Shown here: piece after piece, positions 1-64,000 of the stretch
How the letters are laid out: every line of letters begins with the position of its first letter
Numbering within the stretch: position 1 is the first letter of the stretch
Origin: Candidatus Woesearchaeota archaeon
GTDB taxonomy: Archaea > Nanobdellota > Nanobdellia > Woesearchaeales > UBA10216
Direction of reading: 5' to 3'
NCBI GenBank assembly: GCA_016180195.1
Contig: JACPBS010000006.1
Location: 4,681-68,680 of the forward strand
Length of the DNA stretch: 64,000 bases
The notes under the pieces: generated by a model
What the model saw: only the letters and a program-made list of their open reading frames with translations
Database searches by the model: none
What the model was told of the DNA's origin: nothing
Translations under genes and position numbers: made by a program

Positions 1-2
1 GT

Positions 3-557
3 GTTGAAACAGGGACAATGAAGATCGGGGATAAAGTCGTAATCGTTCCGGGAAGGGAAGGAAAAGGAGTGCATGGAGAGATCAAGACGATCGAGATGCA
101 CCACGAGCAAATACAGACTGCAGAGCCAGGTGACAACATCGGTTTCAACGTCAGGGGAATCTCAAAGCAGGACATAACAAGAGGAGATGTTCTGGGGCAC
201 CCGGACAACGTTCCAACAGTTGCAACCGAGTTCACAGCACAGATCGCAGTATTGAATCATCCCACTGTTGTCACAATAGGATACACGCCAGTATTCCACA
301 TACACACTGCACAGGTGGCATGCCAGGTAACTGCCATTCCAAAGAAAATCAACCCTGCAACAGGAGAAGTGCTGCAGGAGAACCCTGACTTCCTGAAGAA
401 TGGGGACATAGCAGTCGTAACTATCAAGCCGACCAGCCCGCTTGTCATCGAAAGGCAAAAGGACATCCCGCAGATGGCAAGGTTTGCTGTAAGGGATTCC
501 GGTTCAACAGTTGCAGCTGGTATGTGCATAGATCTGGTGAAGAAAGAGCTTAAGTAA
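3..557 (+). CDS. tuf: Translation elongation factor EF-1alpha, C-terminal part (5' truncated by the window edge)
   Basis: In-frame VETGTMK at 3-23 (end of the RVETG motif); [11 protein letters not shown] and RFAVRD motifs; directly upstream of rpsJ as in the str operon. Confidence 0.96.
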
Positions 558-601
558 ATGCGCACAGTAAACTGGCAGATTATTGTGTGTTGAAAACAAA
601 A

Positions 602-916
602 ATGGCACAAAGAGCAAGAATAAAGATTGCAAGCACAGACATATCAAAGGTAATCCAGGTCTGCGATTCAATTAGAGATATTGTTGAAAAGACCGGCGTT
701 GACATGCGCGGCCCAATCCCCTTGCCAACCAAGAAGCTCAAAGTCACAACCAGGAAGTGCCCATGCGGTGATGGCAAGGCAACCTGGGACAGGTTTGAGA
801 TGCGCATACACAAGCGCCTTGTGGACATGGGTGTTGACGAGCGCGCATTAAGACTAGTGATGAGGGTCCCCATCCCGGAAGGCCTCAACATAGAGATAGA
901 GATGATCGAAGCTTAG
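602..916 (+). CDS. rpsJ: 30S ribosomal protein S10 (uS10)
   Basis: [11 protein letters not shown]...GPIPLPTK...RIHKRLVD; follows EF-1alpha; ATG at 602 preferred over the track start. Confidence 0.96.
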
Positions 917-1428
917 CTCAACTTTTTAACGTGGTTTCTTATTTTGTCAATTTGTTCATCGCTTAGCACTGCAATTGAGTCTTTTGTACTTATGAAAAAC
1001 AGTTTACATTCTTTCTTTATTTCTTCAATAACTTCGCCATCAACAGGCCTGTTTGCGTAATACTGCAGATCAATTCTTGCTTTAAAGGCTTTGCTTATCA
1101 TCTCAAAGTCTTTTGCGCTGTAAAAATCAACCAAATACCTCTTCATAAATTCCAACGAGCAGGAGTGGATTTCGCACTTTATACCGATCCTAGTCATTAA
1201 AGAATAGAGGGAATAATAAAATATGTAATAAGATGTAACTGCAGACCATAATCGGCTGCGATTGAGCCCTGGAAGAATATTTATCGATTCTTCTGCCATC
1301 TTCAAATAAGATCCCGATATGTTTTTATTTGGCTCAATCAGCTGAATGCCATCTTTCTGTTTCAAACACCATTCAATTGAAACCATAGTAATACCTCCAA
1401 ATTTCATTAACAAATTCCTCAACACCAT
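913..1428 (-). CDS. HEPN domain protein (MNT-HEPN pair; true start probably near 1389)
   Basis: [12 protein letters not shown]...KCEIHSC and R-x4-YY motifs typical of archaeal HEPN proteins; coupled to the upstream nucleotidyltransferase. Confidence 0.75.
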
Positions 1429-1954
1429 GTAGCATTATGTGATTTGAAACCATCTCGGAAACCAGCATGTTTTTCCCAATAAGAAGCTGCCGCCATTCCG
1501 TGTTTGAAAAATATTTTATGCTTGCCTTTATGTCGAATTTACCTGCTGCCTCATCATAGTCCATTTCCTTTTTTTCCCCAATAATGAAAATATCCAAATC
1601 TGAGCCTTGTTTTTGGATTCCCTTCGCATAGCTGCCGAAAATTCCAACAACCCTGTCATCATTCGAAAAAAGATTTGCCATAACTCTGTGTTTGCCGAGA
1701 AATAGAATTTTATTCAGAAGCTCAGTAATTATTATGATGTCCCTTATTTCTGAATACTTTGTGTTCAAGCTGTAAAACTTCATCTTTCCTCTAGTCGTAG
1801 ATCTCAGAATCCCTTTTATCTTCAAGTCTTTTAAAACCAAAGCAATGGTTTTTTCACTTAAAGGCGCTTTTCCTTTCAAACCCCTTCCGTGAACTTCCCT
1901 TGCATAATCACCTGAGAATTGGCTTAAAACATGAAAATATTTATCGTGTAACAT
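1373..1954 (-). CDS. Winged-HTH plus minimal nucleotidyltransferase (MNT antitoxin-like)
   Basis: N-terminal HTH-like segment; GSYAKG...SDLD Pol-beta-type motif; ATG at 1954. Confidence 0.8.
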   Translation of the reverse strand: MLHDKYFHVLSQFSGDYAREVHGRGLKGKAPLSEKTIALVLKDLKIKGILRSTTRGKMKFYSLNTKYSEIRDIIIITELLNKILFLGKHRVMANLFSNDDRVVGIFGSYAKGIQKQGSDLDIFIIGEKKEMDYDEAAGKFDIKASIKYFSNTEWRQLLIGKNMLVSEMVSNHIMLHGVEEFVNEIWRYYYGFN

Positions 1955-1972
1955 TTTACACAAATGTGTAAA
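1955..1972. promoter_or_regulatory. Inverted repeat, possible autoregulatory operator of the MNT-HEPN pair
   Basis: TTTACAC-aaat-GTGTAAA immediately upstream of the MNT start codon. Confidence 0.4.
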
Positions 1973-2124
1973 TAATTACATATATAAATGTTTCTACTTT
2001 TAAAAAAATCATCCACTTCTTGTCATTTAATTACAGCAATAGAGTCGTTAGTCTTCATAAAGAATAAAGTATTTGGCAAGTAATTGATATCATGAAACAA
2101 TCAGATTGGCTATTGATTATTTTT

Positions 2125-2570
2125 TTTACAAATAAATTTCGCCTTGGGTTCAAAGCCCCGCCCTTTAGGGCGAAACCCAAATCGTTTTGCGATTGGGCAC
2201 AATTGAGCTTTGCCCAATTTGTGTATTGTGTCAAGAACCCCTGGCTAAAGCCCAGGGTATGTTCTTGAGCACACAAATCAAGCTTTGCTTGATTGTGCCC
2301 ATTTGAGCTATGCTCAAATTGGGTCTCAGAAATTGCTCGTCCTTACTGCGCACTAAAAGTGCCACAGATTACGTCGAGAGCACAAATAAACGCTTGGCGT
2401 TTATTGTGCAATAAACCTTTAGGTTTGGCGTTTATTGTGCAATAAACCTTTAGGTTTATTTGCAATTTCTGACATTCCAAAACCCAAATCACTTTGTGAT
2501 TGGGCCCATTTGAACTCTGTTCGAATTGGGATCCGCCATTGAAGTGAGAGGATAGCTCCGAGCGGCGGAT
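2125..2570. repeat. Mosaic array of palindromic units (REP/BIME-like) with IS200/IS605-end-like hairpins
   Basis: Eight 22-30 nt bulged hairpins in alternating orientation; TTTA/TAAA-loop hairpins at 2159-2172 and 2238-2257; a 31-bp tandem duplication; segments recur at 27003-27205 and 32481-32531. Confidence 0.85.
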
Positions 2571-2606
2571 TTTTGTTACTTGTAGCAGAATTCGTTAAAA
2601 ACAATT

Positions 2607-3863
2607 TCAAGCCAGTAGCCTTCTTATTCTAGTATTCAAACTCTGTTCAGACCTAACAAAAGTCTGGCTTTCATTAAGCAAATTATTAATCTCGGCTAAT
2701 ATATTTGCTTCATCAGTTCGGCCATTGATTGCCTGGTTTAAAAGTTCTATTGCTGAAGGATAGTTGCTTTTATATACATCCCTTATTGCAGCTTCCATTA
2801 TGTTTTGGATACGCCGGTCATCAGGCCCGATTTGGTTTACTGCAGTTTGAATTCTTCTTGATAACTCATCCCTGTTTTGCCTTAAAGTGACTAAAGCCCT
2901 TTGTGCTCTTTCAAGATTGTTATACAATGTTTGGGCTCCCGCTCCTAAGGGGGCTGTTCTGGCCAAACGCCTTAACGCATCTAAACGCCGCATTAAATCC
3001 CTTTCATAATTAAAATCAAGATCCACTATCTGCTGAAGCCTGCTTGTTAAGTCCGCCAATTGTCTGTCAACATCGCTAGTAGTACTTAAATGTCCCAAAA
3101 CAGCAGAAGCCTGCCTTTGAAAACCATCCCTCAGTCTTCTGGCTTCGCCTTCATCCCTTACCTTTTGAAGCTCTTCTATTATCTTCAATAAGTGCCTAAG
3201 CTTTGGTTCGTCCCCATGGATGTTGTTTATATTGTTCCGCAATAAATTCTCTGCTTCTTTAATCCCTTCGTCTTCACGTCGATATACTGTTTGCTCGAGT
3301 TTAGCATCCCTCCTTGCAGCATCCTTTTCTCGATTCTCGTTAACACTTTGCAGCTGAGTTCTATAATCGCCAAATTTGCTTGGCCAAGCCATTCCCAAAC
3401 CTAATTTGCTGCCGCTGAAGCCTATGCCTACCAAGATAAAAAGTATCGCGAATACGCCAGCAAATACGAGTCCACCTTGGGTAAAATCAAGCAAAGCCGC
3501 CACGTTGTTGACAAAGGATGTGGATGTAACTGCAATTCCTGAAAAAGCGATTGCAAACCATGTGATGGCGCCCTTATGGGGGGAATCCTTAAATGGGGGT
3601 ATGCTATTTGCCAAAACATAAAGCACCGCATACAATGCAATCCAAGTAAGAAGAATGACATAAAAAGGAACAGTCTGTGTTGGGAGAGGGAGTCCGGGCG
3701 TGGCATTCCACGGAGGCCAGTTCACTGGCTCGGACAGCATATCTATTAATGACCTTAACATCGGGTTGTTCTGGAAGAATCCGCCTGAAGCTGCAAATAC
3801 ATAATTCACCGAAAGCAAAGAAATAATGATTAGGGATAATGCCTTAATGTATCTCTTATTCAT
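2607..3863 (-). CDS. Hypothetical membrane protein with a long C-terminal coiled coil
   Basis: ATG at 3863 gives a signal-like N-terminus, about four hydrophobic helices, then a heptad-rich charged region. Confidence 0.75.
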   Translation of the reverse strand: MNKRYIKALSLIIISLLSVNYVFAASGGFFQNNPMLRSLIDMLSEPVNWPPWNATPGLPLPTQTVPFYVILLTWIALYAVLYVLANSIPPFKDSPHKGAITWFAIAFSGIAVTSTSFVNNVAALLDFTQGGLVFAGVFAILFILVGIGFSGSKLGLGMAWPSKFGDYRTQLQSVNENREKDAARRDAKLEQTVYRREDEGIKEAENLLRNNINNIHGDEPKLRHLLKIIEELQKVRDEGEARRLRDGFQRQASAVLGHLSTTSDVDRQLADLTSRLQQIVDLDFNYERDLMRRLDALRRLARTAPLGAGAQTLYNNLERAQRALVTLRQNRDELSRRIQTAVNQIGPDDRRIQNIMEAAIRDVYKSNYPSAIELLNQAINGRTDEANILAEINNLLNESQTFVRSEQSLNTRIRRLLA

Positions 3864-3954
3864 TCCATGGCACCACTTTTCATTGATTTTTCCAAAACCA
3901 TATATAAAAACTTTTCTACAAAGTTTTAAATAATACCTTGTTAAGAATTGTCCC

Positions 3955-4380
3955 ATGGCAGTTGCGGAATCAGGCCTTGTAATTGTACCAGCACTTTTTT
4001 TTGGCGCCATAATATCCCTGGCGGAGCTTTTCTTTGTCCATGCAGATGAGCGCGGAATGGGCTGGCTTGGACATGGGCTTCATGCGATACCCGCTACCAT
4101 GGCGTTCACGTTCGCAACAATGAACGTGCCTTTCATCTTGCAATATCTTAACCAGACTGTTACTGTAACATGGCAGATTGAGATGGGAGTGATCGCATTT
4201 GTTTCAATCATTGCAATGCTTAAGGTGAGCGCAGCGGCAGCGATCATTGGAAGGGTTGGCGAGAAATTCCATCACACGCTCATGATTGGCGGACTCATGT
4301 TCGTTTCGCCTTACATATGGAAAGCGATGGGGCCTGCTTTGACCAATATGCTTCCATTTCTTGCTTACGAGATATTTTAA
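3955..4380 (+). CDS. Hypothetical multi-pass membrane protein
   Basis: 141-aa ORF with about four hydrophobic segments, divergent from the 3863 gene. Confidence 0.7.
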   Translation: MAVAESGLVIVPALFFGAIISLAELFFVHADERGMGWLGHGLHAIPATMAFTFATMNVPFILQYLNQTVTVTWQIEMGVIAFVSIIAMLKVSAAAAIIGRVGEKFHHTLMIGGLMFVSPYIWKAMGPALTNMLPFLAYEIF

Positions 4381-4413
4381 AAGTCAGTACTGAATTTTAA
4401 CAAAATATTTAAA

Positions 4414-4430
4414 TATACCTCGGTATACCT
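4414..4430. promoter_or_regulatory. Putative TA operator
   Basis: TATACC-tc-GGTATA inverted repeat (also a TATACCT direct repeat) between a TTTAAATA TATA-like box and the antitoxin start. Confidence 0.5.
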
Positions 4431-4437
4431 GAATATA

Positions 4438-4677
4438 ATGGAAGCTACCACGATTAAGATAAACACATCAACAAAAAGCAAGCTGGACACATTCAGGGAG
4501 TATAAGAATGAGAGCTATGATGAAGTAATAAATAAAGTGATTTTCATAGCTGAAAATTTCAAAAAAAGGATAGAGTTAAGTGAGGAGACAATTGCAGCAA
4601 TTGAACGTGCCAGGGAGCGGATACAAAAAGGCAAATTTCTGACAGAATCAGAAGCCAAAAGAAGGCTAGGACTATAA
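4438..4677 (+). CDS. Antitoxin, RHH/CopG-like N-terminus
   Basis: TTIKIN...TKSKL...ESYDEVI pattern; abuts a RelE-family toxin. Confidence 0.75.
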   Translation: MEATTIKINTSTKSKLDTFREYKNESYDEVINKVIFIAENFKKRIELSEETIAAIERARERIQKGKFLTESEAKRRLGL

Positions 4678-4935
4678 ATGTACGAAGTAATTTTCGATCC
4701 TGAAGCTGTTGAAGCGCTTAATAAGCTTCAGAAATCAGAAAAAGAAAGGATATTCAATAAAATCATGGTATCTAAAGAAAACCCCTTTCATTTCTTTGAA
4801 CGCTTAACCGGCAGAACAGATTATAAGATGAGGGTGGGGGACTACAGAATAATTGCGGATATTGATGCAGGTAAGAGATTAATTCAAGTTACAGTTATTG
4901 GCCACAGAAGGAACATTTATAGGAACCTGGATTAA
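4678..4935 (+). CDS. RelE/ParE-family toxin
   Basis: YKMRVGDYRII...VIGHRRNIY signature. Confidence 0.88.
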   Translation: MYEVIFDPEAVEALNKLQKSEKERIFNKIMVSKENPFHFFERLTGRTDYKMRVGDYRIIADIDAGKRLIQVTVIGHRRNIYRNLD

Positions 4936-5378
4936 TAACTCTCCCCCTGCCTTGAAAGCAACAACTCGATCTCAGTTATGTGCTCCTGCTCCTCCATCAG
5001 CACGTGCCTCACGTCATGCTCTAGAATGAAGTCATAGAATCCCTGCCCTTTTTCCTTTCTCAGCTCCTCAAGGATTTTCCTGTATACCCTGACAGCGTGC
5101 TTCTCATCCTCAAGGTTCTGCATTAGAATTTCTTTCACAGATGACGCTTTGTGAGTCTCAGAAACAGCCATTGACGGAACGCCGCCCAGAAGGCCTATCA
5201 GCTTCCTGAATGTGTCCTGATGCTTCTTTTCGTCCTCAGCTATCTCCTTGAGCCTCGCGATAATAGGCTCTGATATTTCGCCCTCAACTACTTCTGCGTG
5301 GCTTAGGTACTGGACAAAAGCTGCGTGTTCAAGCGCCAACGCCTCATTAAGCAATCCTATTATGGTATCCTTTGACAT
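4932..5378 (-). CDS. Ferritin-like (bacterioferritin-type) di-iron protein
   Basis: ALALEHAAFVQY, EDEKKH, EDEKHA and EEQEH metal-ligand motifs. Confidence 0.85.
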   Translation of the reverse strand: MSKDTIIGLLNEALALEHAAFVQYLSHAEVVEGEISEPIIARLKEIAEDEKKHQDTFRKLIGLLGGVPSMAVSETHKASSVKEILMQNLEDEKHAVRVYRKILEELRKEKGQGFYDFILEHDVRHVLMEEQEHITEIELLLSRQGESY

Positions 5379-5617
5379 TTTAGATAAGCGAGACTATCAA
5401 GTCATTAATAATCGTGGAAAAGTAAGGGTTAAGCATGCCACTCACAAACATGTAAACAACTGCTGCCCCAAGCACAATGCCAATGACAAAACCCTTGAAC
5501 CAGTCACCCCAGCTCAGGACATAGCCCCTTTTTCCCTTCATAACTTTCCAGCAGTATCGTCATATTTAAATCTTTCCCAATCAAAAAATATAAATTTCAG
5601 GCAATCAAGGAGGAGCG

Positions 5618-6448
5618 ATGGGCATAATGCTGAAGGAAAGGAAAACCCGAAGCCACAAGGGAGAGAATGGAAGGGTGTTGGTGGTCGGGGGCAGCATTGA
5701 GTATGCAGGGGCAGTCATACTTGCAGGGATGGCTGCATTCAGGTCCGGGGCAGATATCGTTGTTGTTGCCGCACCTGAGAAAATTGCACTTGCACTGAAT
5801 TTCTGGCCAGACTTCATCACCCTGAAGCTGAAAGGAAGCCATCTTGGGAAAACACATTCCAAAAGAATAATCGAGGCATCCAAGAGATTTGATGCGCTTC
5901 TTGTTGGAAACGGCATGGGTACGAGAAGGGAAAGCATGGACTTTGCAGTTAAGGTTACAAGGGGCTCTGGCTGCAAAAAGATAATAGATGCTGATGCAAT
6001 AAGATCCATAAGGCTCCAGGACGTCAATAATTCCATAATCACGCCTCATATGGAGGAGCTTGAAGTGCTTCTCAGGAACAGCGGGGTAAGGAAAGCAGGG
6101 CTTCAGGGAAAAATAAGCCAAGCTAAGAGGATCCTGGGGGACAACGTTATCCTGCTTAAAGGGAAAACAGACTATATCATCTCAAAAAACAGAACAGAAA
6201 CAAACAATACAGGCAACGCAGGCATGACTGTCGGAGGCACAGGAGATGTGCTTGCCGGGGTATGCGCAGGCCTTGTCGCCCAGGGAAACAGCCTTTTCAA
6301 TAGCGCATGCGCTGCTGCATACATAAATGGCTATGCAGGATACCTGCTTTACAGGAAATACGGCTATGGATATACGGCAACTGACCTGGTTGACAAAATA
6401 GCGGAGATCCTGAAAAAGAAAAGAATTAAAACAAGCTCGAATAAGTGA
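5618..6448 (+). CDS. nnrD: ADP-dependent NAD(P)H-hydrate dehydratase (YjeF C-terminal domain)
   Basis: HKGENGRVLVVGGS, IDADA, ITPH, LLKG and GGTGDVLAG motifs. Confidence 0.93.
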   Translation: MGIMLKERKTRSHKGENGRVLVVGGSIEYAGAVILAGMAAFRSGADIVVVAAPEKIALALNFWPDFITLKLKGSHLGKTHSKRIIEASKRFDALLVGNGMGTRRESMDFAVKVTRGSGCKKIIDADAIRSIRLQDVNNSIITPHMEELEVLLRNSGVRKAGLQGKISQAKRILGDNVILLKGKTDYIISKNRTETNNTGNAGMTVGGTGDVLAGVCAGLVAQGNSLFNSACAAAYINGYAGYLLYRKYGYGYTATDLVDKIAEILKKKRIKTSSNK

Positions 6449-7866
6449 AATGCGTGGCAGAAATAAATCTACTGGAAAAATACAAATTTACCGAGGAAAT
6501 GGCAGAGGAGCACCTCCTTTATGCGCCAAGGAAAACCGGCTTTCCAACGCCCATGTACAGGAACAGGCTGGTTGTTGAATCACAGTCTGACTCTGTTGAA
6601 TCTGCTTACTTCTGGATAGTGGACCATTTAAAGTATGACTGGGGCTATACTGACTTCTACAAGATAACAGACATTTTTGCAGCATCCGAACAGTCAGCTT
6701 TTTTCGGTGTATCTGAGCAAAGGCTGGCAGCTCAGCAGGAAAAGGCAGCAACCTACCTAAGGGGCATAAGCGAGATGGTGAAAGCCCTTTTCCAGATTGT
6801 CAGGGAACTGAGGATAATTGATGAAAGGCTCTCATACTACATAGACTCGTACCAGAAGAGGCCGAATGCGCAAAGCTCAGAAATCACCCTGAAAGGGATA
6901 TGGATAGACCAGGTTGAAGGAGGAGTAAAGAATGCGGCATCAGTTTATGGACTGGCACAAAGCGTTGGCTTCACAATACTGCCTGACCTTTTTTTCCGGG
7001 TCACGGTTGCGGACCCGCTAATGATAGACCAAACCGTTGACCATCTTCAGTTCAATGAAAAGGTAAAAGAAGTTCTAAAAAGAAAGCTGAGGCAGTTCTA
7101 CGAATGGAAAAAAAGGACATACGAGGAAATGTCAACCAGAAGGAAATTCATCATAAAGTACCTCAGGCAGCACTATGAAACAATAAAGCTTTACATGGGA
7201 TGGGTCAAGCCATACTTGAGGAACATAAGGAAGCTTCAGCTCGACCAAAAAAAGCTTGATTCCGCGGAAATGATCACCGCATTTGAAGGGTCAATGGTTG
7301 AGATAGAGGTCCTTGCAAAGAAAGAAAGCCCTGCCTACAGCAAATTCTACCCGTGCATACTCATGCATTTCAAGTACAGGACAAAGCCGCAAATGAGCTT
7401 TGTAGGCGAAGGCTACCAGAGAGGGCCCATACACAAGGGGAAGTTTGACCTTGTAATGAGGGGCTACATATGGACAAATGACCACATAGAGAACTACAGG
7501 AAAATGAAGGAAGAGGAGGACCTGCACCTAATCAGCCTCATAAACGAGTCAATCAAGGAATCAATGGAAGCTCTGGGGGAAGAGCTTAGGCATTACCTGA
7601 TGGAGGGAGGCGAATCATTTGAGCCCCCGAAAAAACAAAAGCCAAGGCCCGTGCCAACAATAATGGATCCATTCAAGGCAATATTCGAGGGTGTGGGTGA
7701 TATAGCAGGCTCTATGGGGATGGGATTGAAAAAGGAAGCGCCAAAGGAGAAAATAGACAAGGTGGCGTTGAAGGACGAGTTTCAGAAAGCAAGCAAGGAC
7801 CTGAAAACAGAGATTTACACTACATATAAAAACTATAAAAAGATGCACGGCATGCTCACATGGTAA
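6445..7866 (+). CDS. Hypothetical protein, 473 aa, helical, function unknown
   Basis: Long ORF with GTGA overlap on the nnrD stop; protein-like composition. Confidence 0.8.
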   Translation: MKCVAEINLLEKYKFTEEMAEEHLLYAPRKTGFPTPMYRNRLVVESQSDSVESAYFWIVDHLKYDWGYTDFYKITDIFAASEQSAFFGVSEQRLAAQQEKAATYLRGISEMVKALFQIVRELRIIDERLSYYIDSYQKRPNAQSSEITLKGIWIDQVEGGVKNAASVYGLAQSVGFTILPDLFFRVTVADPLMIDQTVDHLQFNEKVKEVLKRKLRQFYEWKKRTYEEMSTRRKFIIKYLRQHYETIKLYMGWVKPYLRNIRKLQLDQKKLDSAEMITAFEGSMVEIEVLAKKESPAYSKFYPCILMHFKYRTKPQMSFVGEGYQRGPIHKGKFDLVMRGYIWTNDHIENYRKMKEEEDLHLISLINESIKESMEALGEELRHYLMEGGESFEPPKKQKPRPVPTIMDPFKAIFEGVGDIAGSMGMGLKKEAPKEKIDKVALKDEFQKASKDLKTEIYTTYKNYKKMHGMLTW

Positions 7867-8438
7867 TGCCACTTGAAAAACAGCTAATCGACATGAGCCC
7901 TGCTGAACGGATAAAGCGCCTCCGGGAACTGGAAGAGCAGAAGAAGAAGGAAATAGAGGAGGCGGAACTGCTTCTTAAGCAAGCCATTAATGAGGAGAAA
8001 GATGAAGAGGAGCAGAAAAAACAGATGCCCACTCCGTATTTAAAGGCAGAAAACCCAGACCAGCTGGAATCAATAGAGGCAAAGGTTCTGTGGGCTGCAA
8101 AACGCGGAGTTACATTTCCTGAAAAAAAAGAGGAAGAACGCAGCCATGCCACAACGCATGAAGCCCTCGAGGAATCCGTGCAATCTGCAGAGGCACGTGC
8201 TGGTGAAGGAGTGAATTATGGAGAGCCTCTTAACTCGGCAATGAACAGCCAAAAAGGCATTTCATACCAAAAAAAGGAAGAGAATTACATTTCAGGCTCA
8301 CAGCAAAAATTCTACCAGCACCAAGGGCATCCCGGAGAGGAGCACCATCCGGATTCAGGATATCACACAAGGAAAACATTGCCCGGCCATGAGATGGAAA
8401 CCCAAGATTTTTATAGTAATTCCCGCAAAAAAAAATAA
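7860..8438 (+). CDS. Hypothetical protein: N-terminal coiled coil, His/Gln-rich tail
   Basis: Overlaps the upstream stop and abuts the downstream start. Confidence 0.7.
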   Translation: MVMPLEKQLIDMSPAERIKRLRELEEQKKKEIEEAELLLKQAINEEKDEEEQKKQMPTPYLKAENPDQLESIEAKVLWAAKRGVTFPEKKEEERSHATTHEALEESVQSAEARAGEGVNYGEPLNSAMNSQKGISYQKKEENYISGSQQKFYQHQGHPGEEHHPDSGYHTRKTLPGHEMETQDFYSNSRKKK

Positions 8439-10394
8439 ATGCTCTACCAAAACAACTCATACAGGGGCGCTTATTTCAGTCCGATGGACAGAGGCTATAC
8501 ACCCATACAGGATTCTATAGAAGTTGTCCCCGAGATGGCTGGACTGAGCCCTTCGGACATAGGCATCTCAGCCCCGCCAATGCAAAACCAGCTTGAGGCA
8601 TTAAATGCAAGAATAAGGCAGGGAGCGTCAAGAGTTGAGCTTGGGTTTACAGGAAGAGGAAAAGGGTCAATGGGGCAAAGCTCGACAACACCTGAAATGT
8701 ACGGAATGGAGGAAAGAAGGGATATACGGGAACTGGCCAACCTAAACAAGGTAATACTCTCAACGCACGCAACAACACAAGTAGGTAATCTTTCCGGGCT
8801 AACAGAAGGCGGATTCAATGAAATGGCCAGGGAAATGGCCCTTAACGAGGTAAAAAGAGCCATAGACTTTGCAGCGGACGTGACAGATGGCGGAGCAGTA
8901 GTCGTGCATACAGGCGAATTCCAAAGACCCATATTCGACAGCTACGGGCCTGACTTCATGATGAATCCCGCAGAATCGGACGTAGGACATCAGGCACACC
9001 CGCAAGGAGAAAGGAAAAAAGCGGTATTTAACATCGTGGACACAAGAACAGGCCAGATAATACCGATAAGGACAGACCAGCCAGTTCCGCTCCCTGTATG
9101 GAAAAAAGATGCGCAGGGCAATTACATAAAGGATGAGTACGGGGAAAGGATACCTGAAACAGAGCAGGACCCGAACAACCCCGGAACAGTAAGGTATAAG
9201 ATGTCAACAAGGGAGTGGGACTATTTTGTACAGGAAGCTCAGAAATACAGCAAGGAACACCCTGACCAGTCTCCAAGGAAACCGGAGATGCAGTACTTCA
9301 TCGAGCAGAACGACATGCAAAGGCTCCAGTTCAAGTCACTGTCAAAGTTCTATGGAGGAATAGAGCAGGTTGAAGACACCAAGAAAAACCTCGAGAAAGT
9401 CAACAAAGCCCTGAAATTTTATGAGGAACTGGAAAAAACAGTACCTCAAGATGAACTATGGAAACTAAAGCTTCCTTCAGGAGCACCAAGGGAACTCGCC
9501 GGGCTCATACCGCCGGATGACCCGAGGCTTCCGTCACAAGTGCTGAAGGATATGAAAACGCATTACGAAGGAATGCTGCAGAGAATGATTTACTCCGAGC
9601 TAAGCTATACCCAGCAGGCAAGGGATATTGAGGAGAGGCAAAAGTACGTTGCGCCTATAAAAGAGTACGCAATACAGAAGAGCGCAGACACGATAGCAAG
9701 GGCAGGGCTTTTCGCAATGCAGAAATCAGAGCAGATGAAAACAAAGGAGCCCCTATACATAGCCCCAGAAAACATATTTCCCGAAACCTATGGAGCACAT
9801 CCTGAAGAGCTCAGGCATATTATTAAGGAATCCAGGAAAACAATGTCACAGCAGCTGGAGAAGATGTATGGGTATGACAAGCAGCATGCAGTTGAGCTTT
9901 CGGAGAGGCATATAAAGGCTACATTCGACATAGGGCATGCGTACACATGGCGAAAATATTTCGTGGGCGACCCTAAGGCAAGCATAGCGGAAAATGATGC
10001 CAAGTTCAAGAACTGGCTGTTGAACCAGGTGCAGCAGCTAACAGACGAAGGCATAATAGGACATGTTCACGTTTCAGATAATTTTGGATACGAGGACGAG
10101 CATGTGGACCCTGGAATGGGAAGGGCGCCGATAAAGGAATTCATAGACAAGATCAAGAAAGGCGGAATAAAAAATGTGACAGTTGAGCCAGCACACCAGG
10201 ACTACAGGTCCCTCCTCGGGGCGTGGAGGCACTTTGGAAGCTCCATATACGGAATGTCAAGGCCAATGGGCGATACATGGTCTGATGTATGGAGAGGCTA
10301 TTTCGGCCAGACTGCGCCGCCATACTTCCTATACGGGGAAGCAGCTCCTGACCCTGAACACTGGGTATTGTGGACAGGAACAAGAATGGAATAA
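8439..10394 (+). CDS. Xylose-isomerase/EndoIV-like TIM-barrel metalloprotein with a large helical insertion
   Basis: Metal-ligand motifs STHAT, VHTGE, APEN, TFDIGHA, HVHVSDNFGYEDEH and TVEPAH. Confidence 0.8.
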   Translation: MLYQNNSYRGAYFSPMDRGYTPIQDSIEVVPEMAGLSPSDIGISAPPMQNQLEALNARIRQGASRVELGFTGRGKGSMGQSSTTPEMYGMEERRDIRELANLNKVILSTHATTQVGNLSGLTEGGFNEMAREMALNEVKRAIDFAADVTDGGAVVVHTGEFQRPIFDSYGPDFMMNPAESDVGHQAHPQGERKKAVFNIVDTRTGQIIPIRTDQPVPLPVWKKDAQGNYIKDEYGERIPETEQDPNNPGTVRYKMSTREWDYFVQEAQKYSKEHPDQSPRKPEMQYFIEQNDMQRLQFKSLSKFYGGIEQVEDTKKNLEKVNKALKFYEELEKTVPQDELWKLKLPSGAPRELAGLIPPDDPRLPSQVLKDMKTHYEGMLQRMIYSELSYTQQARDIEERQKYVAPIKEYAIQKSADTIARAGLFAMQKSEQMKTKEPLYIAPENIFPETYGAHPEELRHIIKESRKTMSQQLEKMYGYDKQHAVELSERHIKATFDIGHAYTWRKYFVGDPKASIAENDAKFKNWLLNQVQQLTDEGIIGHVHVSDNFGYEDEHVDPGMGRAPIKEFIDKIKKGGIKNVTVEPAHQDYRSLLGAWRHFGSSIYGMSRPMGDTWSDVWRGYFGQTAPPYFLYGEAAPDPEHWVLWTGTRME

Positions 10395-10460
10395 AGCTTG
10401 AAGTAAAGTCTACGATGAAAATTAAGTCTTACTGCTTCTATCAAAAGAAAAATTGAGAAA

Positions 10461-10748
10461 CTATTTATCATTATCAGGAAACGTTATTACGGGTATTGTT
10501 GAGTTTCCTAAATAAACGCCTTTTGCCCCGTCACCTCCTGCCAAGCGCTCTAAATCCGAATCTCCGGGAGGGCACGACTCCTGGGCAGCAGAACAGCCTG
10601 TGTAAGGCAGATACCTGAAACCGAATTTATCAGTTTGCCTTGTCAGGTTTTCCCGGCTTCCGTCAGGTCTTTGGATAATGATGTCGTTACTTCCCCGCCC
10701 GGGAAAGTACTTTCCAAAGATTTCCAAAATATTTGAAAGTAGGCTCAT
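10461..10748 (-). CDS. Small hypothetical protein
   Basis: 95-aa ORF filling an intergenic gap; no recognisable motif. Confidence 0.4.
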   Translation of the reverse strand: MSLLSNILEIFGKYFPGRGSNDIIIQRPDGSRENLTRQTDKFGFRYLPYTGCSAAQESCPPGDSDLERLAGGDGAKGVYLGNSTIPVITFPDNDK

Positions 10749-10925
10749 TTTTTTAACACCTCATAAAACCCTTATTACAGCCTTGAATATAAAAATGTTT
10801 CGTTACTTGGCAGTAGCAATTGATGGGTTATTAAATAAGGGCAAGGATTTTTTTCTGGACATTCGTAGATTATTTAGAAAATTATTTAAACCACAGTCAG
10901 AATAACGATAAAGGGGAAAAAGAGG

Positions 10926-11732
10926 ATGGAATTCAAGATAAACAGGATGCAGAATCCAAACCTGCGAAATTATCCGAAAGATGACTTAACTCTGGCGTAT
11001 GATTTCTCAAAGAAGATATATGACGAGTTTGGGAACTTTCTTAAGGCAATAATACTTTTTGGGAGCGTTGCAAAAAACAGGAACAGCAGCAAGGGCGATA
11101 TTGACCTGCTGGTAATCATAGATGACATAACCATGGAGCTCAATCCTGAAATCGTCCAAACCTACAGGATCATAATAGAAAAGACAATAGCCTCGACCTC
11201 AACAAAGCTCCACGTGACCAGCCTGAAGCTGACAACTTTCTGGGAGTATGTAAGGTCCGGGGATCCTGTGGGCATAAATATCCTGCGTGACGGGGTTGCT
11301 CTCCTGGATACTGGCTTCTTCGACCCTCTCCACGCGTTGCTGATAAAAGGAAGGATAAGGCCGACAGAAGAATCAGTCTTGACATACTTCTCAAGGGCAC
11401 CAAAAACATTGCACAACTCAAAGTGGCACCTGCTCCAGGCAGTGCTTGACCTTTACTGGGCAGTCATAGACTCGTCACATGCAGCCCTGATGAAGATGGG
11501 GGAAACACCCCCAAGCCCGGATCATGTAGGCGAAATGCTTGAGAGGATATTGGTAAAACAGGGCCTGCTCGACAGGAAATATGTCGGGATCATGAACAAT
11601 TTCTATACGCTTCAGAAAAGAATAATCTACAGGGAGATAAAGGAAATAACTGGGGCCCAGTATGACAAGCTTCTCAAGGATGCCCAGGAATATGTCTCCA
11701 AGATGGAAAAACTTATCGCCCTGAAGAAATAA
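10926..11732 (+). CDS. Nucleotidyltransferase-HEPN fusion protein
   Basis: FGSVAK...GDIDLL NTase motif followed by a HEPN-like helical domain (YWAVIDSSHAALM). Confidence 0.8.
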   Translation: MEFKINRMQNPNLRNYPKDDLTLAYDFSKKIYDEFGNFLKAIILFGSVAKNRNSSKGDIDLLVIIDDITMELNPEIVQTYRIIIEKTIASTSTKLHVTSLKLTTFWEYVRSGDPVGINILRDGVALLDTGFFDPLHALLIKGRIRPTEESVLTYFSRAPKTLHNSKWHLLQAVLDLYWAVIDSSHAALMKMGETPPSPDHVGEMLERILVKQGLLDRKYVGIMNNFYTLQKRIIYREIKEITGAQYDKLLKDAQEYVSKMEKLIALKK

Positions 11733-11740
11733 GCAAGGAA

Positions 11741-13723
11741 TCAGTCCTGTGCCAAAAGCTTTCCTATTGCAAATATCGCAAGCCCAAGAAGGATCAGGTT
11801 TCCGATTACCAGAGCGGGAATGTAATAAGGAGACTCACTAAACCCCAGCGTTTCCGCCCTCTTTGGCGGCTCTGCAATCACAGGCTCCCTTGGTGGTGGC
11901 TGGACCACAACAACGGACTCATTCTTCAGGGGCACAACAACAGGAGCGGTCTCGCACCTTGAGACCTGAAGGATGACTACCTTTCTCTGGCTTAGCTTAT
12001 CACCATCGTAAAAAGTCTCCACAGTAATCCTCTTCGAGCCAGGCGTCAAATTGGAAAGTATTGGAACTGAAAATGTGCTCAGCCTTGCCTCGTCCTCATC
12101 CAATGTAAAAGGACCAACAAGCTGGTTAAACCTCATGTCGGTGCTTGATATCCTCAAAAAAACATCATCTTCATCATTGCGGCCGGTATTCCTGATGTTC
12201 GTATTAAGCTCAGCCGCAGTTTCACAGATGATCGAGGTAGGATCGAGCTCTGCCCTTGCTATTGATATCTCATGCTCCTCCCGGTCAACCTCTATTGTGA
12301 ATGTGAATCTCTCGCCATGCCCTGCACCGTTCTCATCATCTGCCTCTGACCTGAGCACAACCTCAAATTCGTCCCTCTCAGCATCATTAGGAATATCAAT
12401 ATTCAAGGTAGTTGACCTTGTCTTCCTAGGCCCTATGTCGCCAATGGTGTCACTTTCATCCAAATCAAGATCATCATTCTCAATCGAGACGTCCACATCC
12501 AGCAAATCAACATTGTCGTTATTGCTGAACCTGTTCTCAACAGTGACTTCAAGCCTCAGCCTGTCACCAGGCCTCACATTCTTAACAGTGTCCCCTTCAT
12601 CCAAGCTTTCTGAATTTACGTCAGAGATAATCCTGACTTCCTTGATCCTAAGGTTATTCCTGGCCTGCATACGTGCAGTAACTGGCTTGGCAACCTGGAC
12701 GCCTGTTGCCGAGCGCCCAATAACATTGATAGTCGCAACATCAAAAGCCCTCTCCTCAAGCGTATTAGGATCTACTGCATCCAGGTTTTCAGGAACCCGT
12801 GCAGAGAACGTGAAAAGGGCAGATTCGCCCGGATTTATAGAGGTTGTTGAGATGCTGGTGAGCGTGAAGTTAAGTGATGACGCTCCAAACCCGCCGGTTG
12901 GGGTAATTGAGCTAATGTTAAGGCCGGTTATCTGGTCAGGACCTGTATTGCTAACTGAAAAGCTGCCTGAAACATGGACATTTTCGTCGCTTGCCTGTTC
13001 TGCCCTTGGATTGCTCCTTTGCTGAGTCCTGCCTCCCAGGTTAAATGTTTCCGCCGCTATGTTTATCGCAATGTCGTTTACAACGATGAAGACAACCTCT
13101 GAATCTGAAAGGGTGCCATCGCTTATCGAGAATGTTACAAAATAGTTTCCAGACTGCGTTGATCCGGGTGTCCATAAGAATGTCCTTGTTGCCTGGTTAA
13201 ATGTGGCTCCAGTGGGAAGGTTGCTGGCAGCAAATCCGATAGGGTCCCCATCAGGATCGCTGGCGGAAACAACGAACTGCAGGGAAGATCCCTCGTTCAC
13301 TGACTTGTTTCCTATGTTCGCCAGTACCGGGGCCCTGTTAACATTCAACACAGAGATATTAACCTGCTCAGATGATGACGAGTTGCTGCAGGTCTGGTTG
13401 GCACAAAGGTTTACGATGTCCTGCGCAACAAAAGTCGCCACATAAACGCCTGAGTCGGCAAATGAAGGCGTCCAGTTGAACACAGCAGCCGAGTCATTGA
13501 TCTTCAAAAGAGAAGCCCCCCTCATGGCAGGGGTTGATGAATTTAAAAACAAAGTGAAATTTGTATTTTGGTTGCCCAGAACAACAAGGAAAGAAAGCGT
13601 TGAGTTCTCGCTTACAGTCCTGTTCCCGATGGGATTTATGGATGGCGCTGCAAGCACTAATGAAAATGAAAAAAGAAATGCCAATGCTGCAAAAAAGGAA
13701 AATGCGATCCTCATAAATAACAA
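11741..13723 (-). CDS. Cell-surface protein with cadherin/Ig-like repeats and a C-terminal membrane anchor (S-layer/adhesin-like)
   Basis: Signal peptide; two AP..IGN.SV.E.S.L.F repeats with SDPDGD; acidic beta-rich domains; many N-x-S/T sequons; C-terminal TM helix. Confidence 0.8.
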   Translation of the reverse strand: MLFMRIAFSFFAALAFLFSFSLVLAAPSINPIGNRTVSENSTLSFLVVLGNQNTNFTLFLNSSTPAMRGASLLKINDSAAVFNWTPSFADSGVYVATFVAQDIVNLCANQTCSNSSSSEQVNISVLNVNRAPVLANIGNKSVNEGSSLQFVVSASDPDGDPIGFAASNLPTGATFNQATRTFLWTPGSTQSGNYFVTFSISDGTLSDSEVVFIVVNDIAINIAAETFNLGGRTQQRSNPRAEQASDENVHVSGSFSVSNTGPDQITGLNISSITPTGGFGASSLNFTLTSISTTSINPGESALFTFSARVPENLDAVDPNTLEERAFDVATINVIGRSATGVQVAKPVTARMQARNNLRIKEVRIISDVNSESLDEGDTVKNVRPGDRLRLEVTVENRFSNNDNVDLLDVDVSIENDDLDLDESDTIGDIGPRKTRSTTLNIDIPNDAERDEFEVVLRSEADDENGAGHGERFTFTIEVDREEHEISIARAELDPTSIICETAAELNTNIRNTGRNDEDDVFLRISSTDMRFNQLVGPFTLDEDEARLSTFSVPILSNLTPGSKRITVETFYDGDKLSQRKVVILQVSRCETAPVVVPLKNESVVVVQPPPREPVIAEPPKRAETLGFSESPYYIPALVIGNLILLGLAIFAIGKLLAQD

Positions 13724-13786
13724 CTCGGGTAATTATTATTTAGTTGATAAATGAAGTTAGTTCTAGAGAGTAGTATATAAATTTTT

Positions 13787-14011
13787 CTATGACTTCCTGC
13801 AAAGATCACTCAGCTTCTTTCCCCTGAACTCGGCACCGACGGAGTCTTTTCCGAGAAACACGCTTGCAGGCTCTGGCTCCTTATTTGGAGTTTCCTGCTT
13901 TTCAAGAATGCTCAATGCAAGCTCGAAAGCCTCCTTGCTGTCAGAGGCCCTGCCGCTGGCCTTTAGCTCATGAGCAAGGCTATTTACTTTCTTCAGCAAC
14001 TGCGCGTCCAT
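13787..14011 (-). CDS. Small hypothetical protein, paralog of the N-terminus of the adjacent gene
   Basis: KKVNSLAHELK...ASDSKEAF aligns with QKINSLAKELL...ASSSEDAY. Confidence 0.7.
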   Translation of the reverse strand: MDAQLLKKVNSLAHELKASGRASDSKEAFELALSILEKQETPNKEPEPASVFLGKDSVGAEFRGKKLSDLCRKS

Positions 14012-14013
14012 CT

Positions 14014-14457
14014 TTATTTCTTCCCGTAATAAAAGAATTTCTCGATCTGGACATCCTTCTCCTGGTAATCCCCTGTCCTCGGCCTGCTGGCCTGCTCGGT
14101 CTTTGCTGGCGGGATAGCCTGCTGCTCATTAGGCGGCTGATGTACAGGTTCAGCCCTTGGCTGCTCAACTACCCTGAAAGACTCTATTTTTTTCTTAATA
14201 GATGTCATTTCATCCTTCAGGCCCTTAATCTCTGCCTGAAGCGCAACAATCTCATTATACATCGAGTTTAGCTTCAATCCAAGCATCCTCAGATCCCTGT
14301 TGACCTCGTCTTCCCTGTTTACCTTTGGAGCCTCGCCTTTGACCATTAACTCGGCCTGCACGTATGCATCTTCAGAAGAAGAAGCTATATGATGCTTGAG
14401 AAGCTCTTTTGCCAGACTATTTATTTTTTGTACCTCTTCCACTCCCATCCTTATCAC
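14014..14457 (-). CDS. Hypothetical coiled-coil protein
   Basis: Same N-terminal motif as above, central coiled coil, C-terminal IEKFFYYG. Confidence 0.75.
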   Translation of the reverse strand: MIRMGVEEVQKINSLAKELLKHHIASSSEDAYVQAELMVKGEAPKVNREDEVNRDLRMLGLKLNSMYNEIVALQAEIKGLKDEMTSIKKKIESFRVVEQPRAEPVHQPPNEQQAIPPAKTEQASRPRTGDYQEKDVQIEKFFYYGKK

Positions 14458-15214
14458 CTTTCTTTGAGCTGAACATCAACCCTGATATAAACAATGCCAA
14501 AAAAAACAGCCATTCCATGCCAAAAAGGCTTATGCCGAAATTCCCCGACAGCATCTGGGGAATGGCCAAAACCGTAATCGAATAACAGCTCATCACAAAT
14601 GAACTATATAAATTTAACTCAAATCTCATGAGCCTTGAAAAAACCAGCCCCAAAACTGCAAAAAAGGCTGATATGGCAATGTACTTAACAACAAAATAAA
14701 TAAGAACAGACATGAAGATTCCGGGAAGTGCGAGCAGGAACGCGTTCCTCATCAGCAACGAAAGCTCTTTTTTCCTCCCGCTCAAATCATTCATATCACT
14801 TGCGGGCATCTCCGAGTCCCTGTAAACGCGGCATAGAGGGCTTAATGCCATGCAAAAAACAGACCTCGATGATATGCCGTCATCCGAAATCGAGAGGAGC
14901 GAGTTTCCCTTATCCCCAAAGCGCAGTATGCTTATCCCGAAAAAAGAGGCGTCAACAGGCTCTTTCATCCCCATTTCGTAAGAAACACCGATCCTTTCAA
15001 ACTTTCCCAGCTCCGAATATATCCTCGAATCCATGCTTATAAGAGAGGGCACGTAGTAAGCAGACAAAATGAAGATGCAGGCAAATACAAGTGAAAAAAT
15101 ATATGACAATGACTCAAGTACATTCCTGTGCCTGAGATGCGAATAAGAGAACGGATTGAGGGATTCGGCTACTGTCACCGCGAATTTAATATCCTTATGG
15201 CTTATCAAAAACAC
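14417..15214 (-). CDS. Membrane protein (DUF1189-like architecture)
   Basis: One N-terminal TM helix, a soluble loop and three C-terminal TM helices. Confidence 0.6.
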   Translation of the reverse strand: MFLISHKDIKFAVTVAESLNPFSYSHLRHRNVLESLSYIFSLVFACIFILSAYYVPSLISMDSRIYSELGKFERIGVSYEMGMKEPVDASFFGISILRFGDKGNSLLSISDDGISSRSVFCMALSPLCRVYRDSEMPASDMNDLSGRKKELSLLMRNAFLLALPGIFMSVLIYFVVKYIAISAFFAVLGLVFSRLMRFELNLYSSFVMSCYSITVLAIPQMLSGNFGISLFGMEWLFFLALFISGLMFSSKKGDKDGSGRGTKNK

Positions 15215-15694
15215 CTAACCACCCGGACGGCAAAGCAGTATATCATCATTATCATCCCTCACTACCTTCTCCACGACAAGCTTGTTGAGTATGGACTCGT
15301 TAATTGCCCTGAACATTGACGACTTTCTCAGGATGCTCACCACGATTTTTTTCCTGGCGACCCTTGCAAGCTCATCAATTGCCTTCTCATGGTCGCTGAA
15401 ATTATGGATGGCCGTAATGCAGATCACATGATCAAAAGACTTGGCATCGAACGGAAGCGACTCAGCATACCCAATGCGTGCATCAATCCTTTTCTGTCCC
15501 ACGCCAATCATTCCCGGAGAGCTGTCGATCCCGACAACAGAGCATCCCAGGACATGGCTAAGCCCAGTTCCGCAGCCAACATCCAGAATGCGGTCATCTT
15601 TCCCGACATCCAGAAGCTCTCGGACGATAGCGAGCTTTGCCAGCTGCTCTTTTCCATGCAAAGCATCATAGGAACTGCATATATAGTTGTACAT
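15215..15694 (-). CDS. Class I SAM-dependent methyltransferase
   Basis: ILDVGCGTG, GIDSS, AESLPF...SFD motifs. Confidence 0.9.
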   Translation of the reverse strand: MYNYICSSYDALHGKEQLAKLAIVRELLDVGKDDRILDVGCGTGLSHVLGCSVVGIDSSPGMIGVGQKRIDARIGYAESLPFDAKSFDHVICITAIHNFSDHEKAIDELARVARKKIVVSILRKSSMFRAINESILNKLVVEKVVRDDNDDILLCRPGG

Positions 15695-15705
15695 TTTTTC
15701 CTCGA

Positions 15706-16788
15706 TTACGGGCAAGCGCCCATTGCAGCCAGATCAGAGGCCGAAAGGTTGTATGTGACCACAGAATGGTTCAAGTCCAACTTAAAACCGATATACTTAT
15801 TGCCATCAACATACGTGGTCACACCATTAATATTGAACAACATGCCTCCTGTGCAGTTGTACAGCTCCCGGTTATAAAAGCACCAGTCTATATAACTCTT
15901 TTTGGTGCATTTAGGTATGTTGAGCCTGTTTGGGTTCACAGGGCTTTCGATCCCGCAGCAGGTTGAACCTGAAACAGATCCACCGCCGTTGCTCAAGTTA
16001 TAATAGAGTCTCATAAGGAAGCTAGGCGCGGTTGGCTCATAAACATATTTCATGTCCTCTACCAGCATTGACAGGTTACCCGCATCCCAGACAGTGCTGT
16101 TGGACCTTACTATTGTGTTGTTAAAGGACGCATTCACAAGATAAACAGGGTCAAGGATCCCCTCCACGGGCACGATAACAGTCAAGTTCTGTGAGATGTT
16201 CCAGTGGGAAACAGATGCATCCACAGTGTAATTGCTAGATACAGTAACCCCCACTCCCCATGGCCCTGTCGAGCTGTCCTGGAAAAGGCGAGCATAGTAC
16301 CCATCCATGCTTTTCCTGAACTCTGTCTCGATGAGAAGGACATCCCTGGACGCGTTTTCCATCTGAGACAGCCTGAACAAAAGAGTCCTATTCCTCATTA
16401 CAGAATAAGAAGTGTTCAGGACAGGCATGCAATCCGAAGCTGCGAGAGGCTTATTGTCAAGATAACACTCGATTGGGGTGCCATTAACGCTCCCGTTTAT
16501 CATGAGCTCGATGAAGGTCGAGTTCACGGACCCGTAATCAGGAAGATAGGTGGTCTTATTCACCAAAAGAGTCAGGGCAACCAGAGCGCCCCTGCCTGAA
16601 GTCTCAACAGCTGACTTGAAATAACCCTCCTTAATTGACTTCACATAATTGTTACCTGCATTTATCCGCCCGGAAATCGAAGGAATCCTATCCTTGTAGC
16701 TGATGTGCCCAAGAGGGGTGAAGGCAATTGTAAGTATAAGCACCAGCATTATTGCGATTATCGAGAAAAAAACCCCCCGCTTCCTCAT
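15706..16788 (-). CDS. Pilin-like secreted protein with a class III signal peptide
   Basis: MRKRG|VFFSIIAIML...; Asn/Cys-rich extracellular domain; ATGA coupling to the upstream gene. Confidence 0.7.
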   Translation of the reverse strand: MRKRGVFFSIIAIMLVLILTIAFTPLGHISYKDRIPSISGRINAGNNYVKSIKEGYFKSAVETSGRGALVALTLLVNKTTYLPDYGSVNSTFIELMINGSVNGTPIECYLDNKPLAASDCMPVLNTSYSVMRNRTLLFRLSQMENASRDVLLIETEFRKSMDGYYARLFQDSSTGPWGVGVTVSSNYTVDASVSHWNISQNLTVIVPVEGILDPVYLVNASFNNTIVRSNSTVWDAGNLSMLVEDMKYVYEPTAPSFLMRLYYNLSNGGGSVSGSTCCGIESPVNPNRLNIPKCTKKSYIDWCFYNRELYNCTGGMLFNINGVTTYVDGNKYIGFKLDLNHSVVTYNLSASDLAAMGACP

Positions 16789-17276
16789 TGCCACATGCTC
16801 ACCTCAGCCGGAAACGGGCCCCACATTGACCCGTTGTAAATCCCGAACACCAAGGATTTTGACGAAACAACTGTCCTGCTCCCAGGCAGCAACTTCGGCC
16901 CTTCGTTAAAAACCTGGAAATTATCAATGCTCACGCTCACCCCGTATTGGCGCGGGATTATGTTACTGGAAATATTGGACATGAATCTTGAGCCCATGCT
17001 GACCTGGTTATTGACATAGAATTCACCCAACTGCTGAAGAACCGAATTCTCGGTGTTTGTAATCGTGCCGTTGTCAATAAGAGCCCTAACGTAGTTGCTG
17101 TTGATCTCGCTAACCTTCGTGCTTGAAAGGGAAACCAGGATATCCCCGCTCATGATCTCAGGCAGATCGCCCAGCGGCGTGTACGAATACGAACCAAGCA
17201 CAATAAACAGCCCAACAACGATAATCCCCATTGCCACAAAAGCGTCAAGGGTAAAAAAATAACCTCTCTTTGACAT
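16785..17276 (-). CDS. Type IV pilin-like protein with a class III signal peptide
   Basis: MSKRG|YFFTLDAFVAMGII...: basic residues, Gly cleavage site, acidic residue near +5/+6, hydrophobic helix. Confidence 0.75.
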   Translation of the reverse strand: MSKRGYFFTLDAFVAMGIIVVGLFIVLGSYSYTPLGDLPEIMSGDILVSLSSTKVSEINSNYVRALIDNGTITNTENSVLQQLGEFYVNNQVSMGSRFMSNISSNIIPRQYGVSVSIDNFQVFNEGPKLLPGSRTVVSSKSLVFGIYNGSMWGPFPAEVSMWQ

Positions 17277-17327
17277 ATGCCTGAAAATTGCAGGTTACCT
17301 TTAAAAAGGTTTTTCGCAAAGGGCCTT

Positions 17328-17481
17328 ATTGAAAACCTAGTTGTTAGCTGAAACCGATTCGGTTCACTGAAGTGAACTTCTATTTTCTCTCCCCTTCGGA
17401 ACCGAGGGGAGGAAAAAAGAACCTTGGTTTAAACAAGGCGAATCGGATCATTTACAACAGGATATGCAATAGGTTTTCAAT
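17328..17481. repeat. 154-bp structured element with 12-bp terminal inverted repeats (MITE- or ncRNA-like)
   Basis: ATTGAAAACCTA/TAGGTTTTCAAT; nested CCGATTCG/CGAATCGG stem enclosing three hairpins; core recurs at 35035-35089. Confidence 0.75.
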
Positions 17482-17578
17482 GCCGTCTCGAAGTCCTCCA
17501 AAGACAAAGAACCGGCCAAAGAGGCTAATTCTGGCGCAAATGCATAAAAAGAAATACTCGAACGAATTAATAGGGCTC

Positions 17579-18790
17579 ATGAGCAATCCTTGGGAAAGGG
17601 CAAAAAAGCAGCTTAGGGCAGCGTCTGAAAAGACAGGATTGGACCCCTATGCCGAGAAAAGGCTTTCAGAGCCGGACAGGACAATCGAAGTCAGCCTTCC
17701 AATGCGGATGGATGACGGGTCAGTAAAGGCTTTCAAAGGCTATCGGGTGCAGCACAACAACACGCTCGGACCTTACAAGGGCGGGCTCAGATACCACCTG
17801 ATGGTTTCAATGGATGAGGTCAAAGCCCTTGCTTTCTGGATGACCATTAAGAATGCGGTAATAGGGGTGCCGTTTGGGGGAGGGAAGGGAGGAATAATAG
17901 TTGACCCGAAAACTCTTTCCGGAAAGGAACTTGAAAGGCTTACCCGCCTCTTCACAAGGAGAATGTCTGATGTCATAGGACCCCTGAAGGACGTGCCTGC
18001 CCCTGATGTTAACACAAATTCCCAGGTAATGAAGTGGATTGCGGATGAGTACCGAAAAGCAACAGGCAAAAGCCAGCCTGCAGTCGTAACAGGCAAGCCT
18101 GTCTCATCTGGTGGCTCAGAAGGAAGAGAAGAAGCGACAGGAAAGGGAGGCGCTTACTGCCTCAATTCGCTCCTGAAAAGGATGAGGATCAAAAAGTCAA
18201 CCGTAGCGATCCAGGGATTCGGGAATGTAGGGATAAACCTTGCCAAATCGCTGATCGAAGAGGGATTCATAATCAAGGCAATATCAGACTCGAAAGGAGC
18301 AATATATGCTGAAGAGGGAATTAAGGATATTGAAGGGCTTGAAAAACACAAGATAGAGAAAGGAACGGTCACTGGATTCATGGGTCTCAGATCCATAAGA
18401 ACGCATGAATTGCTTGAGCTGGATGTGGACATACTTGCCCCCTCTGCTTTGGAAAATTCTGTCACAATCGAAAATGCAGCCAGGGTAAAGGCAGAAATAA
18501 TCCTTGAAATGGCAAACGGGCCCCTTACCGAAGACGCTGACAGGATTCTTAAAGACAGGATAGTCATACCTGACGTGCTTGCAAATTCTGGAGGAGTTGC
18601 AGTAAGCTATTTCGAATGGTACCAAAACATGCACAAAACCAAATGGAACAAGCAAAAGGTGTTTGGAAAACTCAAAGAGCTAATGGAAACCGCTGTCAAA
18701 AACACCCTTGAGAGGAAAGACAGGTACAAGACAAGCCTGAGAATCGCAGCTTACATACTGGCGCTTGAAAGGATAGGCCGCAAGATTTAA
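17579..18790 (+). CDS. gdhA: Glu/Leu/Phe/Val dehydrogenase (glutamate dehydrogenase)
   Basis: GPYKGGLRYH, GGGKGG, PAPDV, VVTGKP, QGFGNVG and PDVLANSGGV motifs; start set at MSNPWE. Confidence 0.95.
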   Translation: MSNPWERAKKQLRAASEKTGLDPYAEKRLSEPDRTIEVSLPMRMDDGSVKAFKGYRVQHNNTLGPYKGGLRYHLMVSMDEVKALAFWMTIKNAVIGVPFGGGKGGIIVDPKTLSGKELERLTRLFTRRMSDVIGPLKDVPAPDVNTNSQVMKWIADEYRKATGKSQPAVVTGKPVSSGGSEGREEATGKGGAYCLNSLLKRMRIKKSTVAIQGFGNVGINLAKSLIEEGFIIKAISDSKGAIYAEEGIKDIEGLEKHKIEKGTVTGFMGLRSIRTHELLELDVDILAPSALENSVTIENAARVKAEIILEMANGPLTEDADRILKDRIVIPDVLANSGGVAVSYFEWYQNMHKTKWNKQKVFGKLKELMETAVKNTLERKDRYKTSLRIAAYILALERIGRKI

Positions 18791-18815
18791 ATTAAAGCAT
18801 ATTCTTCCGGTAAAT

Positions 18816-19289
18816 ATGAGGACAAAGGCCATCGGGGCAGCCCTTCTCGGATTTTCGATCCTGCTCATAATAGCACTATCCATGGTCAAGATAAGCATTG
18901 ACAGCCAGTCTGCATCACTGTGCAGCTTCTACCAGGAAAAAGACCTTGATATGTCGCAATGCCCTGCCCACAAAAACAACACTTCATGGATCATGACCCT
19001 CCTATTCGGAATAGCTTTCCTCATCATGGGAATAGGGGGATACATCTTTATCCAGCAGGAAAAGCATGCCGTGACAGCTCCACGCTTCAGCGATGAAAAG
19101 CTGGATGAAGAAGAAAAGCGGATATTCGAGCTGATGAAACATAACAGCGGGTCAGCATACCAGAGCGACCTGATCCGGGAAACCGGGCTTTCCAAGGTAA
19201 AGATAACACGGGTACTTGACAAGCTGGAGTCAAAAGGCCTGCTGGAGAGAAAAAGAAGGGGAATGACCAATATTATAGTTCTCAAATGA
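18816..19289 (+). CDS. Membrane-anchored winged-HTH regulator (MarR-like C-terminus)
   Basis: Two TM helices flanking a C-x11-C loop; QSDLIRETGLSKVKITRVLDKLE HTH. Confidence 0.8.
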   Translation: MRTKAIGAALLGFSILLIIALSMVKISIDSQSASLCSFYQEKDLDMSQCPAHKNNTSWIMTLLFGIAFLIMGIGGYIFIQQEKHAVTAPRFSDEKLDEEEKRIFELMKHNSGSAYQSDLIRETGLSKVKITRVLDKLESKGLLERKRRGMTNIIVLK

Positions 19290-19300
19290 AACTAGTTTCA
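19287..19300. promoter_or_regulatory. Perfect 14-bp palindrome, possible operator
   Basis: TGAAACTAGTTTCA, between the regulator stop and the Cys-rich gene cluster. Confidence 0.45.
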
Positions 19301-19343
19301 CAGATATCATTATAAGCTGTTTCTTTAACCTTTTACATTAAAG

Positions 19344-19988
19344 GTGAAAAAAATGATGTCAAAAAACATGGCGGAAAAAGCTATAATGGTATTATCGGCA
19401 GTTGCATTCATACTTGTAGGGTTTGTTTTCCTCAAGGTAAATGCTATAGGAAACATGCCTGCTGTCCAGAACAACAATGATAATAACGCTGCTGCCTTTC
19501 AGCAGCCTGCGGGCTCATCAGTGGATGTCATACCCAAAGGCGAGCCAAGGATTTACGGCCCTGAACTCGGTGTAAGCTATGATGACATATCGTTGACGAA
19601 CCAGCAAAAGGCAGATGCAACGATAGCGAAGATTGGAAGGCTGGACACAAGCATAAAACTATCAGGAAAAGACCTGGAACGATACATAAAGATAGCCTCA
19701 CAGATCAGCTGCGAATACTGTTGCGGGGTTGATTCAATAATCACACAAAACGGACAGGCAGCATGCGGCTGCGCCCACAGCTACGCAATGAGGGGGCTTG
19801 GAAAATACCTTATCACCAAGCATCCGAATGAGTTTACGGACGACCAGATTCTTGAGGAAATGGGAAAATGGAAAACACTGTTTTTCCCGGGGCAGATGTC
19901 GAGCAAGGCACAAGTTCTAAAATCAAAGGGCATAGAGCTTAACTACATCAATCTTGCCTCAAACAAGTACAGGAACATCGAGGGGTGA
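19344..19988 (+). CDS. Membrane-anchored Cys-rich protein (PCYCGC-like motif)
   Basis: N-terminal TM helix; SCEYCCG and ACGCAHS motifs. Confidence 0.7.
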   Translation: MKKMMSKNMAEKAIMVLSAVAFILVGFVFLKVNAIGNMPAVQNNNDNNAAAFQQPAGSSVDVIPKGEPRIYGPELGVSYDDISLTNQQKADATIAKIGRLDTSIKLSGKDLERYIKIASQISCEYCCGVDSIITQNGQAACGCAHSYAMRGLGKYLITKHPNEFTDDQILEEMGKWKTLFFPGQMSSKAQVLKSKGIELNYINLASNKYRNIEG

Positions 19989-19995
19989 TGAAAAA

Positions 19996-20283
19996 ATGAG
20001 CCATTGTTGCGGAGAAAAGCATGAAGAAAGTCAAGAGAGCGAAAAGCATGAAACCCACCACAAAAAAGACAAGGCAGGGTTAAAGGAATATGCGCTGATT
20101 GGATTGCTGTTTGCACTAATAATCTTTGCGTCCATAACCGCGATTAAGATAAATGCACTCACAGGCGGGAACACCGATGTGCAGGACAACGGCGGCGGAG
20201 AGACATATGATGAAATGATGGCCAGAATGCACCCAGAACAGGCAGCTGCCAAGAACAACAATAACATGGTGGGCGGATGCTGA
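19996..20283 (+). CDS. Small His/Cys/Met-rich membrane protein
   Basis: MSHCCGEKH...HETHH, a TM helix, EMMARMHP, C-terminal MVGGC. Confidence 0.7.
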   Translation: MSHCCGEKHEESQESEKHETHHKKDKAGLKEYALIGLLFALIIFASITAIKINALTGGNTDVQDNGGGETYDEMMARMHPEQAAAKNNNNMVGGC

Positions 20284-20807
20284 ATAGGAAACTGGCAGCG
20301 CTATTGCCTGCCTTCTTACTTTTCCCAGTGGCAGCCCATGCACACTGCCCGCTATGCACGGCAGCAGTAGGGTCAGCAGCGGTTGCAGCGAAGTTCTATG
20401 GCGTTGACACGAGCATCCTTGGAGTGCTGATAGGGGCATTTGGGTTATCAACAGGCATATGGGCGGCGAACTCAATAAAGAAAAAAGTCATAAAATTTCA
20501 GACACCACTCATAGTGATAGGATCATTCCTGCTCACAACAATCCCGCTCCTGCCGATAATGCCTGAAACCTTTTACTTTCCGCTGCTGATAGCAGGGCAA
20601 AGCGGATCATTAATGAACAAGGTATACTGGATAAACAGGATGCTTGTAGGAGGATTATTGGGGGCAATGGCAACATTAATCGCATACTACGCACACAACA
20701 GGATCAAGGCGTTAAGGGGAAAAGTGCTGTTCCCGTACCAGGGCATAGCCTTCACCCTCGGAGCGCTTGCCCTGACAGGCATTTCACTTTACATCATGGT
20801 GAGGTAA
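20277..20807 (+). CDS. Membrane protein with an HCPLC motif
   Basis: Signal peptide, AHAHCPLC, about four TM helices. Confidence 0.75.
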   Translation: MLNRKLAALLPAFLLFPVAAHAHCPLCTAAVGSAAVAAKFYGVDTSILGVLIGAFGLSTGIWAANSIKKKVIKFQTPLIVIGSFLLTTIPLLPIMPETFYFPLLIAGQSGSLMNKVYWINRMLVGGLLGAMATLIAYYAHNRIKALRGKVLFPYQGIAFTLGALALTGISLYIMVR

Positions 20808-20810
20808 AAA

Positions 20811-21293
20811 ATGGATGACACCAGGAAATGGATTGAGAAGGTGCAGGCAACAAGAAAGGACGCAGACCTTTCATCAGATGAAGATCTTAGCATTGCACTC
20901 ATGAATTTGATAAGCCTTGAGGAGCATTCTTACTTTAGCTCAATGAAAACAGGCAACACTAAATACCTGGAGATGATGAATTCAGTGAGGGAGCTGAGGA
21001 AAACCCTGCTGAAAAGAATAGTGAAGAACCCTGAAGGGGAGGAATGGTGCATGAGCAAGCACCTATTGGCAGCAAGCATGAGGCTGATAGAAGTAGGGAC
21101 TAAAGAGCAAACCAAAGGGAACAAGGGTGATGCAGAGATGCTATTCAACTCGGCATTCCACCTGTACAGCCTTTTTTTCGCAATAAACTATAAGCTGGTC
21201 GGAATGGAGGAAATAAAAAAAGAGCCCGAACAAAAATCCGTGGGCAGGTTCTCAATGATAGTGAAGAAGCTCCTTGACTGCTGCAAGGAATAG
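20811..21293 (+). CDS. Hypothetical helical protein with putative metal ligands
   Basis: SLEEH, EWCMSKH and terminal DCCKE motifs. Confidence 0.75.
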   Translation: MDDTRKWIEKVQATRKDADLSSDEDLSIALMNLISLEEHSYFSSMKTGNTKYLEMMNSVRELRKTLLKRIVKNPEGEEWCMSKHLLAASMRLIEVGTKEQTKGNKGDAEMLFNSAFHLYSLFFAINYKLVGMEEIKKEPEQKSVGRFSMIVKKLLDCCKE

Positions 21294-21305
21294 AATCACT
21301 GTGTA

Positions 21306-21545
21306 GTGGAAAAATTTTATTACAGGATAACTCTGGAAAATAAGTTATATACACTTGAAACATGCATAGGTCCAGTGCAGTTGCGTTTTGATAGAGAAGG
21401 ATTGCCTTATTCAGTCATAGCTGCTGGAATGACAAGAGAACAGCTTGGGAAAACGATTCCTGATTGCAGCAGGGAAGCCTGCATGTTTGTTGACCTGCTA
21501 ATGCCCAAACATAGGCAAATTGAACTTTCCTATACTAGAGAATAA
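21306..21545 (+). CDS. Small hypothetical protein
   Basis: 79-aa ORF continuing the plus-strand run. Confidence 0.45.
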   Translation: MEKFYYRITLENKLYTLETCIGPVQLRFDREGLPYSVIAAGMTREQLGKTIPDCSREACMFVDLLMPKHRQIELSYTRE

Positions 21546-21552
21546 TTCATAC

Positions 21553-21888
21553 CTATTTCAGCTCGATCACGATCTTCCGCTTGTCCTGTGGATAAATGTT
21601 GACTTCCTGTCCTTTCTTCAGGTTGACGAAATCAGCGATTTTCTTGCTTATAGTCACTGCAACACTATTTCCTACCTGTCCGACCTTTGATTTTGCTGAT
21701 AGCCCCCAAAGGCCTTTTTCCTTGGCAACATTTTCGATCTTATTGAATACTTTCTCAGGAAATACCTGTTCATGGCAACTTGTACAGATGTCACACTCGA
21801 ACTTGCCTAAATTCTCCCCAAGGTAGATGTAATCAACTTTTCTCCTTACAATTTTTCCTCCGCATTCCTCGCAAGCAGTCCTTTCCAT
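21553..21888 (-). CDS. YgiT/MqsA-type zinc finger fused to an AbrB/MazE DNA-binding domain
   Basis: CEEC...CTSC followed by KVGQVGNSVAVTISK...GQEV. Confidence 0.8.
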   Translation of the reverse strand: MERTACEECGGKIVRRKVDYIYLGENLGKFECDICTSCHEQVFPEKVFNKIENVAKEKGLWGLSAKSKVGQVGNSVAVTISKKIADFVNLKKGQEVNIYPQDKRKIVIELK

Positions 21889-21978
21889 TTTTCAATCACC
21901 TATTCCACATAAACTGTCTTTATCTATAAAACCTTCTGTATGCTAAACAATATAAACAGCAAATACATTTTAATCATC

Positions 21979-22185
21979 ATGTGCCTAGCTATTCCGGGAA
22001 AAGTCGAGAAGATAGAGGGAATGAAAGCAGTGATCAGTTATGGAAAACAGAAGAGGATTGCAATGGTAACAAAAGATATTCCTGTAAGCACAGGTGACTA
22101 TGTGCTTGTGCAGATGGGCTGTGTTGTGCAGAAGCTTACCGGGGAAGAAGCAGAATCAAGCATGAAAGCATTGAATTCCCCCTAA
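21979..22185 (+). CDS. hypC: Hydrogenase maturation chaperone HypC/HupF
   Basis: MCLAIPGKV N-terminus; GDYVLV. Confidence 0.92.
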   Translation: MCLAIPGKVEKIEGMKAVISYGKQKRIAMVTKDIPVSTGDYVLVQMGCVVQKLTGEEAESSMKALNSP

Positions 22186-22896
22186 AACCCTTTCAGTATA
22201 CTCCTCAAGCCTCCTTTTCCTTCCATTGCTTAGCTGTTCACAGGCGTGGTTCCAGTGAACCGATACGAAATCGCCTGCAGAAAGATCTCTGAAAAGCCTG
22301 CTATCATAATTAATTTTCTTCTCAACATCTTTCCCAATAGCCAGGCTTTCGCCTTTCTTTACAAGCGGATTATGCTTTGTGAAAAGGGCGGTTTTCCGTA
22401 CTTCAACCACTTCCACACAGGAAACCCGGCAATTATCCATGTTTTCAATGTTAGGCAAAACAGAACCCGTAATATTCCCGACACCCACAAACACGACATT
22501 GAACAGGTGGGAGGGAAAAGGAGCTTCAGGCAGATTTTTTTTCAGTTTATCGGCAAGGAACGAGGGCAAGCCAACCGAAACCAGGCGATCTAGATGTCCT
22601 GAAAATTCGGCCCTTGAGAAACCATCCAATAGCTTGTTACCTAGCCAATAAGCCTCCACTACCTCTGGATCGAAAGGGTCTCTCCCGTGTTTTCCTGATA
22701 TGAAATCAAGGTAAGGATAGAGGCCCTCGAATTTGGCAAGCGAAGACCTGGCATCATCGCATTCCTTTTCCAGAATGCACTTCAAAAAAGAATCCTGGAC
22801 ATCAGAAGGGCCGCAAAAGCCGAGGCTGTTTGGAACGCGGGAATACCTCGAGCAGAGCTCAACTCCTGAATAGTCTCTTGGCACCAACAAAAACAC
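22156..22896 (-). CDS. Hydrogenase-associated hypothetical protein (DUF6390-like)
   Basis: PNSLGFCGP, VVEAYWLGN, NCRVS and VSVHW motifs; hydrogenase gene context. Confidence 0.7.
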   Translation of the reverse strand: MFLLVPRDYSGVELCSRYSRVPNSLGFCGPSDVQDSFLKCILEKECDDARSSLAKFEGLYPYLDFISGKHGRDPFDPEVVEAYWLGNKLLDGFSRAEFSGHLDRLVSVGLPSFLADKLKKNLPEAPFPSHLFNVVFVGVGNITGSVLPNIENMDNCRVSCVEVVEVRKTALFTKHNPLVKKGESLAIGKDVEKKINYDSRLFRDLSAGDFVSVHWNHACEQLSNGRKRRLEEYTERVLGGIQCFHA

Positions 22897-23758
22897 CCTC
22901 TGAATAGACAGCTAGGAAAACTCCTCCCAAAATGAGAATCATCCCGAATGCCTCGGCAGGGCTGATGGCTGCAGATGATAAGGCAAAAGAAAGCAAGGTC
23001 GTGATCGGAGAGCCTATAAGGAGTATCGTTGTTGCCTTGGAAACATCAACAAGCTTGAGCCCATTATACCATAACAGCACATAACCCAAGAGCAGGAAGG
23101 ACGTGATAAGTATCCATAAAATTTGTGATCGGTCCAGTGAAAAAAGCAAGTGGGTCTTGTCGGTTGCAATCAGGAATGCAAGCAAAAAGAGCGCGCCAAA
23201 ACCCATCCTCCCGGCGGCAACAACAGTGCCATCCAATCTTTTGAGAACATGCTTTGAAAGAGTGTTCTCAGCGGCCCAAAGAAAGGTTGCTGCAAGAACC
23301 ATCATCTCACCCAGCCCAAAGCTCAGGCCGTTCATCTTTAACAACAGGAAGTTGCCTGCCAGCAAAGCGATACCTGCAGCGAAAAATCCCCTGCTTACCT
23401 TCTCCTTCAGCAGGATCACCGCAAAAACAGCGACGAATATGAACAGCGTCTTGTGCAAGAAAGCCCCCATGCTGCCTGAAACAAGCTGAAGGCCGCGGAA
23501 AAAGAGAAGAAAAGGGATCGATCCACCGATCAGGCCAATGACAGCAAGCAAACACCATTCCTTTAGAGAGATGTTTCTCCAGGAATTGCCTGAAAACATG
23601 GCAAGAATGGAAATAAGCAATATGGCAACAACAAGGTTTTTTGAAAATGTGAATACCGAGGAATCCATGCCGGAAACAGCGTACTTGTTTAGGAAAATTG
23701 AAAAGCCGCTAATAACTGCTGTACCAGTGACCAGAAGGAGCCCTTTGTTTTCCATCAA
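22859..23758 (-). CDS. EamA/DMT family transporter
   Basis: Ten TM helices in two repeats; LLKEKV motif. Confidence 0.88.
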   Translation of the reverse strand: MMENKGLLLVTGTAVISGFSIFLNKYAVSGMDSSVFTFSKNLVVAILLISILAMFSGNSWRNISLKEWCLLAVIGLIGGSIPFLLFFRGLQLVSGSMGAFLHKTLFIFVAVFAVILLKEKVSRGFFAAGIALLAGNFLLLKMNGLSFGLGEMMVLAATFLWAAENTLSKHVLKRLDGTVVAAGRMGFGALFLLAFLIATDKTHLLFSLDRSQILWILITSFLLLGYVLLWYNGLKLVDVSKATTILLIGSPITTLLSFALSSAAISPAEAFGMILILGGVFLAVYSEGVFVGAKRLFRS

Positions 23759-24498
23759 TTTACCTCTTTATGAACAACTTCTTCCTCAGTTACCACATTG
23801 ACAAGCAAATCCCTGTACTCGTATTCCAAAGATCCGATTATAACCTTGACAGGTATGCCATATGTGCTGTCAAGCCACACTGTTCCATTGCTTCCGGACG
23901 AGTCCGTGAAATCTATCACCTCAACACGCCTTCCGCCAATCATTTCAGAGCTCTTTTCCGCGTTTACAGAAGCAGACCTGATGGATGATGTGAACTCAAG
24001 CGGCGTGACCCTGTAAACCTTGCTGAAATCGAGGCTGACCGCAGATTTCTGGTCATTGCAAACACCCAATGACTCGCAATAGCCAACTGCGGTCTTTCTG
24101 CCTGCATCAAAGTATATCGTGTCGAAAAAAGAGTCGTTATAAAAATCAGTCTTAGGGATTCTCATCTTGCTAAGGTTCCCCCTGGCATAAAAGCCATACC
24201 CCATTGAATCATCGGGAGGACCATAATAGACATAACTATAGCCTTTTACCTTTTTTGTCTTGTTAAGGAAAACCTGAACAGAAGGATCGATTGAAACGCC
24301 TGAAACAGTTGCATTAATGCCGACAGTCCTGGTTTGCTCGGGTGCTTCCTCCACCTTTGATTCATTTGCTGAAGGCTCCTCAGGTTTGGATTCCTCGACA
24401 GGAACAGAGTCATCCTTGGGCAATGAAGGAGCATTTTTTGAACACCCCAAGATCAGAAGAATGGATAAAAAGACAACAGCAACAAACAATTTCTTCAT
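23755..24498 (-). CDS. Lipoprotein-like secreted protein (possible LolA-like beta fold)
   Basis: MKKLF...LILGC lipobox-like signal; Pro/Glu linker; beta-rich domain ending VWLDSTYGIPVKV. Confidence 0.65.
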   Translation of the reverse strand: MKKLFVAVVFLSILLILGCSKNAPSLPKDDSVPVEESKPEEPSANESKVEEAPEQTRTVGINATVSGVSIDPSVQVFLNKTKKVKGYSYVYYGPPDDSMGYGFYARGNLSKMRIPKTDFYNDSFFDTIYFDAGRKTAVGYCESLGVCNDQKSAVSLDFSKVYRVTPLEFTSSIRSASVNAEKSSEMIGGRRVEVIDFTDSSGSNGTVWLDSTYGIPVKVIIGSLEYEYRDLLVNVVTEEEVVHKEVN

Positions 24499-24551
24499 GA
24501 AAAACCAAACAGGGGGAATCTTTAAATATTTTATTATTCTGGCCACAAGGG

Positions 24552-24938
24552 ATGAAGATATATCTTGTCGGCAATCCGCTGCTGCCATCCGATTCGATCC
24601 CGTTGATGATGGCACCCGAATTGAGAAAAGAATTCCCAAATATTGAATTCGCAGAGCTTGACCCCTCAGAGGAATTCCCGGAATCTAAAAGGCTGATCAT
24701 AATAGATACAGTTGAAGAATCAGATAAAGTCAGGATACTTGACGATGTTGAAAAAATTTCCAAGGAACCAAGACATTCCCCCCATGATTTCGGGATTGGA
24801 ACACACATAAAGCTCATGAAGAAGCTGGGCAGGCTGGATAACGCATTGATAATCTGCGTTCCCCAAAAAATGAGGTTTTCTGATGCCCTGAAAGGGGTTA
24901 AGGAGAAAATACGGCGAATCAGTTCCAGTTTACCTTGA
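24552..24938 (+). CDS. Hydrogenase maturation protease-like protein (HycI/HyaD family)
   Basis: LVGNPLLPSD, IIIDTV and HDF motifs; adjacent to the large subunit. Confidence 0.7.
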   Translation: MKIYLVGNPLLPSDSIPLMMAPELRKEFPNIEFAELDPSEEFPESKRLIIIDTVEESDKVRILDDVEKISKEPRHSPHDFGIGTHIKLMKKLGRLDNALIICVPQKMRFSDALKGVKEKIRRISSSLP

Positions 24939-26211
24939 GGAAATGGCTGGCGCAGCTCATGCACGGGTCGTAAGCGCGGATAAGCTTCTCAATCTCATGC
25001 TGAATGGACTCGCGGTCACGATCGATATTCATCTCCACGACTTGCTTGATATCTTTTTCCATCTTCACCTGGTTCTGCTGGGTTGGAACAACAACAATCG
25101 CGTCATCGATAATGCCTTTCTCGCTGATGCTCAGTTTGTAGAACAGAATTCCCCTGGGTGCCTCGACCGCAGAAAAACCCGTGCCTGATTTCCTTGCAGG
25201 CTCTGATTTTTCCTCTTTTTTGAACTCCAGTGCTTCCAGCAGCCTGATTGACTGGTCAATGCAGTGGAGTGTCTCGATTGCCTGCCCAAGGTTGTTGTGA
25301 AAAACATTTTCAGACGGAAATAAACGGAGGAATTTTGAAGCGTCCTTTTTAGTGCTTCTCTCAAGCGCTGCCTTATTGAGGTTCAGCCTGGCAATAGCCC
25401 CAAGCATGAATTCTGTTCCTTCGAACACATAGCCAACTGCCTGGGAGTAGGGGATTATCACCTGTTCCAGGTATTCATAATAAGATTTCATGGAAAACTT
25501 TATTCCCGAAGAAGCCTTGACCCTGTGCCCGTAAGGCAGGAAATTCTTTCCAGACACCGTTACGAAATTCGTCTTCCGGGTCAAATCAAACTTGCATTCA
25601 TGAAAAGTCCTTATAACGTTCAGAACGAAAGGCCTCATCTTCCTAAGTTCCTCAATCATCGAAGGTATTTCGCCTTTTTCCGGAAGCCTAAGGTGGCCGC
25701 CAACAATTGGGTAAGGCGCATGAACAGCCCTTCCTGCAATCAACTGCGATAATTTGTTGCCCGCACCCTTAACAGCGAAAGCCTCCTCAAGCCATCTTCT
25801 CTCTTCTGGCTTGTTCTCGTCCAAGTCAAGAAGCGAGTCCTTCCCCAGCACGTCGGGAAGGGCGAAAAGATAAAGATGTAGCGCGTGATCCCTGATGTAC
25901 ATGCCGTTCATTGACAAAATCCTAAGCACCTCAGTCTGATCAGACACCTTTATACCCAACGCATCCTCAATTGCCCTGATGCAGCAGATTATATGGGCGA
26001 TGCTGCAGGTCCCGCAGATCCTCGACATCAGCTGCGGCGCTGCAAGGTAATGCTTTCCCCTGATAGCCTGAGTGTAAAACCTCTTGTTTTCAGTGATCTG
26101 AAGCCTGCATGATTCAACCTTTCCGTCCCGTATCCTGACATCAAGGGTTGCGTGGCCCTCTATCTTGCTCAACTGGTCGATCGTGATATCGTCATGATTA
26201 TGCATCAGCAA
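24919..26211 (-). CDS. [NiFe]-hydrogenase large subunit, group 3b-like
   Basis: L1 motif RICGTCSIAH; L2 motif DPCMSCASH plus a 7-aa tail; EAPRG. Confidence 0.93.
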   Translation of the reverse strand: MLMHNHDDITIDQLSKIEGHATLDVRIRDGKVESCRLQITENKRFYTQAIRGKHYLAAPQLMSRICGTCSIAHIICCIRAIEDALGIKVSDQTEVLRILSMNGMYIRDHALHLYLFALPDVLGKDSLLDLDENKPEERRWLEEAFAVKGAGNKLSQLIAGRAVHAPYPIVGGHLRLPEKGEIPSMIEELRKMRPFVLNVIRTFHECKFDLTRKTNFVTVSGKNFLPYGHRVKASSGIKFSMKSYYEYLEQVIIPYSQAVGYVFEGTEFMLGAIARLNLNKAALERSTKKDASKFLRLFPSENVFHNNLGQAIETLHCIDQSIRLLEALEFKKEEKSEPARKSGTGFSAVEAPRGILFYKLSISEKGIIDDAIVVVPTQQNQVKMEKDIKQVVEMNIDRDRESIQHEIEKLIRAYDPCMSCASHFLKVNWN

Positions 26212-26684
26212 ACACCGAATTCCGTGAGATATTTTTTTAAGACTTCCATGAACTTAGGCTCTGACATCGGGCAGCCTGGCACGAAATCATCCACCTTAAC
26301 AACATCCTTGACAGAAAGCACCTTCTCAGCCAGCCTGAAGCGATCAACAAGCATCTTAATACATGCCTTCTTTTCTTCGCTGAAATCATTCCTTTGGGCA
26401 GAGGGCATTCCATCAACAGCACAGGAGCCGACAGCAACAAGCCTCTTGCATAATGACCTTATTTTCCTGAGATCAGCCGCATCCTTCTCCGTCGCGATAG
26501 CGCCCTCAATAAAGGCAACGTCCATCTCCTCCATCAAATTTTTGGACTTCAGGATTCTGGCATGCCTGAAATCAAGCAGGCGTTTCCATTCCAAATAATG
26601 CTCATTCATCATCTCAACAAACACGATGGTGCTGTCCTCAGAGCACGAAAAAGAGAACCATCCGACCCTTAACTTTTTCTGCAT
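26205..26684 (-). CDS. [NiFe]-hydrogenase small subunit, truncated to the proximal-cluster domain
   Basis: FSCSEDS, VAVGSCA and VPGCP motifs; only 159 aa. Confidence 0.85.
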   Translation of the reverse strand: MQKKLRVGWFSFSCSEDSTIVFVEMMNEHYLEWKRLLDFRHARILKSKNLMEEMDVAFIEGAIATEKDAADLRKIRSLCKRLVAVGSCAVDGMPSAQRNDFSEEKKACIKMLVDRFRLAEKVLSVKDVVKVDDFVPGCPMSEPKFMEVLKKYLTEFGVC

Positions 26685-26786
26685 GCTGTTTTTCCCAATC
26701 CAGCGCTATATAATTTTTGTGCTTGAACTGGCCCGGATTATTTTGTCATCATGTAGTGGTTATTGGGAATTAAATTTAAATATTAA

Positions 26787-27023
26787 TTGTCGTTCAACAA
26801 CAAAATGACTGCTGATTCACGTGTCGTGGATGCGCTAGACCGGATATCATACAGCCAGCCCTATGCGATAATCGAAAGCCTCGAAGAACTGACAGAAAAA
26901 CAGCTGGAACTCCTGTACGCAGGGCTGAAAGAACCTGAAAACCAGGCAACCTTGGCTCAGCTGATGTATTTCCAGAAATACCTTGACAAATTCATGCCCG
27001 AAGTGTCAAGAACCCCGGGCTAA
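26787..27023 (+). CDS. Small hypothetical protein whose stop codon lies inside the repeat element
   Basis: 78-aa ORF; its last codons read into TGTCAAGAACCCCGGGCTAA. Confidence 0.45.
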   Translation: MSFNNKMTADSRVVDALDRISYSQPYAIIESLEELTEKQLELLYAGLKEPENQATLAQLMYFQKYLDKFMPEVSRTPG

Positions 27024-27205
27024 AGCCCAGGGCGTTTCTTGAGCACACAAATCAAGCTTTGCTTGATTGTGCCCATTTGAGCTATGCTCAAATTGGGTCT
27101 CAGAAATTGCTCGTCCTTACTGCGCACTAAAGTGGCACAAATAAACGCTTGGCGTTTATTGTGCAATAAACCTTTAGGTTTATTTGCAATTTCTGACATT
27201 TCAAA
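27003..27205. repeat. Second copy of the mosaic palindromic element
   Basis: Near-identical to 2228-2481 except for two indels. Confidence 0.9.
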
Positions 27206-27470
27206 AGAGGTGGGGGCTATTGCTGTGGACCTTACTCGGTCTTCAATATAGTTCCTCTAATCTGGGTAGCCAAGGAATACCCTCAGGGCAACCGTGTGGT
27301 TCCAATAGAACACCTGTCAGACGAACTGGAGCTTGAAATAGGCAAGCCAATAGACCCGTATTTAAGGCAATCCCTTGTCACCCACTCAATCGACTACTCT
27401 GGCCTATTGGTAATGCAAACGCTCAAAAGATCTTACGAGGTTTATGTGGAAAAGGACAACATTGCAGCTT

Positions 27471-29330
27471 TCACCCAAGTTTAGATTGCCTCGTGTTGAA
27501 GAATTCCCTGATGTACTCCCTGTAATTTGCAGTTATCTTGGGCTTCATGTCTTTCGGGAAGCAGCTATAGTAGTTTGCCCACGCATACCTTTCATCCATG
27601 AAAATAATAACGCCCCTGTCAAGCTCGCTCCTTATGCATCTCCCGGCAGTCTGAAGGGCCTTCGTGAAGGCAGGGAAAACATAGCCGTAATCCCAGCCCT
27701 TTTTGTATCTTGCCTCATAATAATCAATAAGCTTTTTCGTCTCAAGATCAGGCTGCGCCAAAGGCAGCCCGACAATGATCACCCCGTTAAGAAGGTTTCC
27801 GGGAAGATCAATTCCCTCATAGAAATTCCCTCCAACAACTGCAAGAAGAACCCCCCCGACCAGGAAAGACCTCTTGAAGTCCGAGATGATCTTCACCTTT
27901 TCCTCCTTAGAGATCCCAGGAGACTCCAGCATCACATTCTTGACTATTTTGCCATGCATATGCTTGAACACCTCCCTCATTACAGCATAACTGGGGAAAA
28001 ATACGGCGACGTTTCCAGGAATCTCATTGGTTATGTTAACGCATACATCAGCAAGCTTCTCAAACTGCCTGTCGTCCCTCTTGCTGAACCTCGTGGTAAC
28101 CCCGGTTACTATCAGTGAAAGCCTGTTTTGCGCGGGAAAAGGATTGCGATATTCCCTCTCAACTGTTCCTTTAGGGAAGCCAAGCATGTCCCTGTACATT
28201 CCTGTCGGTGTCAGGGTTCCGCTCATCATTATTACAGAGTAAGCAGACCTCACCACCTTGGATGCCTCAAAGCCAGGATCCAGGCATTGGTAAGAAAGGG
28301 ATACAATCGGGCCTTTAGGGCCCTGCTTTCTTGATGCAATCCGTGCAAACCCCTCGTCATCGCCATCAACCCAAGACCCGAGAAAATCCGCAACCCCGGC
28401 AATCGAGCTCTGCCTCTGGGTTTCCCTGACTTCTTCCCCGACCTTGCCTAGCCTTTCAGCAGCATCCTCGATATCGTGGCCCTTGAGAAGCTCGAGAAGC
28501 TCATTTTTCCCAACAATCCTCTCAGTACCGATTGCAAAAAGGGCTTCCCTAAGATCTGAAAGGAAGATGCGCTCGTCATCGCCTGCAAACCTCTCAGCCT
28601 CCTTCACAGCCCTTTCAACAGATGAGGTGCTTATCCTTTCAGTCAGCATTTCCCTTATTCTCTGAGGAAGATTATGGGCCTCATCAACAATAATTATGAG
28701 GTTCTCAAGCTCCTTCCCGCTTTTCTTCAGGAACCCGTCGCGAATGACCTGGTTGAATATGTAATAATAATCCGCAATAATGACTGCAGAGTCCTTTGAG
28801 CAAAGGGCAGCGGCCTCATATGGGCACACCTTGAACATCCTTCCCATCTCTACAGTCTTTTCAGAGTCCTGCGGCTCCCTCTTGATGGAATCAATAACGA
28901 CCTTAAGATTGGTGTCGCTATTCCTGAAATTGTTGAAGAATTCGCATTGCCCGGCCTCCCGGACAGAAGTGCAGTAGTCATGGAACTGCCTGCTCTGAAG
29001 GGCTTCGATGCCTGGCTGGCAGCACATGTTCTTTTTCCCAACTATATCAGTCACTGAAAATTCCTTCCTGCACTTTTCCCTGATCATCCTCAGCGTGCTT
29101 ATCGCGATAGAGTGCTGCGTATGCCTGGAAGTCAGGAAAAAAACAGTCAAGCCATTATCCAGCGCGAATGAAAGGGAGGGTGCAAGGGCCGCGGCAGTCT
29201 TCCCAAGCCCTGTCGGCGCATGCGCAATAAGGCTTCTCCTGCCCGAAATTGACGAATAAACATCATCTATGAACCTGCCCTGCTCATCGCGAATATTCTG
29301 GTGCGGAAAAAAAGAAAGTGGGTCCGGCAT
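27471..29330 (-). CDS. XPD/Rad3/DinG-family FeS DNA helicase
   Basis: APTGLGKT, four FeS-cluster Cys (NMCC, DYC, GQC, VCPY), VDEAHN, MSGTL and QTAGRCIR motifs. Confidence 0.93.
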   Translation of the reverse strand: MPDPLSFFPHQNIRDEQGRFIDDVYSSISGRRSLIAHAPTGLGKTAAALAPSLSFALDNGLTVFFLTSRHTQHSIAISTLRMIREKCRKEFSVTDIVGKKNMCCQPGIEALQSRQFHDYCTSVREAGQCEFFNNFRNSDTNLKVVIDSIKREPQDSEKTVEMGRMFKVCPYEAAALCSKDSAVIIADYYYIFNQVIRDGFLKKSGKELENLIIIVDEAHNLPQRIREMLTERISTSSVERAVKEAERFAGDDERIFLSDLREALFAIGTERIVGKNELLELLKGHDIEDAAERLGKVGEEVRETQRQSSIAGVADFLGSWVDGDDEGFARIASRKQGPKGPIVSLSYQCLDPGFEASKVVRSAYSVIMMSGTLTPTGMYRDMLGFPKGTVEREYRNPFPAQNRLSLIVTGVTTRFSKRDDRQFEKLADVCVNITNEIPGNVAVFFPSYAVMREVFKHMHGKIVKNVMLESPGISKEEKVKIISDFKRSFLVGGVLLAVVGGNFYEGIDLPGNLLNGVIIVGLPLAQPDLETKKLIDYYEARYKKGWDYGYVFPAFTKALQTAGRCIRSELDRGVIIFMDERYAWANYYSCFPKDMKPKITANYREYIREFFNTRQSKLG

Positions 29331-29483
29331 GGATGCCCGGAAAGGGCTGGATTTAAAAAATTATGTCTGACATCACATCTGCCTTTTAGATTTTCACTTT
29401 AAGAAAAATTATCGTCGTATATTGTCCTTTTTATCGACGACAAATCACAAGGTTTTTATTTTTTTCCTCATTACCATTCAAAT

Positions 29484-29987
29484 ATGAATGCGATACAAGC
29501 CTTGTACAGCGAGGAGATTGATGCGCTCTCACATACAGTTGATGAGCGTACAGGTTCATGGGCACATCTGCTTCCCCATATCAAGCACCAGCCATTCTTC
29601 TCGTGCGTGGTGGAATTCGGGCACTTCGTTGACGTGAGCAGCAGCAACAAAATACTGATGAAAAGCTCTTACGAGAGGATTCTCGAGTCGATGAAGCAGG
29701 TGGAGCGCTCGGTAAGGGAGACAGAAAAAAAGCATTCGATCGAGATTGAAAATCATGATACCCGGCGCTACTTGAGGGGATTTGCAGATAGGATAGTAAG
29801 ATACGGCAGGAAATATTTGCCGGAGCTGCTCACAAATTCCCCGTCTGTTTCCGACATGCTGAGAAAAATCGGGGATGAGCACAAGGTGGAAATGGAGCTC
29901 AAAAAGCATCCATCGCTTTACGTTGCTTACCTGCTCAGAAAAATAGAATGCCTTAAGGAACCGAAATCAAGAATCAGATCTCCTTAA
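29484..29987 (+). CDS. Hypothetical protein
   Basis: 167-aa ORF with ATG after an AT-rich promoter-like region. Confidence 0.6.
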   Translation: MNAIQALYSEEIDALSHTVDERTGSWAHLLPHIKHQPFFSCVVEFGHFVDVSSSNKILMKSSYERILESMKQVERSVRETEKKHSIEIENHDTRRYLRGFADRIVRYGRKYLPELLTNSPSVSDMLRKIGDEHKVEMELKKHPSLYVAYLLRKIECLKEPKSRIRSP

Positions 29988-30263
29988 GTCGAAAAAGCGG
30001 ATTATAATTTCATAAGCCCTTTTCCCGTTTTCGCTCAGCCTGTAAGAGATCCTCCGGGGGTTCTCCATTATGGTTTTCTCAACAAGCCCGTAAGCCTCAA
30101 GAAGCCTGAGCTTGCTGGAAAGAGCCCTAGATGTAACCCTTAGATTTTTCTTGATGCTGGTGAAGCTGCATTCACTGTTGATCGCCATGAAAACAAGCAC
30201 ATGGCCCGCCCATTTTTTCCCAAGTATATTCAGGATATCAATCACCATAGGGTCGATTAACAT
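29967..30263 (-). CDS. HxlR-family winged-HTH transcriptional regulator
   Basis: LGKKW...F..I...VTSRALSSKLRLLE..GLVEK...ISYRLSENG. Confidence 0.85.
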   Translation of the reverse strand: MLIDPMVIDILNILGKKWAGHVLVFMAINSECSFTSIKKNLRVTSRALSSKLRLLEAYGLVEKTIMENPRRISYRLSENGKRAYEIIIRFFDLRRSDS

Positions 30264-30385
30264 TGAATATCCTGATGTATACCAAACAATATAAAGTTTA
30301 CTGACTTGGACACGTATAGGCCAAAAGCTTTTGATCAAAGCGCAATTTAGTGGCGGAAAATAGGTCTTTTCAGGAGGTGGTACAC

Positions 30386-30547
30386 ATGGAGTGGTTTGAA
30401 GACATCGGAGAAACCGAAAAGATAAGCTTTTTTGAGGAAGACGAGGAACTCTCCGATGATGAGATTACAATGCGTGAATCAGCATTCCTGAGAGGGTATG
30501 AAGAGGATACTTACGCATTTGACTACATAGATGATGAAGAGTTCTGA
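30386..30547 (+). CDS. Acidic microprotein (53 aa)
   Basis: GGAGGTGG RBS; DDEIT-x2-E-x-AF-x2-GY motif shared with 60546-60662. Confidence 0.75.
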   Translation: MEWFEDIGETEKISFFEEDEELSDDEITMRESAFLRGYEEDTYAFDYIDDEEF

Positions 30548-30554
30548 ATCACTT

Positions 30555-31307
30555 TCATTTTTCTTTTATTTTTCCCATCTGCCAATCCTTCAGAATCATC
30601 CTTGATGTCCTGTTTATGTCGGGTTCGCTCCCTTTTGACAGCAGGTTTCTTTTCACCGCAATGCGCCTTATTGTATCTGCATCATCTTGACCTTCTGCTA
30701 CGCCATAAAAAGATTCAATCATCCCGGGATGCGCCTGTATTAGTTCAATCACCACCAAGTCCGGATCCTTCTCATGGTTGAAATCAACAGTTCCGATAAG
30801 AGCGTGCTTCATATGATCCTTATCATTTTTGGGAATGACTCCGGGAGTATCCAGGAGCATTAGCCTGTTGTCAACCTTTATCTTTTTAATGTGCCTTGTA
30901 TATCCGCTCAGGATGCTGGCTGGCGCAACATTCCTGCCACGCATGGCATTAATCAGGGAAGATTTTCCTACATTAGGGTACCCAAGAACACCGACCTTGA
31001 AAGGTTTCTTGCCTGGGAAAGCGCGTGAGCCCTCAACAATGATCAGGTCCCTCAGCATCGTTGTTCCCTGGTGATCTTTTGAAGACACGAATACAGAAGG
31101 CTTCAATTTCCTCTTCCATTTTTCAGAAACATCCTTCCCAACAAGGTCGCATTTGTTAATAACATATATCAGAGGCTTGCCAAGGCCCTTCACCTTTAGC
31201 TCAATCTGGGCATTGCGTGTCTCATCAACAAGCCTTGAGTCCATGACAAGGAGCAGGACATCAGCATCATTAATCACATTATTCACCAGCTTCCATGAAA
31301 CAGCCAT
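30555..31307 (-). CDS. Circularly permuted ribosome-biogenesis GTPase (RbgA/YlqF family)
   Basis: NKCD, VSSK, GYPNVGKSS, YTR and DTPG in permuted order. Confidence 0.92.
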   Translation of the reverse strand: MAVSWKLVNNVINDADVLLLVMDSRLVDETRNAQIELKVKGLGKPLIYVINKCDLVGKDVSEKWKRKLKPSVFVSSKDHQGTTMLRDLIIVEGSRAFPGKKPFKVGVLGYPNVGKSSLINAMRGRNVAPASILSGYTRHIKKIKVDNRLMLLDTPGVIPKNDKDHMKHALIGTVDFNHEKDPDLVVIELIQAHPGMIESFYGVAEGQDDADTIRRIAVKRNLLSKGSEPDINRTSRMILKDWQMGKIKEK

Positions 31308-31467
31308 AAATCCAGAATATTCGGCCTTGTTATAAACCTTCTGTCCCAATCTCGTTTTTCAGAATGTCAAAGAATTTGGCCCTTGCCTCCATCTAAGCTT
31401 TATCATCACGAAGACTGACAGTTATTTTTTTAAAAATATTTTTAATTTAACCGAGGATCCTGCCATA

Positions 31468-32007
31468 ATGGATTCCCTTGCAATAATCCATCTCCGGGAG
31501 GAATATGCGGTTGACACATGCGTTTACAGGGAATTATATCGAAGAATTCTTTCTGAGGTGGAAACGGTGAAAAAACAGGGAGGCATTGTTCAGTTTCTTG
31601 CCGATTTCGACATTGTCGGCATCAATTCCGAGAATGTGCCGCTTGAGTTCAGAAACGGGGATTTCGAGTTTGTCGGCACATATGGCAGCTACCTTTGCCA
31701 GTTTTTAGTTGCGAAAAAAAGGATTATTGATTCCAGAGTGACTACAACAACAATAGCCGGGATTTCCTATTCAGTTTGCGTTCCAAGTTTCCTGACGCTG
31801 CTTCAGGGAGAGAACCCCTTTCCGGATTTGAGTTATGAGTCCGCATTGATCATGCTTAACTGGCCGGAAAAAGAATTTTTTGCAACCCTGAAAGCCAAGC
31901 TTAAAGGGGAAATCAATGATGGCCTTACTGATTCGTTTTGTGATAAGAGAAGGAAATCAAAACCCCTTGAATTGTTACCCTTACCACATTTGCTGAATAG
32001 ACCTTAA
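31468..32007 (+). CDS. Hypothetical protein
   Basis: 179-aa ORF; no recognisable motif. Confidence 0.55.
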   Translation: MDSLAIIHLREEYAVDTCVYRELYRRILSEVETVKKQGGIVQFLADFDIVGINSENVPLEFRNGDFEFVGTYGSYLCQFLVAKKRIIDSRVTTTTIAGISYSVCVPSFLTLLQGENPFPDLSYESALIMLNWPEKEFFATLKAKLKGEINDGLTDSFCDKRRKSKPLELLPLPHLLNRP

Positions 32008-32043
32008 AAGAGGCAATTTTTTTGAATTCAACAATCCCCAAAA

Positions 32044-32223
32044 ATGAAGATAGGTGACTTTGAATTTAAGATTCCGCAGATAGAATTCGAGATACTGTAC
32101 AAGGAAATCGTCCTTGGAAGCGAGAAGGACCTTTCGGACGCAAGACACTTAAGGGAAACATTCAAAGACAGGCTAAAAAACGAAAATTTTAAGGAGTTTG
32201 AGAAAATAATAAGACCAACATGA
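32044..32223 (+). pseudogene. 59-aa ORF resembling the C-terminal part of an archaeal nucleotidyltransferase-like protein
   Basis: MKIGDFEF...YKEIVLGSEKDLSDARHL; in-frame stop upstream at 32023; ATGA overlap with the next ORF. Confidence 0.45.
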
Positions 32224-32417
32224 AATCAGCGAAAAATATTGATTATATCAGGTTACATGCCGAGAAAATACGGAAAGACAGCAGGCATTTTGCACAGCAA
32301 AAGATGCTGATTGACTCCCAGATACAGGCGTCACGCTCATTCTTTCAGAGAAAATTTTCGGGAAAGGACTTCAATACGGAAGCAAGGAAACACCTTAAAG
32401 GGATTGGATTGCTTTAA
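32220..32417 (+). CDS. Small basic hypothetical protein
   Basis: 65 aa; translational coupling with the upstream ORF. Confidence 0.6.
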   Translation: MKSAKNIDYIRLHAEKIRKDSRHFAQQKMLIDSQIQASRSFFQRKFSGKDFNTEARKHLKGIGLL

Positions 32418-32480
32418 GTCAGGAAAATTCAAAAAGCCATGGAAAAGGCATTAAGTATTGGTTCAGGTGTTTTCAGCTGC

Positions 32481-32537
32481 TTTACAAATAAATTTCGCTT
32501 TGGGTTAAATGCCCCGCCCTTTAGGGCGAAATTTATT
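32481..32537. repeat. Stand-alone copy of the first module of the 2.1-kb array
   Basis: 48 of 51 nt identical to 2125-2175; perfect 12-bp IR AATAAATTTCGC/GCGAAATTTATT. Confidence 0.85.
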
Positions 32538-32690
32538 CAGGCTTCGAATTATCGGTGGAAAGCATACTGCAATAGAGCATCTGACCGAAGGTCTGCCAAA
32601 GCACGCTGTCGGTGAAGCTAAATGCTGTCAAGGAACTCATCAAGGAGGGCTTTATCCTGCAAAAGCAAACTTCCTACGGATTGCAAGTTA

Positions 32691-33323
32691 TTATTTATCA
32701 GATAATTGCTTCTTAAGATTCCTTATGCATTCATTGCAGAACTCATCAGAGCGGAAATCCATTGGGTATGCTTTCGATTCGGGAAGGCTATCGATAGATG
32801 AAGGAGCCATAGGACAATAATACCCATCGGGGTTTTTCAGCACATGATGCGGAAGTCCATTCATGTGCCCGACTTCGTGTATGGCCAGCGCGACTAATCT
32901 TCTCAAAATTTTTTCTGGTTCATCCAGCATGTTTTGTGTTGAGATCATAGCCAAGGATGCAAGATCGTCCACAAAAGCAATGCCCTTGGTTAACGAATCA
33001 TACATTTTCCCATAATGATCAGTCACGACCAAAACATCTCCATTTATAAGCAGATAAGGAGGCAACAACCTGCCATATTCAATCAGATAGATCAAATTTA
33101 AGCAAGGTTGTCCGTCCAGGAACTGCAAGCAGGAATTATTAGGATCCCTGATTTTTTCATTCAATGAGATTGATGAATAACAAGGCCTGAATCTCTCTTC
33201 GATCCTTGAATGAAGCCCTTCAAGAATTATAGAGTCCAATTCCGTATGGAGCGGTGCGATGGATAAAGTTTTTGCCATGAGTGAAAAAGAGGAGGCGAAA
33301 TCGTTTAAAAATTTTGCCTTCAT
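32691..33323 (-). CDS. Archaemetzincin-like zinc metalloprotease
   Basis: HEVGHMNGLPHH followed by CPM...FCNEC. Confidence 0.8.
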   Translation of the reverse strand: MKAKFLNDFASSFSLMAKTLSIAPLHTELDSIILEGLHSRIEERFRPCYSSISLNEKIRDPNNSCLQFLDGQPCLNLIYLIEYGRLLPPYLLINGDVLVVTDHYGKMYDSLTKGIAFVDDLASLAMISTQNMLDEPEKILRRLVALAIHEVGHMNGLPHHVLKNPDGYYCPMAPSSIDSLPESKAYPMDFRSDEFCNECIRNLKKQLSDK

Positions 33324-33344
33324 ACAGTAGTAAAAAAATTAAAC

Positions 33345-33590
33345 GCCGGGACTGGGACTTTCAGTGGTTATTGGTTTTGCCAAAAACCATTTTGAACCCA
33401 GATGCCCTTTCGGGCCAGGCTAACCTGACTTGATTCCAGGCTTACGCTGGGGTGATTGAAATTTCCAAAACCCATCTGCGCAATGCCAGGTTATGCGATC
33501 CCGGCATGTGGATGCCTTCGGCGCAGACAAAAAAACGCTAGTTTTTATTTGTATGCGATCCTGGCGCAAAGAATAAAAGCTCGGCTTTGT
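33345..33590 (-). ncRNA. Candidate structured ncRNA of unknown family (strand inferred from GNRA loops)
   Basis: GC-rich intergenic stretch with several stems; GUAA and GAAA tetraloops on the minus strand; downstream of SRP54. Confidence 0.4.
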
Positions 33591-33616
33591 TTTTATATGT
33601 TTTTATTTATAACTCA

Positions 33617-34963
33617 TCAAGCCTTTGTCCCCATTCCCTGCATCTTCTTCATGAGCTTCTTCATGTCCTTCATGTCCCCGCCCTTGAACATCTTCATGAC
33701 CTTCCTGCTTTGCTTGTACTGCTTCACAAGTTCCCTTATCTCCGACTGCGTCACACCAGACCCCCTGGAAATGCGCTCTATCCTCCTTGAATCCATTACT
33801 TCGGGGTTCTCCAGCTCCTCTTTCGTCATGGAATCCATTGCGAATTTCCATTTTTTCAGCTTTCCTTCCTGCACCTCAATAAGCTCCTTTGGAAGCTTTA
33901 GCTGCCCGAATCCGGGAATAAGCTCCATTACCTTGCTTAAAGGACCCATTTTCCTCATCGCCTGCATCTGCTCATACAAGTCAAGGAGATTGAACTCGCC
34001 CTTCAGGAATTTTTTCCCGAGGTCTGCTGTTTCCTCCTCAGTCATCGCCTCCCGTGTCTTCTCAAGCAGCGCCTGAAGATCGCCCATGCCGAGAAGCCTG
34101 CCTACAAATCCTGAAGGATTGAACTTCTCAAGATCCTCTATCTTTTCACCTACCCCGATGAACTTAACATTTGCTCCTGAAACAGCGCAGGCGGCAAGCG
34201 CACCGCCTCCCTTTGCGGTCCCCTCCAGCTTAGTGATTATAACGCCAGTTATCTTCACAGCTTCGCTGAAAGCCCTTGCCTGCCTTTCAGCTGCCTGCCC
34301 TATATCGCCTGACATTACAAGGATGCTTTCCTCAGGCCTTATAACTGTGCCAAGTTCCTTAAGCTCAATGATCAGGTCGTCTGAAAGAGCATCCCTGCCT
34401 GCCGTATCGACAATTACTACATCATACTTCACGGATTCAAACTCGAATTTCCGGTATATTGACAAGGGATCCTTTGACTTTGGGTCCCCGAAAACGGGCA
34501 CATTTATTTTTTTACCGAGCTGTTCAAGCTGCTCAAAAGCAGCGGGCCTATACACGTCAAGCTGCACCAAAGCAACCTTCAATCCCCTTTTTGAAAAGTA
34601 TGCGGCAAGCTTTCCAGCTGTTGTTGTCTTGCCAGAACCGAAAAGTCCAAGCAGCATAATCCTTGTGGGCTTTGACTTAACTTCAATGGTGCTTTCCTGT
34701 TCTCCAAGAAAACGAACAAGCTCCTCATAAACAATCCTGATGAGCAGTTCCTTCTTGCTGATCCCGGGAAGCTCCTCCTTTAATGCCCTTTCCTTTATCC
34801 TTTTCGAGATATCAAAAACAATCCGGACATTTACGTCTGACTGCAGCAGGGCACGCTGGATGTCCTTCACCAGTTCGTTCACCAGGGTTTCGTCAACAAA
34901 AAGGGCCTTAGCTATCCTGTCTATGCTCCCTTTCAGGGATTCCCCGAGCTTGTCCAGAACCAT
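33617..34963 (-). CDS. ffh: Signal recognition particle protein SRP54
   Basis: GLFGSGKTTT, DTAGR, TKLEGTAKGGG motifs and a Met-rich M domain. Confidence 0.96.
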   Translation of the reverse strand: MVLDKLGESLKGSIDRIAKALFVDETLVNELVKDIQRALLQSDVNVRIVFDISKRIKERALKEELPGISKKELLIRIVYEELVRFLGEQESTIEVKSKPTRIMLLGLFGSGKTTTAGKLAAYFSKRGLKVALVQLDVYRPAAFEQLEQLGKKINVPVFGDPKSKDPLSIYRKFEFESVKYDVVIVDTAGRDALSDDLIIELKELGTVIRPEESILVMSGDIGQAAERQARAFSEAVKITGVIITKLEGTAKGGGALAACAVSGANVKFIGVGEKIEDLEKFNPSGFVGRLLGMGDLQALLEKTREAMTEEETADLGKKFLKGEFNLLDLYEQMQAMRKMGPLSKVMELIPGFGQLKLPKELIEVQEGKLKKWKFAMDSMTKEELENPEVMDSRRIERISRGSGVTQSEIRELVKQYKQSRKVMKMFKGGDMKDMKKLMKKMQGMGTKA

Positions 34964-34995
34964 GTTGCTGGTTTGGGATTGACGTATTTAAAAGT

Positions 34996-35173
34996 TGTCA
35001 AAAGGAGGTCCCATTGGTCTTCGTGAAGTTCTCACCTTCGGAACCGAGAGGGAAAAAAGAACCTTGGTTAAACAAAGGCGAATCGGGTCTTTTACAAGCA
35101 GAACAGGTAATGGGTTTCAAATACAGCCTAAATGCGAATTTTCTATCTTGTTCGCGACTAGTGGTTCTTGACA
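34996..35173. repeat. 178-bp structured element bounded by TGTCAA/TTGACA
   Basis: Core shared with 17393-17450; the right end (minus strand TGTCAAGAACC) matches the left end of the 2228/27003 modules. Confidence 0.7.
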
Positions 35174-35174
35174 G

Positions 35175-37193
35175 TTAATTAAGAGTTTTGTAACCATAGT
35201 CCCAGGTCCAATAAGGGTCTTCAACCATATATGAAGAGGGGCTTCCTGGCAGTCCCTTGGAATCGTGATTCCAGAGTTCTAAGCTCCTTAACTCGCCTGT
35301 ATCGAACTCAACACCCCTAAAAACATTATCCTTCAGAAAGTTATATTTTCTCATGAGGCGAGTGTCTGATTCTGCCAACCTCCTGAATATCCTTCCTTCC
35401 TGGATGTATGCGTTGAATGACTCTGCAAAATCTTCATAGCTGCTTGATTTTGCATAGCTGCTAACGAATTCGAAGTCATTGTCCGGTCTCTGCAATGATA
35501 AAAAAATGGAATAGGGGTCTGAACTTGAAATATTGAAGGATATGCTGGCAAAATGGAAATTAAGTGTTGAATTAACACCCTTAATTTCAGCGTATCTTTT
35601 GCCAGCTACGTGGCCGAATTCATGGGTTACCGTATTCATATATTCGAAATCACTCAGGGGTATGGAAGAAGTCATTTCAGAAAGGTCCAGGCATCCTCTT
35701 GCGTAATATGCAGGGCTGCAGAACGCGAAATTCCCTTTTGTCTGCATAATTACGACAGCCTCGCCAATGCTTAGCTCTCTTTTTCCTTCCGCGTCCATCA
35801 TAACGCCGAGGTTCCTTCCCAACCAGGTTACCAGAGAAACCCTTAGGTCGTCGATACTGATTACTGAATCCGGCAAGTCTTTTATCGCGGTGAAAAAACC
35901 ATGATAAATTGAACCAAGATGTTCTCTTAAAGGTTCGGTGGGTTTGCTTTCGACAAAAAGGCTAAAAGGACCGTACCTGAGAGCTGATTCCCTGTCAGAA
36001 AGCTCCTTTTCGAAAAGTGCTTTATCGATAAGCATGAGGGTGCGGATGTCAATATTATCCCCCACAGTTAAATTGTTCCTCCTCTGGAACCTTTGAAGGT
36101 CGGCAGATGCGGCATTTGAGCCTCTTTCCGTAAAGCCGAGCCTGACAAAGCCAAGCTGCCTAAGGGAACTTATTATCTTGTATTCGAAGCTTGAAGAATT
36201 AAACCGAGGAGTTCCGTTTTCATAATAGGGGATCAGATTATTTTCTATCAGGGCATAACGGGTTCCATTCATTATAGATAGTGCTGTTTGATCTTCTTTT
36301 AGGAACCTGCTCTTGAGTGAGCACCCAGTCCCTGGTTTATTAATCCTGTTCCTGCACCAATCCGGGTTGTAATTGCCGCTGAGCAAGCTGAAGTCCAGGA
36401 TGTTCACAAAGCCATCTTCATTAAGGTCAGCCAAGGAATTGTAGCTATTGCCGCAGTAAGAGCCAAAGCTTTTGTTAATCTCCGAGAAAAGTTTGCCGCA
36501 ATAATCAACAATTGAATACTCATGGACATAAAGCATTCCGTCATACAATGCTTCTGCAAGGATTGTGTTGCCTTCCTTGAATCCCGGAAGATTTTTTTCA
36601 AAAGGGACTCCTATTTTCGTAGTGAAGATGTAGATGCCGTTATGCATTGGCAAAGGCTTGAATTCCTTGATTTTGCCTGAAGAAAATGACTGGATATTTT
36701 CTTGACCATTTCCCAACTGGCTGGAATTCGCATGCACGACCTTAACGGGCCTTGATGTCAGTACAAATAAAGCATCTACTTCATCTCCCTGCTGCAATAG
36801 TGAAAAAGCCCGATCCTTTCTTTCCAAATCCATTCCTCTGTTACCTGGAGTCGTTGAAGATGTATCACCACCGATTCCGGGAGAGTCGGCGAGAGCATTG
36901 ACAGAATAAGGCTCATAGTCAATTATGGAATCGATCCTTACCCTTCCTATATCGATAGGGTAAGGATCAATGCTGCAAACCTCTTCCTGCAAAGGGCAAA
37001 TGCTATCCTGCCTTATGGACAGGATGGTGATTTCAATCAGGGCCCTATCAGCGTTTTTTGGAGAAGCTCCAATCACTTTTTCATAGTCCTTGAAGATAGC
37101 ATATTCCGCAGGAACCCCTGTAGCCTCCTGTTTGCTTGAACATCCTGACAGAAAAAGGATGAATAAAATAAAAAAGGCTGCGGCTGATCGCAT
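35175..37193 (-). CDS. Lipoprotein with dockerin-like, peptidoglycan-binding-like and zincin metallopeptidase motifs
   Basis: FLSGC lipobox; DLNEDGFVNILDF; LRQLGF...FQRRNNL...IDIRT; HEFGH and YAKSSSYEDFAESF. Confidence 0.7.
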   Translation of the reverse strand: MRSAAAFFILFILFLSGCSSKQEATGVPAEYAIFKDYEKVIGASPKNADRALIEITILSIRQDSICPLQEEVCSIDPYPIDIGRVRIDSIIDYEPYSVNALADSPGIGGDTSSTTPGNRGMDLERKDRAFSLLQQGDEVDALFVLTSRPVKVVHANSSQLGNGQENIQSFSSGKIKEFKPLPMHNGIYIFTTKIGVPFEKNLPGFKEGNTILAEALYDGMLYVHEYSIVDYCGKLFSEINKSFGSYCGNSYNSLADLNEDGFVNILDFSLLSGNYNPDWCRNRINKPGTGCSLKSRFLKEDQTALSIMNGTRYALIENNLIPYYENGTPRFNSSSFEYKIISSLRQLGFVRLGFTERGSNAASADLQRFQRRNNLTVGDNIDIRTLMLIDKALFEKELSDRESALRYGPFSLFVESKPTEPLREHLGSIYHGFFTAIKDLPDSVISIDDLRVSLVTWLGRNLGVMMDAEGKRELSIGEAVVIMQTKGNFAFCSPAYYARGCLDLSEMTSSIPLSDFEYMNTVTHEFGHVAGKRYAEIKGVNSTLNFHFASISFNISSSDPYSIFLSLQRPDNDFEFVSSYAKSSSYEDFAESFNAYIQEGRIFRRLAESDTRLMRKYNFLKDNVFRGVEFDTGELRSLELWNHDSKGLPGSPSSYMVEDPYWTWDYGYKTLN

Positions 37194-37229
37194 AACTACA
37201 TTCTTGTCTTCTCTTTTTTAAAAAATTTC

Positions 37230-38333
37230 TTATTTTTTTCTAATCTCAAATCGCTTATCCAGCGTTCCCAGCTTCTCCACTATTCCGCCATACTCAAGCT
37301 CGTTCATTCCAAGCATTGATGCACCCGAAAAGCCCTGCTCCCGAATCGCAATCGCCTTCTTTGCGGCCTTCTTCCTGACATGATCCCAAAACGGGTCGTC
37401 AGCGAAAAGGTCTACTGAATCAGTCAGCTTCCCGTTCCTGACGCAGAACCCCTGTGCGCTTACCAGAGGCGGGCCGTCGAAATAGGAAACCTCCTGGCCA
37501 ACTTTCACAGGAGTCAGCGGACCAACATGACTGCCTCTCATGAAGCCCGCAACATAGTGGCATATCTCGAAAGGCGAAAGAACCTCTCCTGTTGCAGGGA
37601 AGGATCCCTGGGTTCGGACTATCATGACAGGATCGTCCTTGCCCGTGTATTTTCCCGCAATGTTGTGCAGCCTCGAGGTGCTGACAACCGCAGCGATATG
37701 CCCGCTCATCCTTGAATGGATCGACTCGACAACATACCTCTGGTTATCCCTAAGCAACGCAGCTATCTCGTAAATCTCTTCAGGCGTGTTCAGCCTGATT
37801 ATGCGGTCGCCTTCCGTATGGGACACGTCCATTATAGTGAACGTAAAACCCTTGAACATGCTCGGGCTCAGCATCAGCCCTGAATTATGCATGGGGTCTG
37901 CAAAGCTCGAGTATAGAGGCAGGTTATAAGCTCCCGGATCTGTCTTGTCCGCAGCAAACACTATGAAAGGCTCAGCAGGCCTTTCATCAATCTCCATCTC
38001 TGCCGATGCAGGGCCCGCACCCCTAACATTACCTGAAAAAGAGTCAACAAGAAGATCCTGGCCCGCCCCGTATAATCCCTGCTCCTTGGCAACGGCTGTG
38101 CCTTCCTTGAACGCGTCCCAGGCCAGCTTGTGAATTAGCGGATTATCAGCGCCCTGGCCATGGGTCATAAGGATTGATATGTCATCGCCAACACTGAAAA
38201 CCCTGAAATCTATAACCAGGCTGCTTTTCTTTACGTAGTCCTTAACCGCGCCCATAACCTGCCTGCTCGGAACAGCGTGCCCAGCTATGCTCCCGATATC
38301 CGCCTTTATGACTGATATAGTAGTCTTCATCAA
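37230..38333 (-). CDS. fbp: Fructose-1,6-bisphosphate aldolase/phosphatase
   Basis: SVIKADIGS..GH, YGAGQDLL, ADKTDPGAYN, GKDDP and YFDGPP motifs. Confidence 0.95.
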   Translation of the reverse strand: MMKTTISVIKADIGSIAGHAVPSRQVMGAVKDYVKKSSLVIDFRVFSVGDDISILMTHGQGADNPLIHKLAWDAFKEGTAVAKEQGLYGAGQDLLVDSFSGNVRGAGPASAEMEIDERPAEPFIVFAADKTDPGAYNLPLYSSFADPMHNSGLMLSPSMFKGFTFTIMDVSHTEGDRIIRLNTPEEIYEIAALLRDNQRYVVESIHSRMSGHIAAVVSTSRLHNIAGKYTGKDDPVMIVRTQGSFPATGEVLSPFEICHYVAGFMRGSHVGPLTPVKVGQEVSYFDGPPLVSAQGFCVRNGKLTDSVDLFADDPFWDHVRKKAAKKAIAIREQGFSGASMLGMNELEYGGIVEKLGTLDKRFEIRKK

Positions 38334-38410
38334 AACCCCACCTCATTTTAACATATGGTAATATTTAATCATACCACATCATATAAAAAATTTTCTGTTA
38401 GAAAATACAA

Positions 38411-38792
38411 TTATGCTGCCTTTTCAAGGATGGAGTCGATGGTTTTTTGCCCTACTTCTGGTGTGAACCCTTTTTCCGCTTCAGCAATTTCTTGTGCATT
38501 AACCCTACCTGTATAATTGAAAAGAACCGGAAGACCACCATATTCGTCAGGTATTACAACTGTCTTCAAGGAAAGATATACAGTGGCATCGAAAGGATAC
38601 CCATCTACCGGCTGAATGTTTGTTTTCAGGCAATAACCTTCCCAGCCAGAAAAACCCTCAGGCAATGGAAGCTTTGGATTTAAGTGGATAAGTTATGCCT
38701 CCACCCAGAATAAAGCCTAGCCTTTCCAGCTTTGCCCCATATTCATGTTTGAATCTATCATTTATCCTGGCAGCCTCTTCCTGCGTTATCAT
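38411..38792 (-). pseudogene. Probable frameshifted hypothetical gene
   Basis: A 44-aa ORF (38792-38658) and the ORF ending at 38411 join into one reading if one base near 38690 is removed. Confidence 0.35.
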
Positions 38793-38848
38793 GTTTTCCA
38801 GCCTGTTCAGTTAAGTTTATAAATATTATGACAATCTCGAAACCGGAT

Positions 38849-38956
38849 GGGCTGGTAGTTAAACCTGGTATAACGCGCCCTTGGCTAGGGTGAGGCTTCG
38901 GGTTCAAATTGTTGTCAAGCCAACAGGCTTGCAGCGTGCAAGTCCCGACCAGTCCA
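38849..38956 (+). tRNA. tRNA-Ala(GGC) with a 34-nt intron in the T-loop (about 38910-38943)
   Basis: Acceptor GGGCTGG/CCAGTCC-A; D arm; anticodon arm CGCCC-TTGGCTA-GGGTG; T stem TCGGG/CCCGA split by a hairpin-forming insert after TTCAAAT. Confidence 0.85.
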
Positions 38957-38963
38957 CTTTTCA

Positions 38964-39332
38964 ATGCAGACAATAAAAGAGCTTGTGGAACTGGTGAAGG
39001 TTTGCAGGAAAAACTGCCCCTGGTGCAGGGAGCAGTCGTTTGAATCCTACTCTGACCAAGTGCTTAGCGAGGCTAGGGAGCTTGAAGCTGCAATAAAGGA
39101 AAAGGACATTGCCAATGTGAAAGAGGAGCTTGGTGATCTTCTTTGGGATGTGATAATGCTCCTTCACATCGCAGAGCATAATAAAATGTTCAGTTCGGAT
39201 GAAGTGATAAGGCTCGTCAACGAGAAAATGAAGCGCAGGAAGCCATACATAGTCAGCGGAGAAGAGGTAAGCCTGGACAGGGCAATGGCGATCTGGAACG
39301 AGCAGAAAGCAAGGGAAAAGGGATCCAGGTGA
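38964..39332 (+). CDS. MazG-like nucleotide pyrophosphohydrolase
   Basis: CPWCREQ, EARE, EELGDLLW and KMKRRKPY motifs. Confidence 0.88.
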   Translation: MQTIKELVELVKVCRKNCPWCREQSFESYSDQVLSEARELEAAIKEKDIANVKEELGDLLWDVIMLLHIAEHNKMFSSDEVIRLVNEKMKRRKPYIVSGEEVSLDRAMAIWNEQKAREKGSR

Positions 39333-40234
39333 AAAATCACGGGTTTCTCTTTGCATTCCTGTCTTCCGTGTTTGTTACAACCTCATTTATTTTTGTGCAG
39401 CACCTGTTACAGTTCATCAGGCCTGAACTCCTGATGGCCCTTTGGTTTCTGTCTGCTTCAGCAACCTCTGCAGGCATCGTTGCATTTTACAAGAGGGAAA
39501 ACCCTGTTGTATACTTCAGAAGGAACTGGAAAGAAGGGCTGGTTCTCGGATTTGTCAATTTCATTTCCGCCCTCACATGGACCTTCTCAATACAATTTAT
39601 CGGGGCATCGCTTACTTCCTTCCTGCTAAGGCTCACAACGATATTCATGATCCTGCTGGGAATCATATTTCTCAAGGAAAGGCTAACCTGGATTGAAATT
39701 GCAGGCGCAGTAATCGCCATAATCGGAACATTTGTGATAAGCTTCGATTCACAGAGCCTCCTCACCCTTGGAATCGCGGTTGCAATTGCATCCGCGTTTT
39801 TCAATGCAATTCACGACACACTTGCAAAATCCCTAACGTCAAAAATGGACCCTCTTGTGATGGCTAGCATAAGGACTTCGTTTTCCTTTTTTTTCCTTGC
39901 ATCATACGCCGCCGCACTCGGAAAGATCGTGTCCGTTCCGCCAGGATTGTTTTTCCTTATACTAATAGGGTCTACAATGAGTGCAGTCATCGGATACATA
40001 TTCTACTTCCTTTCCATGCAAAGGCTTGAGATCTCAAAAGTTGCCATAATAAGGACTTTGGACCCATTTGTTGTTATGCTCTATGCATTAATAATATTCA
40101 GGACATTCCCAACAACAATTGAGTTGACAGGCGGAATCATGATAGTGCTTGGAGTGATTCTTTCAGAGGTTGAAGTAGGCCGTGCAATCAGCAGGACAGC
40201 ATCAAGAATAGCTGATGGCAATATTTTTAAATGA
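39329..40234 (+). CDS. EamA/DMT family transporter
   Basis: Ten TM helices; IFLKERL motif. Confidence 0.88.
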   Translation: MKNHGFLFAFLSSVFVTTSFIFVQHLLQFIRPELLMALWFLSASATSAGIVAFYKRENPVVYFRRNWKEGLVLGFVNFISALTWTFSIQFIGASLTSFLLRLTTIFMILLGIIFLKERLTWIEIAGAVIAIIGTFVISFDSQSLLTLGIAVAIASAFFNAIHDTLAKSLTSKMDPLVMASIRTSFSFFFLASYAAALGKIVSVPPGLFFLILIGSTMSAVIGYIFYFLSMQRLEISKVAIIRTLDPFVVMLYALIIFRTFPTTIELTGGIMIVLGVILSEVEVGRAISRTASRIADGNIFK

Positions 40235-40667
40235 AGAAGCAACTTTCAAACGGGTGGAAAGCGACTGCATATTCTGCAAGATAATCCAGGGAAAGATTCC
40301 CTCGTTTAAGGTTTATGAGGATGACAAGACCCTGGCATTTCTCGACATTGGGCCCGTGAACAAAGGGCATGCGCTGGTAATCCCGAAGGAACACTATGAA
40401 TTATACATGGATGTGCCGGAAAACCTGCTTCTGGTGTGGATGGCCTCGGTCAGAAAGGTTGCAAAAGCTGTTATGAAGGCAACCAATTCAGATGGGCTTA
40501 ACATAAGCCTAAGCATGGGAAAGGCTGCCGGGCAGACTGTAAACCACGCACATTTCCACGTAATACCCCGGTTTGAGGGAGACGGATTCAGGCACTGGCC
40601 ACAGGGAAAATACGGGGAAGGGGAAGCCCTGCGGTATGTGGACAAGATAAAGGCTGATTTAGAATGA
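40215..40667 (+). CDS. HIT family hydrolase
   Basis: CIFCKII, GHALVIPK and HAHFH motifs. Confidence 0.93.
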   Translation: MAIFLNEEATFKRVESDCIFCKIIQGKIPSFKVYEDDKTLAFLDIGPVNKGHALVIPKEHYELYMDVPENLLLVWMASVRKVAKAVMKATNSDGLNISLSMGKAAGQTVNHAHFHVIPRFEGDGFRHWPQGKYGEGEALRYVDKIKADLE

Positions 40668-40995
40668 TAAGCTTCGATGACTTTCTAAAAATGACATAAG
40701 GGTTGGGAAAATAGTTCAGGCAGAAGACTATCCTGATGCAAGGAAGCCCTCTTACAGGCTGAGAATTGATTTCGGCAGCGAAATCGGAGTGAAGCAGTCA
40801 AGTGCCCAGATAACCCGCCTCTACCCAAAGGATAGGCTCATTGGGATGCAGTTTATGGCAGTTGTGAATTTCCCTCCAAAGCAGATAGGGAAATTCATGT
40901 CAGAAGTCCTGACCCTCGGGGTTCCTGACGAAAAAGGGAATGTTGTCCTCATTTCTCCGGAGCGTGAAGTAGCGGTTGGCGCAAGGATGTTCTAA
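40664..40995 (+). pseudogene. csaA: CsaA tRNA-binding/secretion chaperone with a 1-nt frameshift near 40690
   Basis: MISFDDFLK is in one frame and DIRVGKIV...SSAQIT...NFPPKQIG...SEVLTLG in the -1 frame. Confidence 0.8.
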
Positions 40996-41573
40996 AAATT
41001 ATTCCGAAAACCTTTCGAAATTGGAGTAAAAACTTTAATATAGCCTGCCATTGCTTTTAAATATCAATGGGGAGGGCAGCGAAGCGAATGAGGGAATGCC
41101 TTGTTTGCAGAAATTATTGCCCATCAGCCGGGTATGTATACGAAAAAACAGTCAAATACATATTTTATTGCAATTACTGTAACAAGAAGATCTCGATTAT
41201 TCTAGAACCTCTTCAATGACCCTTTCTTTATTTCAACCATTTTCCTTTCCCATTCTTTATCAGAAATCATTAATGTGGGTTTGGATGGTGGCATTAAAGC
41301 GTCTAGCATCTCAAATGGATCTTTTGGCTTTCGCTTTAGGTATTTGATCATGCCTTAAATCTTAGATATAGAATTAATAAAGCTTTCTATTTGGGGACAT
41401 CGTCATATTTGGGATTCTGTTAACTTAAGGTTGGTGAGTTTTGAACTTTAGTTGGGATAAAACAAATAGTTAGAACATGGACAAAATGAAAATTTATGAG
41501 TTAATACTTCGTGGTCTGGAGTGCGGTGAGCTGAAGAAAGGGAATCCATCATTAAATGTTTTTCTGCCAAGCC

Positions 41574-41800
41574 TCAGCCGAAAGTCAGGACTTTTTCTGA
41601 TTCTTCAACAAGCTTGAGAAGTTCTTCCATCGTGGATAACGGGCATACTTTGCTACCTTCTTATCTGAGGCATGTCCCGCAAGCAAGAATGCTGCCGCCT
41701 GCGCTGAGAAACTTCTGATCGGAGGAATGGTAATTTTTGCATCTTTCACGCTTTCAAGTTCAACGCCTTTTCCTAGAGAAAAACTTTCACAGCCTTAAGG
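41574..41800 (-). pseudogene. DsrE-family protein remnant
   Basis: Fragments VKVFL / LGKGVELES / GGSILACGTCLR*EGSKVCPLSTM...SEKVLTFG lie in different frames, with an internal stop. Confidence 0.7.
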
Positions 41801-41820
41801 GCCATCCGGGCGTAATAAAT

Positions 41821-42210
41821 TCACCTTGCGTTGTTGACGATTTCAATGATGTCCTTTTCAACTTGCTCGGCTTCACTGGGATTTACTTCAGGAAAAAACC
41901 GGGAGATCATGGTTGGCTTCATCCCGACTATTTTCACCTTTCCAGCGTCTTCCAAGACATTGATTTTGCAAGGCATGCAAAGCGATATGAGCCTGTTTTT
42001 ATTCAAGAATTGGTTTGCATGCTTGCCAGAGCATATCTCAATGATCTTCAATGGTTTCTGGTCAAATCCTTTCGCCGCAAGCCTTTCCTTTACATCATAA
42101 ATTTGAAACAGCGTCCAGCCTTTCTGCTCTACAGCTTTCAGAACTGAGACAACAGCCTCATCAAATCCTTTTTTCGTATCAGCAATGTATGCGAATTCTT
42201 CAACGTTCAT
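41821..42210 (-). CDS. DUF302 domain protein
   Basis: FDEAV..V...GW...YDV...IIEICSG...ISLCMPCKI pattern. Confidence 0.8.
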   Translation of the reverse strand: MNVEEFAYIADTKKGFDEAVVSVLKAVEQKGWTLFQIYDVKERLAAKGFDQKPLKIIEICSGKHANQFLNKNRLISLCMPCKINVLEDAGKVKIVGMKPTMISRFFPEVNPSEAEQVEKDIIEIVNNAR

Positions 42211-42219
42211 GCTTGTACC

Positions 42220-42519
42220 TCATTTCAGCTCTTTCTTCATTTCTTCGTATTGTTTTTTGGTTATCTTGCCTGAGGCATACCTTTTTTTTAGTATGGTTGA
42301 AGGGTCATCTTCTTCTTTTTTGCCTGACTGCGCTGCATTGACAAGTGTAATAACCAGCCATATCAGCACGCCCCAAAACAACAGCATAAATATAAAACCA
42401 AATCCCATTCCAAAACCCATCATGCCGTATCCGCCCATCCCAAAGCTGCCAAACAAGAAAAGCAGTGCAACTGCAACGAATACCCAGATCCAGACTTTCT
42501 TGTTTTCTTCCATCATCAT
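42220..42519 (-). CDS. SHOCT-domain membrane protein
   Basis: GMMGFG TM region followed by ILKKRYASGKITKKQYEEMKKEL. Confidence 0.85.
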   Translation of the reverse strand: MMMEENKKVWIWVFVAVALLFLFGSFGMGGYGMMGFGMGFGFIFMLLFWGVLIWLVITLVNAAQSGKKEEDDPSTILKKRYASGKITKKQYEEMKKELK

Positions 42520-42614
42520 TCCTCCATATCCTCGTTCATATCATCAAACTGCTTCCTTGTGAGTTCTCCCCGGGCAACCTCTTTGCAAATATCAATGTCT
42601 TTTTCATGGTTCAT
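42516..42614 (-). CDS. 32-aa stand-alone SHOCT-like peptide
   Basis: MNHEKDIDICKEVARGELTRKQFDDMNEDMEE; ATGA overlaps at both ends. Confidence 0.45.
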   Translation of the reverse strand: MNHEKDIDICKEVARGELTRKQFDDMNEDMEE

Positions 42615-42919
42615 CCACCCCTGCGAGCTCTTTTTGCCAATCGTTCAGACAAAACTTCTCGTATGATGTCAAAAGCTTTAATGATCTTGGGGTTTGTGAG
42701 TTTGTAATAGATGTTCTTGCCATTTCTCCTGGATGCAACGATTCCCTTGGACTTCATGATCGATAAGTGCTGGGAGATGTTTGCCTGGCTTAGTTTTGTT
42801 TTTTGAATCATTTCAGTTACTGACAACTCTTTTTTCAAGAGGTTCAGGATTTCAAGCCTTGTTGGATTTGAAAAAACTTTGCATATTTCAGCATGCAGCA
42901 CAAAAAGTCCTTTTTCCAT
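42611..42919 (-). CDS. ArsR/SmtB-family transcriptional regulator
   Basis: KVFSNPTRLEIL...SQANISQHL...GKNIYY. Confidence 0.92.
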   Translation of the reverse strand: MEKGLFVLHAEICKVFSNPTRLEILNLLKKELSVTEMIQKTKLSQANISQHLSIMKSKGIVASRRNGKNIYYKLTNPKIIKAFDIIREVLSERLAKRARRGG

Positions 42920-42921
42920 AA

Positions 42922-42943
42922 CATATTAGTATATTCTAATATG
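42922..42943. promoter_or_regulatory. ArsR-type operator
   Basis: CATATTAG-tatatt-CTAATATG inverted repeat directly upstream of the arsR start. Confidence 0.65.
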
Positions 42944-43140
42944 ATTATAAATCTTTTGGAAGATCGTCCAGAAATTCAATTCACAGCTCCAATGAACTGA
43001 CCATCACGTTTTGTGGGTTCCGTTGCTGATAACCTTGCATAAGCAACACTACTTCGCAGTGATTACGAAATTGAAACATTTAAATACTGCCTGATTTTAT
43101 CTTATAAAAATACAGTACATTTTAATGGAGGTTGCTCAAA

Positions 43141-44046
43141 ATGTCACAAATCGTGCAGATAAAATCACCTGTGCTGGCAGCTGTTACAGACCAGACAAGC
43201 TATGTAAAAGCCAGAAATCAAGCTGAAAAACTCTCCAACGAGCATGGTTTAACAGTAGCAGACATGCCAATGGCAATACAAGCTATGACTACTCGTCCTG
43301 AGGTTCGTGAAGCAATCAGACCTGTATGGATTGATACAATCACTGGAGAATATCACGGCCAGCGAGATGGCCGTTCTTATGAAACATGGCACTCTGCAGG
43401 CTCTTTAGCTACTGCAAAAGGCCTGGAAAAGCTATTCAAGCAGGCTGGAGATTACGCTTTCATGCCTATTTCTGATGATGAATGGGTTGCTGTTGGCAAA
43501 GGCAGCTACAATGGTCAGACCGTTGCCAGAGTTCACTTGGAAGATGCAAAGAAAGGCAATGTTCCTGCACCAGGAACTCCTTACACAATCTTTGTCAGAA
43601 TGGACAAGGACAAGCCAACTATCAATGGCAGAGGCCAGTTGGATCATGATACTTTTATGCAGGATGACAGAGTCCTGATGATTACAGGAAGCCCTGACAG
43701 CAGGGAAGCACTGGCTAAAATGCTCTTTGGCAAGAAAGAAGAAGGCGGAGAAGGCTGGAGCAACATTGGCAGCTATCACAGAATTAACGAAGTTGGCTTT
43801 GATGCAAAGCCTAAGGGGCGCCTGGCGTATCTCGACGGCTATTATTATGGCCTCGGTGGCTACTACGACATCTACAATAATGGGCGTTTCGTCGGGGTAG
43901 GCGCCGGAGGCGCAGTTGCGCGCGAAAAATCAGCTTCTCAAAGCATCGTGCAGCCAACTCTCGAGCAGACGCTGGCAGTTATCAATAATCCAGACTTAAA
44001 CAGAGAAGGCATGTTAAAAGCCGTATATAAGCTGTACCTGCAGTAA
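43141..44046 (+). CDS. Probable DGR target protein with a C-terminal variable region
   Basis: GGAGG RBS; GRLAYLDGYYYGLGGYYDIYNNGRFVGV encoded by 18 consecutive NNY codons, followed by a GCGCC-GGA-GGCGC hairpin. Confidence 0.75.
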   Translation: MSQIVQIKSPVLAAVTDQTSYVKARNQAEKLSNEHGLTVADMPMAIQAMTTRPEVREAIRPVWIDTITGEYHGQRDGRSYETWHSAGSLATAKGLEKLFKQAGDYAFMPISDDEWVAVGKGSYNGQTVARVHLEDAKKGNVPAPGTPYTIFVRMDKDKPTINGRGQLDHDTFMQDDRVLMITGSPDSREALAKMLFGKKEEGGEGWSNIGSYHRINEVGFDAKPKGRLAYLDGYYYGLGGYYDIYNNGRFVGVGAGGAVAREKSASQSIVQPTLEQTLAVINNPDLNREGMLKAVYKLYLQ

Positions 44047-44154
44047 ATTTATATCTTCTAATACCCTATGGTATTGGCTGAATCGATGATTTGTGAATCG
44101 ATAAAAAGGCTTTTCATAATCTTTTTAAAACCCCCTGTTTTCTTTTCCGTATAT

Positions 44155-44311
44155 GCCGCTGTAGCTCAGCCTGGTCAGAGCGCCACGCTCATATTAGTTG
44201 AGCGATGAGACAAAGGTCGATGATTTAACTCTGACTTTGGGCCACGTGGAGCAAAACAGGACTATCCTGTTTTGCACGCAGAGGTCGGGGGTTCAAAGCC
44301 CCTCAGCGGCA
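44155..44311 (+). tRNA. tRNA-Met(CAT), elongator-type, with two introns (44194-44243 at 37/38; 32 nt in the variable loop)
   Basis: Acceptor GCCGCTG/CAGCGGC-A; anticodon arm CCACG-CTCATA^A-CGTGG; T arm GGGGG-TTCAAAG-CCCCT. Confidence 0.85.
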
Positions 44312-44318
44312 TTATTTT

Positions 44319-45023
44319 CTAGAAGAATCTCCTGAGATTTATTCCTTTGAAGGTTTCCGGCCTGCCGCCGTTCACGTTAACCAGGTGACTGCGTCCTTCG
44401 TCGCCATACTTGCCAAAGAAGTCATACACTGCGCCGCACACGACCAAGCTTCCGCTTTCAACCTTTTTCCTGATCAGGCCTAGCTGAAGAAGCCCGGCAA
44501 CCTGAAGATGGACATTTGCCTCTGAATATTTTGGAAGATAAGGTTCAGAATCCTTTCCTATGATATCCGATGCGTGTGCAAACAGGAACGCCATTGAGTT
44601 CATATCCTCAGAAACTGCATCATCGCAATTATTCGTCATCAGGCTTTTTTTCTTCCCCCTGGCGCTTTCAAGCGTAGCCTCCACAGCGTGCTCAAAATCC
44701 CGCGGCTCAAATTCCCTTTTCTGATTTTTCGCAAGCTTGTAAGCAGCCCCAACCGCGCCGCATCCAACATGCCCAACAACAACAGCCAGCCTGATTGAGT
44801 GCAGATGCTCTATAGGGTATGCTGCTGATCCGAGAAACCCTATTGATTGGTTGCCGATGTTCCTTGATACAAAAAGGTTGTTATGGGGCTGGCTCAAAAA
44901 ATCAACCGATTGTATCCTGGAATCGCTGCATAATATGGAAAAAGCTGCAGGAGTCTGGGTCTCGGGGGCCTTTTCCGACTTTTTCGAGAGAAACTCTGAA
45001 AGCAGCTGCTTGATATCATCCAT
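44319..45023 (-). CDS. Beta-class carbonic anhydrase
   Basis: CSDSR, SRNIGN and GHVGCGAV zinc-ligand motifs. Confidence 0.88.
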   Translation of the reverse strand: MDDIKQLLSEFLSKKSEKAPETQTPAAFSILCSDSRIQSVDFLSQPHNNLFVSRNIGNQSIGFLGSAAYPIEHLHSIRLAVVVGHVGCGAVGAAYKLAKNQKREFEPRDFEHAVEATLESARGKKKSLMTNNCDDAVSEDMNSMAFLFAHASDIIGKDSEPYLPKYSEANVHLQVAGLLQLGLIRKKVESGSLVVCGAVYDFFGKYGDEGRSHLVNVNGGRPETFKGINLRRFF

Positions 45024-45060
45024 GAAATTGGCCTGACAAGCACGTTTAAATATTTTATCC

Positions 45061-46104
45061 TCAGAACATTGAGCTGAAAAATCCTGCAGAAACGGCCATG
45101 AAAATCCTGTACATGACCAGGGAGCTGATAACATATATGGGGATGTATTTGAGCCCGCTTTTGATGTTGCCTGTGCTTATGATGGAGACTATCATTGCTG
45201 AAAAACCTGAAATTATGATAAGCGCATATTGGGAAAAGTCCTTGAACGTGTTCGAGTCAATGCTCATGCTTCCGAAACTTATGGGCATGCCCATTGACGT
45301 TGTCTGGGGCACGCTTGAAATCTTCTCGGACAGTCCCTGAAGAACCTGGAGAAACTGAAAAGACAGGGTGAAAAGAGCAGGCGTGACTATTATGACCACG
45401 AACGTTACGAATATCACGTAGCTCAGGTTGGTTGTCCTCATCTCAGCCTTCAGCTCCTTCATTTCCTCGATGTCCTCAATGATCTTGTCGATAAGGTCAG
45501 CTATCCTGCCGCCCCCCTTTATTCCTTCAATAATCAGGTCAAAAGCCCTTTTCACGATAGGAGAATCGTATTTTGACGTGAATTCCTGAATCGCATCCTC
45601 AATGTCCTGCCCAGTCATTACCTTTTTTGCAGCCAGCCTTACCTCAGCGGCAAGTATCCCGAATTCAGGCTTTATCGACGACCATAGAGCCTTTTCAAAG
45701 CTCATGCCCCCCTTAAGGTTTTCAGAGACAAACCTCAGAAAGTCAGGAAGCACGTCCTCCATTTTTTTCGTCCTGTTGTAAATTGAAACGTCAAGATAGA
45801 AATACAGCAAAACTCCGAAGGCGACCGAAAACAGGATCGGGAGGATGAACCATGTCACGCCGGAAATCAAGAAGATGTAAAGCACATCCATGAACTCGAG
45901 AGGGAACAGGCTCGAGAAGAAGGGGTAGACGCTGAAAGAGTAAATGAGAAATGTTATGAAGAGGTTGAAATAGAATACCTTCCCAAAAAAGTCATAAGGC
46001 ACTTCTGTGAAACCTGCCTTCAGGAAATATTCCCTTAGATGGGGCCTGAAGATTTTTGGGATGAATGCCTTCCCGAAGTTTTCTGGTGATTCCAGCCAGC
46101 CCAT
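45061..46104 (-). CDS. Type II/IV secretion platform protein (T2SSF, TadC/ArlJ-like)
   Basis: LPDFLRFVSENLKGGMSFEKAL; multiple TM helices. Confidence 0.88.
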   Translation of the reverse strand: MGWLESPENFGKAFIPKIFRPHLREYFLKAGFTEVPYDFFGKVFYFNLFITFLIYSFSVYPFFSSLFPLEFMDVLYIFLISGVTWFILPILFSVAFGVLLYFYLDVSIYNRTKKMEDVLPDFLRFVSENLKGGMSFEKALWSSIKPEFGILAAEVRLAAKKVMTGQDIEDAIQEFTSKYDSPIVKRAFDLIIEGIKGGGRIADLIDKIIEDIEEMKELKAEMRTTNLSYVIFVTFVVIIVTPALFTLSFQFLQVLQGLSEKISSVPQTTSMGMPISFGSMSIDSNTFKDFSQYALIIISGFSAMIVSIISTGNIKSGLKYIPIYVISSLVMYRIFMAVSAGFFSSMF

Positions 46105-46105
46105 C

Positions 46106-46870
46106 TTACAGCTCCATAGTGGGCCTGGAAGCCCTTATCATTATTATGAAAGTCATCTGCACAACAAAAAGGCCGAAAAGGGCGGCAAAAAAAGCGGACT
46201 TAGGAATAGCCAGGTTAAGGAAGCTGGCTATTATGAGGAAAAGGGATACGCCCAGCGAAGGGACAATGCATGCAACCACCATGTAGAAAAGCATCAGTGA
46301 ATTCAGCTTCTTCCCATACGCCTTGATCTCGATCATCTGCTCATTCGCAATTGACCGCAAAGTGCTTCTCAGGGCATCGGTCACTTCTGTCCCTGTTTTC
46401 ATGGCAGCCAGTATCTGCCAGAGGATTTTCTTGAACTTTTCAGAAGCATTATACTCGCGGCACCTCTCCAGTGCAACCTCTATCGGGGTGCCTGTCTCGA
46501 TGTCATGAACGATCTCCCTGAAGTATTTCGAGCTGACATTAAAGCTTTTCGAGGCATCAATAAGTGAATTGAACAGCGGAGATCCTGACTCAATCTTCAC
46601 GAGAAGAAACCTGCCTGAAAACAGGACTTCCCGCTCTATTTCCTTGCGCCGCCTGCTTATAATTCCCTTGGGGGTATTCATCATGAAAATCAATGTAAGG
46701 AGGAATGACAGGATGAACACTCCAATCAAGACAGGCACAACCATTATTCCCAATGCCCTTGAGAAACCTAAGAATGCAAATACGGAAAAAAATGCGGCAG
46801 AAACAAGCGATTTCTTCAAGTTATCCTTAACGAAATCTTCCGGGCTCTTAGCTAAATGGGCTATTCTCAT
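46106..46870 (-). CDS. Type II/IV secretion platform protein (T2SSF, TadB-like)
   Basis: IESGSPL...DIETGTPIEVAL; TM helices. Confidence 0.88.
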   Translation of the reverse strand: MRIAHLAKSPEDFVKDNLKKSLVSAAFFSVFAFLGFSRALGIMVVPVLIGVFILSFLLTLIFMMNTPKGIISRRRKEIEREVLFSGRFLLVKIESGSPLFNSLIDASKSFNVSSKYFREIVHDIETGTPIEVALERCREYNASEKFKKILWQILAAMKTGTEVTDALRSTLRSIANEQMIEIKAYGKKLNSLMLFYMVVACIVPSLGVSLFLIIASFLNLAIPKSAFFAALFGLFVVQMTFIIMIRASRPTMEL

Positions 46871-46929
46871 GTCCCTCCTAAGCCCCGGATTAGCCCTAAT
46901 TATCAGTCTTACAAAATCGATTTTCCCAC

Positions 46930-48381
46930 CTAAACCCTGAATTTTCCCGCATAATAATTCATCACGACAAGGCCTATCTTGTGGACGTCAGTCATATCAT
47001 TCTTTGCCATCCATTTCAGGACCCTGGTCTTGGATTCAAGGTCCTTCAAAATCTCTGCCTGTGAAAGGCCTGAATATAGCTCCAAGGTTTCATAGACCCT
47101 TTTCGGCTCCTTCACGCTTACAATGGAATCCTTCTGCACATTTAGTTGCATAATAACAGACTCCTCACCAGATTCATTGACCTCTGCAAGCTGAAGGGTC
47201 CTCCTGAAGCCTGTTCTCCTGTTCCTGTTCTGCACGAGAATCAGGGATAGTGAGCCCAGGACATGCCTTGGCACATTAATAGGGGGGTTTGTAAGCCTGG
47301 TTATTGTTTCCCTTGCGTTGTTCGCATGGAACGTGCCGTAAACGCTGTGACCTGTGTGCATCGCCTCAAAAAGCACCTCTGCTTCGCGCTGCCTCCTTAT
47401 CTCGCCAACCAAAATCCTGTCAGGCCTCATCCTCAGTGAATTGATCACAAGGTCAAGCATGGATACTTCTCCCTTGCCTTCCGGATTGGGAAGCCTGGTT
47501 TCCATGGGCACCCAATGCAGGTTCTTCGGCAGAGTAAGCTCGCGAGTATCCTCAATCGAGATTATCCTCTGGTTTGCAGGGAAGAAGTTTGCTATTGCAT
47601 TCAGCGTTGAAGTCTTTCCGGATCCCGTACCTCCTGCAACGATCATTGAGAGCTCATTCTGAATGGCAAGCCAAACAAAGGCTGCAGACTCGAATGACAG
47701 GGTGTTGCACTTGATCAGGTCGGTTATGGACCATGGCTTCTCGGAGAATTTCCTTATAGTGATGGTGTTGCCTTTGGTTGAAATAGGAAGCAGGGTTGCA
47801 TTGACCCTGTCCCCGGTCTTTAAGGAAGCGTCCATTAAGGGCTTGAGGAGCGTTATTTCCTTCCCCACATCCCTCCCGATCATCGTGGCGTAATGCCTTA
47901 TCCTGGCCTCGCTTGGTATCAATACATTTGTCTTCAGCCATCCATGGCTTCTGTGAAAGACCCAAACAGGCTCCTGACAGCTGTTGACCACGATCTCTTC
48001 AAGGTTTTTGTCTTTCAAAAGGATCTCAAGATTCCCAAGGCCTATATTCTGCTGTATAACATGATTCATCAGGAGATCTGCTGTCTTGTCGTCTATATTG
48101 GGAAAATATTTCTTGATCAGGATCATGATCTCCTCCTTGAAGCGCTCCTTGATGTCTTCAGCTGTATCGTCTCCAAGGTCACGAGATCCCACATTGATCC
48201 TTGAAATGAACTCCTCTCTTATCTTATTCAGAATGATGCTTGTAGTCCTGCTTATGTTCAGAATGGAGATGTTGTAAGTGGGAACAGATTCCTCAGGCTC
48301 CTGGTATATGTGCACATCAACCACAACCCCCCCTATTGAGAGGTTGTACGATTCCAAAAGCTGCGCCTCTTTTTCTGTCAA
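46930..48381 (-). CDS. Type IV pilus assembly ATPase (VirB11/CpaF/ArlI family)
   Basis: GGTGSGKTS, IEDTRE, LRMRPDRILVGEIR and HTGH...TFHA motifs. Confidence 0.94.
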   Translation of the reverse strand: MTEKEAQLLESYNLSIGGVVVDVHIYQEPEESVPTYNISILNISRTTSIILNKIREEFISRINVGSRDLGDDTAEDIKERFKEEIMILIKKYFPNIDDKTADLLMNHVIQQNIGLGNLEILLKDKNLEEIVVNSCQEPVWVFHRSHGWLKTNVLIPSEARIRHYATMIGRDVGKEITLLKPLMDASLKTGDRVNATLLPISTKGNTITIRKFSEKPWSITDLIKCNTLSFESAAFVWLAIQNELSMIVAGGTGSGKTSTLNAIANFFPANQRIISIEDTRELTLPKNLHWVPMETRLPNPEGKGEVSMLDLVINSLRMRPDRILVGEIRRQREAEVLFEAMHTGHSVYGTFHANNARETITRLTNPPINVPRHVLGSLSLILVQNRNRRTGFRRTLQLAEVNESGEESVIMQLNVQKDSIVSVKEPKRVYETLELYSGLSQAEILKDLESKTRVLKWMAKNDMTDVHKIGLVVMNYYAGKFRV

Positions 48382-48388
48382 CTTGTCC

Positions 48389-50614
48389 TCACACAGGCAT
48401 CTTTACAGAGGGGATGCCCATTGCCCTCAGCTTTTCGATCTTATCATGAAGCTCCTGCACGTCATTATCGGGCACTGGCTGGACAGATTTTACCCTGTCG
48501 AAATGCTCAATGAGCTGCTTGGATTCGGGTCTTGATGCCAGCTTTTTCCTAAGCACTGATAACTCATCCAAAACCTGTTTCGAGTCCTGGCTGTTCCCAT
48601 TAGCAGCCTTTTCCGTCTTCCTGATAAAATCGACCTCTTCAGCCAGGAAGATCACGTCCTCCCTTAGCTTAAGGTTTTCCTGTATAAACCCGATTGGAAG
48701 CTCGTTGAAAATCCGGATTATACGGCGGTATTCGGGCTCAAGCAACTCAAATCGCCCAAGCTCCACATTATGCCTGGACTCAACAAGCGCATTAAGGATC
48801 TGCCTGTACTTCTCGTAAACGTCAGTCTTGTTCGCTCTAAGGAATGTGATGTCCTTGTTGAGCGTGAGTTCCTTGTAAAGATCCAGCATCTTATGCCTGA
48901 TCCTGCTTTTCTCAACCATAAAGCCCTGTGGAAGGTCATTGTAAGCCCTAACTGCATGTGAATAAATATCCTCGGATAGACCAAGCTTACCTGCCTTGAT
49001 GCATTCGGTTGCCTCAGCTATCATCTTCTCGACATCAGCAGATTTGGCTTCCATAAGCCTGCGGATATGGATCTCTGACTTCGAAACCATGGATTGGTAA
49101 GCTTCTATTATGATGTTCTGAATATCGATTTTTTCCTTAACGAAACCCGCGGGCATTTTTGAAAATATCGCCTTAACGCTTTCGTAAGCCTCCTCTGCTT
49201 CCTTCACCTTTCCATCCTCCACGCAAGAACGCATCCTTGAAATCAGGCTCATTATGCTATTCCTGATTTCCTGAACCTCGCCAATGGATTTTTTTGAATA
49301 AGCTTCTGAAAGGCCCTGGCATATAGGCATAAGCCTCTGCTGGAGGTAAATCCGCTCATTTACAAAAACAGCCGGAATCTCCTCATAGACAGCCTTTGCG
49401 CTGGAATAATCCCTGATTGCCTCATCAATCCTGCCTTCCCTGACTTTCACTGAGATTGCCTGGATAAGGCTTTCGATATGAGATATCTTTGTATTCAATG
49501 CCTTTGTAATCAGTTCCTTTCTTTTTAGCGAAATTGCCTCGAATAATGAAAGTATCTGGCTTTCAAGCTCCCTTCGCTCCTTTACAAATGCGTTTGGCAG
49601 GCTTTCATATTGTTTCTTGATGGCGTAATATGACTCTTCAGCCCCAAAAAAGTCATTTCTTGCAAGAGCTTCCTTGACTTTTATAATCAGCGTGTTGATC
49701 TTTCTGGTACCTTCCCTCATCAATTCAATGGATTTGCGGTCCATCGTCATTGACAGGTCCTTGTTCAGCTTTACAAGGTTTTTTTCAAGCTCAAGCTTTT
49801 TCTCTGCAAAGTCAATCGGAAGGCGCGAGTACTCCTTCCTCAACTGCTCATAAACCTTCTGGGTTTCCTCAAGCTTGTTTTCCTTCAACAGCGTGTATGC
49901 CTTATCAAGGAGAAGCTTCGGCTCCGAATGAGGTTCAGGCCCTTTTTTAAGGCCCTCCTCGGATTTGATCGTGGCAGCAATCCTTTTTATGTCGTCCTTC
50001 ACTGTTATAAAAACCCTTTTGGCAAGATCAAGCCTTCCCTGCTGTGAAAGTGTACGTGCCTTTTCGATATTGGCATAAACATACTTTAATCTGTCTTCAA
50101 CTGCTGCCTTTCTTGTTCCTGACAGGTTTTCCTTCAGGACACCCAAACTCTCAATTATTGAGGACACGTCCTGTTCAGTTTGGATTTCTTTATCAGCCCC
50201 CAGAAAGAGGCCGGGTTCCTCTGCATCAGCCTTCGCTGCAGGCATTTTTTTAGCTTCAGGCAACGGGATGCTCATTGATTCAGCTGACTCCAACTTTTCA
50301 CCGGGCTCTGGAGCAAGATCATCCTTGGCAGCAGCATGGGCATCATTTTTAACATGCATCTTTTCAGGTTCACTTGCTTTTTCCGGAAAGCTTGGCTGGC
50401 CCTGCTTTGCTGCTGGAAGGGCAAGATACGGGTTTGTAAACTTGAATTTCATCTGGAGCATCCCTTCCTCTTCCAGAAAGGTTGCCCAATTCTCGACAGT
50501 TGCCACAGGAACCTTGAGCGATTTCGCTGCATCCGCAAGAGATATCTCCTTAACCTCCTGCAACAGGCTCATCAGAAGGTCGGCTGTAGTGTTTACATTA
50601 TCAGGCATGGTCAT
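48389..50614 (-). CDS. Pilus-locus protein: N-terminal winged HTH plus about six helical repeats
   Basis: Repeated Y-x6-[YF]-x2-[LIM]P-x2-F-x2-E motif. Confidence 0.75.
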   Translation of the reverse strand: MTMPDNVNTTADLLMSLLQEVKEISLADAAKSLKVPVATVENWATFLEEEGMLQMKFKFTNPYLALPAAKQGQPSFPEKASEPEKMHVKNDAHAAAKDDLAPEPGEKLESAESMSIPLPEAKKMPAAKADAEEPGLFLGADKEIQTEQDVSSIIESLGVLKENLSGTRKAAVEDRLKYVYANIEKARTLSQQGRLDLAKRVFITVKDDIKRIAATIKSEEGLKKGPEPHSEPKLLLDKAYTLLKENKLEETQKVYEQLRKEYSRLPIDFAEKKLELEKNLVKLNKDLSMTMDRKSIELMREGTRKINTLIIKVKEALARNDFFGAEESYYAIKKQYESLPNAFVKERRELESQILSLFEAISLKRKELITKALNTKISHIESLIQAISVKVREGRIDEAIRDYSSAKAVYEEIPAVFVNERIYLQQRLMPICQGLSEAYSKKSIGEVQEIRNSIMSLISRMRSCVEDGKVKEAEEAYESVKAIFSKMPAGFVKEKIDIQNIIIEAYQSMVSKSEIHIRRLMEAKSADVEKMIAEATECIKAGKLGLSEDIYSHAVRAYNDLPQGFMVEKSRIRHKMLDLYKELTLNKDITFLRANKTDVYEKYRQILNALVESRHNVELGRFELLEPEYRRIIRIFNELPIGFIQENLKLREDVIFLAEEVDFIRKTEKAANGNSQDSKQVLDELSVLRKKLASRPESKQLIEHFDRVKSVQPVPDNDVQELHDKIEKLRAMGIPSVKMPV

Positions 50615-50682
50615 GCTATAGCTATTTCTATGTGAACAAAAATCGCAATCTCATATTATAAAATTTATTGACTACTATAGAA

Positions 50683-51315
50683 TTACTGCTCTTCCTCTGC
50701 TTTTTCCTCTGCCGGAAGCTCTTCCGAAACCTTCAATATATTTCCTTTCAATACAACCTGTACGGATTTAATCTCGCAGGATCTTACCGGATAAACCTTC
50801 TTCAGGACCTGCTTTGCATTGGTCTGGAGCTTATTGCCAATCAGGGTCCTGACCAGGTCATCAAACGACACCTTCTTCACTTCGGAAGCAATATGTTCAT
50901 TAAGCATCTTCCTGAGCTTCTTTGAGATCAGCCCTTTCGCATATGCCTTTGTCAGAAGGAAGGGCTTTATCCTGGCCTTCTTTCCATCTGCAGTTTCGCA
51001 AACAAAAGAGCTATCTATCCTGGTCGCGCCCCTTCTTACGAGCCTCTTGATTGCAGCAGGCATTACCTCAAATGCTATGAGCTCACCGACAGCCTTGTCG
51101 TTTTCCACTTCGTTGATCACGAATTTCAGGCTGATATGCTGCTGTTTTATGTCATCAGTGAGGGTTGCCAGGTTGACTGAAATGATCCTTCCCTTAAGTT
51201 CGGAAGGGCTTGCAACAAGGCTTTCGCCAAGAACAGATTCATCAAAGCTTTTTGTAGCGGTTATTGTAACCCATTTTTTCTTTACAACCTTCAATGCCTG
51301 CTTCTGGTCAGCCAT
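50683..51315 (-). CDS. rps3ae: 30S ribosomal protein S3Ae (eS1)
   Basis: KKKWVTI, GRIISVNLATL, KRLVRRG..RID and KKVYPVR motifs. Confidence 0.93.
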   Translation of the reverse strand: MADQKQALKVVKKKWVTITATKSFDESVLGESLVASPSELKGRIISVNLATLTDDIKQQHISLKFVINEVENDKAVGELIAFEVMPAAIKRLVRRGATRIDSSFVCETADGKKARIKPFLLTKAYAKGLISKKLRKMLNEHIASEVKKVSFDDLVRTLIGNKLQTNAKQVLKKVYPVRSCEIKSVQVVLKGNILKVSEELPAEEKAEEEQ

Positions 51316-51365
51316 AAATTCAGGAAAAAATGCCTATTTATAAAGTTGATGGAAACGTTTTTTTT

Positions 51366-53273
<1,908 letters not shown>

Positions 53274-53376
53274 TTACAATAACGAAAAATAGGCTGATTA
53301 TTTATATATTTTTCGGTGCTTAAATCAGATATTTATCGACGATAAAAAGAATGATCGCGAAAAAATTTAATTCGGA

Positions 53377-54072
53377 CTATCTCAGGATAGATACCTTGTC
53401 AACAAGCCTGAGCTTCTTCACCATCAGGTATCCGGAGTACTTGTCCTCCATCACCTTCTCTGCCTCTTCCAGGATGATCCTTTTCTTGAAGATTGGGCCG
53501 TCACAGACAAATGTATCTGCATAACCTCCCTCGAACCCTATGTGGAACCCGTATTTCTGAGACCTCTTCTTGAGGTCCTCAAAAGTGGTCTTTGTTATCT
53601 GCTTGCCAAGCCATTCTGAACCCAGGCCCTCGCTGGCTACCTGCGTGATCCTGATGTCATAACCTTTCTTGATCATCTTCTCGATTATCTCCTCGTGGTC
53701 ATAGCCCGCGTGGCTTGCAAAAACCTCGGTCTTCGACGGCATGAGCGCCTTTTGCAAAGACCTTAGCTGGGTGACCTGGAGGCCGACCCCGCCGAGGATG
53801 AGAGCGTCAACCTTGTTCTTCTCGACAAATGACCTTACAATCTGTGCTTCCTGCTTTGGATTTGCGACATCGCAGCCCAAAAGGAAATGATTCAGGCCCA
53901 TTGCCTCCGCCTGCTGAGGCGTATGCTCGACAGTTGCATAATGGAAAAGATAACAGTCTGTTCTTGTAGGCTTAACCGAAAGAAGGTAGCTTATTTCCCA
54001 GCCCATGTGCTTCGCATAATCTATCGCAAAAGTGCTATCCTTCCCTCCAGAAAACATGATCGCAACTTTCAT
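53377..54072 (-). CDS. Diphthine-ammonia ligase (Dph6-like ATP-binding protein)
   Basis: MFSGGKDS PP-loop; EGGYADTFV.DGPIF. Confidence 0.9.
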   Translation of the reverse strand: MKVAIMFSGGKDSTFAIDYAKHMGWEISYLLSVKPTRTDCYLFHYATVEHTPQQAEAMGLNHFLLGCDVANPKQEAQIVRSFVEKNKVDALILGGVGLQVTQLRSLQKALMPSKTEVFASHAGYDHEEIIEKMIKKGYDIRITQVASEGLGSEWLGKQITKTTFEDLKKRSQKYGFHIGFEGGYADTFVCDGPIFKKRIILEEAEKVMEDKYSGYLMVKKLRLVDKVSILR

Positions 54073-54170
54073 GGGTATTGTCAACGCTAGGTTATTTATA
54101 AAAGTTTGGTTTTGATTCTCTATAAAAATTAAAGATAAGCTTATATCGTGAAAAAGCAACAAAGGTCAAA

Positions 54171-54542
54171 ATGAGAACATGGATTTTATTGCTGGCAGCT
54201 TTCCTTGTTGCAGGCTGCTCAGAAGTATCGGAAAACAGGACCGCGCTGCGGGACGAAGTAAAAATCACGGCCTCAGGATTTGACCCAGCCACGATAACGA
54301 TAAATTCCGGTGAATCTGTAACCTGGACAAATAGCGACACCAAACCACACTGGGTTGCCTCGGCAGCGCACCCAACCCATGACGAGTATCCTGAAAGGGG
54401 TGGATGCATCGGAAGCAAGTTTGACTCGTGCGGAAGCATAGGCCCCGGCGAATCATTCACTTTCGGGTTCAGCCGCAAAGGCTCCTGGAAGTACCATGAC
54501 CACCTCAATCCAGGCCTCACAGGAACGGTAGTTGTATCATGA
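54171..54542 (+). CDS. Cupredoxin-fold lipoprotein
   Basis: LVAGC lipobox; GFDPATITINSGESVTWTN, HWVAS and YHDHLNP...GTVVV motifs. Confidence 0.85.
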   Translation: MRTWILLLAAFLVAGCSEVSENRTALRDEVKITASGFDPATITINSGESVTWTNSDTKPHWVASAAHPTHDEYPERGGCIGSKFDSCGSIGPGESFTFGFSRKGSWKYHDHLNPGLTGTVVVS

Positions 54543-54883
54543 CATCCAGGGAAAAACTTGCATCGCTTGTTTTAAGGCTAGGCATTGCAATAGTTTTACT
54601 TTATTCTTCCATTTCCCTGATAGTTCAACAGGAGTCATGGGCGCGCCTGTCAGGTATTGAGTTGATAATAGAGCCGGAAAGCGCAATCCTGCTGTTTTTG
54701 CTTTTCCAAATACTGCTGTCGCTTTGGCTTGTTTCAGGCATTATGATTTTCGAGGCAGCAATCGTGTCAGCGGCAACGCTTTTGTTAATAACTCTCTTCA
54801 ATACAGGCTTTTTCGCCCGCGATGCCGCAATAATCTCAGGATCAATGGCGCTCATAGTGCTAAACCACAAGAAGAATCGATAA
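54539..54883 (+). CDS. DoxX-like membrane protein
   Basis: LRLGIA, LWLVSG and RDAAI; four TM helices. Confidence 0.7.
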   Translation: MTSREKLASLVLRLGIAIVLLYSSISLIVQQESWARLSGIELIIEPESAILLFLLFQILLSLWLVSGIMIFEAAIVSAATLLLITLFNTGFFARDAAIISGSMALIVLNHKKNR

Positions 54884-54885
54884 AT

Positions 54886-56517
54886 TCACACTTGTTCCAG
54901 CAGCCTCAAAGCCTTTTCCCCGAGGGCCAGGATGAAAGGAGCAAGTTTCGGCCCCCTGTCCCTGTTCAAAAGAACCAGGTAGCCTGCCCTGAAAAAATCC
55001 TTGGGTTCAATCCCGACTTCCCCCATGATGCTGTAGAATTCCTGGAAAAGAGTCTTCTCGTTCCACTCCTGCCCCGAATTCAATCTGCCCGCAACAAGCC
55101 TGATTGCCTCGATTTGCTTTTCAGTAAGCTCTGCAGAAAATCTTTCCTGAACCATGAACCGTTCGCTTTCGGGCGCATACATTTCAACCCATTCCCTGGC
55201 TTGCCTTAACCTTTCAAGAATCCGCTCCCTATGCTCCTCCTTCCACTGGCCGGTCTTCCTCAGGCTCTTCTCAAAACCATCCTCGCTTTCAAAAATCTGG
55301 CTTAGCATAACAGCATGGCTGAAACTCATTCCAATAGGCTCCTCGACACTCCCTTTCCTGTTTGAGAATTCATAGAGCCTCCTGATGTGGCTTGCCTCCT
55401 TTTCATTCTCAATCTGCTTAATCCCGAAAAAAACCCTTCCTGCGTCGTCATACTCGTCATAAAGCTGCGGGAGATCCTTCCAGGAAAAGCTTCTCGTCTT
55501 CATCAGGCGCTTGTTGTAGAAGAAAATAAGCAGCTGCGGCGTGGCAACCTTGAGCCAGTCATGAGGATAAACAACATTCCCGAGGGAGGCTGACATCTTG
55601 GCACCATCAATCATGAGGTGCTCATAAAATATAGGCTCCGGCGAAGGGAAATCAAGAATCAACTCCGAAATTTCCGCATTCACCCAGAACGCGCTGTTCG
55701 GGACTATGTATTCCTTCCCAGCCCCCTCACTGCAAATATTCCACAATGCCCATTCAGCAGCCCACTCACTCTTCCACATCAGCTTCCCGTTTCCCTTCAC
55801 AGGGTCGTTCTCGCCTTTGTGCCCGCAACCCTTTGCAACAGTGGACTCAAACATATAGTCCCTGCACGTGTAGCTCACAATGTTATCAGAAATCCCGCTA
55901 ACCTTTGCGGTCACTATCTTCCCGCAATTCTCGCATACAGGCGTCCACGGGCTCCAGGTCTTTTTCAACGGGTTCGTCCTGTACCTGTTCTGGATTTCCC
56001 TGATCTTATCAACCCTGGCGAGTATTTTTTTTATGTACGGGCCGAATTCCCCGTCAAGGTAGGTTTGCCTCGTGGAAAGCTTCTTCATGTCCTCGAAAAC
56101 AAACTCGTGAAGCACCTCGAAATATTTCTCCTTGTGGTGATCAGCATAGCTTTCATGGCATCCGTCAGGATCCGGTATGTCAGTAACCGAGAATCCGATA
56201 TACTTCTCATAGCTTTCAGGAACACCTTCGGGGACCTTCCTGAAGGGATCCATGTCCTCGGCAACCCATATGAATTCCGCCTTAACACCCGCTTCCTTGA
56301 GTGCCCTGAAAACAGATGCGCCCCTGATGGTGTCGCTCAGCCTGCCTATATGCAATACTCCTGAAATAGATGCTGAAGTCTTAACAACAAATTTCTCGAA
56401 CTTAGGCATTTCGCGGTCAACATACCTGAACTTCTTCCTGTTGATTATTCTTTCCGCAAGCTGATCTGCCCAGAAAAGGCTTGTTTCATCATCATTATTG
56501 TTTTTCTTACCGTCCAT
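54886..56517 (-). CDS. lysS: Lysine--tRNA ligase, class I
   Basis: FWAD, SISGVLHIG (HIGH-like), KMSASLGN, CENC and GPKLAPF motifs. Confidence 0.95.
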   Translation of the reverse strand: MDGKKNNNDDETSLFWADQLAERIINRKKFRYVDREMPKFEKFVVKTSASISGVLHIGRLSDTIRGASVFRALKEAGVKAEFIWVAEDMDPFRKVPEGVPESYEKYIGFSVTDIPDPDGCHESYADHHKEKYFEVLHEFVFEDMKKLSTRQTYLDGEFGPYIKKILARVDKIREIQNRYRTNPLKKTWSPWTPVCENCGKIVTAKVSGISDNIVSYTCRDYMFESTVAKGCGHKGENDPVKGNGKLMWKSEWAAEWALWNICSEGAGKEYIVPNSAFWVNAEISELILDFPSPEPIFYEHLMIDGAKMSASLGNVVYPHDWLKVATPQLLIFFYNKRLMKTRSFSWKDLPQLYDEYDDAGRVFFGIKQIENEKEASHIRRLYEFSNRKGSVEEPIGMSFSHAVMLSQIFESEDGFEKSLRKTGQWKEEHRERILERLRQAREWVEMYAPESERFMVQERFSAELTEKQIEAIRLVAGRLNSGQEWNEKTLFQEFYSIMGEVGIEPKDFFRAGYLVLLNRDRGPKLAPFILALGEKALRLLEQV

Positions 56518-56755
56518 TTTAAAAAAAGTTTGGAAGAAGAATTATAAATGTTTTTCTTTGTCGTGCTGTTCAACCGCTCTGAACTTAGCGAGAACAGAAT
56601 CTTCACTTCCGTTTGCAATAAATCGAATCTCTGTTCAACCCTAGCTTAAAACCATCCCCTGTCTGCTCGATCAGTTCGGAGAACATACTGAAGTATACAT
56701 CAAACTCTTTTGGTTTCAAGGCGAAATAATCCACTCTTTTCATCGTTGAATAAAG

Positions 56756-56863
56756 CGGGCCCACAGGGATTTGAATTCCAGCTTCTTCAGCTTTTCCAGC
56801 TGATAGTGTCCCTGGACCTGTTGGTTAAGAGCCAACCGCTCTACCAGACTAAGCTATGGGCCC
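56756..56863 (-). tRNA. tRNA-Lys(CTT) with a 34-nt intron at 53/54 (56776-56809)
   Basis: Acceptor GGGCCCA/TGGGCCC-G; anticodon arm GTTGG-CTCTTAA-CCAAC; CAGGG^TTCAAAT-CCCTG. Confidence 0.9.
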
Positions 56864-56888
56864 ATGATGAATCGCAATCGCAATCGAT

Positions 56889-57335
56889 TTAAATAGTTTT
56901 TGCAGGTTTTTTCAGTTCCTTTGTCATTTCTGAGACGAAAAGCCTTGCATCCTCAACTGAAGTCAATGCATCGCCTTCGCTTGGATTAAACTCCAATCCG
57001 TACATTGATTCATGCCTTTCTATCCTGTGTATGTTAAGCGTGTTTATTATTGTAACAGGAATTCTTTTTGAATACTTTTCCTTGAGATAGACGAATATTG
57101 AATAATGGCTCTTCTCTTGGATACCGTCCCGATACAGTATTGCCCTTGCGGAATGGAACATTGCCATGTATGCATCCAGGATTGCGAAATCAAAAAGCCT
57201 CATTTTAAGGGATTTGTCCGCCCTTTCCAGCCTATCCTTTGCTATCTTAATGGACCTTTCTGATTTTTCCTTATCCGGACTTATTTTTCTGAGCAGCCTG
57301 AAATTAAAGCAATCTTCGACATTTCTTATTTCCAT
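56889..57335 (-). CDS. HEPN domain protein
   Basis: AYMAMFHSARAILYRDGIQEKSH and RHESMYG motifs. Confidence 0.85.
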   Translation of the reverse strand: MEIRNVEDCFNFRLLRKISPDKEKSERSIKIAKDRLERADKSLKMRLFDFAILDAYMAMFHSARAILYRDGIQEKSHYSIFVYLKEKYSKRIPVTIINTLNIHRIERHESMYGLEFNPSEGDALTSVEDARLFVSEMTKELKKPAKTI

Positions 57336-57877
57336 TTTACAATAGGCAGGTCTCCAATCAAAGGTATGCCGCGACTGATAACCTCATAATAAAAGGCCGA
57401 GTTTTCTCTTGCACTTTTATTCCAATCACCCCAGCTTAAAAAATGAATGTTTATTTCCCTGTTCAGTTTGGTTTCAAAGGCTGAAAGATCGATATGCTTC
57501 GCTTTCCCTATGACTAACATATCGAAATCGCTCTTTTCATCATCTTCCCCCTTTGCCTTTGACCCGAACAGTACAATTGAAGATAGGTTGGGAATGTTTT
57601 TATTTAGGTGCTCAATTAGCCCTGATTTCAGAATTGATTCTATGCTGAATGCGATTTTTAATTGCCTGAAGAAAAGGTTGGACATGTTCGCCCTGAAGAT
57701 TCTCAGGTTTGCCTTCTTTTCCTCTGTCAAAAGTCCTTCCCTGATCAGCAGGTCAGAATACTTCTTTGCAGCGAAAGGGCTAATTTTCAGCTTCGTTGCA
57801 AGCTCCCTCAAGTATACTTCCTTGTACGGGTTTTCTGTAAAAAACTTCAGTTCCTTGATTAGGAATAATTCATTCAT
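57326..57877 (-). CDS. HTH plus minimal nucleotidyltransferase
   Basis: YLRELATKL HTH; FGSKAKG...SDFD. Confidence 0.85.
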   Translation of the reverse strand: MNELFLIKELKFFTENPYKEVYLRELATKLKISPFAAKKYSDLLIREGLLTEEKKANLRIFRANMSNLFFRQLKIAFSIESILKSGLIEHLNKNIPNLSSIVLFGSKAKGEDDEKSDFDMLVIGKAKHIDLSAFETKLNREINIHFLSWGDWNKSARENSAFYYEVISRGIPLIGDLPIVKWK

Positions 57878-57990
57878 CCTTCTGTTTTTATTTTTGTCAT
57901 ATATAAAGATTATGTTTTTAAATAAAAACAATTGTTTTTTATTGTTGTTATTACGCATTATTTATATATTCCGTAAGTTCTCTTTTTCGC

Positions 57991-58245
57991 ATGACTGATG
58001 CAAAAAGGCAAAATGAGAACATAGGAAGAAGGGTCTGGCTTTTGGAGAATGCGGCTGCAGCTGGCTTGTTAGGACTGGGCATTGCTGGAATTGCGATAAC
58101 AACCCTTGCTGGAAATTCTGTTCCATCGGATGATTCAAGGACTGCACACCTTTTGTTAGAATATGCAGGCTATGCCGGGTCTCTTATGACTACTGCCTCA
58201 GGTTTAATGCTGATATATGACCTTGTCAGGCACCCGTACAAGTAG
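57991..58245 (+). CDS. Small two-TM hypothetical protein
   Basis: 84 aa with two hydrophobic helices. Confidence 0.5.
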   Translation: MTDAKRQNENIGRRVWLLENAAAAGLLGLGIAGIAITTLAGNSVPSDDSRTAHLLLEYAGYAGSLMTTASGLMLIYDLVRHPYK

Positions 58246-58248
58246 AAA

Positions 58249-59583
58249 TCATATTTCCCTTATTGCATCATCTATAACCTTTCTGTATTTGGAATGCAAT
58301 TCATCAAGCCTCTTCCTGTCCCTGGCTTCAATAACAAGGCAAACCTCTGGCAGGTTGTTTGACTTCCTTAAAAGCACCCACTCTATCTCGTTGAGAAAGA
58401 ATTTTATGCCGTCCCTTGTCAGGGTTGCATTCTTCACCTTTTTGTAGCGTTCAACAAGGGCGTTCTTGACAATCTCCTTTTTCTCATGCGTTCCGCAGTC
58501 AACATACTCCTTAAGCATGGGAGCGAATTTTATCTCGTCCACCATCTCGGAAAGCTTCTTGTCACTTCTGCTTAGCAGTTCAGCCATTTTCAGCCCTGCA
58601 ATGAAGCCATCAGAAAACGGATAGTGCTCAAACCAGAAATGCGAGCTCATCTCGCCGCCAAAGACTGCTCCGTGGCTGAATACGTTTTTGCCGATGAATC
58701 CATGGCCAACCTCGCTCCAAAACAGCTTTCCGCCCAATGCTTCCGCAAGCTGCGCGAGCTCGCTGTTGCAGTCAACCGTCATTACCACGTTCTTCCTTGA
58801 GGCTGACTGGAGGAGGTGCTTGATGAAAACCGCAGCAGTCATGCTTCCATTCAACTCGCGGCCAGTGTCATCAATAAAAACCGACCTGTCACAATCCCCG
58901 TCAAAACCCACCCCGAAGTCCGCATTTTCCATAACCACTGATTCTGCCATTTCCCTGAGATTATCGCCTTTTGGCTCAGGCCTTTCGTTGTTGAAATCAG
59001 GCTTAGCAATGCAGTGCGATGCAAGGACATCCATGCCGAACTTCTCGTAAAGCCCCGGGATTATGACAGAAGATGAGGCATGAAGGCACTCCACAGCGAC
59101 CTTAACTTTCCTTTTGATTTTAATTACCGACTTAAGGAAGACCTCATAAGGTAAGTAACCGTCGGTTTCCATGTATTTACCGTTTCCTGCCCTGAATTTC
59201 CCGGAAGCATAAATTCTCTCCAGCTCCCTGTACTGGTCAACGTAACTGCAGCCGGATGCTTCAACGAACTTGAACCCGGTATACTCGGCAGGATTATGGG
59301 ACGCGGTTATCATCGCACCCTCTTTTCCCTGTTTCCAGGAGTTGAAGAAAAGAACTGGGCTGGGGTATTCGCCAATAAATGTGACATTGCACCCCGTGCT
59401 TAATAAGCCCTTTATGAATGCAGGCTGGATTTCCTTTGAAGAGTACCTTATATCGCGGCAAACAATGATGTCCCTGCCATCAATAAAAGTCCCGACTGAC
59501 TTTCCGATCCTTTCGGCGCTAATTGCATTAAGCTCGGAGCCTATCAGGCCCCTGATGTCATATTCCTTGAAGAATCCGGCCAT
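58249..59583 (-). CDS. Phosphomannomutase/phosphoglucomutase
   Basis: YDIRG, ITASHNP, FDGDCDR and GEMSSH motifs. Confidence 0.94.
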   Translation of the reverse strand: MAGFFKEYDIRGLIGSELNAISAERIGKSVGTFIDGRDIIVCRDIRYSSKEIQPAFIKGLLSTGCNVTFIGEYPSPVLFFNSWKQGKEGAMITASHNPAEYTGFKFVEASGCSYVDQYRELERIYASGKFRAGNGKYMETDGYLPYEVFLKSVIKIKRKVKVAVECLHASSSVIIPGLYEKFGMDVLASHCIAKPDFNNERPEPKGDNLREMAESVVMENADFGVGFDGDCDRSVFIDDTGRELNGSMTAAVFIKHLLQSASRKNVVMTVDCNSELAQLAEALGGKLFWSEVGHGFIGKNVFSHGAVFGGEMSSHFWFEHYPFSDGFIAGLKMAELLSRSDKKLSEMVDEIKFAPMLKEYVDCGTHEKKEIVKNALVERYKKVKNATLTRDGIKFFLNEIEWVLLRKSNNLPEVCLVIEARDRKRLDELHSKYRKVIDDAIREI

Positions 59584-60419
59584 TATCTTATATCCTTCCA
59601 TTCCTTTATTGCGCGCTCATACCGCTCAAGGGTGCCAGTGTCAAACCATTGGCCGCTGAACGGGTATCCAAAGAGCTTGCCTTCAGCAGCAAGCTTAGGG
59701 AAAACGTCTTTTTCCAGCATGGCGTATCCGTCAGGAATGTAATTGATAACATCTGCTTCCATGATGTAAAGCCCCGCATTGATGAGGTTTGAGGGGGCTT
59801 TTTCCTTTTTTGGCTTTTCGACAAACTCAAGCACCCTGTTACCCTGAAGCCTGGCAACGCCATATGAGCTGGGGTCCTCAACAGTGGTCAGCGCGATTGT
59901 GGCGGACGCCTTGTTCTCCTTGTGGGAGAGGAACATGTCAATCAGGTCTATATCCTTGAGCTCGTCTGCATTGCATGCGATGAATGTTTCGTTAAGAAGC
60001 CCGCGGGCAAGCTTTATAGGTCCTGCAGTTCCCATGGGCTTGTCCTCTTCAACATAGCTTATGCTCATGCCAAGCCTGTTGCCGTTTCCAAACGCCTCCT
60101 TGATCTTCTCGCCCTTGTACCCTATTGATATTATGACGTTCTTGACGTTGAATTTCCTCAACAGCTCCAGGATGTGCTGGAGAAGCGGCTTGTCATGCAG
60201 AGGGAGAAGCGGTTTTGGCAGCTCATGAGTGATAGGCTGCAGCCTGACCCCCTTGCCGCCTGCAAGGATAAGCGCTGTTTTGGGCACGTTGCTTCCAAGA
60301 GACTGCATTAGCAGGAGCTCTATTGCGTGAGACCTGTTCTTTATCTTGAATCCGTCAACCCTGCGATCTACTTCCCTGAGCAGGTCCGTGTCCAGAGTGA
60401 GAGTAACCCTTTCTTTCAT
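59583..60419 (-). CDS. RHH (CopG) domain fused to an NDP-sugar pyrophosphorylase (mannose-1-P guanylyltransferase-like)
   Basis: MKERVTLTLD...NRSHAIE followed by LAGGKGVRL..PKPL, GTAGP and WFDTGT. Confidence 0.88.
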   Translation of the reverse strand: MKERVTLTLDTDLLREVDRRVDGFKIKNRSHAIELLLMQSLGSNVPKTALILAGGKGVRLQPITHELPKPLLPLHDKPLLQHILELLRKFNVKNVIISIGYKGEKIKEAFGNGNRLGMSISYVEEDKPMGTAGPIKLARGLLNETFIACNADELKDIDLIDMFLSHKENKASATIALTTVEDPSSYGVARLQGNRVLEFVEKPKKEKAPSNLINAGLYIMEADVINYIPDGYAMLEKDVFPKLAAEGKLFGYPFSGQWFDTGTLERYERAIKEWKDIR

Positions 60420-60500
60420 AAGCAATAGTTTCTTGTTGAGGTTCTATTTAAATGTTACGGGGTAATATTAAGTAATATAAACCAAAAATTTATATACTGG

Positions 60501-60519
60501 TATCATACAAAGTATGATA
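60501..60519. promoter_or_regulatory. Perfect inverted repeat just downstream of a BRE/TATA box
   Basis: TATCATAC-aaa-GTATGATA following ACCAAAAA-TTTATATA. Confidence 0.6.
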
Positions 60520-60545
60520 ACGTAATAAAACATGAGGTGGTGCAG

Positions 60546-60662
60546 ATGGAAAAGAACAACCTTGCCGAGGAGAATGATTTTTACCATGAATATGAGGATG
60601 CTCTGGAGGATGACGAGATAACGCCCCAAGAAGAGGCATTCATGAGCGGATATGTCGATTGA
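60546..60662 (+). CDS. Acidic microprotein (38 aa), not in the ORF track
   Basis: GAGGTGG RBS; MEKNNLAEENDFYHEYEDALEDDEITPQEEAFMSGYVD. Confidence 0.7.
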   Translation: MEKNNLAEENDFYHEYEDALEDDEITPQEEAFMSGYVD

Positions 60663-60703
60663 TGGAAAGAATTTTAAATCAGAAAAGATGACACTGCAAC
60701 ATT

Positions 60704-61666
60704 ATGGAAACCATGTCCAGGGCCCCAGGCAAGCTAATGCTCCTGGGAGAGCATGCGGTTGTATACGGAAGGAAATGCATAGTCACGGCGGTTGACGCTC
60801 CTGTAACTGTTTCATTGCGCAGCCACGAAAAATTTGTCATAAATGCGCCTGACCTGAAAATCAGCCACGAATTCACGCTTTCTGATCCTGAATACCCGAA
60901 GGAGGTCTCATTCGCTGCAACAGCGGTCAAGATGTTTAATGCAAAATTCGCGCTGCCAAGCCCTGTTTCAATCACCACAAAAAGCCTCCTCTCAAGCGAA
61001 AGGAAGGTCGGGCTCGGATCATCCGCATCTGTAACAGCAGCTGTAATGAAGGCGCTGTCAAACCATTTCAGCATAAAGCTTGAAAAAAAAGAGCTCTTTG
61101 ACCTCTGCTACAAAACAATACTTGAAGTGCAGAAAGTAGGATCGGGCTTTGATGCAGCAGCAGCTGTCTTCGGAGGAACGCTCATGTACAAAAAAGGGCA
61201 ACCCATGCCCATAAAATCCGAAGGGCTGGATTTGACCATAGGCTATACAGGCATGCCTGCGCACACCACAGAGATAGTCCGGAAAGTGGCTGCACAGGTT
61301 GACGAGCAGCCAGGGTACTACGAGAACATTTTTGACGAGATAGAAAAGCTGGTGATCATGGCGACAAAAGCCATTGAGGAGAAGGACTGGGCATCCCTCG
61401 GCTCCCTGATGAATGAGAACCAGGAATTCCTCCGGGAAATGCAAGTCCCTTCAGAGGAGCTTGGCGTAAGCTCGGAAATAATTGAAAAGCTCATAAACAG
61501 CGCACTTGATGCGGGCGCATACGGCGCGAAGCTTTCAGGTGCAGGTGTAGGCGACTGCATAATTGCGATATCTCCGATTGAAAGGAAAAATGAAGTGGAG
61601 GAAGCAATTGCAAGGGCAGGAGGAACCATAATAGATGCAAAGGTCAATGTTCCAGGAGCAGAATGA
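60704..61666 (+). CDS. mvk: GHMP kinase (mevalonate or phosphomevalonate kinase)
   Basis: APGKLMLLGEHAVVYG, GLGSSA and KLSGAG motifs; mevalonate gene context. Confidence 0.85.
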   Translation: METMSRAPGKLMLLGEHAVVYGRKCIVTAVDAPVTVSLRSHEKFVINAPDLKISHEFTLSDPEYPKEVSFAATAVKMFNAKFALPSPVSITTKSLLSSERKVGLGSSASVTAAVMKALSNHFSIKLEKKELFDLCYKTILEVQKVGSGFDAAAAVFGGTLMYKKGQPMPIKSEGLDLTIGYTGMPAHTTEIVRKVAAQVDEQPGYYENIFDEIEKLVIMATKAIEEKDWASLGSLMNENQEFLREMQVPSEELGVSSEIIEKLINSALDAGAYGAKLSGAGVGDCIIAISPIERKNEVEEAIARAGGTIIDAKVNVPGAE

Positions 61667-62658
61667 GAGCCACATCAACAGCGACTCCAAACATAGCCAT
61701 AATGAAATACTGGGGAAAAAGGAACGACGCCCTTAAGCTGCCCTTAAACGATAGCATCTCAATAACGCTTGACAGCACATTCTCGTCAAAAACAACTGTC
61801 GACTTCTCAGAGCATTATAAGGAAGACAGCCTGGTCATAGATGGCGTTCCTGCCAGCGACAAGGAAATGAGGAACGCAATGCTGGTTCTTTACTACCTCA
61901 GGAAAAAAGCAGGGCTGAGTTGCCATGCAAGAATAGAATCAGGGAACAACTTCCCGAAAGGGGCAGGAATAGCCTCGTCTTCATCAGGCTATGCCGCGCT
62001 TGCGGTAGCAGCAGCTGCGGCATTGAACCTGAAACTCAGGCCAGACGAAATTTCGATTGCTGCGAGACTCGGTTCCGGGTCTGCATGCAGGTCGGTAATT
62101 GGAGGATTTGTGCAGTGGAAAAAAGGAGGCAAAGAAGACGGATCAGACTCCTATTCAGAACAGCTTGCAGACGAGCACCACTGGAAAGAATTCAGGATAG
62201 TTACGGCAATAACCTCCGAAGAACCCAAGATCATAGGATCAACAGAAGGCATGAAAAGGACAGTTGACACAAGCAAGCTTTACGGGAAACGCCTTGAAAC
62301 GCTTCCAGATATAATAGAGCAGTCAAAAGAGGCCATAAAAAGAAAAAACCACGAGGAACTGTTCAGGATAGCTATGGCTGAAAGCAACAGCCTGCACGCT
62401 GTAATGCTCGACAGCTGGCCCCCCCTGATATACCTGAATGAAACATCACGGAAGATAATTTCGAAAATACATGAATTCAACGCGGCAAAAAAAGAGACCG
62501 CTGCAGCATATTCCTTTGATGCCGGCCCGAACTGCCACATATTCACGCTAGCTAAACATGAAGCTGAGCTGATTGCAGCGATAAAAGAAATAAGCGGGGT
62601 GTCAAGAATACACACATCAGTTGTTGGTAAAGGGCCTGAAGTAATCACTCAAACCTGA
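61663..62658 (+). CDS. mvaD: Diphosphomevalonate decarboxylase family protein
   Basis: NIAIMKYWGK, GIASSSSG, RLGSGSACRS and SFDAGPN motifs. Confidence 0.92.
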   Translation: MRATSTATPNIAIMKYWGKRNDALKLPLNDSISITLDSTFSSKTTVDFSEHYKEDSLVIDGVPASDKEMRNAMLVLYYLRKKAGLSCHARIESGNNFPKGAGIASSSSGYAALAVAAAAALNLKLRPDEISIAARLGSGSACRSVIGGFVQWKKGGKEDGSDSYSEQLADEHHWKEFRIVTAITSEEPKIIGSTEGMKRTVDTSKLYGKRLETLPDIIEQSKEAIKRKNHEELFRIAMAESNSLHAVMLDSWPPLIYLNETSRKIISKIHEFNAAKKETAAAYSFDAGPNCHIFTLAKHEAELIAAIKEISGVSRIHTSVVGKGPEVITQT

Positions 62659-62849
62659 CGAAATTCCGCTCCACGCTTTCTTTTTTCGCTTATAGCAAAG
62701 TGCATTAATAATGGAACTTTCGATATGCACTTTGCTATTAGCAAATCGCATTGATTTTGGAATATTATGCGATTTACTATTACTAACCATAACCATAGAA
62801 AAGAATTTAAACAAACCAGGTAATTCCAAACAAGGGGTGTCCAAAATAC

Positions 62850-63896
62850 ATGACTGCTGAAGGGATAGGAATAGTTGGGTATGGGGCCTACATTCCAAAG
62901 TTCAGGATAAAGGTTGAGGAGATAGCGCGAAGCTGGGGAAGGGATGCTGAGTCGCTTAAGAAATCATTGTGCGTGAACGAAAAAACAGTGCCTGGGATTG
63001 ACGAAGACACTACAACCATGGCAGTCGAGTCGTCCAGGAAAGCGCTTTCAATGGCAAAGGTGCCAGGCCAGGACATAAACGCCCTCTTCATAGGATCAGA
63101 ATCGCATCCTTACGCGGTAAAGCCAACCGCAACTGTGGTTGCAGAGGCAATAAGGCTAAACAGGAGCCTATTTTCGGCAGACCTGGAATTTGCGTGCAAG
63201 GCCGGAACCTCGGCAGTCCAGATAGTGTATGGAATGGTCAAGTCAGGAATGATAAACTATGGGCTGGCAATAGGGAGCGATGTTGCCCAGGCAAACCCAA
63301 ACGACGCCCTTGAATGCACAGCATCTGCCGGAGCAGCTACCATACTTCTCGGGAAAAAATGTGTTATTGCTGAAATAGACTCAACTTGCTCATTCGCAAC
63401 TGACACGCCTGATTTCTGGCGAAGGCAAAACCAGCCATACCCAAGGCATGCGGGCCATTTCACAGGAAAGCCTGCTTACTACAGGCACATAACTGAATGC
63501 ACAGAAAAAATCCTCGAGATGGCATCATCAAGGCCTTCTGATTTTGACCACGTCATATTTCACCAGCCAAACGGCAAATTCCCTGTTGAAGCAGCGAAAA
63601 TGCTTGGATTCACTGAAAAGCAGACGGAAAAAGGACTTCTTGTAAGGGACATCGGAAACTGTTACTCAGCATCAACCCTTATCGGGCTGTGCTCAGTTCT
63701 TGACGAGGCATTACCTGGCCAGAAGATACTTCTTGTATCATACGGATCAGGGGCAGGAGCTGACGGATTCGTGCTCCGGACAACCGAAAACATTGAGAAC
63801 GCCAGGAAAGGGATCATGAAAGTAAGGGAAATGATGAAATTCACCAAATACCTTGCCTATGAGGAATACATGAGGCATGCAAAAAGGCTTGTGTAA
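62850..63896 (+). CDS. mvaS: Hydroxymethylglutaryl-CoA synthase, archaeal type
   Basis: DED..TM, EFACKAGT (catalytic Cys), HQPNGKF, GNCYS and SYGSGAG motifs. Confidence 0.94.
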   Translation: MTAEGIGIVGYGAYIPKFRIKVEEIARSWGRDAESLKKSLCVNEKTVPGIDEDTTTMAVESSRKALSMAKVPGQDINALFIGSESHPYAVKPTATVVAEAIRLNRSLFSADLEFACKAGTSAVQIVYGMVKSGMINYGLAIGSDVAQANPNDALECTASAGAATILLGKKCVIAEIDSTCSFATDTPDFWRRQNQPYPRHAGHFTGKPAYYRHITECTEKILEMASSRPSDFDHVIFHQPNGKFPVEAAKMLGFTEKQTEKGLLVRDIGNCYSASTLIGLCSVLDEALPGQKILLVSYGSGAGADGFVLRTTENIENARKGIMKVREMMKFTKYLAYEEYMRHAKRLV

Positions 63897-63898
63897 AA

Positions 63899-64000
63899 AT
63901 GACGAGGGTTGCAATAATAGGGGCTGGAATGACTGCTTTTGGCCAGTTATGGGAAAAAGGGCTCATAGACCTTGCAGTCGAGGCGAACAACAAGGCGCTT
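63899..64000 (+). CDS. Acetyl-CoA acetyltransferase (thiolase), N-terminus only (3' truncated by the window edge)
   Basis: MTRVAIIGAGMTAFG; follows HMG-CoA synthase as in archaeal thiolase/HMGCS operons. Confidence 0.8.
   Translation, partial: MTRVAIIGAGMTAFGQLWEKGLIDLAVEANNKAL

Follow-up and report, generated by a model that had tools for sequence, protein, structure and literature searches.

The question raised by this locus is what kind of DNA is represented by a tight array of bulged hairpins, located in a single intergenic gap of a Woesearchaeotal chromosome, and how the array came to be there. The window, that is, the whole 64-kb stretch of DNA that was analyzed, corresponded to an ordinary compact archaeal chromosome segment, in which intergenic gaps were mostly <100 nt. 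Genes identified in the window included those for aEF1A, S10, S3Ae, class I LysRS, archaeal FBPase, the mevalonate pathway, GyrB, and type IV pili. The array (hereinafter referred to as the mosaic) was found in a 643-nt gap between two genes:

1373..1954, minus strand: nucleotidyltransferase-type gene
2607..4010, minus strand: gene for an orphan membrane protein, 418/467 residues

The block from 2125 to ~2581 is flanked by the promoter of gene 1373..1954 on one side and by the likely terminator of gene 2607..4010 on the other. In the mosaic region, no match to Rfam 15 was obtained at the gathering threshold and only chance-level matches (≤27 bits) at E values up to 10, and neither a tRNA nor any other known RNA overlapped the block. 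For the fold of the 456-nt region, the z-scores were -11.8 (plus strand) and -11.5 (minus strand).

The eight bulged hairpins reported in the first-pass annotation were all recovered by direct reading and by a script scan combined with DNA folding (2176-2197, 2198-2223, 2272-2297, 2298-2323, 2380-2409, 2438-2464, 2483-2504, and 2505-2530), with a single difference at one edge (2438-2464 instead of 2439-2463). Seven of them had z-scores between -2.6 and -5.2 under DNA parameters; the hairpin at 2198-2223, which contains one internal mismatch, was weaker (z = -1.8). An invariant unpaired A had been described for the units. A single unpaired base was indeed present in all eight, as A in the 5' arm of the plus units and as T in the 3' arm of the minus units. 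The abutting of units as plus/minus inverted pairs was borne out, the eight units of 22-30 nt forming four doublets. The hairpins of the pair 2380-2409 and 2438-2464 are separated by an exact 31-nt tandem duplication (2394-2424 and 2425-2455); in the uninterrupted counterpart at 27135-27188, both hairpins abut and have 3 nt in common. The accessory features were also real, namely the hairpin CGCCC-TTTA-GGGCG (2159-2172), the pair of arms TCAAGAAC...GTTCTTGA (2231-2268), and an 11-bp inverted repeat (2326-2336 and 2462-2472).

A covariance model of the doublet, referred to as R1, matched the window copies with E values of 1e-14 to 1e-17 and detected four doublets in the 64 kb, all at two loci. 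Units with a C(C/A)CA foot were likewise restricted in the window to the mosaic and to a second locus at 27 kb. Throughout the 168 kb scanned, single units were never solitary and always occurred as doublets. On the basis of the fold z-scores of the region and the E values of the covariance model, the hairpin array far exceeds chance expectation.

The modules of the mosaic and their second copies in the window were as follows:

2125..2175: module L, a small palindromic repeat with the hairpin CGCCC-TTTA-GGGCG; 94% identical to 32481-32531
2176..2223: doublet D-a, with a bulged A in hairpin 2176-2197 and a bulged T in hairpin 2198-2223; R1, 63.8 bits, E = 5.6e-14; DNA fold
2228..2482: element B copy A, a palindromic repeat of composite structure; matches 27003-27206
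2272..2323: doublet D-b, hairpins 2272-2297 and 2298-2323, within element B; R1, 76.6 bits, E = 3e-17; DNA fold -16.2 kcal/mol, z = -5.5
2380..2464: hairpins 2380-2409 and 2438-2464, a variant doublet in which the foot is shortened to GCA/TGC or CACA/TGTG; scan and DNA fold
2483..2530: doublet D-c, hairpins 2483-2504 and 2505-2530; R1, 65.4 bits, E = 2e-14; DNA fold
2531..2581: module R, a T-run preceded by the hairpin ATCCGCC...GGCGGAT (2531-2570); sequence and contig ends
27003..27206: element B copy B, 204 nt, with a doublet at 27046-27097 and a variant doublet at 27135-27188; window self-comparison and R1
32481..32537: solo module L, a complete small palindrome with an intact 12-bp inverted repeat, AATAAATTTCGC / GCGAAATTTATT; window self-comparison

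As judged from the assembled sequence, the mosaic draws on four or more families of small palindromic repeats, nested in or adjacent to one another, with the layout L[D-a] + B[D-b, variant doublet] + D-c + R. The first-pass annotation had spoken of a "shuffled" repeat system; a better description is that four or more distinct small elements were inserted into and beside each other. That the system is dispersed and not a one-off was supported by the additional copies at 27003-27206 and 32481-32537, and by copies in other DPANN-type genomes.

The nesting was clearest for module L. In the solo copy, the arm of the inverted repeat is an intact GCGAAATTTATT, whereas in the mosaic the right arm is interrupted after GCGAAA by the 48-nt doublet 2176-2223 and its leftover, TATT, lies at 2224-2227; element B begins at the next base, 2228. 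Because the solo copy keeps the arm that the doublet splits in the mosaic, D-a is apparently an insertion into a pre-existing module L, without visible target duplication, the empty-site reference being a paralogous repeat copy (32481-32537). Element B copy A contains the hairpin 2231-2268, D-b, the 11-bp inverted repeat, and the variant doublet. It differs from copy B by an extra segment of ~19 nt (about 2361-2379), the 31-nt tandem duplication (2394-2455), and a few other changes (SNPs and indels). D-c adjoins the AAAA end of element B and is 78% identical to D-a. Copy B overlaps the final seven codons of an orphan ORF (26805..27023), for which a homologue search for an element B empty site yielded no relatives. 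Modules L, H, and R had no relatives in the other doublet-bearing genomes; the doublet alone was common to them.

Logan contigs from several sequencing runs, obtained through exact-protein look-ups of the flanking genes, were 100% identical to the window flanks and stopped at 2155, 2552, or ~27032, and none of them crossed the mosaic block. Two independent contigs ended at 2552, and those ending at ~27032 came from five samples. Logan contigs are built at k = 31. The ends lie 30 nt inside repeat edges (2155 = 2125 + 30; ~27032 = 27003 + ~30), where a k = 31 graph would break, which points to multi-copy sequence. The same k = 31 relation would place the right edge of the block at ~2581 and suggests that module R is probably another repeat, with copies beyond the window. 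The contig ends also bear on whether the internal order of the mosaic, the units themselves excepted, is an assembly artefact in which repeats were threaded together and the 31-nt duplication is a k-mer loop; an assembly chimera was among the outcomes that the first-pass annotation had named as counting against it. The exactness of that tandem duplication, and the arrest of flank-matching contigs from several runs at 2155 and 2552 with none spanning the block, would be compatible with such an error. However, true repeats are also expected to break contigs at their edges, the SNPs and indels between copies A and B of element B act as unique anchors, and a comparable mosaic of palindromic modules was present in independent assemblies of another lineage (L023, L044). 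An artefactual order was considered very improbable.

The structure of the doublet was examined in an alignment of 16 sequences. The doublet is 48-54 nt long and consists of two abutting inverted hairpins, each with an invariant 4-bp foot, C(C/A)CA / TG(G/T)G, a 1-nt bulge, an A-T and a T-A pair, and then a stem of free sequence (~3-7 bp) closed by a loop of 3-5 nt. The bulged base is A in the 5' arm of hairpin 1 and T in the 3' arm of hairpin 2, and it was kept in every unit despite the variation of the stems. Its position directly after the foot follows from the covariation across the 16 doublets and refines the first-pass description of the unit. The termini, CCCAAAT...ATTTGGG, form perfect inverted repeats of 7-8 nt, and an inverted copy of the motif, ATTGGG|CCCAAT, lies internally. 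R1 matched every doublet on both strands, so that the element has two-fold symmetry and either DNA strand presents an identical hairpin pair; no extra copies were detected by the model in the other doublet-bearing loci.

The claim that the variable stems stay paired through compensatory change was upheld across the 16 doublets, in which 98% of cells were paired. Changes on both sides were found in 10 of 22 pairs (42 cells), a level reached by none of 500 shuffles, and the signal was lost when partners were slid by 1-3 columns. An absence of significant covariation and an absence of further copies had been named in the first-pass annotation as outcomes that would count against it; both were tested, and strong covariation and additional copies were found. 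The compensatory changes could stem from arm-to-arm template switching in palindromes instead of selection. An alternative fold, in which the 5' end of hairpin 1 pairs with the 3' end of hairpin 2, was also considered. The CACA-foot variants covary within each hairpin and not across the two, and since the change from CCCA to CACA is compensated within its own hairpin, a fold pairing the two outer ends was ruled out. Readings as a BHB intron, a CRISPR, a replication origin (ORB), or an uptake sequence were each dismissed on anatomy.

The distribution of the doublet was investigated by scanning a degenerate doublet pattern over 185,579 species, with one genome each. The scan gave 41 matches, which is about the chance number, and a true two-hairpin structure was found in 10 of them, all from archaeal MAGs or a SAG: four from Woesearchaeota, two from the Nanoarchaeota SAG AM-311-K23, and four from one MAG labelled Methanosarcinales. 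Doublets of this low-GC SAG (0.32-0.34) have a GC content of 0.43-0.45. A metagenome scan added three further true doublets. Three pattern scans of IMG/VR viral contigs returned no doublet, the 16 loose matches being chance matches that failed the covariance model, and hence gave no sign of a viral or plasmid carrier. In addition, ~150 kb of other DPANN contigs, sampled regardless of doublets, contained none.

Relationships of the window to the other loci were also examined. Woesearchaeota are placed by NCBI taxonomy within Nanobdellati, the DPANN kingdom. The GyrB of the window was 74-84% identical to that of locus L043, and its NTase/HEPN-like pair was 52-59% identical to the pair in a Woesearchaeota locus (L029) that itself bears a doublet. 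A DPANN affinity of the window is suggested by these identities (52-84%) and by the occurrence of the doublet family solely in contigs with the labels Woesearchaeota, Nanoarchaeota, and "Methanosarcinales". In another lineage, a distinct palindromic composite of 210 nt, present at three sites with 95% identity, has the doublet on one of its stems, which indicates that the mosaic habit recurs. The doublet is a conserved family across several DPANN-type archaea, and its copy number looks low and patchy, unlike REP/REPIN populations. No description of the doublet motif was found in the searchable literature, and the doublet has the appearance of a miniature mobile DNA family that has not been described before.

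Several copies were located inside genes. Three of the 14 independent copies lie in frame within ORFs, all in one common frame (CCC AAA ... TTG GGC CCA ATT ... TTT GGG) and with a length of 51 or 54 nt (17-18 residues). In L035, the doublet lies inside the gene for homoserine dehydrogenase, where it encodes the 18 residues PKLSRAQLGPISAERKFG. The segment PKLSRAQLGPISAERKFG is a gap against PDB structures, and none of the 11 DPANN homologues in the alignment has it; the L035 protein exceeds its closest homologue (56% identity) by 21 residues. The other two in-frame copies were found near the N-terminus of a metallophosphoesterase (L019) and in a Lys-rich zinc-ribbon ORF (L021). A search of the doublet-encoded peptide against 5.8 billion proteins gave nothing scorable, the query being too short. 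The remaining doublets varied in position, occurring at 5' ends, at 3' ends, between unrelated genes, and beside housekeeping or toxin-antitoxin genes. An A3 tract abuts one end of the doublet at 11 of 14 independent sites (p ~2e-11), and the far flank begins with AA at five of 11 sites; as read from these flanks, a short decayed target duplication is possible. The proposal that the doublet behaves as inserted DNA was thus sustained by the split module L and by the in-frame insertions in genes.

In agreement with the first-pass annotation, Pfam analysis of 60 ORFs revealed no transposase in the window. No transposase or integrase was identified by Pfam in 20 ORFs neighbouring doublets, and a regular-expression search for the Y1/HUH motif over the window and 13 related loci returned no gene. 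Isolated single hairpins flanking a gene were not seen in the doublet-bearing loci examined.

We are confident that the doublets are selfish, mobile palindromic DNA. For the locus as a whole, we lean towards a reading in which small palindromic mobile elements, themselves non-autonomous, have accumulated in the intergenic gap and the doublet is copied by a trans-acting enzyme. The doublet would be copied to new sites by a protein encoded elsewhere, which would recognize the folded hairpin foot together with the extrahelical base on single-stranded DNA. Retention of the bulge while the paired stems vary suggests that such a protein would read the folded foot and the extrahelical base, that is, single-stranded or cruciform DNA, and not a duplex terminal repeat. 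Insertion would take place next to A-runs and without target duplication; the A3 at one end and the absence of duplication at the module L site fit the logic of IS200/IS605 and RAYT. The likeliest candidate would be an HUH/Y1 transposase of the IS200/IS605 or RAYT kind, although the assignment of the mobilizing enzyme to the HUH/Y1 type is tentative and is made with less than even confidence. No transposase of any kind was detected in the window or next to doublets in 13 loci, and the HUH step is accordingly conjectural. Insertions would survive only where they are tolerated, either in intergenic safe havens, which would explain the clustering, or as in-frame loops of 17-18 codons.

If the copying is instead the work of a DDE transposase, the doublet would be a conventional cut-and-paste MITE, with its CCCAAAT...ATTTGGG termini bound as double-stranded DNA, A/T-rich targets, and a duplication of 2-3 bp. 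The perfect 7-8-nt terminal inverted repeats would suit this reading, as would the A3 and AA flanks described above and the TTT on both sides of the L035 copy. A bulk MITE census further included a MITE-dense Woesearchaeal genome, with 105 MITEs per Mb, whose families were not characterized (PMC11602168). Terminal repeats alone, however, leave the internal inverted copy ATTGGG|CCCAAT unexplained, and neither the strict two-hairpin organization with compensatory stems nor the universally kept 1-nt bulge is accounted for; the single filled/empty comparison, at module L, showed no duplication, and no DDE transposase was found among the 60 window ORFs. We therefore regard a MITE of this type as unlikely. 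A function for the host, in which selection maintains the hairpins as cis-acting signals at the RNA or DNA level, such as 3'-end stabilizers, bidirectional terminators, or sites for DPANN proteins, and in which 2125-2581 may be one structured transcript, is distinctly improbable. The extreme fold on both strands (z about -11.7), the strong conservation of foot and bulge across lineages, a two-fold symmetry that would suit a bidirectional signal, the location of several copies just 3' of stop codons, and a G-T wobble in the doublet-carrying stem of L023 are in keeping with such a role. They are set against copies in frame within homoserine dehydrogenase and two other ORFs, inconsistent positions relative to genes, a 200-nt element B that is near-identical at two unrelated sites, the lack of an Rfam match, and a doublet count of zero in the ~150 kb sampled from other DPANN contigs. 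Some copies may have been exapted, which would be compatible with mobility.

The hairpins also recall the attC sites of integrons, in which the outer stem is conserved, the centre varies, the extrahelical bases are functionally important, and recombination acts on the folded single strand. By analogy, the hairpins might serve a tyrosine recombinase of the integron or Xer kind as sites that are recombined in the folded, single-stranded state. Against this stand the missing GTTRRRY / RYYYAAC core, the size of the units (22-30 nt, whereas attC measures 55-140 nt), the lack of gene cassettes bounded by them, the failure to find an integrase in the window or in neighbouring loci, and the location of several doublet copies inside genes; the probability of this explanation is next to negligible. 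The preferred reading of the doublets as non-autonomous mobile elements can be extended to a broader proposal, which we consider rather doubtful in its full form. According to this proposal, the doublets would amount to an archaeal equivalent, the first of its kind, of REPIN-RAYT-type systems: a bulged-hairpin-specific single-stranded DNA transposase, of the HUH/Y1 type or of an unrecognized family, would occur in some DPANN archaea and would both maintain a symmetric two-hairpin element and spread it across lineages, also into coding sequences as RPEs do.

The doublet has several implications for DPANN genomics. DPANN genomes are usually seen as streamlined and repeat-poor. Much work has been devoted to small palindromic repeats of bacteria, but REPIN-type elements have been reported as "not detected in archaea" (bioRxiv 10.1101/2021.07.10.451892). 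The covariance model R1 provides a handle for finding the responsible enzyme by phylogenetic profiling. As probable mobile DNA, the doublet would be a new example of selfish DNA that remodels proteins in reduced symbiont genomes. It also carries a warning, in that short-read assemblies fall apart at such blocks, from which DPANN MAG annotations acquire spurious ORFs and N- or C-terminal extensions.

The first-pass annotation had called the array REP/BIME-like. This held for the alternating inverted orientation, but the 5' GTAG/CGTC tag is missing, the copy number looks low and patchy, and some copies are genic. Like REP, BIME, and REPIN sequences, the doublet is built from short imperfect palindromes with an extrahelical base, arranged as inverted pairs, with the doublet as the propagation unit. 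It also occurs in intergenic mosaics with other short motifs, and the element itself has no transposase. In contrast to those sequences, it resides in an archaeal host, its hairpins abut without a spacer, and in the 16-doublet alignment the GTAG/CGTC head is absent, the flank being A3 on one side. Its stems differ freely between copies and do not form a near-identical population. REPs are extragenic and present in tens to hundreds of copies per genome, compared with the apparently low copy number here (four doublets in the 64 kb), where three of 14 independent copies are genic. REPs also have a cognate single-copy RAYT gene of the Y1 HUH type, which the repeats usually flank; no RAYT was detected in the 60 window ORFs, the 13 loci, or the 20 neighbouring ORFs.

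Recognition of folded, bulged single-strand hairpins is the defining mechanism of the IS200/IS605 family. Non-autonomous derivatives of this family (PATEs) are hairpin-ended; their hairpins are subterminal, terminal inverted repeats and target duplications are lacking, and insertion is 3' of a short fixed sequence. The doublet may resemble them in that the single comparison of a filled with an empty site revealed no target duplication and that the A3 at one end is reminiscent of a target tetranucleotide. Element B, in turn, is hairpin-ended on both sides and has neither terminal inverted repeats nor target duplication. In contrast to IS200/IS605, the hairpins of the doublet are adjacent and symmetric and are not distinct left and right ends around a cargo, the way the doublet is built makes its ends inverted repeats, and neither tnpA nor tnpB was detected in the window or the examined loci. 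To our knowledge, there is no parent insertion sequence with ends matching the doublet. Among archaeal insertion sequences, the IS200/IS605 family is the most widespread (PMC13343696).

Rickettsia palindromic elements (RPEs) enter unrelated protein-coding genes without shifting the reading frame, and the protein gains a short peptide segment (PMC10969869). They share with the doublet the character of small palindromic repeats in a reduced-genome, host-dependent organism, and here too a peptide insert, that in homoserine dehydrogenase, is missing from homologues; no transposase has been assigned to either. RPEs are, however, 100-150 bp long, bacterial, and unrelated in sequence, whereas the doublet insert measures 51-54 nt and most copies are intergenic. 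From attC, the doublet is distinguished by its consensus (CCCAAAT / ATTGGG), its shorter paired units, and its lack of both cassettes and a detectable integrase. On these comparisons, the closest system to the doublet is REP/BIME/REPIN by architecture, the RPEs by behaviour, and derivatives of IS200/IS605 by likely chemistry.

The copy of element B (a composite palindromic repeat that contains doublets, i.e., units of two abutting inverted hairpins with one unpaired base each) at 27 kb was associated with two open frames:

26805-27023, orphan ORF of 72 residues, its 3' end overlapping the element B copy at 27003-27206
27197-27484, further open frame, running from within element B out into 27296..27484

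Element B supplies the final residues SRTPG and the stop codon of the orphan ORF; with the element removed, the ORF would be extended by EVGAIAVDLTRSSI. A search for homologues of the orphan ORF, by which disruption of a gene could have been assessed, found none.

Toxin-antitoxin-like modules were present at four positions in the window, comprising nucleotidyltransferase (NTase)/HEPN-type pairs and one ParE/DUF7557 pair:

913-1963 (-)
4438-4935 (+)
10926-11732 (+)
56889-57958 (-)

One NTase pair has the mosaic of small palindromic repeats immediately upstream of it. At the Woesearchaeota locus L029, which encodes a homologous NTase pair, the 3' end of the second ORF is fused to a doublet.

Doublets were also found in other settings outside the window:

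L023 6501-6710, L044 10353-10558 and L045 3-129, composite of ~210 nt with two palindromic modules
L007 5952-6003, doublet preceding an Orc1/Cdc6-like ORF by ~350 nt

The composite occupies three different sites with 95% identity and forms a AGAAATCCGAC / GTCGGATTTCT helix, within which a 9-bp stem bears the doublet. In hairpin 1, L045 differs from L023 and L044 by compensatory G-C to C-G changes and in its loop. The Orc1/Cdc6-like ORF of L007 contains AAA_16/AAA_22 plus a winged helix, and the doublet there is followed by further long hairpins; these surroundings may represent a replication-origin neighbourhood.

Further features of the window were as follows:

17388-17476 and 35030-35117, dispersed repeat pair of ~90 nt, 83% identity between copies
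40995-41737, 741-nt stretch of unexplained content
44155-44311 (+), second tRNA-like gene of 157 nt (Rfam 42.2 bits, E = 8.5e-7, matched in permissive Rfam mode only)
56756-56863 (-), Lys-like tRNA gene with CUU anticodon (Rfam tRNA, 49.7 bits)

The repeat pair, with hairpins CTCCCCTTCGGAACCGAGGGGAG and CCTTGGTTTAAACAAGG, has no relationship to the doublets. Because of its copy at 17388-17476, the glutamate dehydrogenase ORF (17372..18790) has an N-terminus that is seemingly 100 residues too long. No ORF of at least 60 residues lies in the 741-nt stretch, which also lacks notable inverted repeats and gave no Rfam match with E ≤ 0.1. The Lys-like tRNA gene holds an insertion of ~33-41 nt in the T-arm region, a non-canonical intron position; ARAGORN reported no tRNA in the window, this Rfam-scored gene included. 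The second tRNA-like gene, given its length, contains ~86 nt of intron(s), and is surrounded by a 772-nt gap without an ORF.

Short repeats of 41-43 nt with 95% identity were detected at two loci:

L029 447-487 and 1650-1690
L044 5080-5122 and 5791-5833

One of them directly adjoins a doublet. Their presence suggests that these DPANN genomes harbor several small-repeat families.

Follow-up and report, generated by a model that had tools for sequence, protein, structure and literature searches.

What is the strongly folded, non-coding sequence that lies between two divergent genes of this archaeal contig, and how did it come to be there? The window analysed here is a stretch of 64,000 nucleotides (G000:C5:4681-68680) from the genome, G000, of a very small groundwater archaeon of the DPANN group; this genome has 1.23 Mb in 25 contigs and is 97.5% complete. 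The original prediction, made from the letters alone, described a nested element of 154 bp and offered two readings of it, a non-autonomous mobile element or a repeated structured RNA. It also took a second locus in the window for the same core with exchanged ends, and proposed modular assembly. In this study, we conclude that the element is probably a member of a MITE superfamily, presumably moved by a DDE transposase with an 8-bp target duplication, and that its shared core would act on DNA and not as a strand-specific RNA.

Boundaries and structure of the element

The element is 166 bp long (17322-17487) and non-coding. Its ends, GGCCTT at 17322 and GCCGTC at 17487, lie 6 nt beyond the 154-bp stretch on each side; they were set there because the sister copies and their target duplications show so. 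The termini first proposed, 17328 and 17481, had to be moved outwards accordingly. The perfect 12-bp inverted repeat that had been read there is present (17328-17339 / 17470-17481) and is the inner part of the left terminal inverted repeat and its partner. The same left end is carried by the copies at C25:60850 and C25:106935 of G000. The terminal inverted repeats are imperfect and about 23 bp long: in the pairing of GGCCTTATTGAAAACCTAGTTGT with the right end's complement, 12 bp are perfect and further bases pair with gaps. The features of the locus are the following, in window coordinates.

17314-17321, no strand: candidate left target-site duplication, degenerate, TCGCAAAG, by comparison with TCGAAGTC
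17322-17344, + strand: left terminal inverted repeat, GGCCTT followed by ATTGAAAACCTA and GTTGT
17345-17352, + strand: left subterminal spacer, mostly unpaired in the folds
17353-17447, + strand: core, a perfect four-way junction (covariance model R1, folds, covariation)
17354-17361/17439-17446: core helix P1
17362-17377: core hairpin P2
17378-17421: core hairpin P3
17422-17438: core hairpin P4
17448-17454, + strand: right subterminal spacer
17455-17487, + strand: right terminal inverted repeat region, ACAAC, an 11-nt bulge, TAGGTTTTCAAT and GCCGTC
17488-17495, no strand: candidate right target-site duplication, degenerate, TCGAAGTC, by comparison with 17314-17321

The inner helix that had been described, CCGATTCG/CGAATCGG, is P1 at the positions given above, and the GTTGT/ACAAC pair and the three hairpins read as claimed. 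The position between divergent genes was likewise correct: the neighbours are, on the - strand, an ORF of 163 aa that matches no Pfam family and, on the + strand, a glutamate dehydrogenase gene (PF00208, PF02812). The lone ORF of at least 50 aa over the element is an upstream GTG-extension of the glutamate dehydrogenase frame, the ATG of which is at 17579.

The nested, cloverleaf-like multibranch structure is also the minimum-energy fold, and it is far better than that of shuffled sequences on both strands. Folded as RNA, the + strand reaches -62.0 kcal/mol (z -8.36) and the - strand -61.5 kcal/mol (z -8.50), and in either case none of 200 shuffles folded as well; folded as DNA, 17322-17487 reaches -42.2 kcal/mol (z -8.13). 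In the minimum-energy fold, P1 and the three hairpins abut with zero unpaired bases and form a perfect four-way junction. Covariance model R1 scored this core at 84.8 bits (G000:C5:22033-22127, equal to 17353-17447 of the window).

Copies and insertion sites

The genome-wide BLASTN comparison that had been proposed as a check did find further copies. In the 1.23 Mb of G000, whole-genome BLAST and alignment with flanks gave three full copies (100, 95 and 90% identity) and three partial or decayed ones. Besides the copy at 17322-17487, they are as follows.

C25:60856-61007: full copy, 95% identity
C25:106777-106929: full copy (copy C), 90% identity
C25:7515-7592: left-half copy that abuts the 3' end of a gene
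C5:104904-104990: 87-bp internal-deletion copy (copy F), without element positions 44-111
35030-35117 of the window, + strand: decayed 5'-truncated copy, element positions 61-149, 83% identity over 88 nt

The last of these is the second locus of the original prediction, which had seen a match of about 55 nt with different termini. The match spans all of the 88 nt, and the copy, which sits between the start of the SRP54 gene and the end of an ORF of 672 aa, retains a degenerate version of the element's own right terminus. Only the left part is gone. The locus is thus a truncated and decayed copy with the same right end, and not a core with exchanged ends. Half of the copies are fragments, and identity among the copies is 90-95%; the family thus appears to be inactive in G000.

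Several copies are flanked by target duplications of fixed length. The duplication is an exact 8 bp around copy B (ATTAAAAA) and around deletion copy F (AATAACTG), and 7 of 8 bases agree around copy C (CTTTGGTC versus CTTTAGTC). At 17322-17487 it is degenerate: TCGCAAAG and TCGAAGTC have the first 3 nt in common, and the rest agrees with a 1-nt indel. The same was seen at related sites in other genomes. Of the 72 related sites with full flanks, 28 are bordered by an exact direct repeat of 8 nt or more; 18 of these 28 also passed an inverted-repeat test, compared with 0-1 of 72 in the control (20 random re-pairings of the flanks). By their flanks, the 76 related sites sort into end classes, and the length of the duplication depends on the class. 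Members of the GGYGYYATTGAAAA class, to which the element itself belongs, have non-extendable duplications of 8 bp (e.g. TTCAGGCA, CAGAAAAA, CATTGCTT and CAGGCTCA), and those of the GGTGMTTTCAAGTTAAGTG and GCTTTGTGTATTAAG classes have duplications of 9 bp.

Sites with and without an insertion could be compared directly for two relatives. L091, of 136 bp in genome G011, lies between two copies of the 9-bp sequence CGCTAGTGG; G023 and G024 have the same flanks with CGCTAGTGG once and nothing between, and L091 is also absent from G019 and G022. G023, G021 and G014 have the syntenic spacer but lack L050, a relative in G019 that ends like the element itself and is flanked by the duplication CCATCACA. 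The comparison with empty sites thus succeeded for these relatives and failed for the window copy, for which no empty site and no synteny were found in the family; the glutamate dehydrogenase orthologues there are only about 50% identical, and the left neighbour lies beside none of them. Taken together, the copies, the terminal inverted repeats, the 8-bp duplications, the lack of coding capacity and the absence of relatives with the same end type from congeners bear out the reading as a non-autonomous element.

One difference between the copies concerns the central hairpin. There, 11 nt of copy C are the exact reverse complement of those at 17395-17405 of the window copy (TTCGGAACCGA against TCGGTTCCGAA), a change of the kind made by template switching within a hairpin. 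Relatives carry CGGTAAGCG or CGCTTACCG in this hairpin and appeared by eye to be flipped likewise; an automatic search for exact reverse-complement apical loops, among which the segment boundaries vary, returned none.

The contigs of four public DNA runs contain none that joins across the element; positions 17376 and 17400, both within it, are points where contigs break off. The sole contig joint in these runs, from 17370 to 17439, corresponds to the internal-deletion copy at another place in the genome. In genome G003, element copies were observed at the ends of contigs C13, C15, C26 and C44. The ends of C15 and C26 are the two halves of one insertion and share the 8-bp duplication GTCCGCAG, so that such MITEs fragment MAG assemblies.

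The core in related genomes

A DNA search of 41 related genomes gave matches in 8, including G000. All 8 belong to the same family, and none of the 16 genomes of other families had a match. The matches in the relatives span the core and not the ends, and every helix shows compensatory changes. Covariance model R1 found the core in 21 of the 26 genomes of the family and in 5 of 121 genomes sampled across the order (G000, G007 and three of other families); one genome of another family holds about 28 core sites. So patchy an occurrence is what one would expect of mobile DNA.

The pairing of the core is maintained across these sites. For 15 cores, RNAalifold predicted 34 pairs, 26 of them with changes on both sides. 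The larger set comprised 76 sites (71 distinct sequences) and was fitted to the covariance model with both strands of each site included. In this larger alignment 94.2% of the cells were paired, compared with 66.0% in shuffles, double changes occurred in 33 of the 34 pairs, and the covariation score was 0.78, compared with at most 0.14 when the partners were slid; the model fit and the kinship of the copies inflate these numbers, but the signal is still far beyond both controls. The base pairs that flank the junction and the distal CCCC/GGGG of P3 are conserved in sequence, and the remainder covaries. Covariation across genera is stronger than in most MITEs, and the core may be functional, whether at the DNA or at the RNA level.

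Two kinds of rearranged relatives were also observed. In the MITE L018 (G020:C48), a stretch of about 54 nt in the left arm, which takes in part of the left end, P2 and the beginnings of P1 and P3, occurs twice in tandem within the element. Four MITEs with GGCTCTGTTGAAAA ends (L111, L113, L115 and L120, in G012 and G015) carry a lone long pyrimidine/purine hairpin that resembles arm P3 of the core (CTCCCC...GGGGA). These P3-like hairpin MITEs suggest that the arms of the core are themselves sub-modules.

Ends, transposases and modularity

Autonomous insertion sequences share their ends with three sister MITE classes. The 913-bp insertion sequence L031 encodes a PF13610 transposase of 295 aa (E 9e-21), and over about 22-24 nt both ends of a MITE class with 9-bp duplications are the same as its own. 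Its sister L035 is flanked by the 9-bp duplication AGCCAACAA; among the PF13610 loci of the relatives, only these two have ends like those of a MITE class, and a search for loci related to the L031 transposase gave only three close relatives. The 895-bp insertion sequence L271 has GGCTCTGTTGAAAATCT ends and a PF01609 transposase (E 3e-18), and MITE L124 combines the ends of this GGCTCTGTTGAAAATCT type with the core (43.8 bits). In G000 itself, a complete insertion sequence of the PF01609 type, of 1020 bp with 20-nt inverted ends, occupies the very start of a contig (C12:1-1020). Its ends agree in 17/20 and 18/20 bases with the two ends of MITE L018, which has the 9-bp duplication GTTTGGAAT and a core of 88.3 bits. 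A homologous core is therefore flanked by the ends of at least three types of insertion sequence from two transposase families, PF13610 and PF01609, while all five insertion-sequence loci searched for the core were free of it. Conversely, the 18-nt end of the element's own class flanks 31 different inner sequences, most of them strongly folded, in Woesearchaeota and Nanoarchaeota records.

Because the core occurs with several insertion-sequence ends and one end with 31 inner sequences, core and ends are separable modules. The proposal of modular assembly is thus upheld for the family, and not for the copy on which it had been based, which is truncated and has the same right end as the element. 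Each end class carries its own core subtype, and the exchange of ends must therefore be rare relative to copying.

The transposase that fits the element's own ends was sought in the same way. No autonomous insertion sequence with the element's end type was found among 19 PF13610 loci, 28 PF01609 loci and 80 loci that bear the end, and in GTDB genomes the 18-nt end occurred in 81 stretches, none of them with an insertion sequence, from records titled Candidatus Woesearchaeota, Nanoarchaeota or Nanoarchaeia. G000 has no match to PF13610 and two to PF01609. The nearest insertion-sequence end in G000 (on C17) matches the element's end in 14/20 bases, and compared with the ends of PF01609-type insertion sequences in the same genomes the element's ends agree in 11/14 and 14/20 bases. 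Judging from these sequence likenesses, the transposase family is left between the two, the PF01609 type being somewhat more likely than the PF13610 type.

Several candidates were set aside. The GGCTCTGTTGAAAATCT-ended insertion sequence and its MITEs make duplications of 9-11 bp, not 8, and this insertion sequence was rejected as the partner of the element's end type. Four PF13610 genes of 293-297 aa (L034, L129, L038 and L040, in G003, G024 and G019) have no inverted repeats; the sequence upstream of three of the four (L129, L038 and L040) is conserved across genomes, and all four may be domesticated or immobile homologues of the transposase. A candidate pair of ends 990 bp apart proved to be a MinD-like gene matched by chance. 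Searches with the 18-nt end in viral contigs and with its G000 variant in bacteria gave only single chance matches (5 and 18, respectively).

The separability of core and ends raises a further interpretation, in which the four-way junction is a selected, portable DNA module that has recombined with unrelated DDE transposon ends and whose fold promotes mobilisation or resolution. We regard this as unlikely. The core could then, for instance, bring the ends side by side on single-stranded DNA, or it could pass for a Holliday junction with those host resolvases that act on replicative cointegrates. A stronger form, that the core is itself a selected or selfish piece of DNA that acquires new insertion-sequence ends and hitch-hikes on whatever transposase is available, seems to us quite improbable. 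It might, for example, serve host enzymes as a Holliday-junction-like substrate and resolve the cointegrates of replicative DDE transposases. The ends of at least three insertion-sequence types and two Pfam families around a core that no insertion sequence holds are in keeping with this, as is the conservation of the junction-flanking pairs and the distal P3 CCCC/GGGG in a core that otherwise covaries. The subterminal GTTGT...ACAAC also resembles another end class, GGTTGTTGCGAAAA...GACAACC, which would fit ends nested within ends. According to the account of the IS6 family in PMC7986276, its members form cointegrates, lack a resolvase and need host recombination. However, any activity of the core is a proposal drawn from sequence, and the core subtype of each class also fits slow co-divergence from one ancestral MITE. 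Hairpin-templated repair could keep the palindromes without selection, to which the loop flip of copy C points, and the core is dispensable for movement, as the same end type carries 31 other inner sequences.

Constraint on DNA or on RNA

A fold that covaries could be kept for the sake of a transcript. In the best-strand rows of the alignment, 2130 cells of the core were Watson-Crick, with 91 G·T cells and 76 A·C cells besides. G·U is acceptable in an RNA helix and A·C is not, whereas a DNA palindrome treats G·T and A·C alike, because each is the complement of the other. The near-equality of the two therefore speaks for constraint or repair at the level of DNA, as does the loop flip of copy C. 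The core sites also show no bias of orientation to genes: the 61 sites with two called neighbours, counted with a crude ORF caller, were 25 antisense-tandem, 16 sense-tandem, 11 divergent and 9 convergent. From the equality of G·T and A·C and the unbiased orientation, we take the palindromes to act on DNA and not as a strand-specific RNA.

The alternative is that the core is a structured non-coding RNA (such as a small RNA, leader or terminator) with a post-transcriptional role, which the MITE disseminates. Its very stable and covarying fold would agree with this, and in the G000 copies P2 and P4 are each followed, on their own strand, by a T-rich run (T4-T6), so that they look terminator-like in both directions. 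These runs are, however, absent in some lineages, such as the copies in G016. Rfam, searched with the whole window at gathering thresholds and with 17200-17620 by E-value, gave at best 22 bits against a gathering threshold of 80, and ARAGORN called no tRNA in the element. The match to a known Rfam family that would have spoken against a new element was thus not found. An RNA would moreover tolerate G·U only, and not the 76 A·C cells that stand beside the 91 G·T, and the tandem settings (25 antisense versus 16 sense) are unbiased. With both strands folding equally well in addition, the suggestion of a repeated structured RNA did not stand, and we consider an RNA function of this kind very unlikely.

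How the element would have moved

We return to the MITE with a DNA-level core, the reading that we prefer. The element would have entered the space between two divergent promoters, with duplication of 8 bp of its target. As with other MITEs, a DDE transposase that binds both ends would have moved it in trans, and the loci searched hold no candidate for the cognate enzyme. The inner nested palindrome of 95 nt is predicted to fold on either DNA strand into the four-way junction and would be a module shared by a MITE superfamily of Woesearchaeota-type DPANN archaea. By folding back compactly on single-stranded or extruded DNA, it may bring the two ends close to each other, and hairpin-templated repair may contribute to keeping it palindromic.

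A REP/BIME-like palindromic repeat moved on single-stranded hairpins by a Y1/HUH transposase of the RAYT type would share the nested hairpins, the intergenic site and the multiple copies, but it can be dismissed as hardly credible, given that the 8-9 bp target duplications and the GG-starting terminal inverted repeats are marks of DDE transposition, that the ends are common to DDE insertion sequences, that PF01797 is absent from the 97.5%-complete G000 and that Y1 elements are not known to make such duplications.

Other observations in the window and the genome

Several further observations concern repeats and the assembly. At 21318/21319, an additional 111 letters, absent from the window, stand at full depth in contigs from three public runs (two studies); they may represent a further small insertion, or else a repeat that the assembly has collapsed. 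At 26624-27287, 31936-32599 and 33264-33927 the contigs together reach 2 to 9 times the depth of the neighbouring sequence, and many alternative joints lie around 27032-27206; these regions seem to hold other multi-copy or variable sequences.

The same 96-99 nt occur at five contig ends of G000 (the starts of C5, C7 and C17 and the ends of C10 and C21), and an unresolved repeat therefore breaks the assembly there. On C17, this repeat at the contig start lies about 450 bases upstream of a PF01609 match (545-907). Further end sequences are shared among C2, C5, C6, C8, C9, C14 and C22, among C15, C16, C20 and C24, and between C1 and C4. A tRNA gene of 108 nt on the - strand (56756-56863) matches a model of 71 positions from end to end; given this excess of length it probably holds an intron, which fits an archaeon.

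Comparison with known systems

MITEs are usually seen as internally deleted insertion sequences with an irrelevant middle. The element resembles the prokaryotic MITEs derived from DDE insertion sequences in that it is short and non-coding, shows GG at the tips of its inverted repeats, has an 8-bp duplication, and is multi-copy and intergenic, with ends shared with autonomous insertion sequences in relatives. Unlike theirs, its interior is not what a deletion has left of the parent insertion sequence but a conserved, covarying four-way junction that occurs with the ends of several types of insertion sequence. Here the 95-nt middle is the most conserved part, and the junction is kept by compensatory change across genera. 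This raises the question of whether a DNA fold aids the movement of non-autonomous elements or whether palindrome repair alone maintains it.

Small dispersed repeats with strong secondary structure are also found in bacteria (Correia/NEMIS, ERIC/IRU, RUP and BOX), and BOX elements are built of interchangeable modules. To our knowledge, these repeats, which belong to another domain of life, have no sequence relation to the element. It differs from them by a four-way junction without unpaired bases and by the evidence against a strand-specific RNA.

The IS6 family offers a closer comparison. As summarised in PMC7986276, its members have GG tips, related inverted repeats of 15-20 bp with cTGTt and caaa, and direct repeats of 8 bp, and MITEs listed for IS6 in ISfinder are named in PMC6807381 (MITEBth2 and MITEHarch3). 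The element likewise has GG tips and 8-bp duplications, with an approximate motif ATTGAAAA at the matching place, and PF13610 insertion sequences in relatives share their ends with a sister MITE class. However, the PF13610 insertion sequences of the relatives and their MITEs make 9-bp duplications, unlike the element, G000 is without PF13610, and the element's ends are closer to those of PF01609-type insertion sequences.

A Woesearchaea genome, with 105 per Mb, is listed among the archaeal genomes richest in MITEs in a census (PMC11602168). The passages of that census that bear on this genome give a bulk MITE-Tracker count and describe no family, fold or parent insertion sequence; the element's family may be among its unnamed clusters. 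Literature searches on MITEs of DPANN archaea gave nothing on such an element, those on four-way-junction MITEs gave unrelated work only, and those on inverted repeats of Woesearchaeota with insertion sequences gave none. For the annotation of DPANN genomes, such repeats matter in that they break assemblies and, because they covary, can be mistaken for RNA genes.

Compared with these systems, the element is a mobile element of an ordinary kind with an unusual, conserved inner architecture. What is new here is the tie between sister classes and identified insertion sequences, the exact empty sites, the evidence for constraint at the level of DNA and one core common to MITEs with the ends of two transposase families.

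Follow-up and report, generated by a model that had tools for sequence, protein, structure and literature searches.

The open reading frame at positions 43141-44046 (strand +) of a Woesearchaeota-type (DPANN) archaeal chromosome encodes a variable protein of the AvpA family and is a target gene of a diversity-generating retroelement (DGR). Its variable region (VR) was written by mutagenic retrohoming from a template repeat (TR) of the type carried by loci L007 and L055, which is the template that fits it. The window, that is, the whole stretch of DNA analysed here (64 kb of a 128.7-kb contig), holds this target gene without the DGR machinery. The gene is probably a remote target that was rewritten recently in trans and is still competent for diversification.

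The target gene and its product

At the level of the gene, the following features were delimited:

43141-44046, strand +: AvpA-family DGR variable protein gene, with a predicted single C-type-lectin fold and a C-terminal tail (profile, AF2 model, Foldseek)
43039-43140, strand +: conserved upstream (promoter) region moving along with the gene (nucleotide homology to other copies)
43914-44043, strand +: C-terminal extension beyond the VR and hairpin (residues ~259-301), with the conserved module IVQPTLEQTLAVINNPDLNREGM..AV..LY (aligns with the AvpA tail, 5IOO residues ~210-255)

The window belongs to an archaeal chromosome, as indicated by its genes for GyrB, class I LysRS, SRP54, an archaeal-type FBPase and enzymes of the mevalonate pathway. 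The target gene is preceded by genes encoding an ArsR-type regulator, a SHOCT protein and a DUF302 protein, and a type IV pilus-like ATPase gene and membrane genes lie directly downstream of it. An intron-containing tRNA gene (44155-44311) starts 109 bp downstream of the target; ARAGORN reported no tRNA in the window because the tRNA genes of the window carry introns. Integration beside a tRNA gene was also considered as a theme common to such targets and was rejected, as the other chromosomal targets do not adjoin a tRNA gene (the nearest are 4-6 kb away, at L049 and L050). The host is described as a tiny groundwater-type archaeon.

Homology of the gene to the viral copies L007 and L055 (86-88% nucleotide identity) begins at 43039. 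In the other chromosomal copies it sets in between 43044 and 43127, and in all copies it ends near the stop codon.

The gene encodes a protein of 301 aa for which neither Pfam nor NCBIfam gave any match. Its 91 close homologues are labelled hypothetical, and those with a named source all come from Woesearchaeota or Nanoarchaeota MAGs. By an exhaustive profile search the family comprises 160 clusters at 50% identity; at 90% identity the window protein is the sole member of its cluster. When a profile of 46 homologues was compared with solved structures, a single match was obtained, AvpA (5IOO_A, E=3.2e-6), which spans profile positions 222-301 and chain residues 176-255, corresponding to the VR and the C-terminal tail. 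The AF2 model of the window protein (pLDDT 88.5, pTM 0.81) also had 5ioo_A as its top Foldseek match (E=7.3e-10, probability 1.00, target-normalised TM 0.76, 255 aligned columns). Classical C-type lectins were found among the lower-ranked, weaker Foldseek matches, and a fold search of BFVD with the model returned nothing.

AvpA is the variable protein of a Nanoarchaeota DGR (PDB 5IOO; Handa et al. 2016, PMC5006420). Its short VR is internal and not C-terminal, and is followed by a 46-residue extension with two predicted helices, inside which hairpin DNA is encoded (PMC5006420). The motifs GXXVVVYAH and HPXXXPFXG were named as conserved by the same authors (PMC5006420). The window protein resembles AvpA in the fold of the whole protein and in the sequence of the VR and tail (LGRLLFVGDYCNNGLIGNYGIGNYARFVGV versus GRLAYLDGYYYGLGGYYDIYNNGRFVGV). 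In both, the VR is internal and ~27 aa long, a conserved aromatic residue comes before the loop, the 46-48-aa extension is predicted to form two helices, and the hairpin DNA lies within the ORF. They differ in length (256 aa for AvpA, 301 aa for the window protein) and share only 17% identity outside the VR and tail. Moreover, AvpA adjoins its own RT and TR, whereas the window copy is solitary and its closest cis-linked relatives are on viral, not cellular, contigs.

According to the model, the chain forms a single AvpA-type C-type-lectin fold as far as about residue 253. An earlier note on this DNA, made from the sequence alone, had expected such a fold, which the model matches over its whole extent, and had also proposed an uncharacterised N-terminal domain. 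The latter has to be withdrawn: the internal position of the VR, the extension and the hairpin within the ORF are all known from AvpA, and the fold leaves no separate domain at the N-terminus. The extension that had been noted after the VR is real (48 residues follow GRFVGV, where 49 had been counted) but is not new, having been published for AvpA (PMC5006420). In the model, this tail consists of a disordered linker (residues 257-269) and two predicted helices (274-281 and 288-300). The same tail is borne by proteins P0087-P0091, whose N-terminal parts are unrelated.

The variable region and its template

43815-43895, strand +: variable region (VR), 81 nt homologous to the L007/L055 template repeat (comparison with the TR)
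43828-43881, strand +: run of 18 NNY codons, with substituted template adenines at 43834, 43837, 43838, 43840, 43843, 43846, 43856, 43861, 43864, 43867 and 43873 (codon comparison with the TR)

In the frame of the ORF, the codons of the run in the window gene and those opposite it in the TR are:

Window, 43828-43881: TAT CTC GAC GGC TAT TAT TAT GGC CTC GGT GGC TAC TAC GAC ATC TAC AAT AAT
TR: TAT CTC AAC AAC AAT AAT AAT GGC CTC GAT GGC AAC AAC AAC ATC AAC AAT AAT

The codons of the window agree exactly with those listed in the earlier note, and the brackets described there, GRL(A) upstream and GRFVGV (43882-43899) downstream, are both seen. This NNY run is the longest among the 75 ORFs of the window (the runner-up has 15 codons), and runs of such length are expected 0.04 times by chance in 18,617 codons at the NNY fraction of the window (0.48). 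The G+C content of 43810-43930 is 58% versus 45% over the window, and adenine makes up 18% of the VR versus 30% of the gene.

A TR was predicted from the codon pattern of the VR and then used as a query. It matched the L007 sequence at 96.6% identity; the match lies ~190 bp beyond the stop codon of a target gene that is itself 86.6% identical to the window gene. From its first CTC codon, the L007-type TR comprises the codons given above followed by GGG CGT TTC GTC GG (CTCAACAACAATAATAATGGCCTCGATGGCAACAACAACATCAACAATAATGGGCGTTTCGTCGGAATAGTCAAG). Relative to the L007/L055 TR, the window VR (43815-43895) is substituted at 11/25 adenines and at 0/56 other sites. The 25 template adenines correspond to 43829, 43834/35, 43837/38, 43840/41, 43843/44, 43846/47, 43856, 43861/62, 43864/65, 43867/68, 43870, 43873/74, 43876/77 and 43879/80. 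When the GGAAT/GGGGT boundary is counted, the numbers become 13/27 adenine sites and 0/57 others (Fisher p=3e-8). The VR of L007 itself gave identical counts against the L007 TR. The adenine-mutagenesis footprint of a DGR is thereby confirmed. The copy differing only at TR adenines beside an RT, for which the earlier note had proposed to search the genome, was found on other contigs, L007 and L055; the window holds no second copy. The same note had most of the 18 codons deriving from AAY. This is accurate for the 11/18 that are AAY in the real TR, nine of which are changed in the window; one further codon changed from GAT to GGT, and the other six (TAT, CTC, GGC, CTC, GGC and ATC) are template-encoded and unchanged.

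The fit is specific to this type of template. Against the TRs of L052, L053 and L054, the window VR shows 11-19 non-A mismatches (11, 13 and 19 among the three), and each VR with a cis TR fits its own TR only, with 0-1 non-A mismatches (L052, L053, L054 and L007; one of the two VRs of L054 was compared out of register and is excluded from this count).

The alignment of the 46 homologues is conserved throughout except in the segment L.....GL.G...I...GRF, which varies even between proteins that are 89% identical overall. Within the VR, the adenine-free codons (GGC CTC; GGG CGT TTC GTC GGG GT) are unchanged across genomes, synonymous sites included, while the variable codons change at positions 1-2 and keep their third positions, which is the opposite of ordinary divergence. 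The 16-residue loop (DGYYYGLGGYYDIYNN) would be displayed on the single C-type-lectin fold as a putative ligand-binding surface, and, judging from its codons, the L007-type TR could encode ~5e14 protein variants.

The 3' end of the variable region

43882-43899, strand +: invariant G+C-rich 3' end of the VR, GGGCGTTTCGTCGG (common with the TR), followed by GGTA where the TR has AATA; IMH-like, encodes GRFVGV (identity at multiple loci)
43901-43913, strand +: inverted repeat GCGCC-GGA-GGCGC, putative target-recognition hairpin or cruciform, present in VRs and absent from TRs (pairing across VR ends)

The end at 43882-43899 is the same, down to synonymous sites, in the window, L001, L002, L004, L006, L007, L048, L050 and L055. 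TRs part from VRs exactly after ...GTCGG; beyond the shared part, the VR runs on as GGTAGGCGCCGGAGGCGC and the TR as AATAGTCAAGCTT.

The two arms and the loop of the inverted repeat lie where they had been noted (GCGCC at 43901-43905, GGA at 43906-43908 and GGCGC at 43909-43913). Over seven distinct VR 3' ends, pairing is kept in 35/35 cells, with one compensatory change of a C-G to an A-T pair (L052, L053). In L002 and L054, the hairpin DNA is retained in another reading frame after a 1-nt deletion, which indicates that the constraint acts on the nucleic acid and not on the protein. In the solitary copies L004 and L050 the hairpin is lost, and in L001 it is weakened to G-T pairs. Its folding energy by itself is not significant (z=-1.0).

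The arrangement resembles that of Bordetella phage BPP-1 (Mtd, IMH): in both, the target has a C-type-lectin fold, the TR is rich in AAY codons, VR and TR share a G+C-rich 3' end and part from each other beyond it, and the VR alone has a G+C-rich inverted repeat a few bases further on. For phage DGRs, the hairpin was defined as having 7-10 bp in the stem and a 4-nt loop, GRNA (Guo et al. 2011, PMC3240598), whereas in the window the stem is of 5 bp and the loop, GGA, of 3 nt. The present system differs from BPP-1 also in that the target belongs to another subclass of C-type lectins, the RT bears a C-terminal HTH_40 domain, an RT-16 RNA precedes the TR, and there is no Avd homologue; in that position lies a 65-aa ORF with no Pfam match. 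An assignment of this ORF as an AbrB/SpoVT-like protein was dropped, as Pfam gives no support to it.

Viral and mobile elements carrying the machinery

The L007 locus encodes an RT of 572 aa (RVT_1 and HTH_40; motifs LGNLTSQ and YVDDF) in divergent orientation. The conserved 65-aa ORF sits between the RT and the target, and an Rfam RT-16 RNA lies directly upstream of the TR. The same contig carries a portal gene (Pfam Portal_Mu), which makes L007 a head-tailed archaeal virus or provirus; its terminase-like and protease/scaffold-like ORFs were assigned by eye and have no Pfam match. L055, from another sequencing run, has gene, RT and TR in cis and is 96% identical to L007 over 4.7 kb. Its TR is identical to that of L007 and its VR is different, showing that this DGR is active. 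Both finds of an L007-type TR are in a head-tailed archaeal virus, where the machinery is flanked by the portal gene on one side and by downstream ORFs on the other.

Related DGRs were found on three other elements. L052 is a conjugative-like element that has two tandem targets with RT and TR in cis, and L053 is a 27.6-kb Woesearchaeota virus contig with a cis DGR. L054 is a provirus, also with a cis DGR, whose RT is 81% identical to that of L007. The TRs of all three differ from the L007 TR at many non-A sites. The viral contigs of IMG/VR gave no match to the VR/TR pattern, to the exact TR or to the target family, and relatives of the RT were only 37-42% identical. A pattern scan of the genome contigs gave four VRs and no TR. 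In a scan of metagenome contigs, 35/36 matched loci were high-GC low-complexity DNA, owing to the Y-rich pattern, and only L019 resembles a distant VR.

Solitary target genes on chromosomes

All searches of the window for DGR components were empty, in agreement with the earlier note, which had reported no TR, RT or Avd. No second copy of the VR or TR was detected by blastn (word size 7) with the VR, the predicted all-A TR or the real TR as queries, and the TR 3'-flank motif does not occur in the window even at 3 mismatches. An RT was found neither by tblastn with an RT of the cognate type (none at E<=10) nor as RVT_1 by a Pfam scan of the 30 largest window ORFs. There was no Rfam RT-16 RNA in the window at E<=1, and no relative of the 65-aa ORF below a tblastn E of 2.6 (two matches of 13-14 aa only).

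Five more homologues, L001, L002, L048, L049 and L050, are chromosomal (contigs of 36-250 kb) and lie in unrelated neighbourhoods, with no RT or TR within 7-10 kb on either side. Together with the window, 6/6 chromosomal loci are thus solitary and non-syntenic. Homology among the copies is limited to the gene and up to ~100 bp upstream. L002 has retained the 65-aa ORF beside the target, which resembles a fragment of the cassette. Some genomes (VJI75, HYX10 and HY772) contain 2-3 paralogous targets. The VRs of the window and of L048 are, adenines apart, base-perfect against a template seen only in viral contigs.

Clusters at 90% identity differ in where they vary. P0053, P0245 and P0246 are identical over 308 aa save for 10 VR columns. 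The P0053 cluster, the one cluster that is confirmed beside an RT and TR in cis (locus L052), varies solely in the VR. The P0079 cluster, which shares a contig with an RT according to record matching, varies mainly in the VR. In the clusters of P0039, P0055, P0070 and P0031, which are on long contigs, the VR is invariant and other columns vary. As both VR-variable and VR-static clusters exist, the family holds active and quiescent targets.

Targets at a distance from their RT are known. The DGR of Treponema denticola has seven dispersed targets (Wu et al. 2018, PMC5758913), and the RT, accessory protein and TR of BPP-1 were experimentally shown to act in trans (PMC5758913). The window gene resembles the remote targets of the T. 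denticola type in having only A-to-N differences from the TR and no adjacent RT. It differs from them in that the only matching TRs found are on contigs of head-tailed viruses.

Origin of the present variable region

The VR of the window appears to be younger than the gene around it. Compared with the L007 gene, 28/28 third codon positions are identical in the VR and 190/273 outside it (p=9e-5), whereas codon positions 1-2 are identical at 46/56 in the VR versus 510/546 elsewhere. Relative to the genes of L007, L055 and L048, there is no mismatch outside A sites from 43811 to 43935, versus 7-13 mismatches in the preceding 60 nt, and this zone begins at 43811, no more than four bases from 43815, where TR homology starts. 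Rewriting long after the divergence from the viral copy would mean that this chromosome and an L007-type DGR recently coexisted. We infer that this was the case and that the target is still competent.

In the mechanism that we propose, an RNA copy of the TR is reverse-transcribed, bases being misincorporated at random wherever the template has an adenine, and the cDNA takes the place of the VR (43815-43895); that the loop was written by such mutagenic retrohoming is shown by the comparison with the TR. The replacement is bounded on its 3' side by the shared G+C-rich end and would be aided by the putative hairpin downstream. The machinery, which is absent from the window, consists of the RT with HTH_40, the RT-16 leader RNA joined to the TR, and the conserved 65-aa ORF. 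The window gene would be a remote target, rewritten in trans by a DGR elsewhere in the genome, most simply in an integrated provirus, or by an infecting virus. The rewriting would be recent relative to the divergence of the gene, and every cis element for homing would still be carried. Several points speak against such rewriting in trans. The VR is static in several clusters on long contigs, so solitary copies may be mostly static; Wu et al. 2018 (PMC5758913) argue that a DGR carried by a phage should not retain remote targets in the cell; the hairpin is smaller in stem and loop than those of phage DGRs (PMC3240598); and recombination with a viral gene copy could also give a perfect match outside adenines.

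The main competitor is a stranded target, that is, a cassette relic copied from a virus or mobile element without RT and TR, whose frozen VR is kept as a useful Tyr/Gly-rich loop. This explanation is unlikely, though it carries real weight: it would account for the empty 64 kb of the window, for the solitary and non-syntenic state of all the chromosomal loci, for the cassette-like remnant at L002, for the loss of the hairpin in L050 and L004 and for the static VRs, and homologues of AvpA outside DGRs were listed by Handa et al. (PMC5006420). However, a divergence of 13% predicts ~8/28 third-position changes and ~7 non-A changes in the VR of a gene that had been stranded, and none was observed. 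In addition, the window gene does not differ from the active viral copies in the IMH-like end, the hairpin or the 20 nt that follow. With an unchanged VR and identical 3' elements, stranding would have to be very recent. As between a target diversified in trans, possibly by a virus-borne DGR, and a stranded one, the evidence leans towards a gene that was rewritten recently and is still competent.

Alternatively, the VR could have been imported by homologous recombination or gene conversion from a diversified viral gene copy, and not by retrohoming in this cell. The VRs of the window and of the viral L055 indeed have 7 A-site substitutions in common (GAC GGC TAT TAT and, later, TAC TAC), and the mismatch-free stretch extends ~40 nt beyond the 3' end of TR homology, to 43935. 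But recombination would have no reason to stop, on the 5' side, within four bases of the edge of TR homology. The shared substitutions are mostly A to T changes giving Tyr, which are common in all VRs and may reflect selection, and conservation downstream of the VR is also predicted by a functional target-recognition element. Import is improbable. As for an ordinary Tyr/Gly-rich surface loop that owes its NNY codons to codon usage and fast positive selection, many binding proteins do have such loops and the folding energy of the hairpin is not significant alone, but this reading is refuted by a real TR that differs from the VR at adenines only and that adjoins an RVT_1 RT and an RT-16 RNA in homologous loci, by a codon-position pattern that is the reverse of ordinary evolution and by the AvpA fold of the protein, and it can be set aside almost completely.

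Significance of the solitary targets

AvpA-like proteins had been recorded by 2016, among them some from Woesearchaeota genomes that are not accompanied by a DGR (PMC5006420), so the window gene belongs to a known kind of protein and is a further AvpA-family remote target. Less ordinary is the occurrence of the gene with ~100 bp of promoter, solitary, at unrelated chromosomal sites in several genomes.

A wider proposal is that a virus-borne DGR rewrites a host chromosomal gene, the solitary AvpA-like genes of the window, L048 and others being remote targets of L007-type viruses or proviruses. This proposal is speculative and on balance doubtful. If it were true, a binding protein of the host would be re-diversified whenever the virus is present, and virus and host would share one hypervariable ligand-binding repertoire. 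It would run contrary to a published view, according to which DGRs associated with phages lack remote targets in the cell (PMC5758913), for which reason a confirmed link would be of some interest. Were the link to hold within one cell, a viral retroelement would be diversifying a gene of the host, and this would also help to match uncultivated ultra-small archaea with their viruses.

Independently of this proposal, a family of 'hypothetical proteins' of DPANN archaea (~160 clusters at 50% identity) can now be named as AvpA-type DGR variable proteins, and its VR, template type, homing end and hairpin are defined to the base.

Template RNA and candidate accessory factor

Matches to the Rfam RT-16 RNA (RF03019), scoring 80-82 bits, were found in two virus-borne DGRs, those of a viral contig with a homologous target gene (L007) and a Woesearchaeota virus contig (L053):

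L007 3243-3393, - strand, RT-16 RNA
L053 8453-8606, - strand, RT-16 RNA

Since this RNA abuts the 5' end of the template repeat (TR) in both elements, it appears, judging from this arrangement, to be the structured leader of their DGR template RNA.

A 64-65-aa ORF (MxDSKKEIIERSVKQLNTYGNGIGVLVTREAKAIGLKSGSKVQV..) lies between the RT and the target in four DGRs, namely those of L007, L053, the provirus L054 and a second viral contig, L055, with a conservation of 78-100%. It also adjoins the solitary target of the chromosomal contig L002 (83% identity over 53 aa):

L007 4469-4663, - strand, 64-65-aa ORF
L053 9705-9896, 64-65-aa ORF
L054 9692-9886, 64-65-aa ORF
L055 2307-2504, 64-65-aa ORF
L002 9717-9875, 64-65-aa ORF

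A Pfam search of this ORF gave no match. Its product is a candidate for the accessory factor that would stand in for Avd here.

Possible exchange of modules and C-terminal variants

Several parts of the target gene were also encountered in other protein contexts or in another reading frame:

window 43950-44043, C-terminal module IVQPTLEQTLAVINNPDLNREGM..AV..LY of the target protein
L006 259-413, - strand, protein with another N-terminal sequence (..DGTWGNFHLFEGGHPNQVKEHLVYL..) carrying the VR cassette and hairpin
L002 10760-10790, 1-nt deletion just 3' of GGGGTA
L054 ~4025 and ~6892, - strand, 1-nt deletion just 3' of GGGGTA

The VR cassette and hairpin of the L006 protein, which ends directly after the hairpin, are the same as in the target family. 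The VR, its IMH-like end and the hairpin seem to move as one unit between protein scaffolds. The module IVQPTLEQTLAVINNPDLNREGM..AV..LY is also borne by the proteins P0087-P0091, whose N-terminal parts differ widely from the target protein. P0087-P0089 have in addition a VR-like stretch of their own, while P0090 and P0091, for which a Pfam search gave no matches, have the tail alone in common with it. The module looks like a putative portable docking or anchoring module.

In L002 and L054, the deletion after GGGGTA shifts the frame so that ..VGVAPEAQ.. replaces ..VGVGAGGAV.., and the AvpA-like target family therefore has two C-terminal protein variants. The GCGCCGGAGGCGC DNA is retained in both contigs despite the shifted reading frame.

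Substitutions shared with a viral VR

Seven identical adenine substitutions were observed between window 43834-43866 and the viral L055 VR (~1444-1514, - strand), in GAC GGC TAT TAT and in a later TAC TAC, where a rough binomial estimate gave about 2 expected (p ~0.002). They could be due to convergent selection for Tyr or to shared VR ancestry.

Related loci and tRNA genes of the window

Searches of other contigs yielded three further loci:

L052 1112-9743, DGR of the AvpA-like target family with RT, two tandem AvpA-like targets and TR
L056 302-5256, RT of the L007 RT family and Topo VI-B gene
L019 ~1247-1303, + strand, distant VR-like sequence ..GKLGLDGFNDGLNLLSDVYYSGR..

Because the L052 DGR adjoins TraC/VirB4-like, TrbL-like and Abi_alpha genes, its setting is a conjugative or integrative element, not a virus. 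The L056 RT is 79% identical to that of L007, and in the directly adjoining Topo VI-B gene there is an intein bearing a LAGLIDADG domain. The L019 sequence, the only relevant-looking match from a pattern scan of metagenome contigs, resembles a distant VR at the sequence level.

ARAGORN reported no tRNA genes within the window; Rfam gave two with long introns:

44155-44311, + strand, tRNA gene, 157 nt overall
56756-56863, - strand, tRNA gene, 108 nt overall

The former follows the target gene on its downstream side, at a distance of 109 bp.
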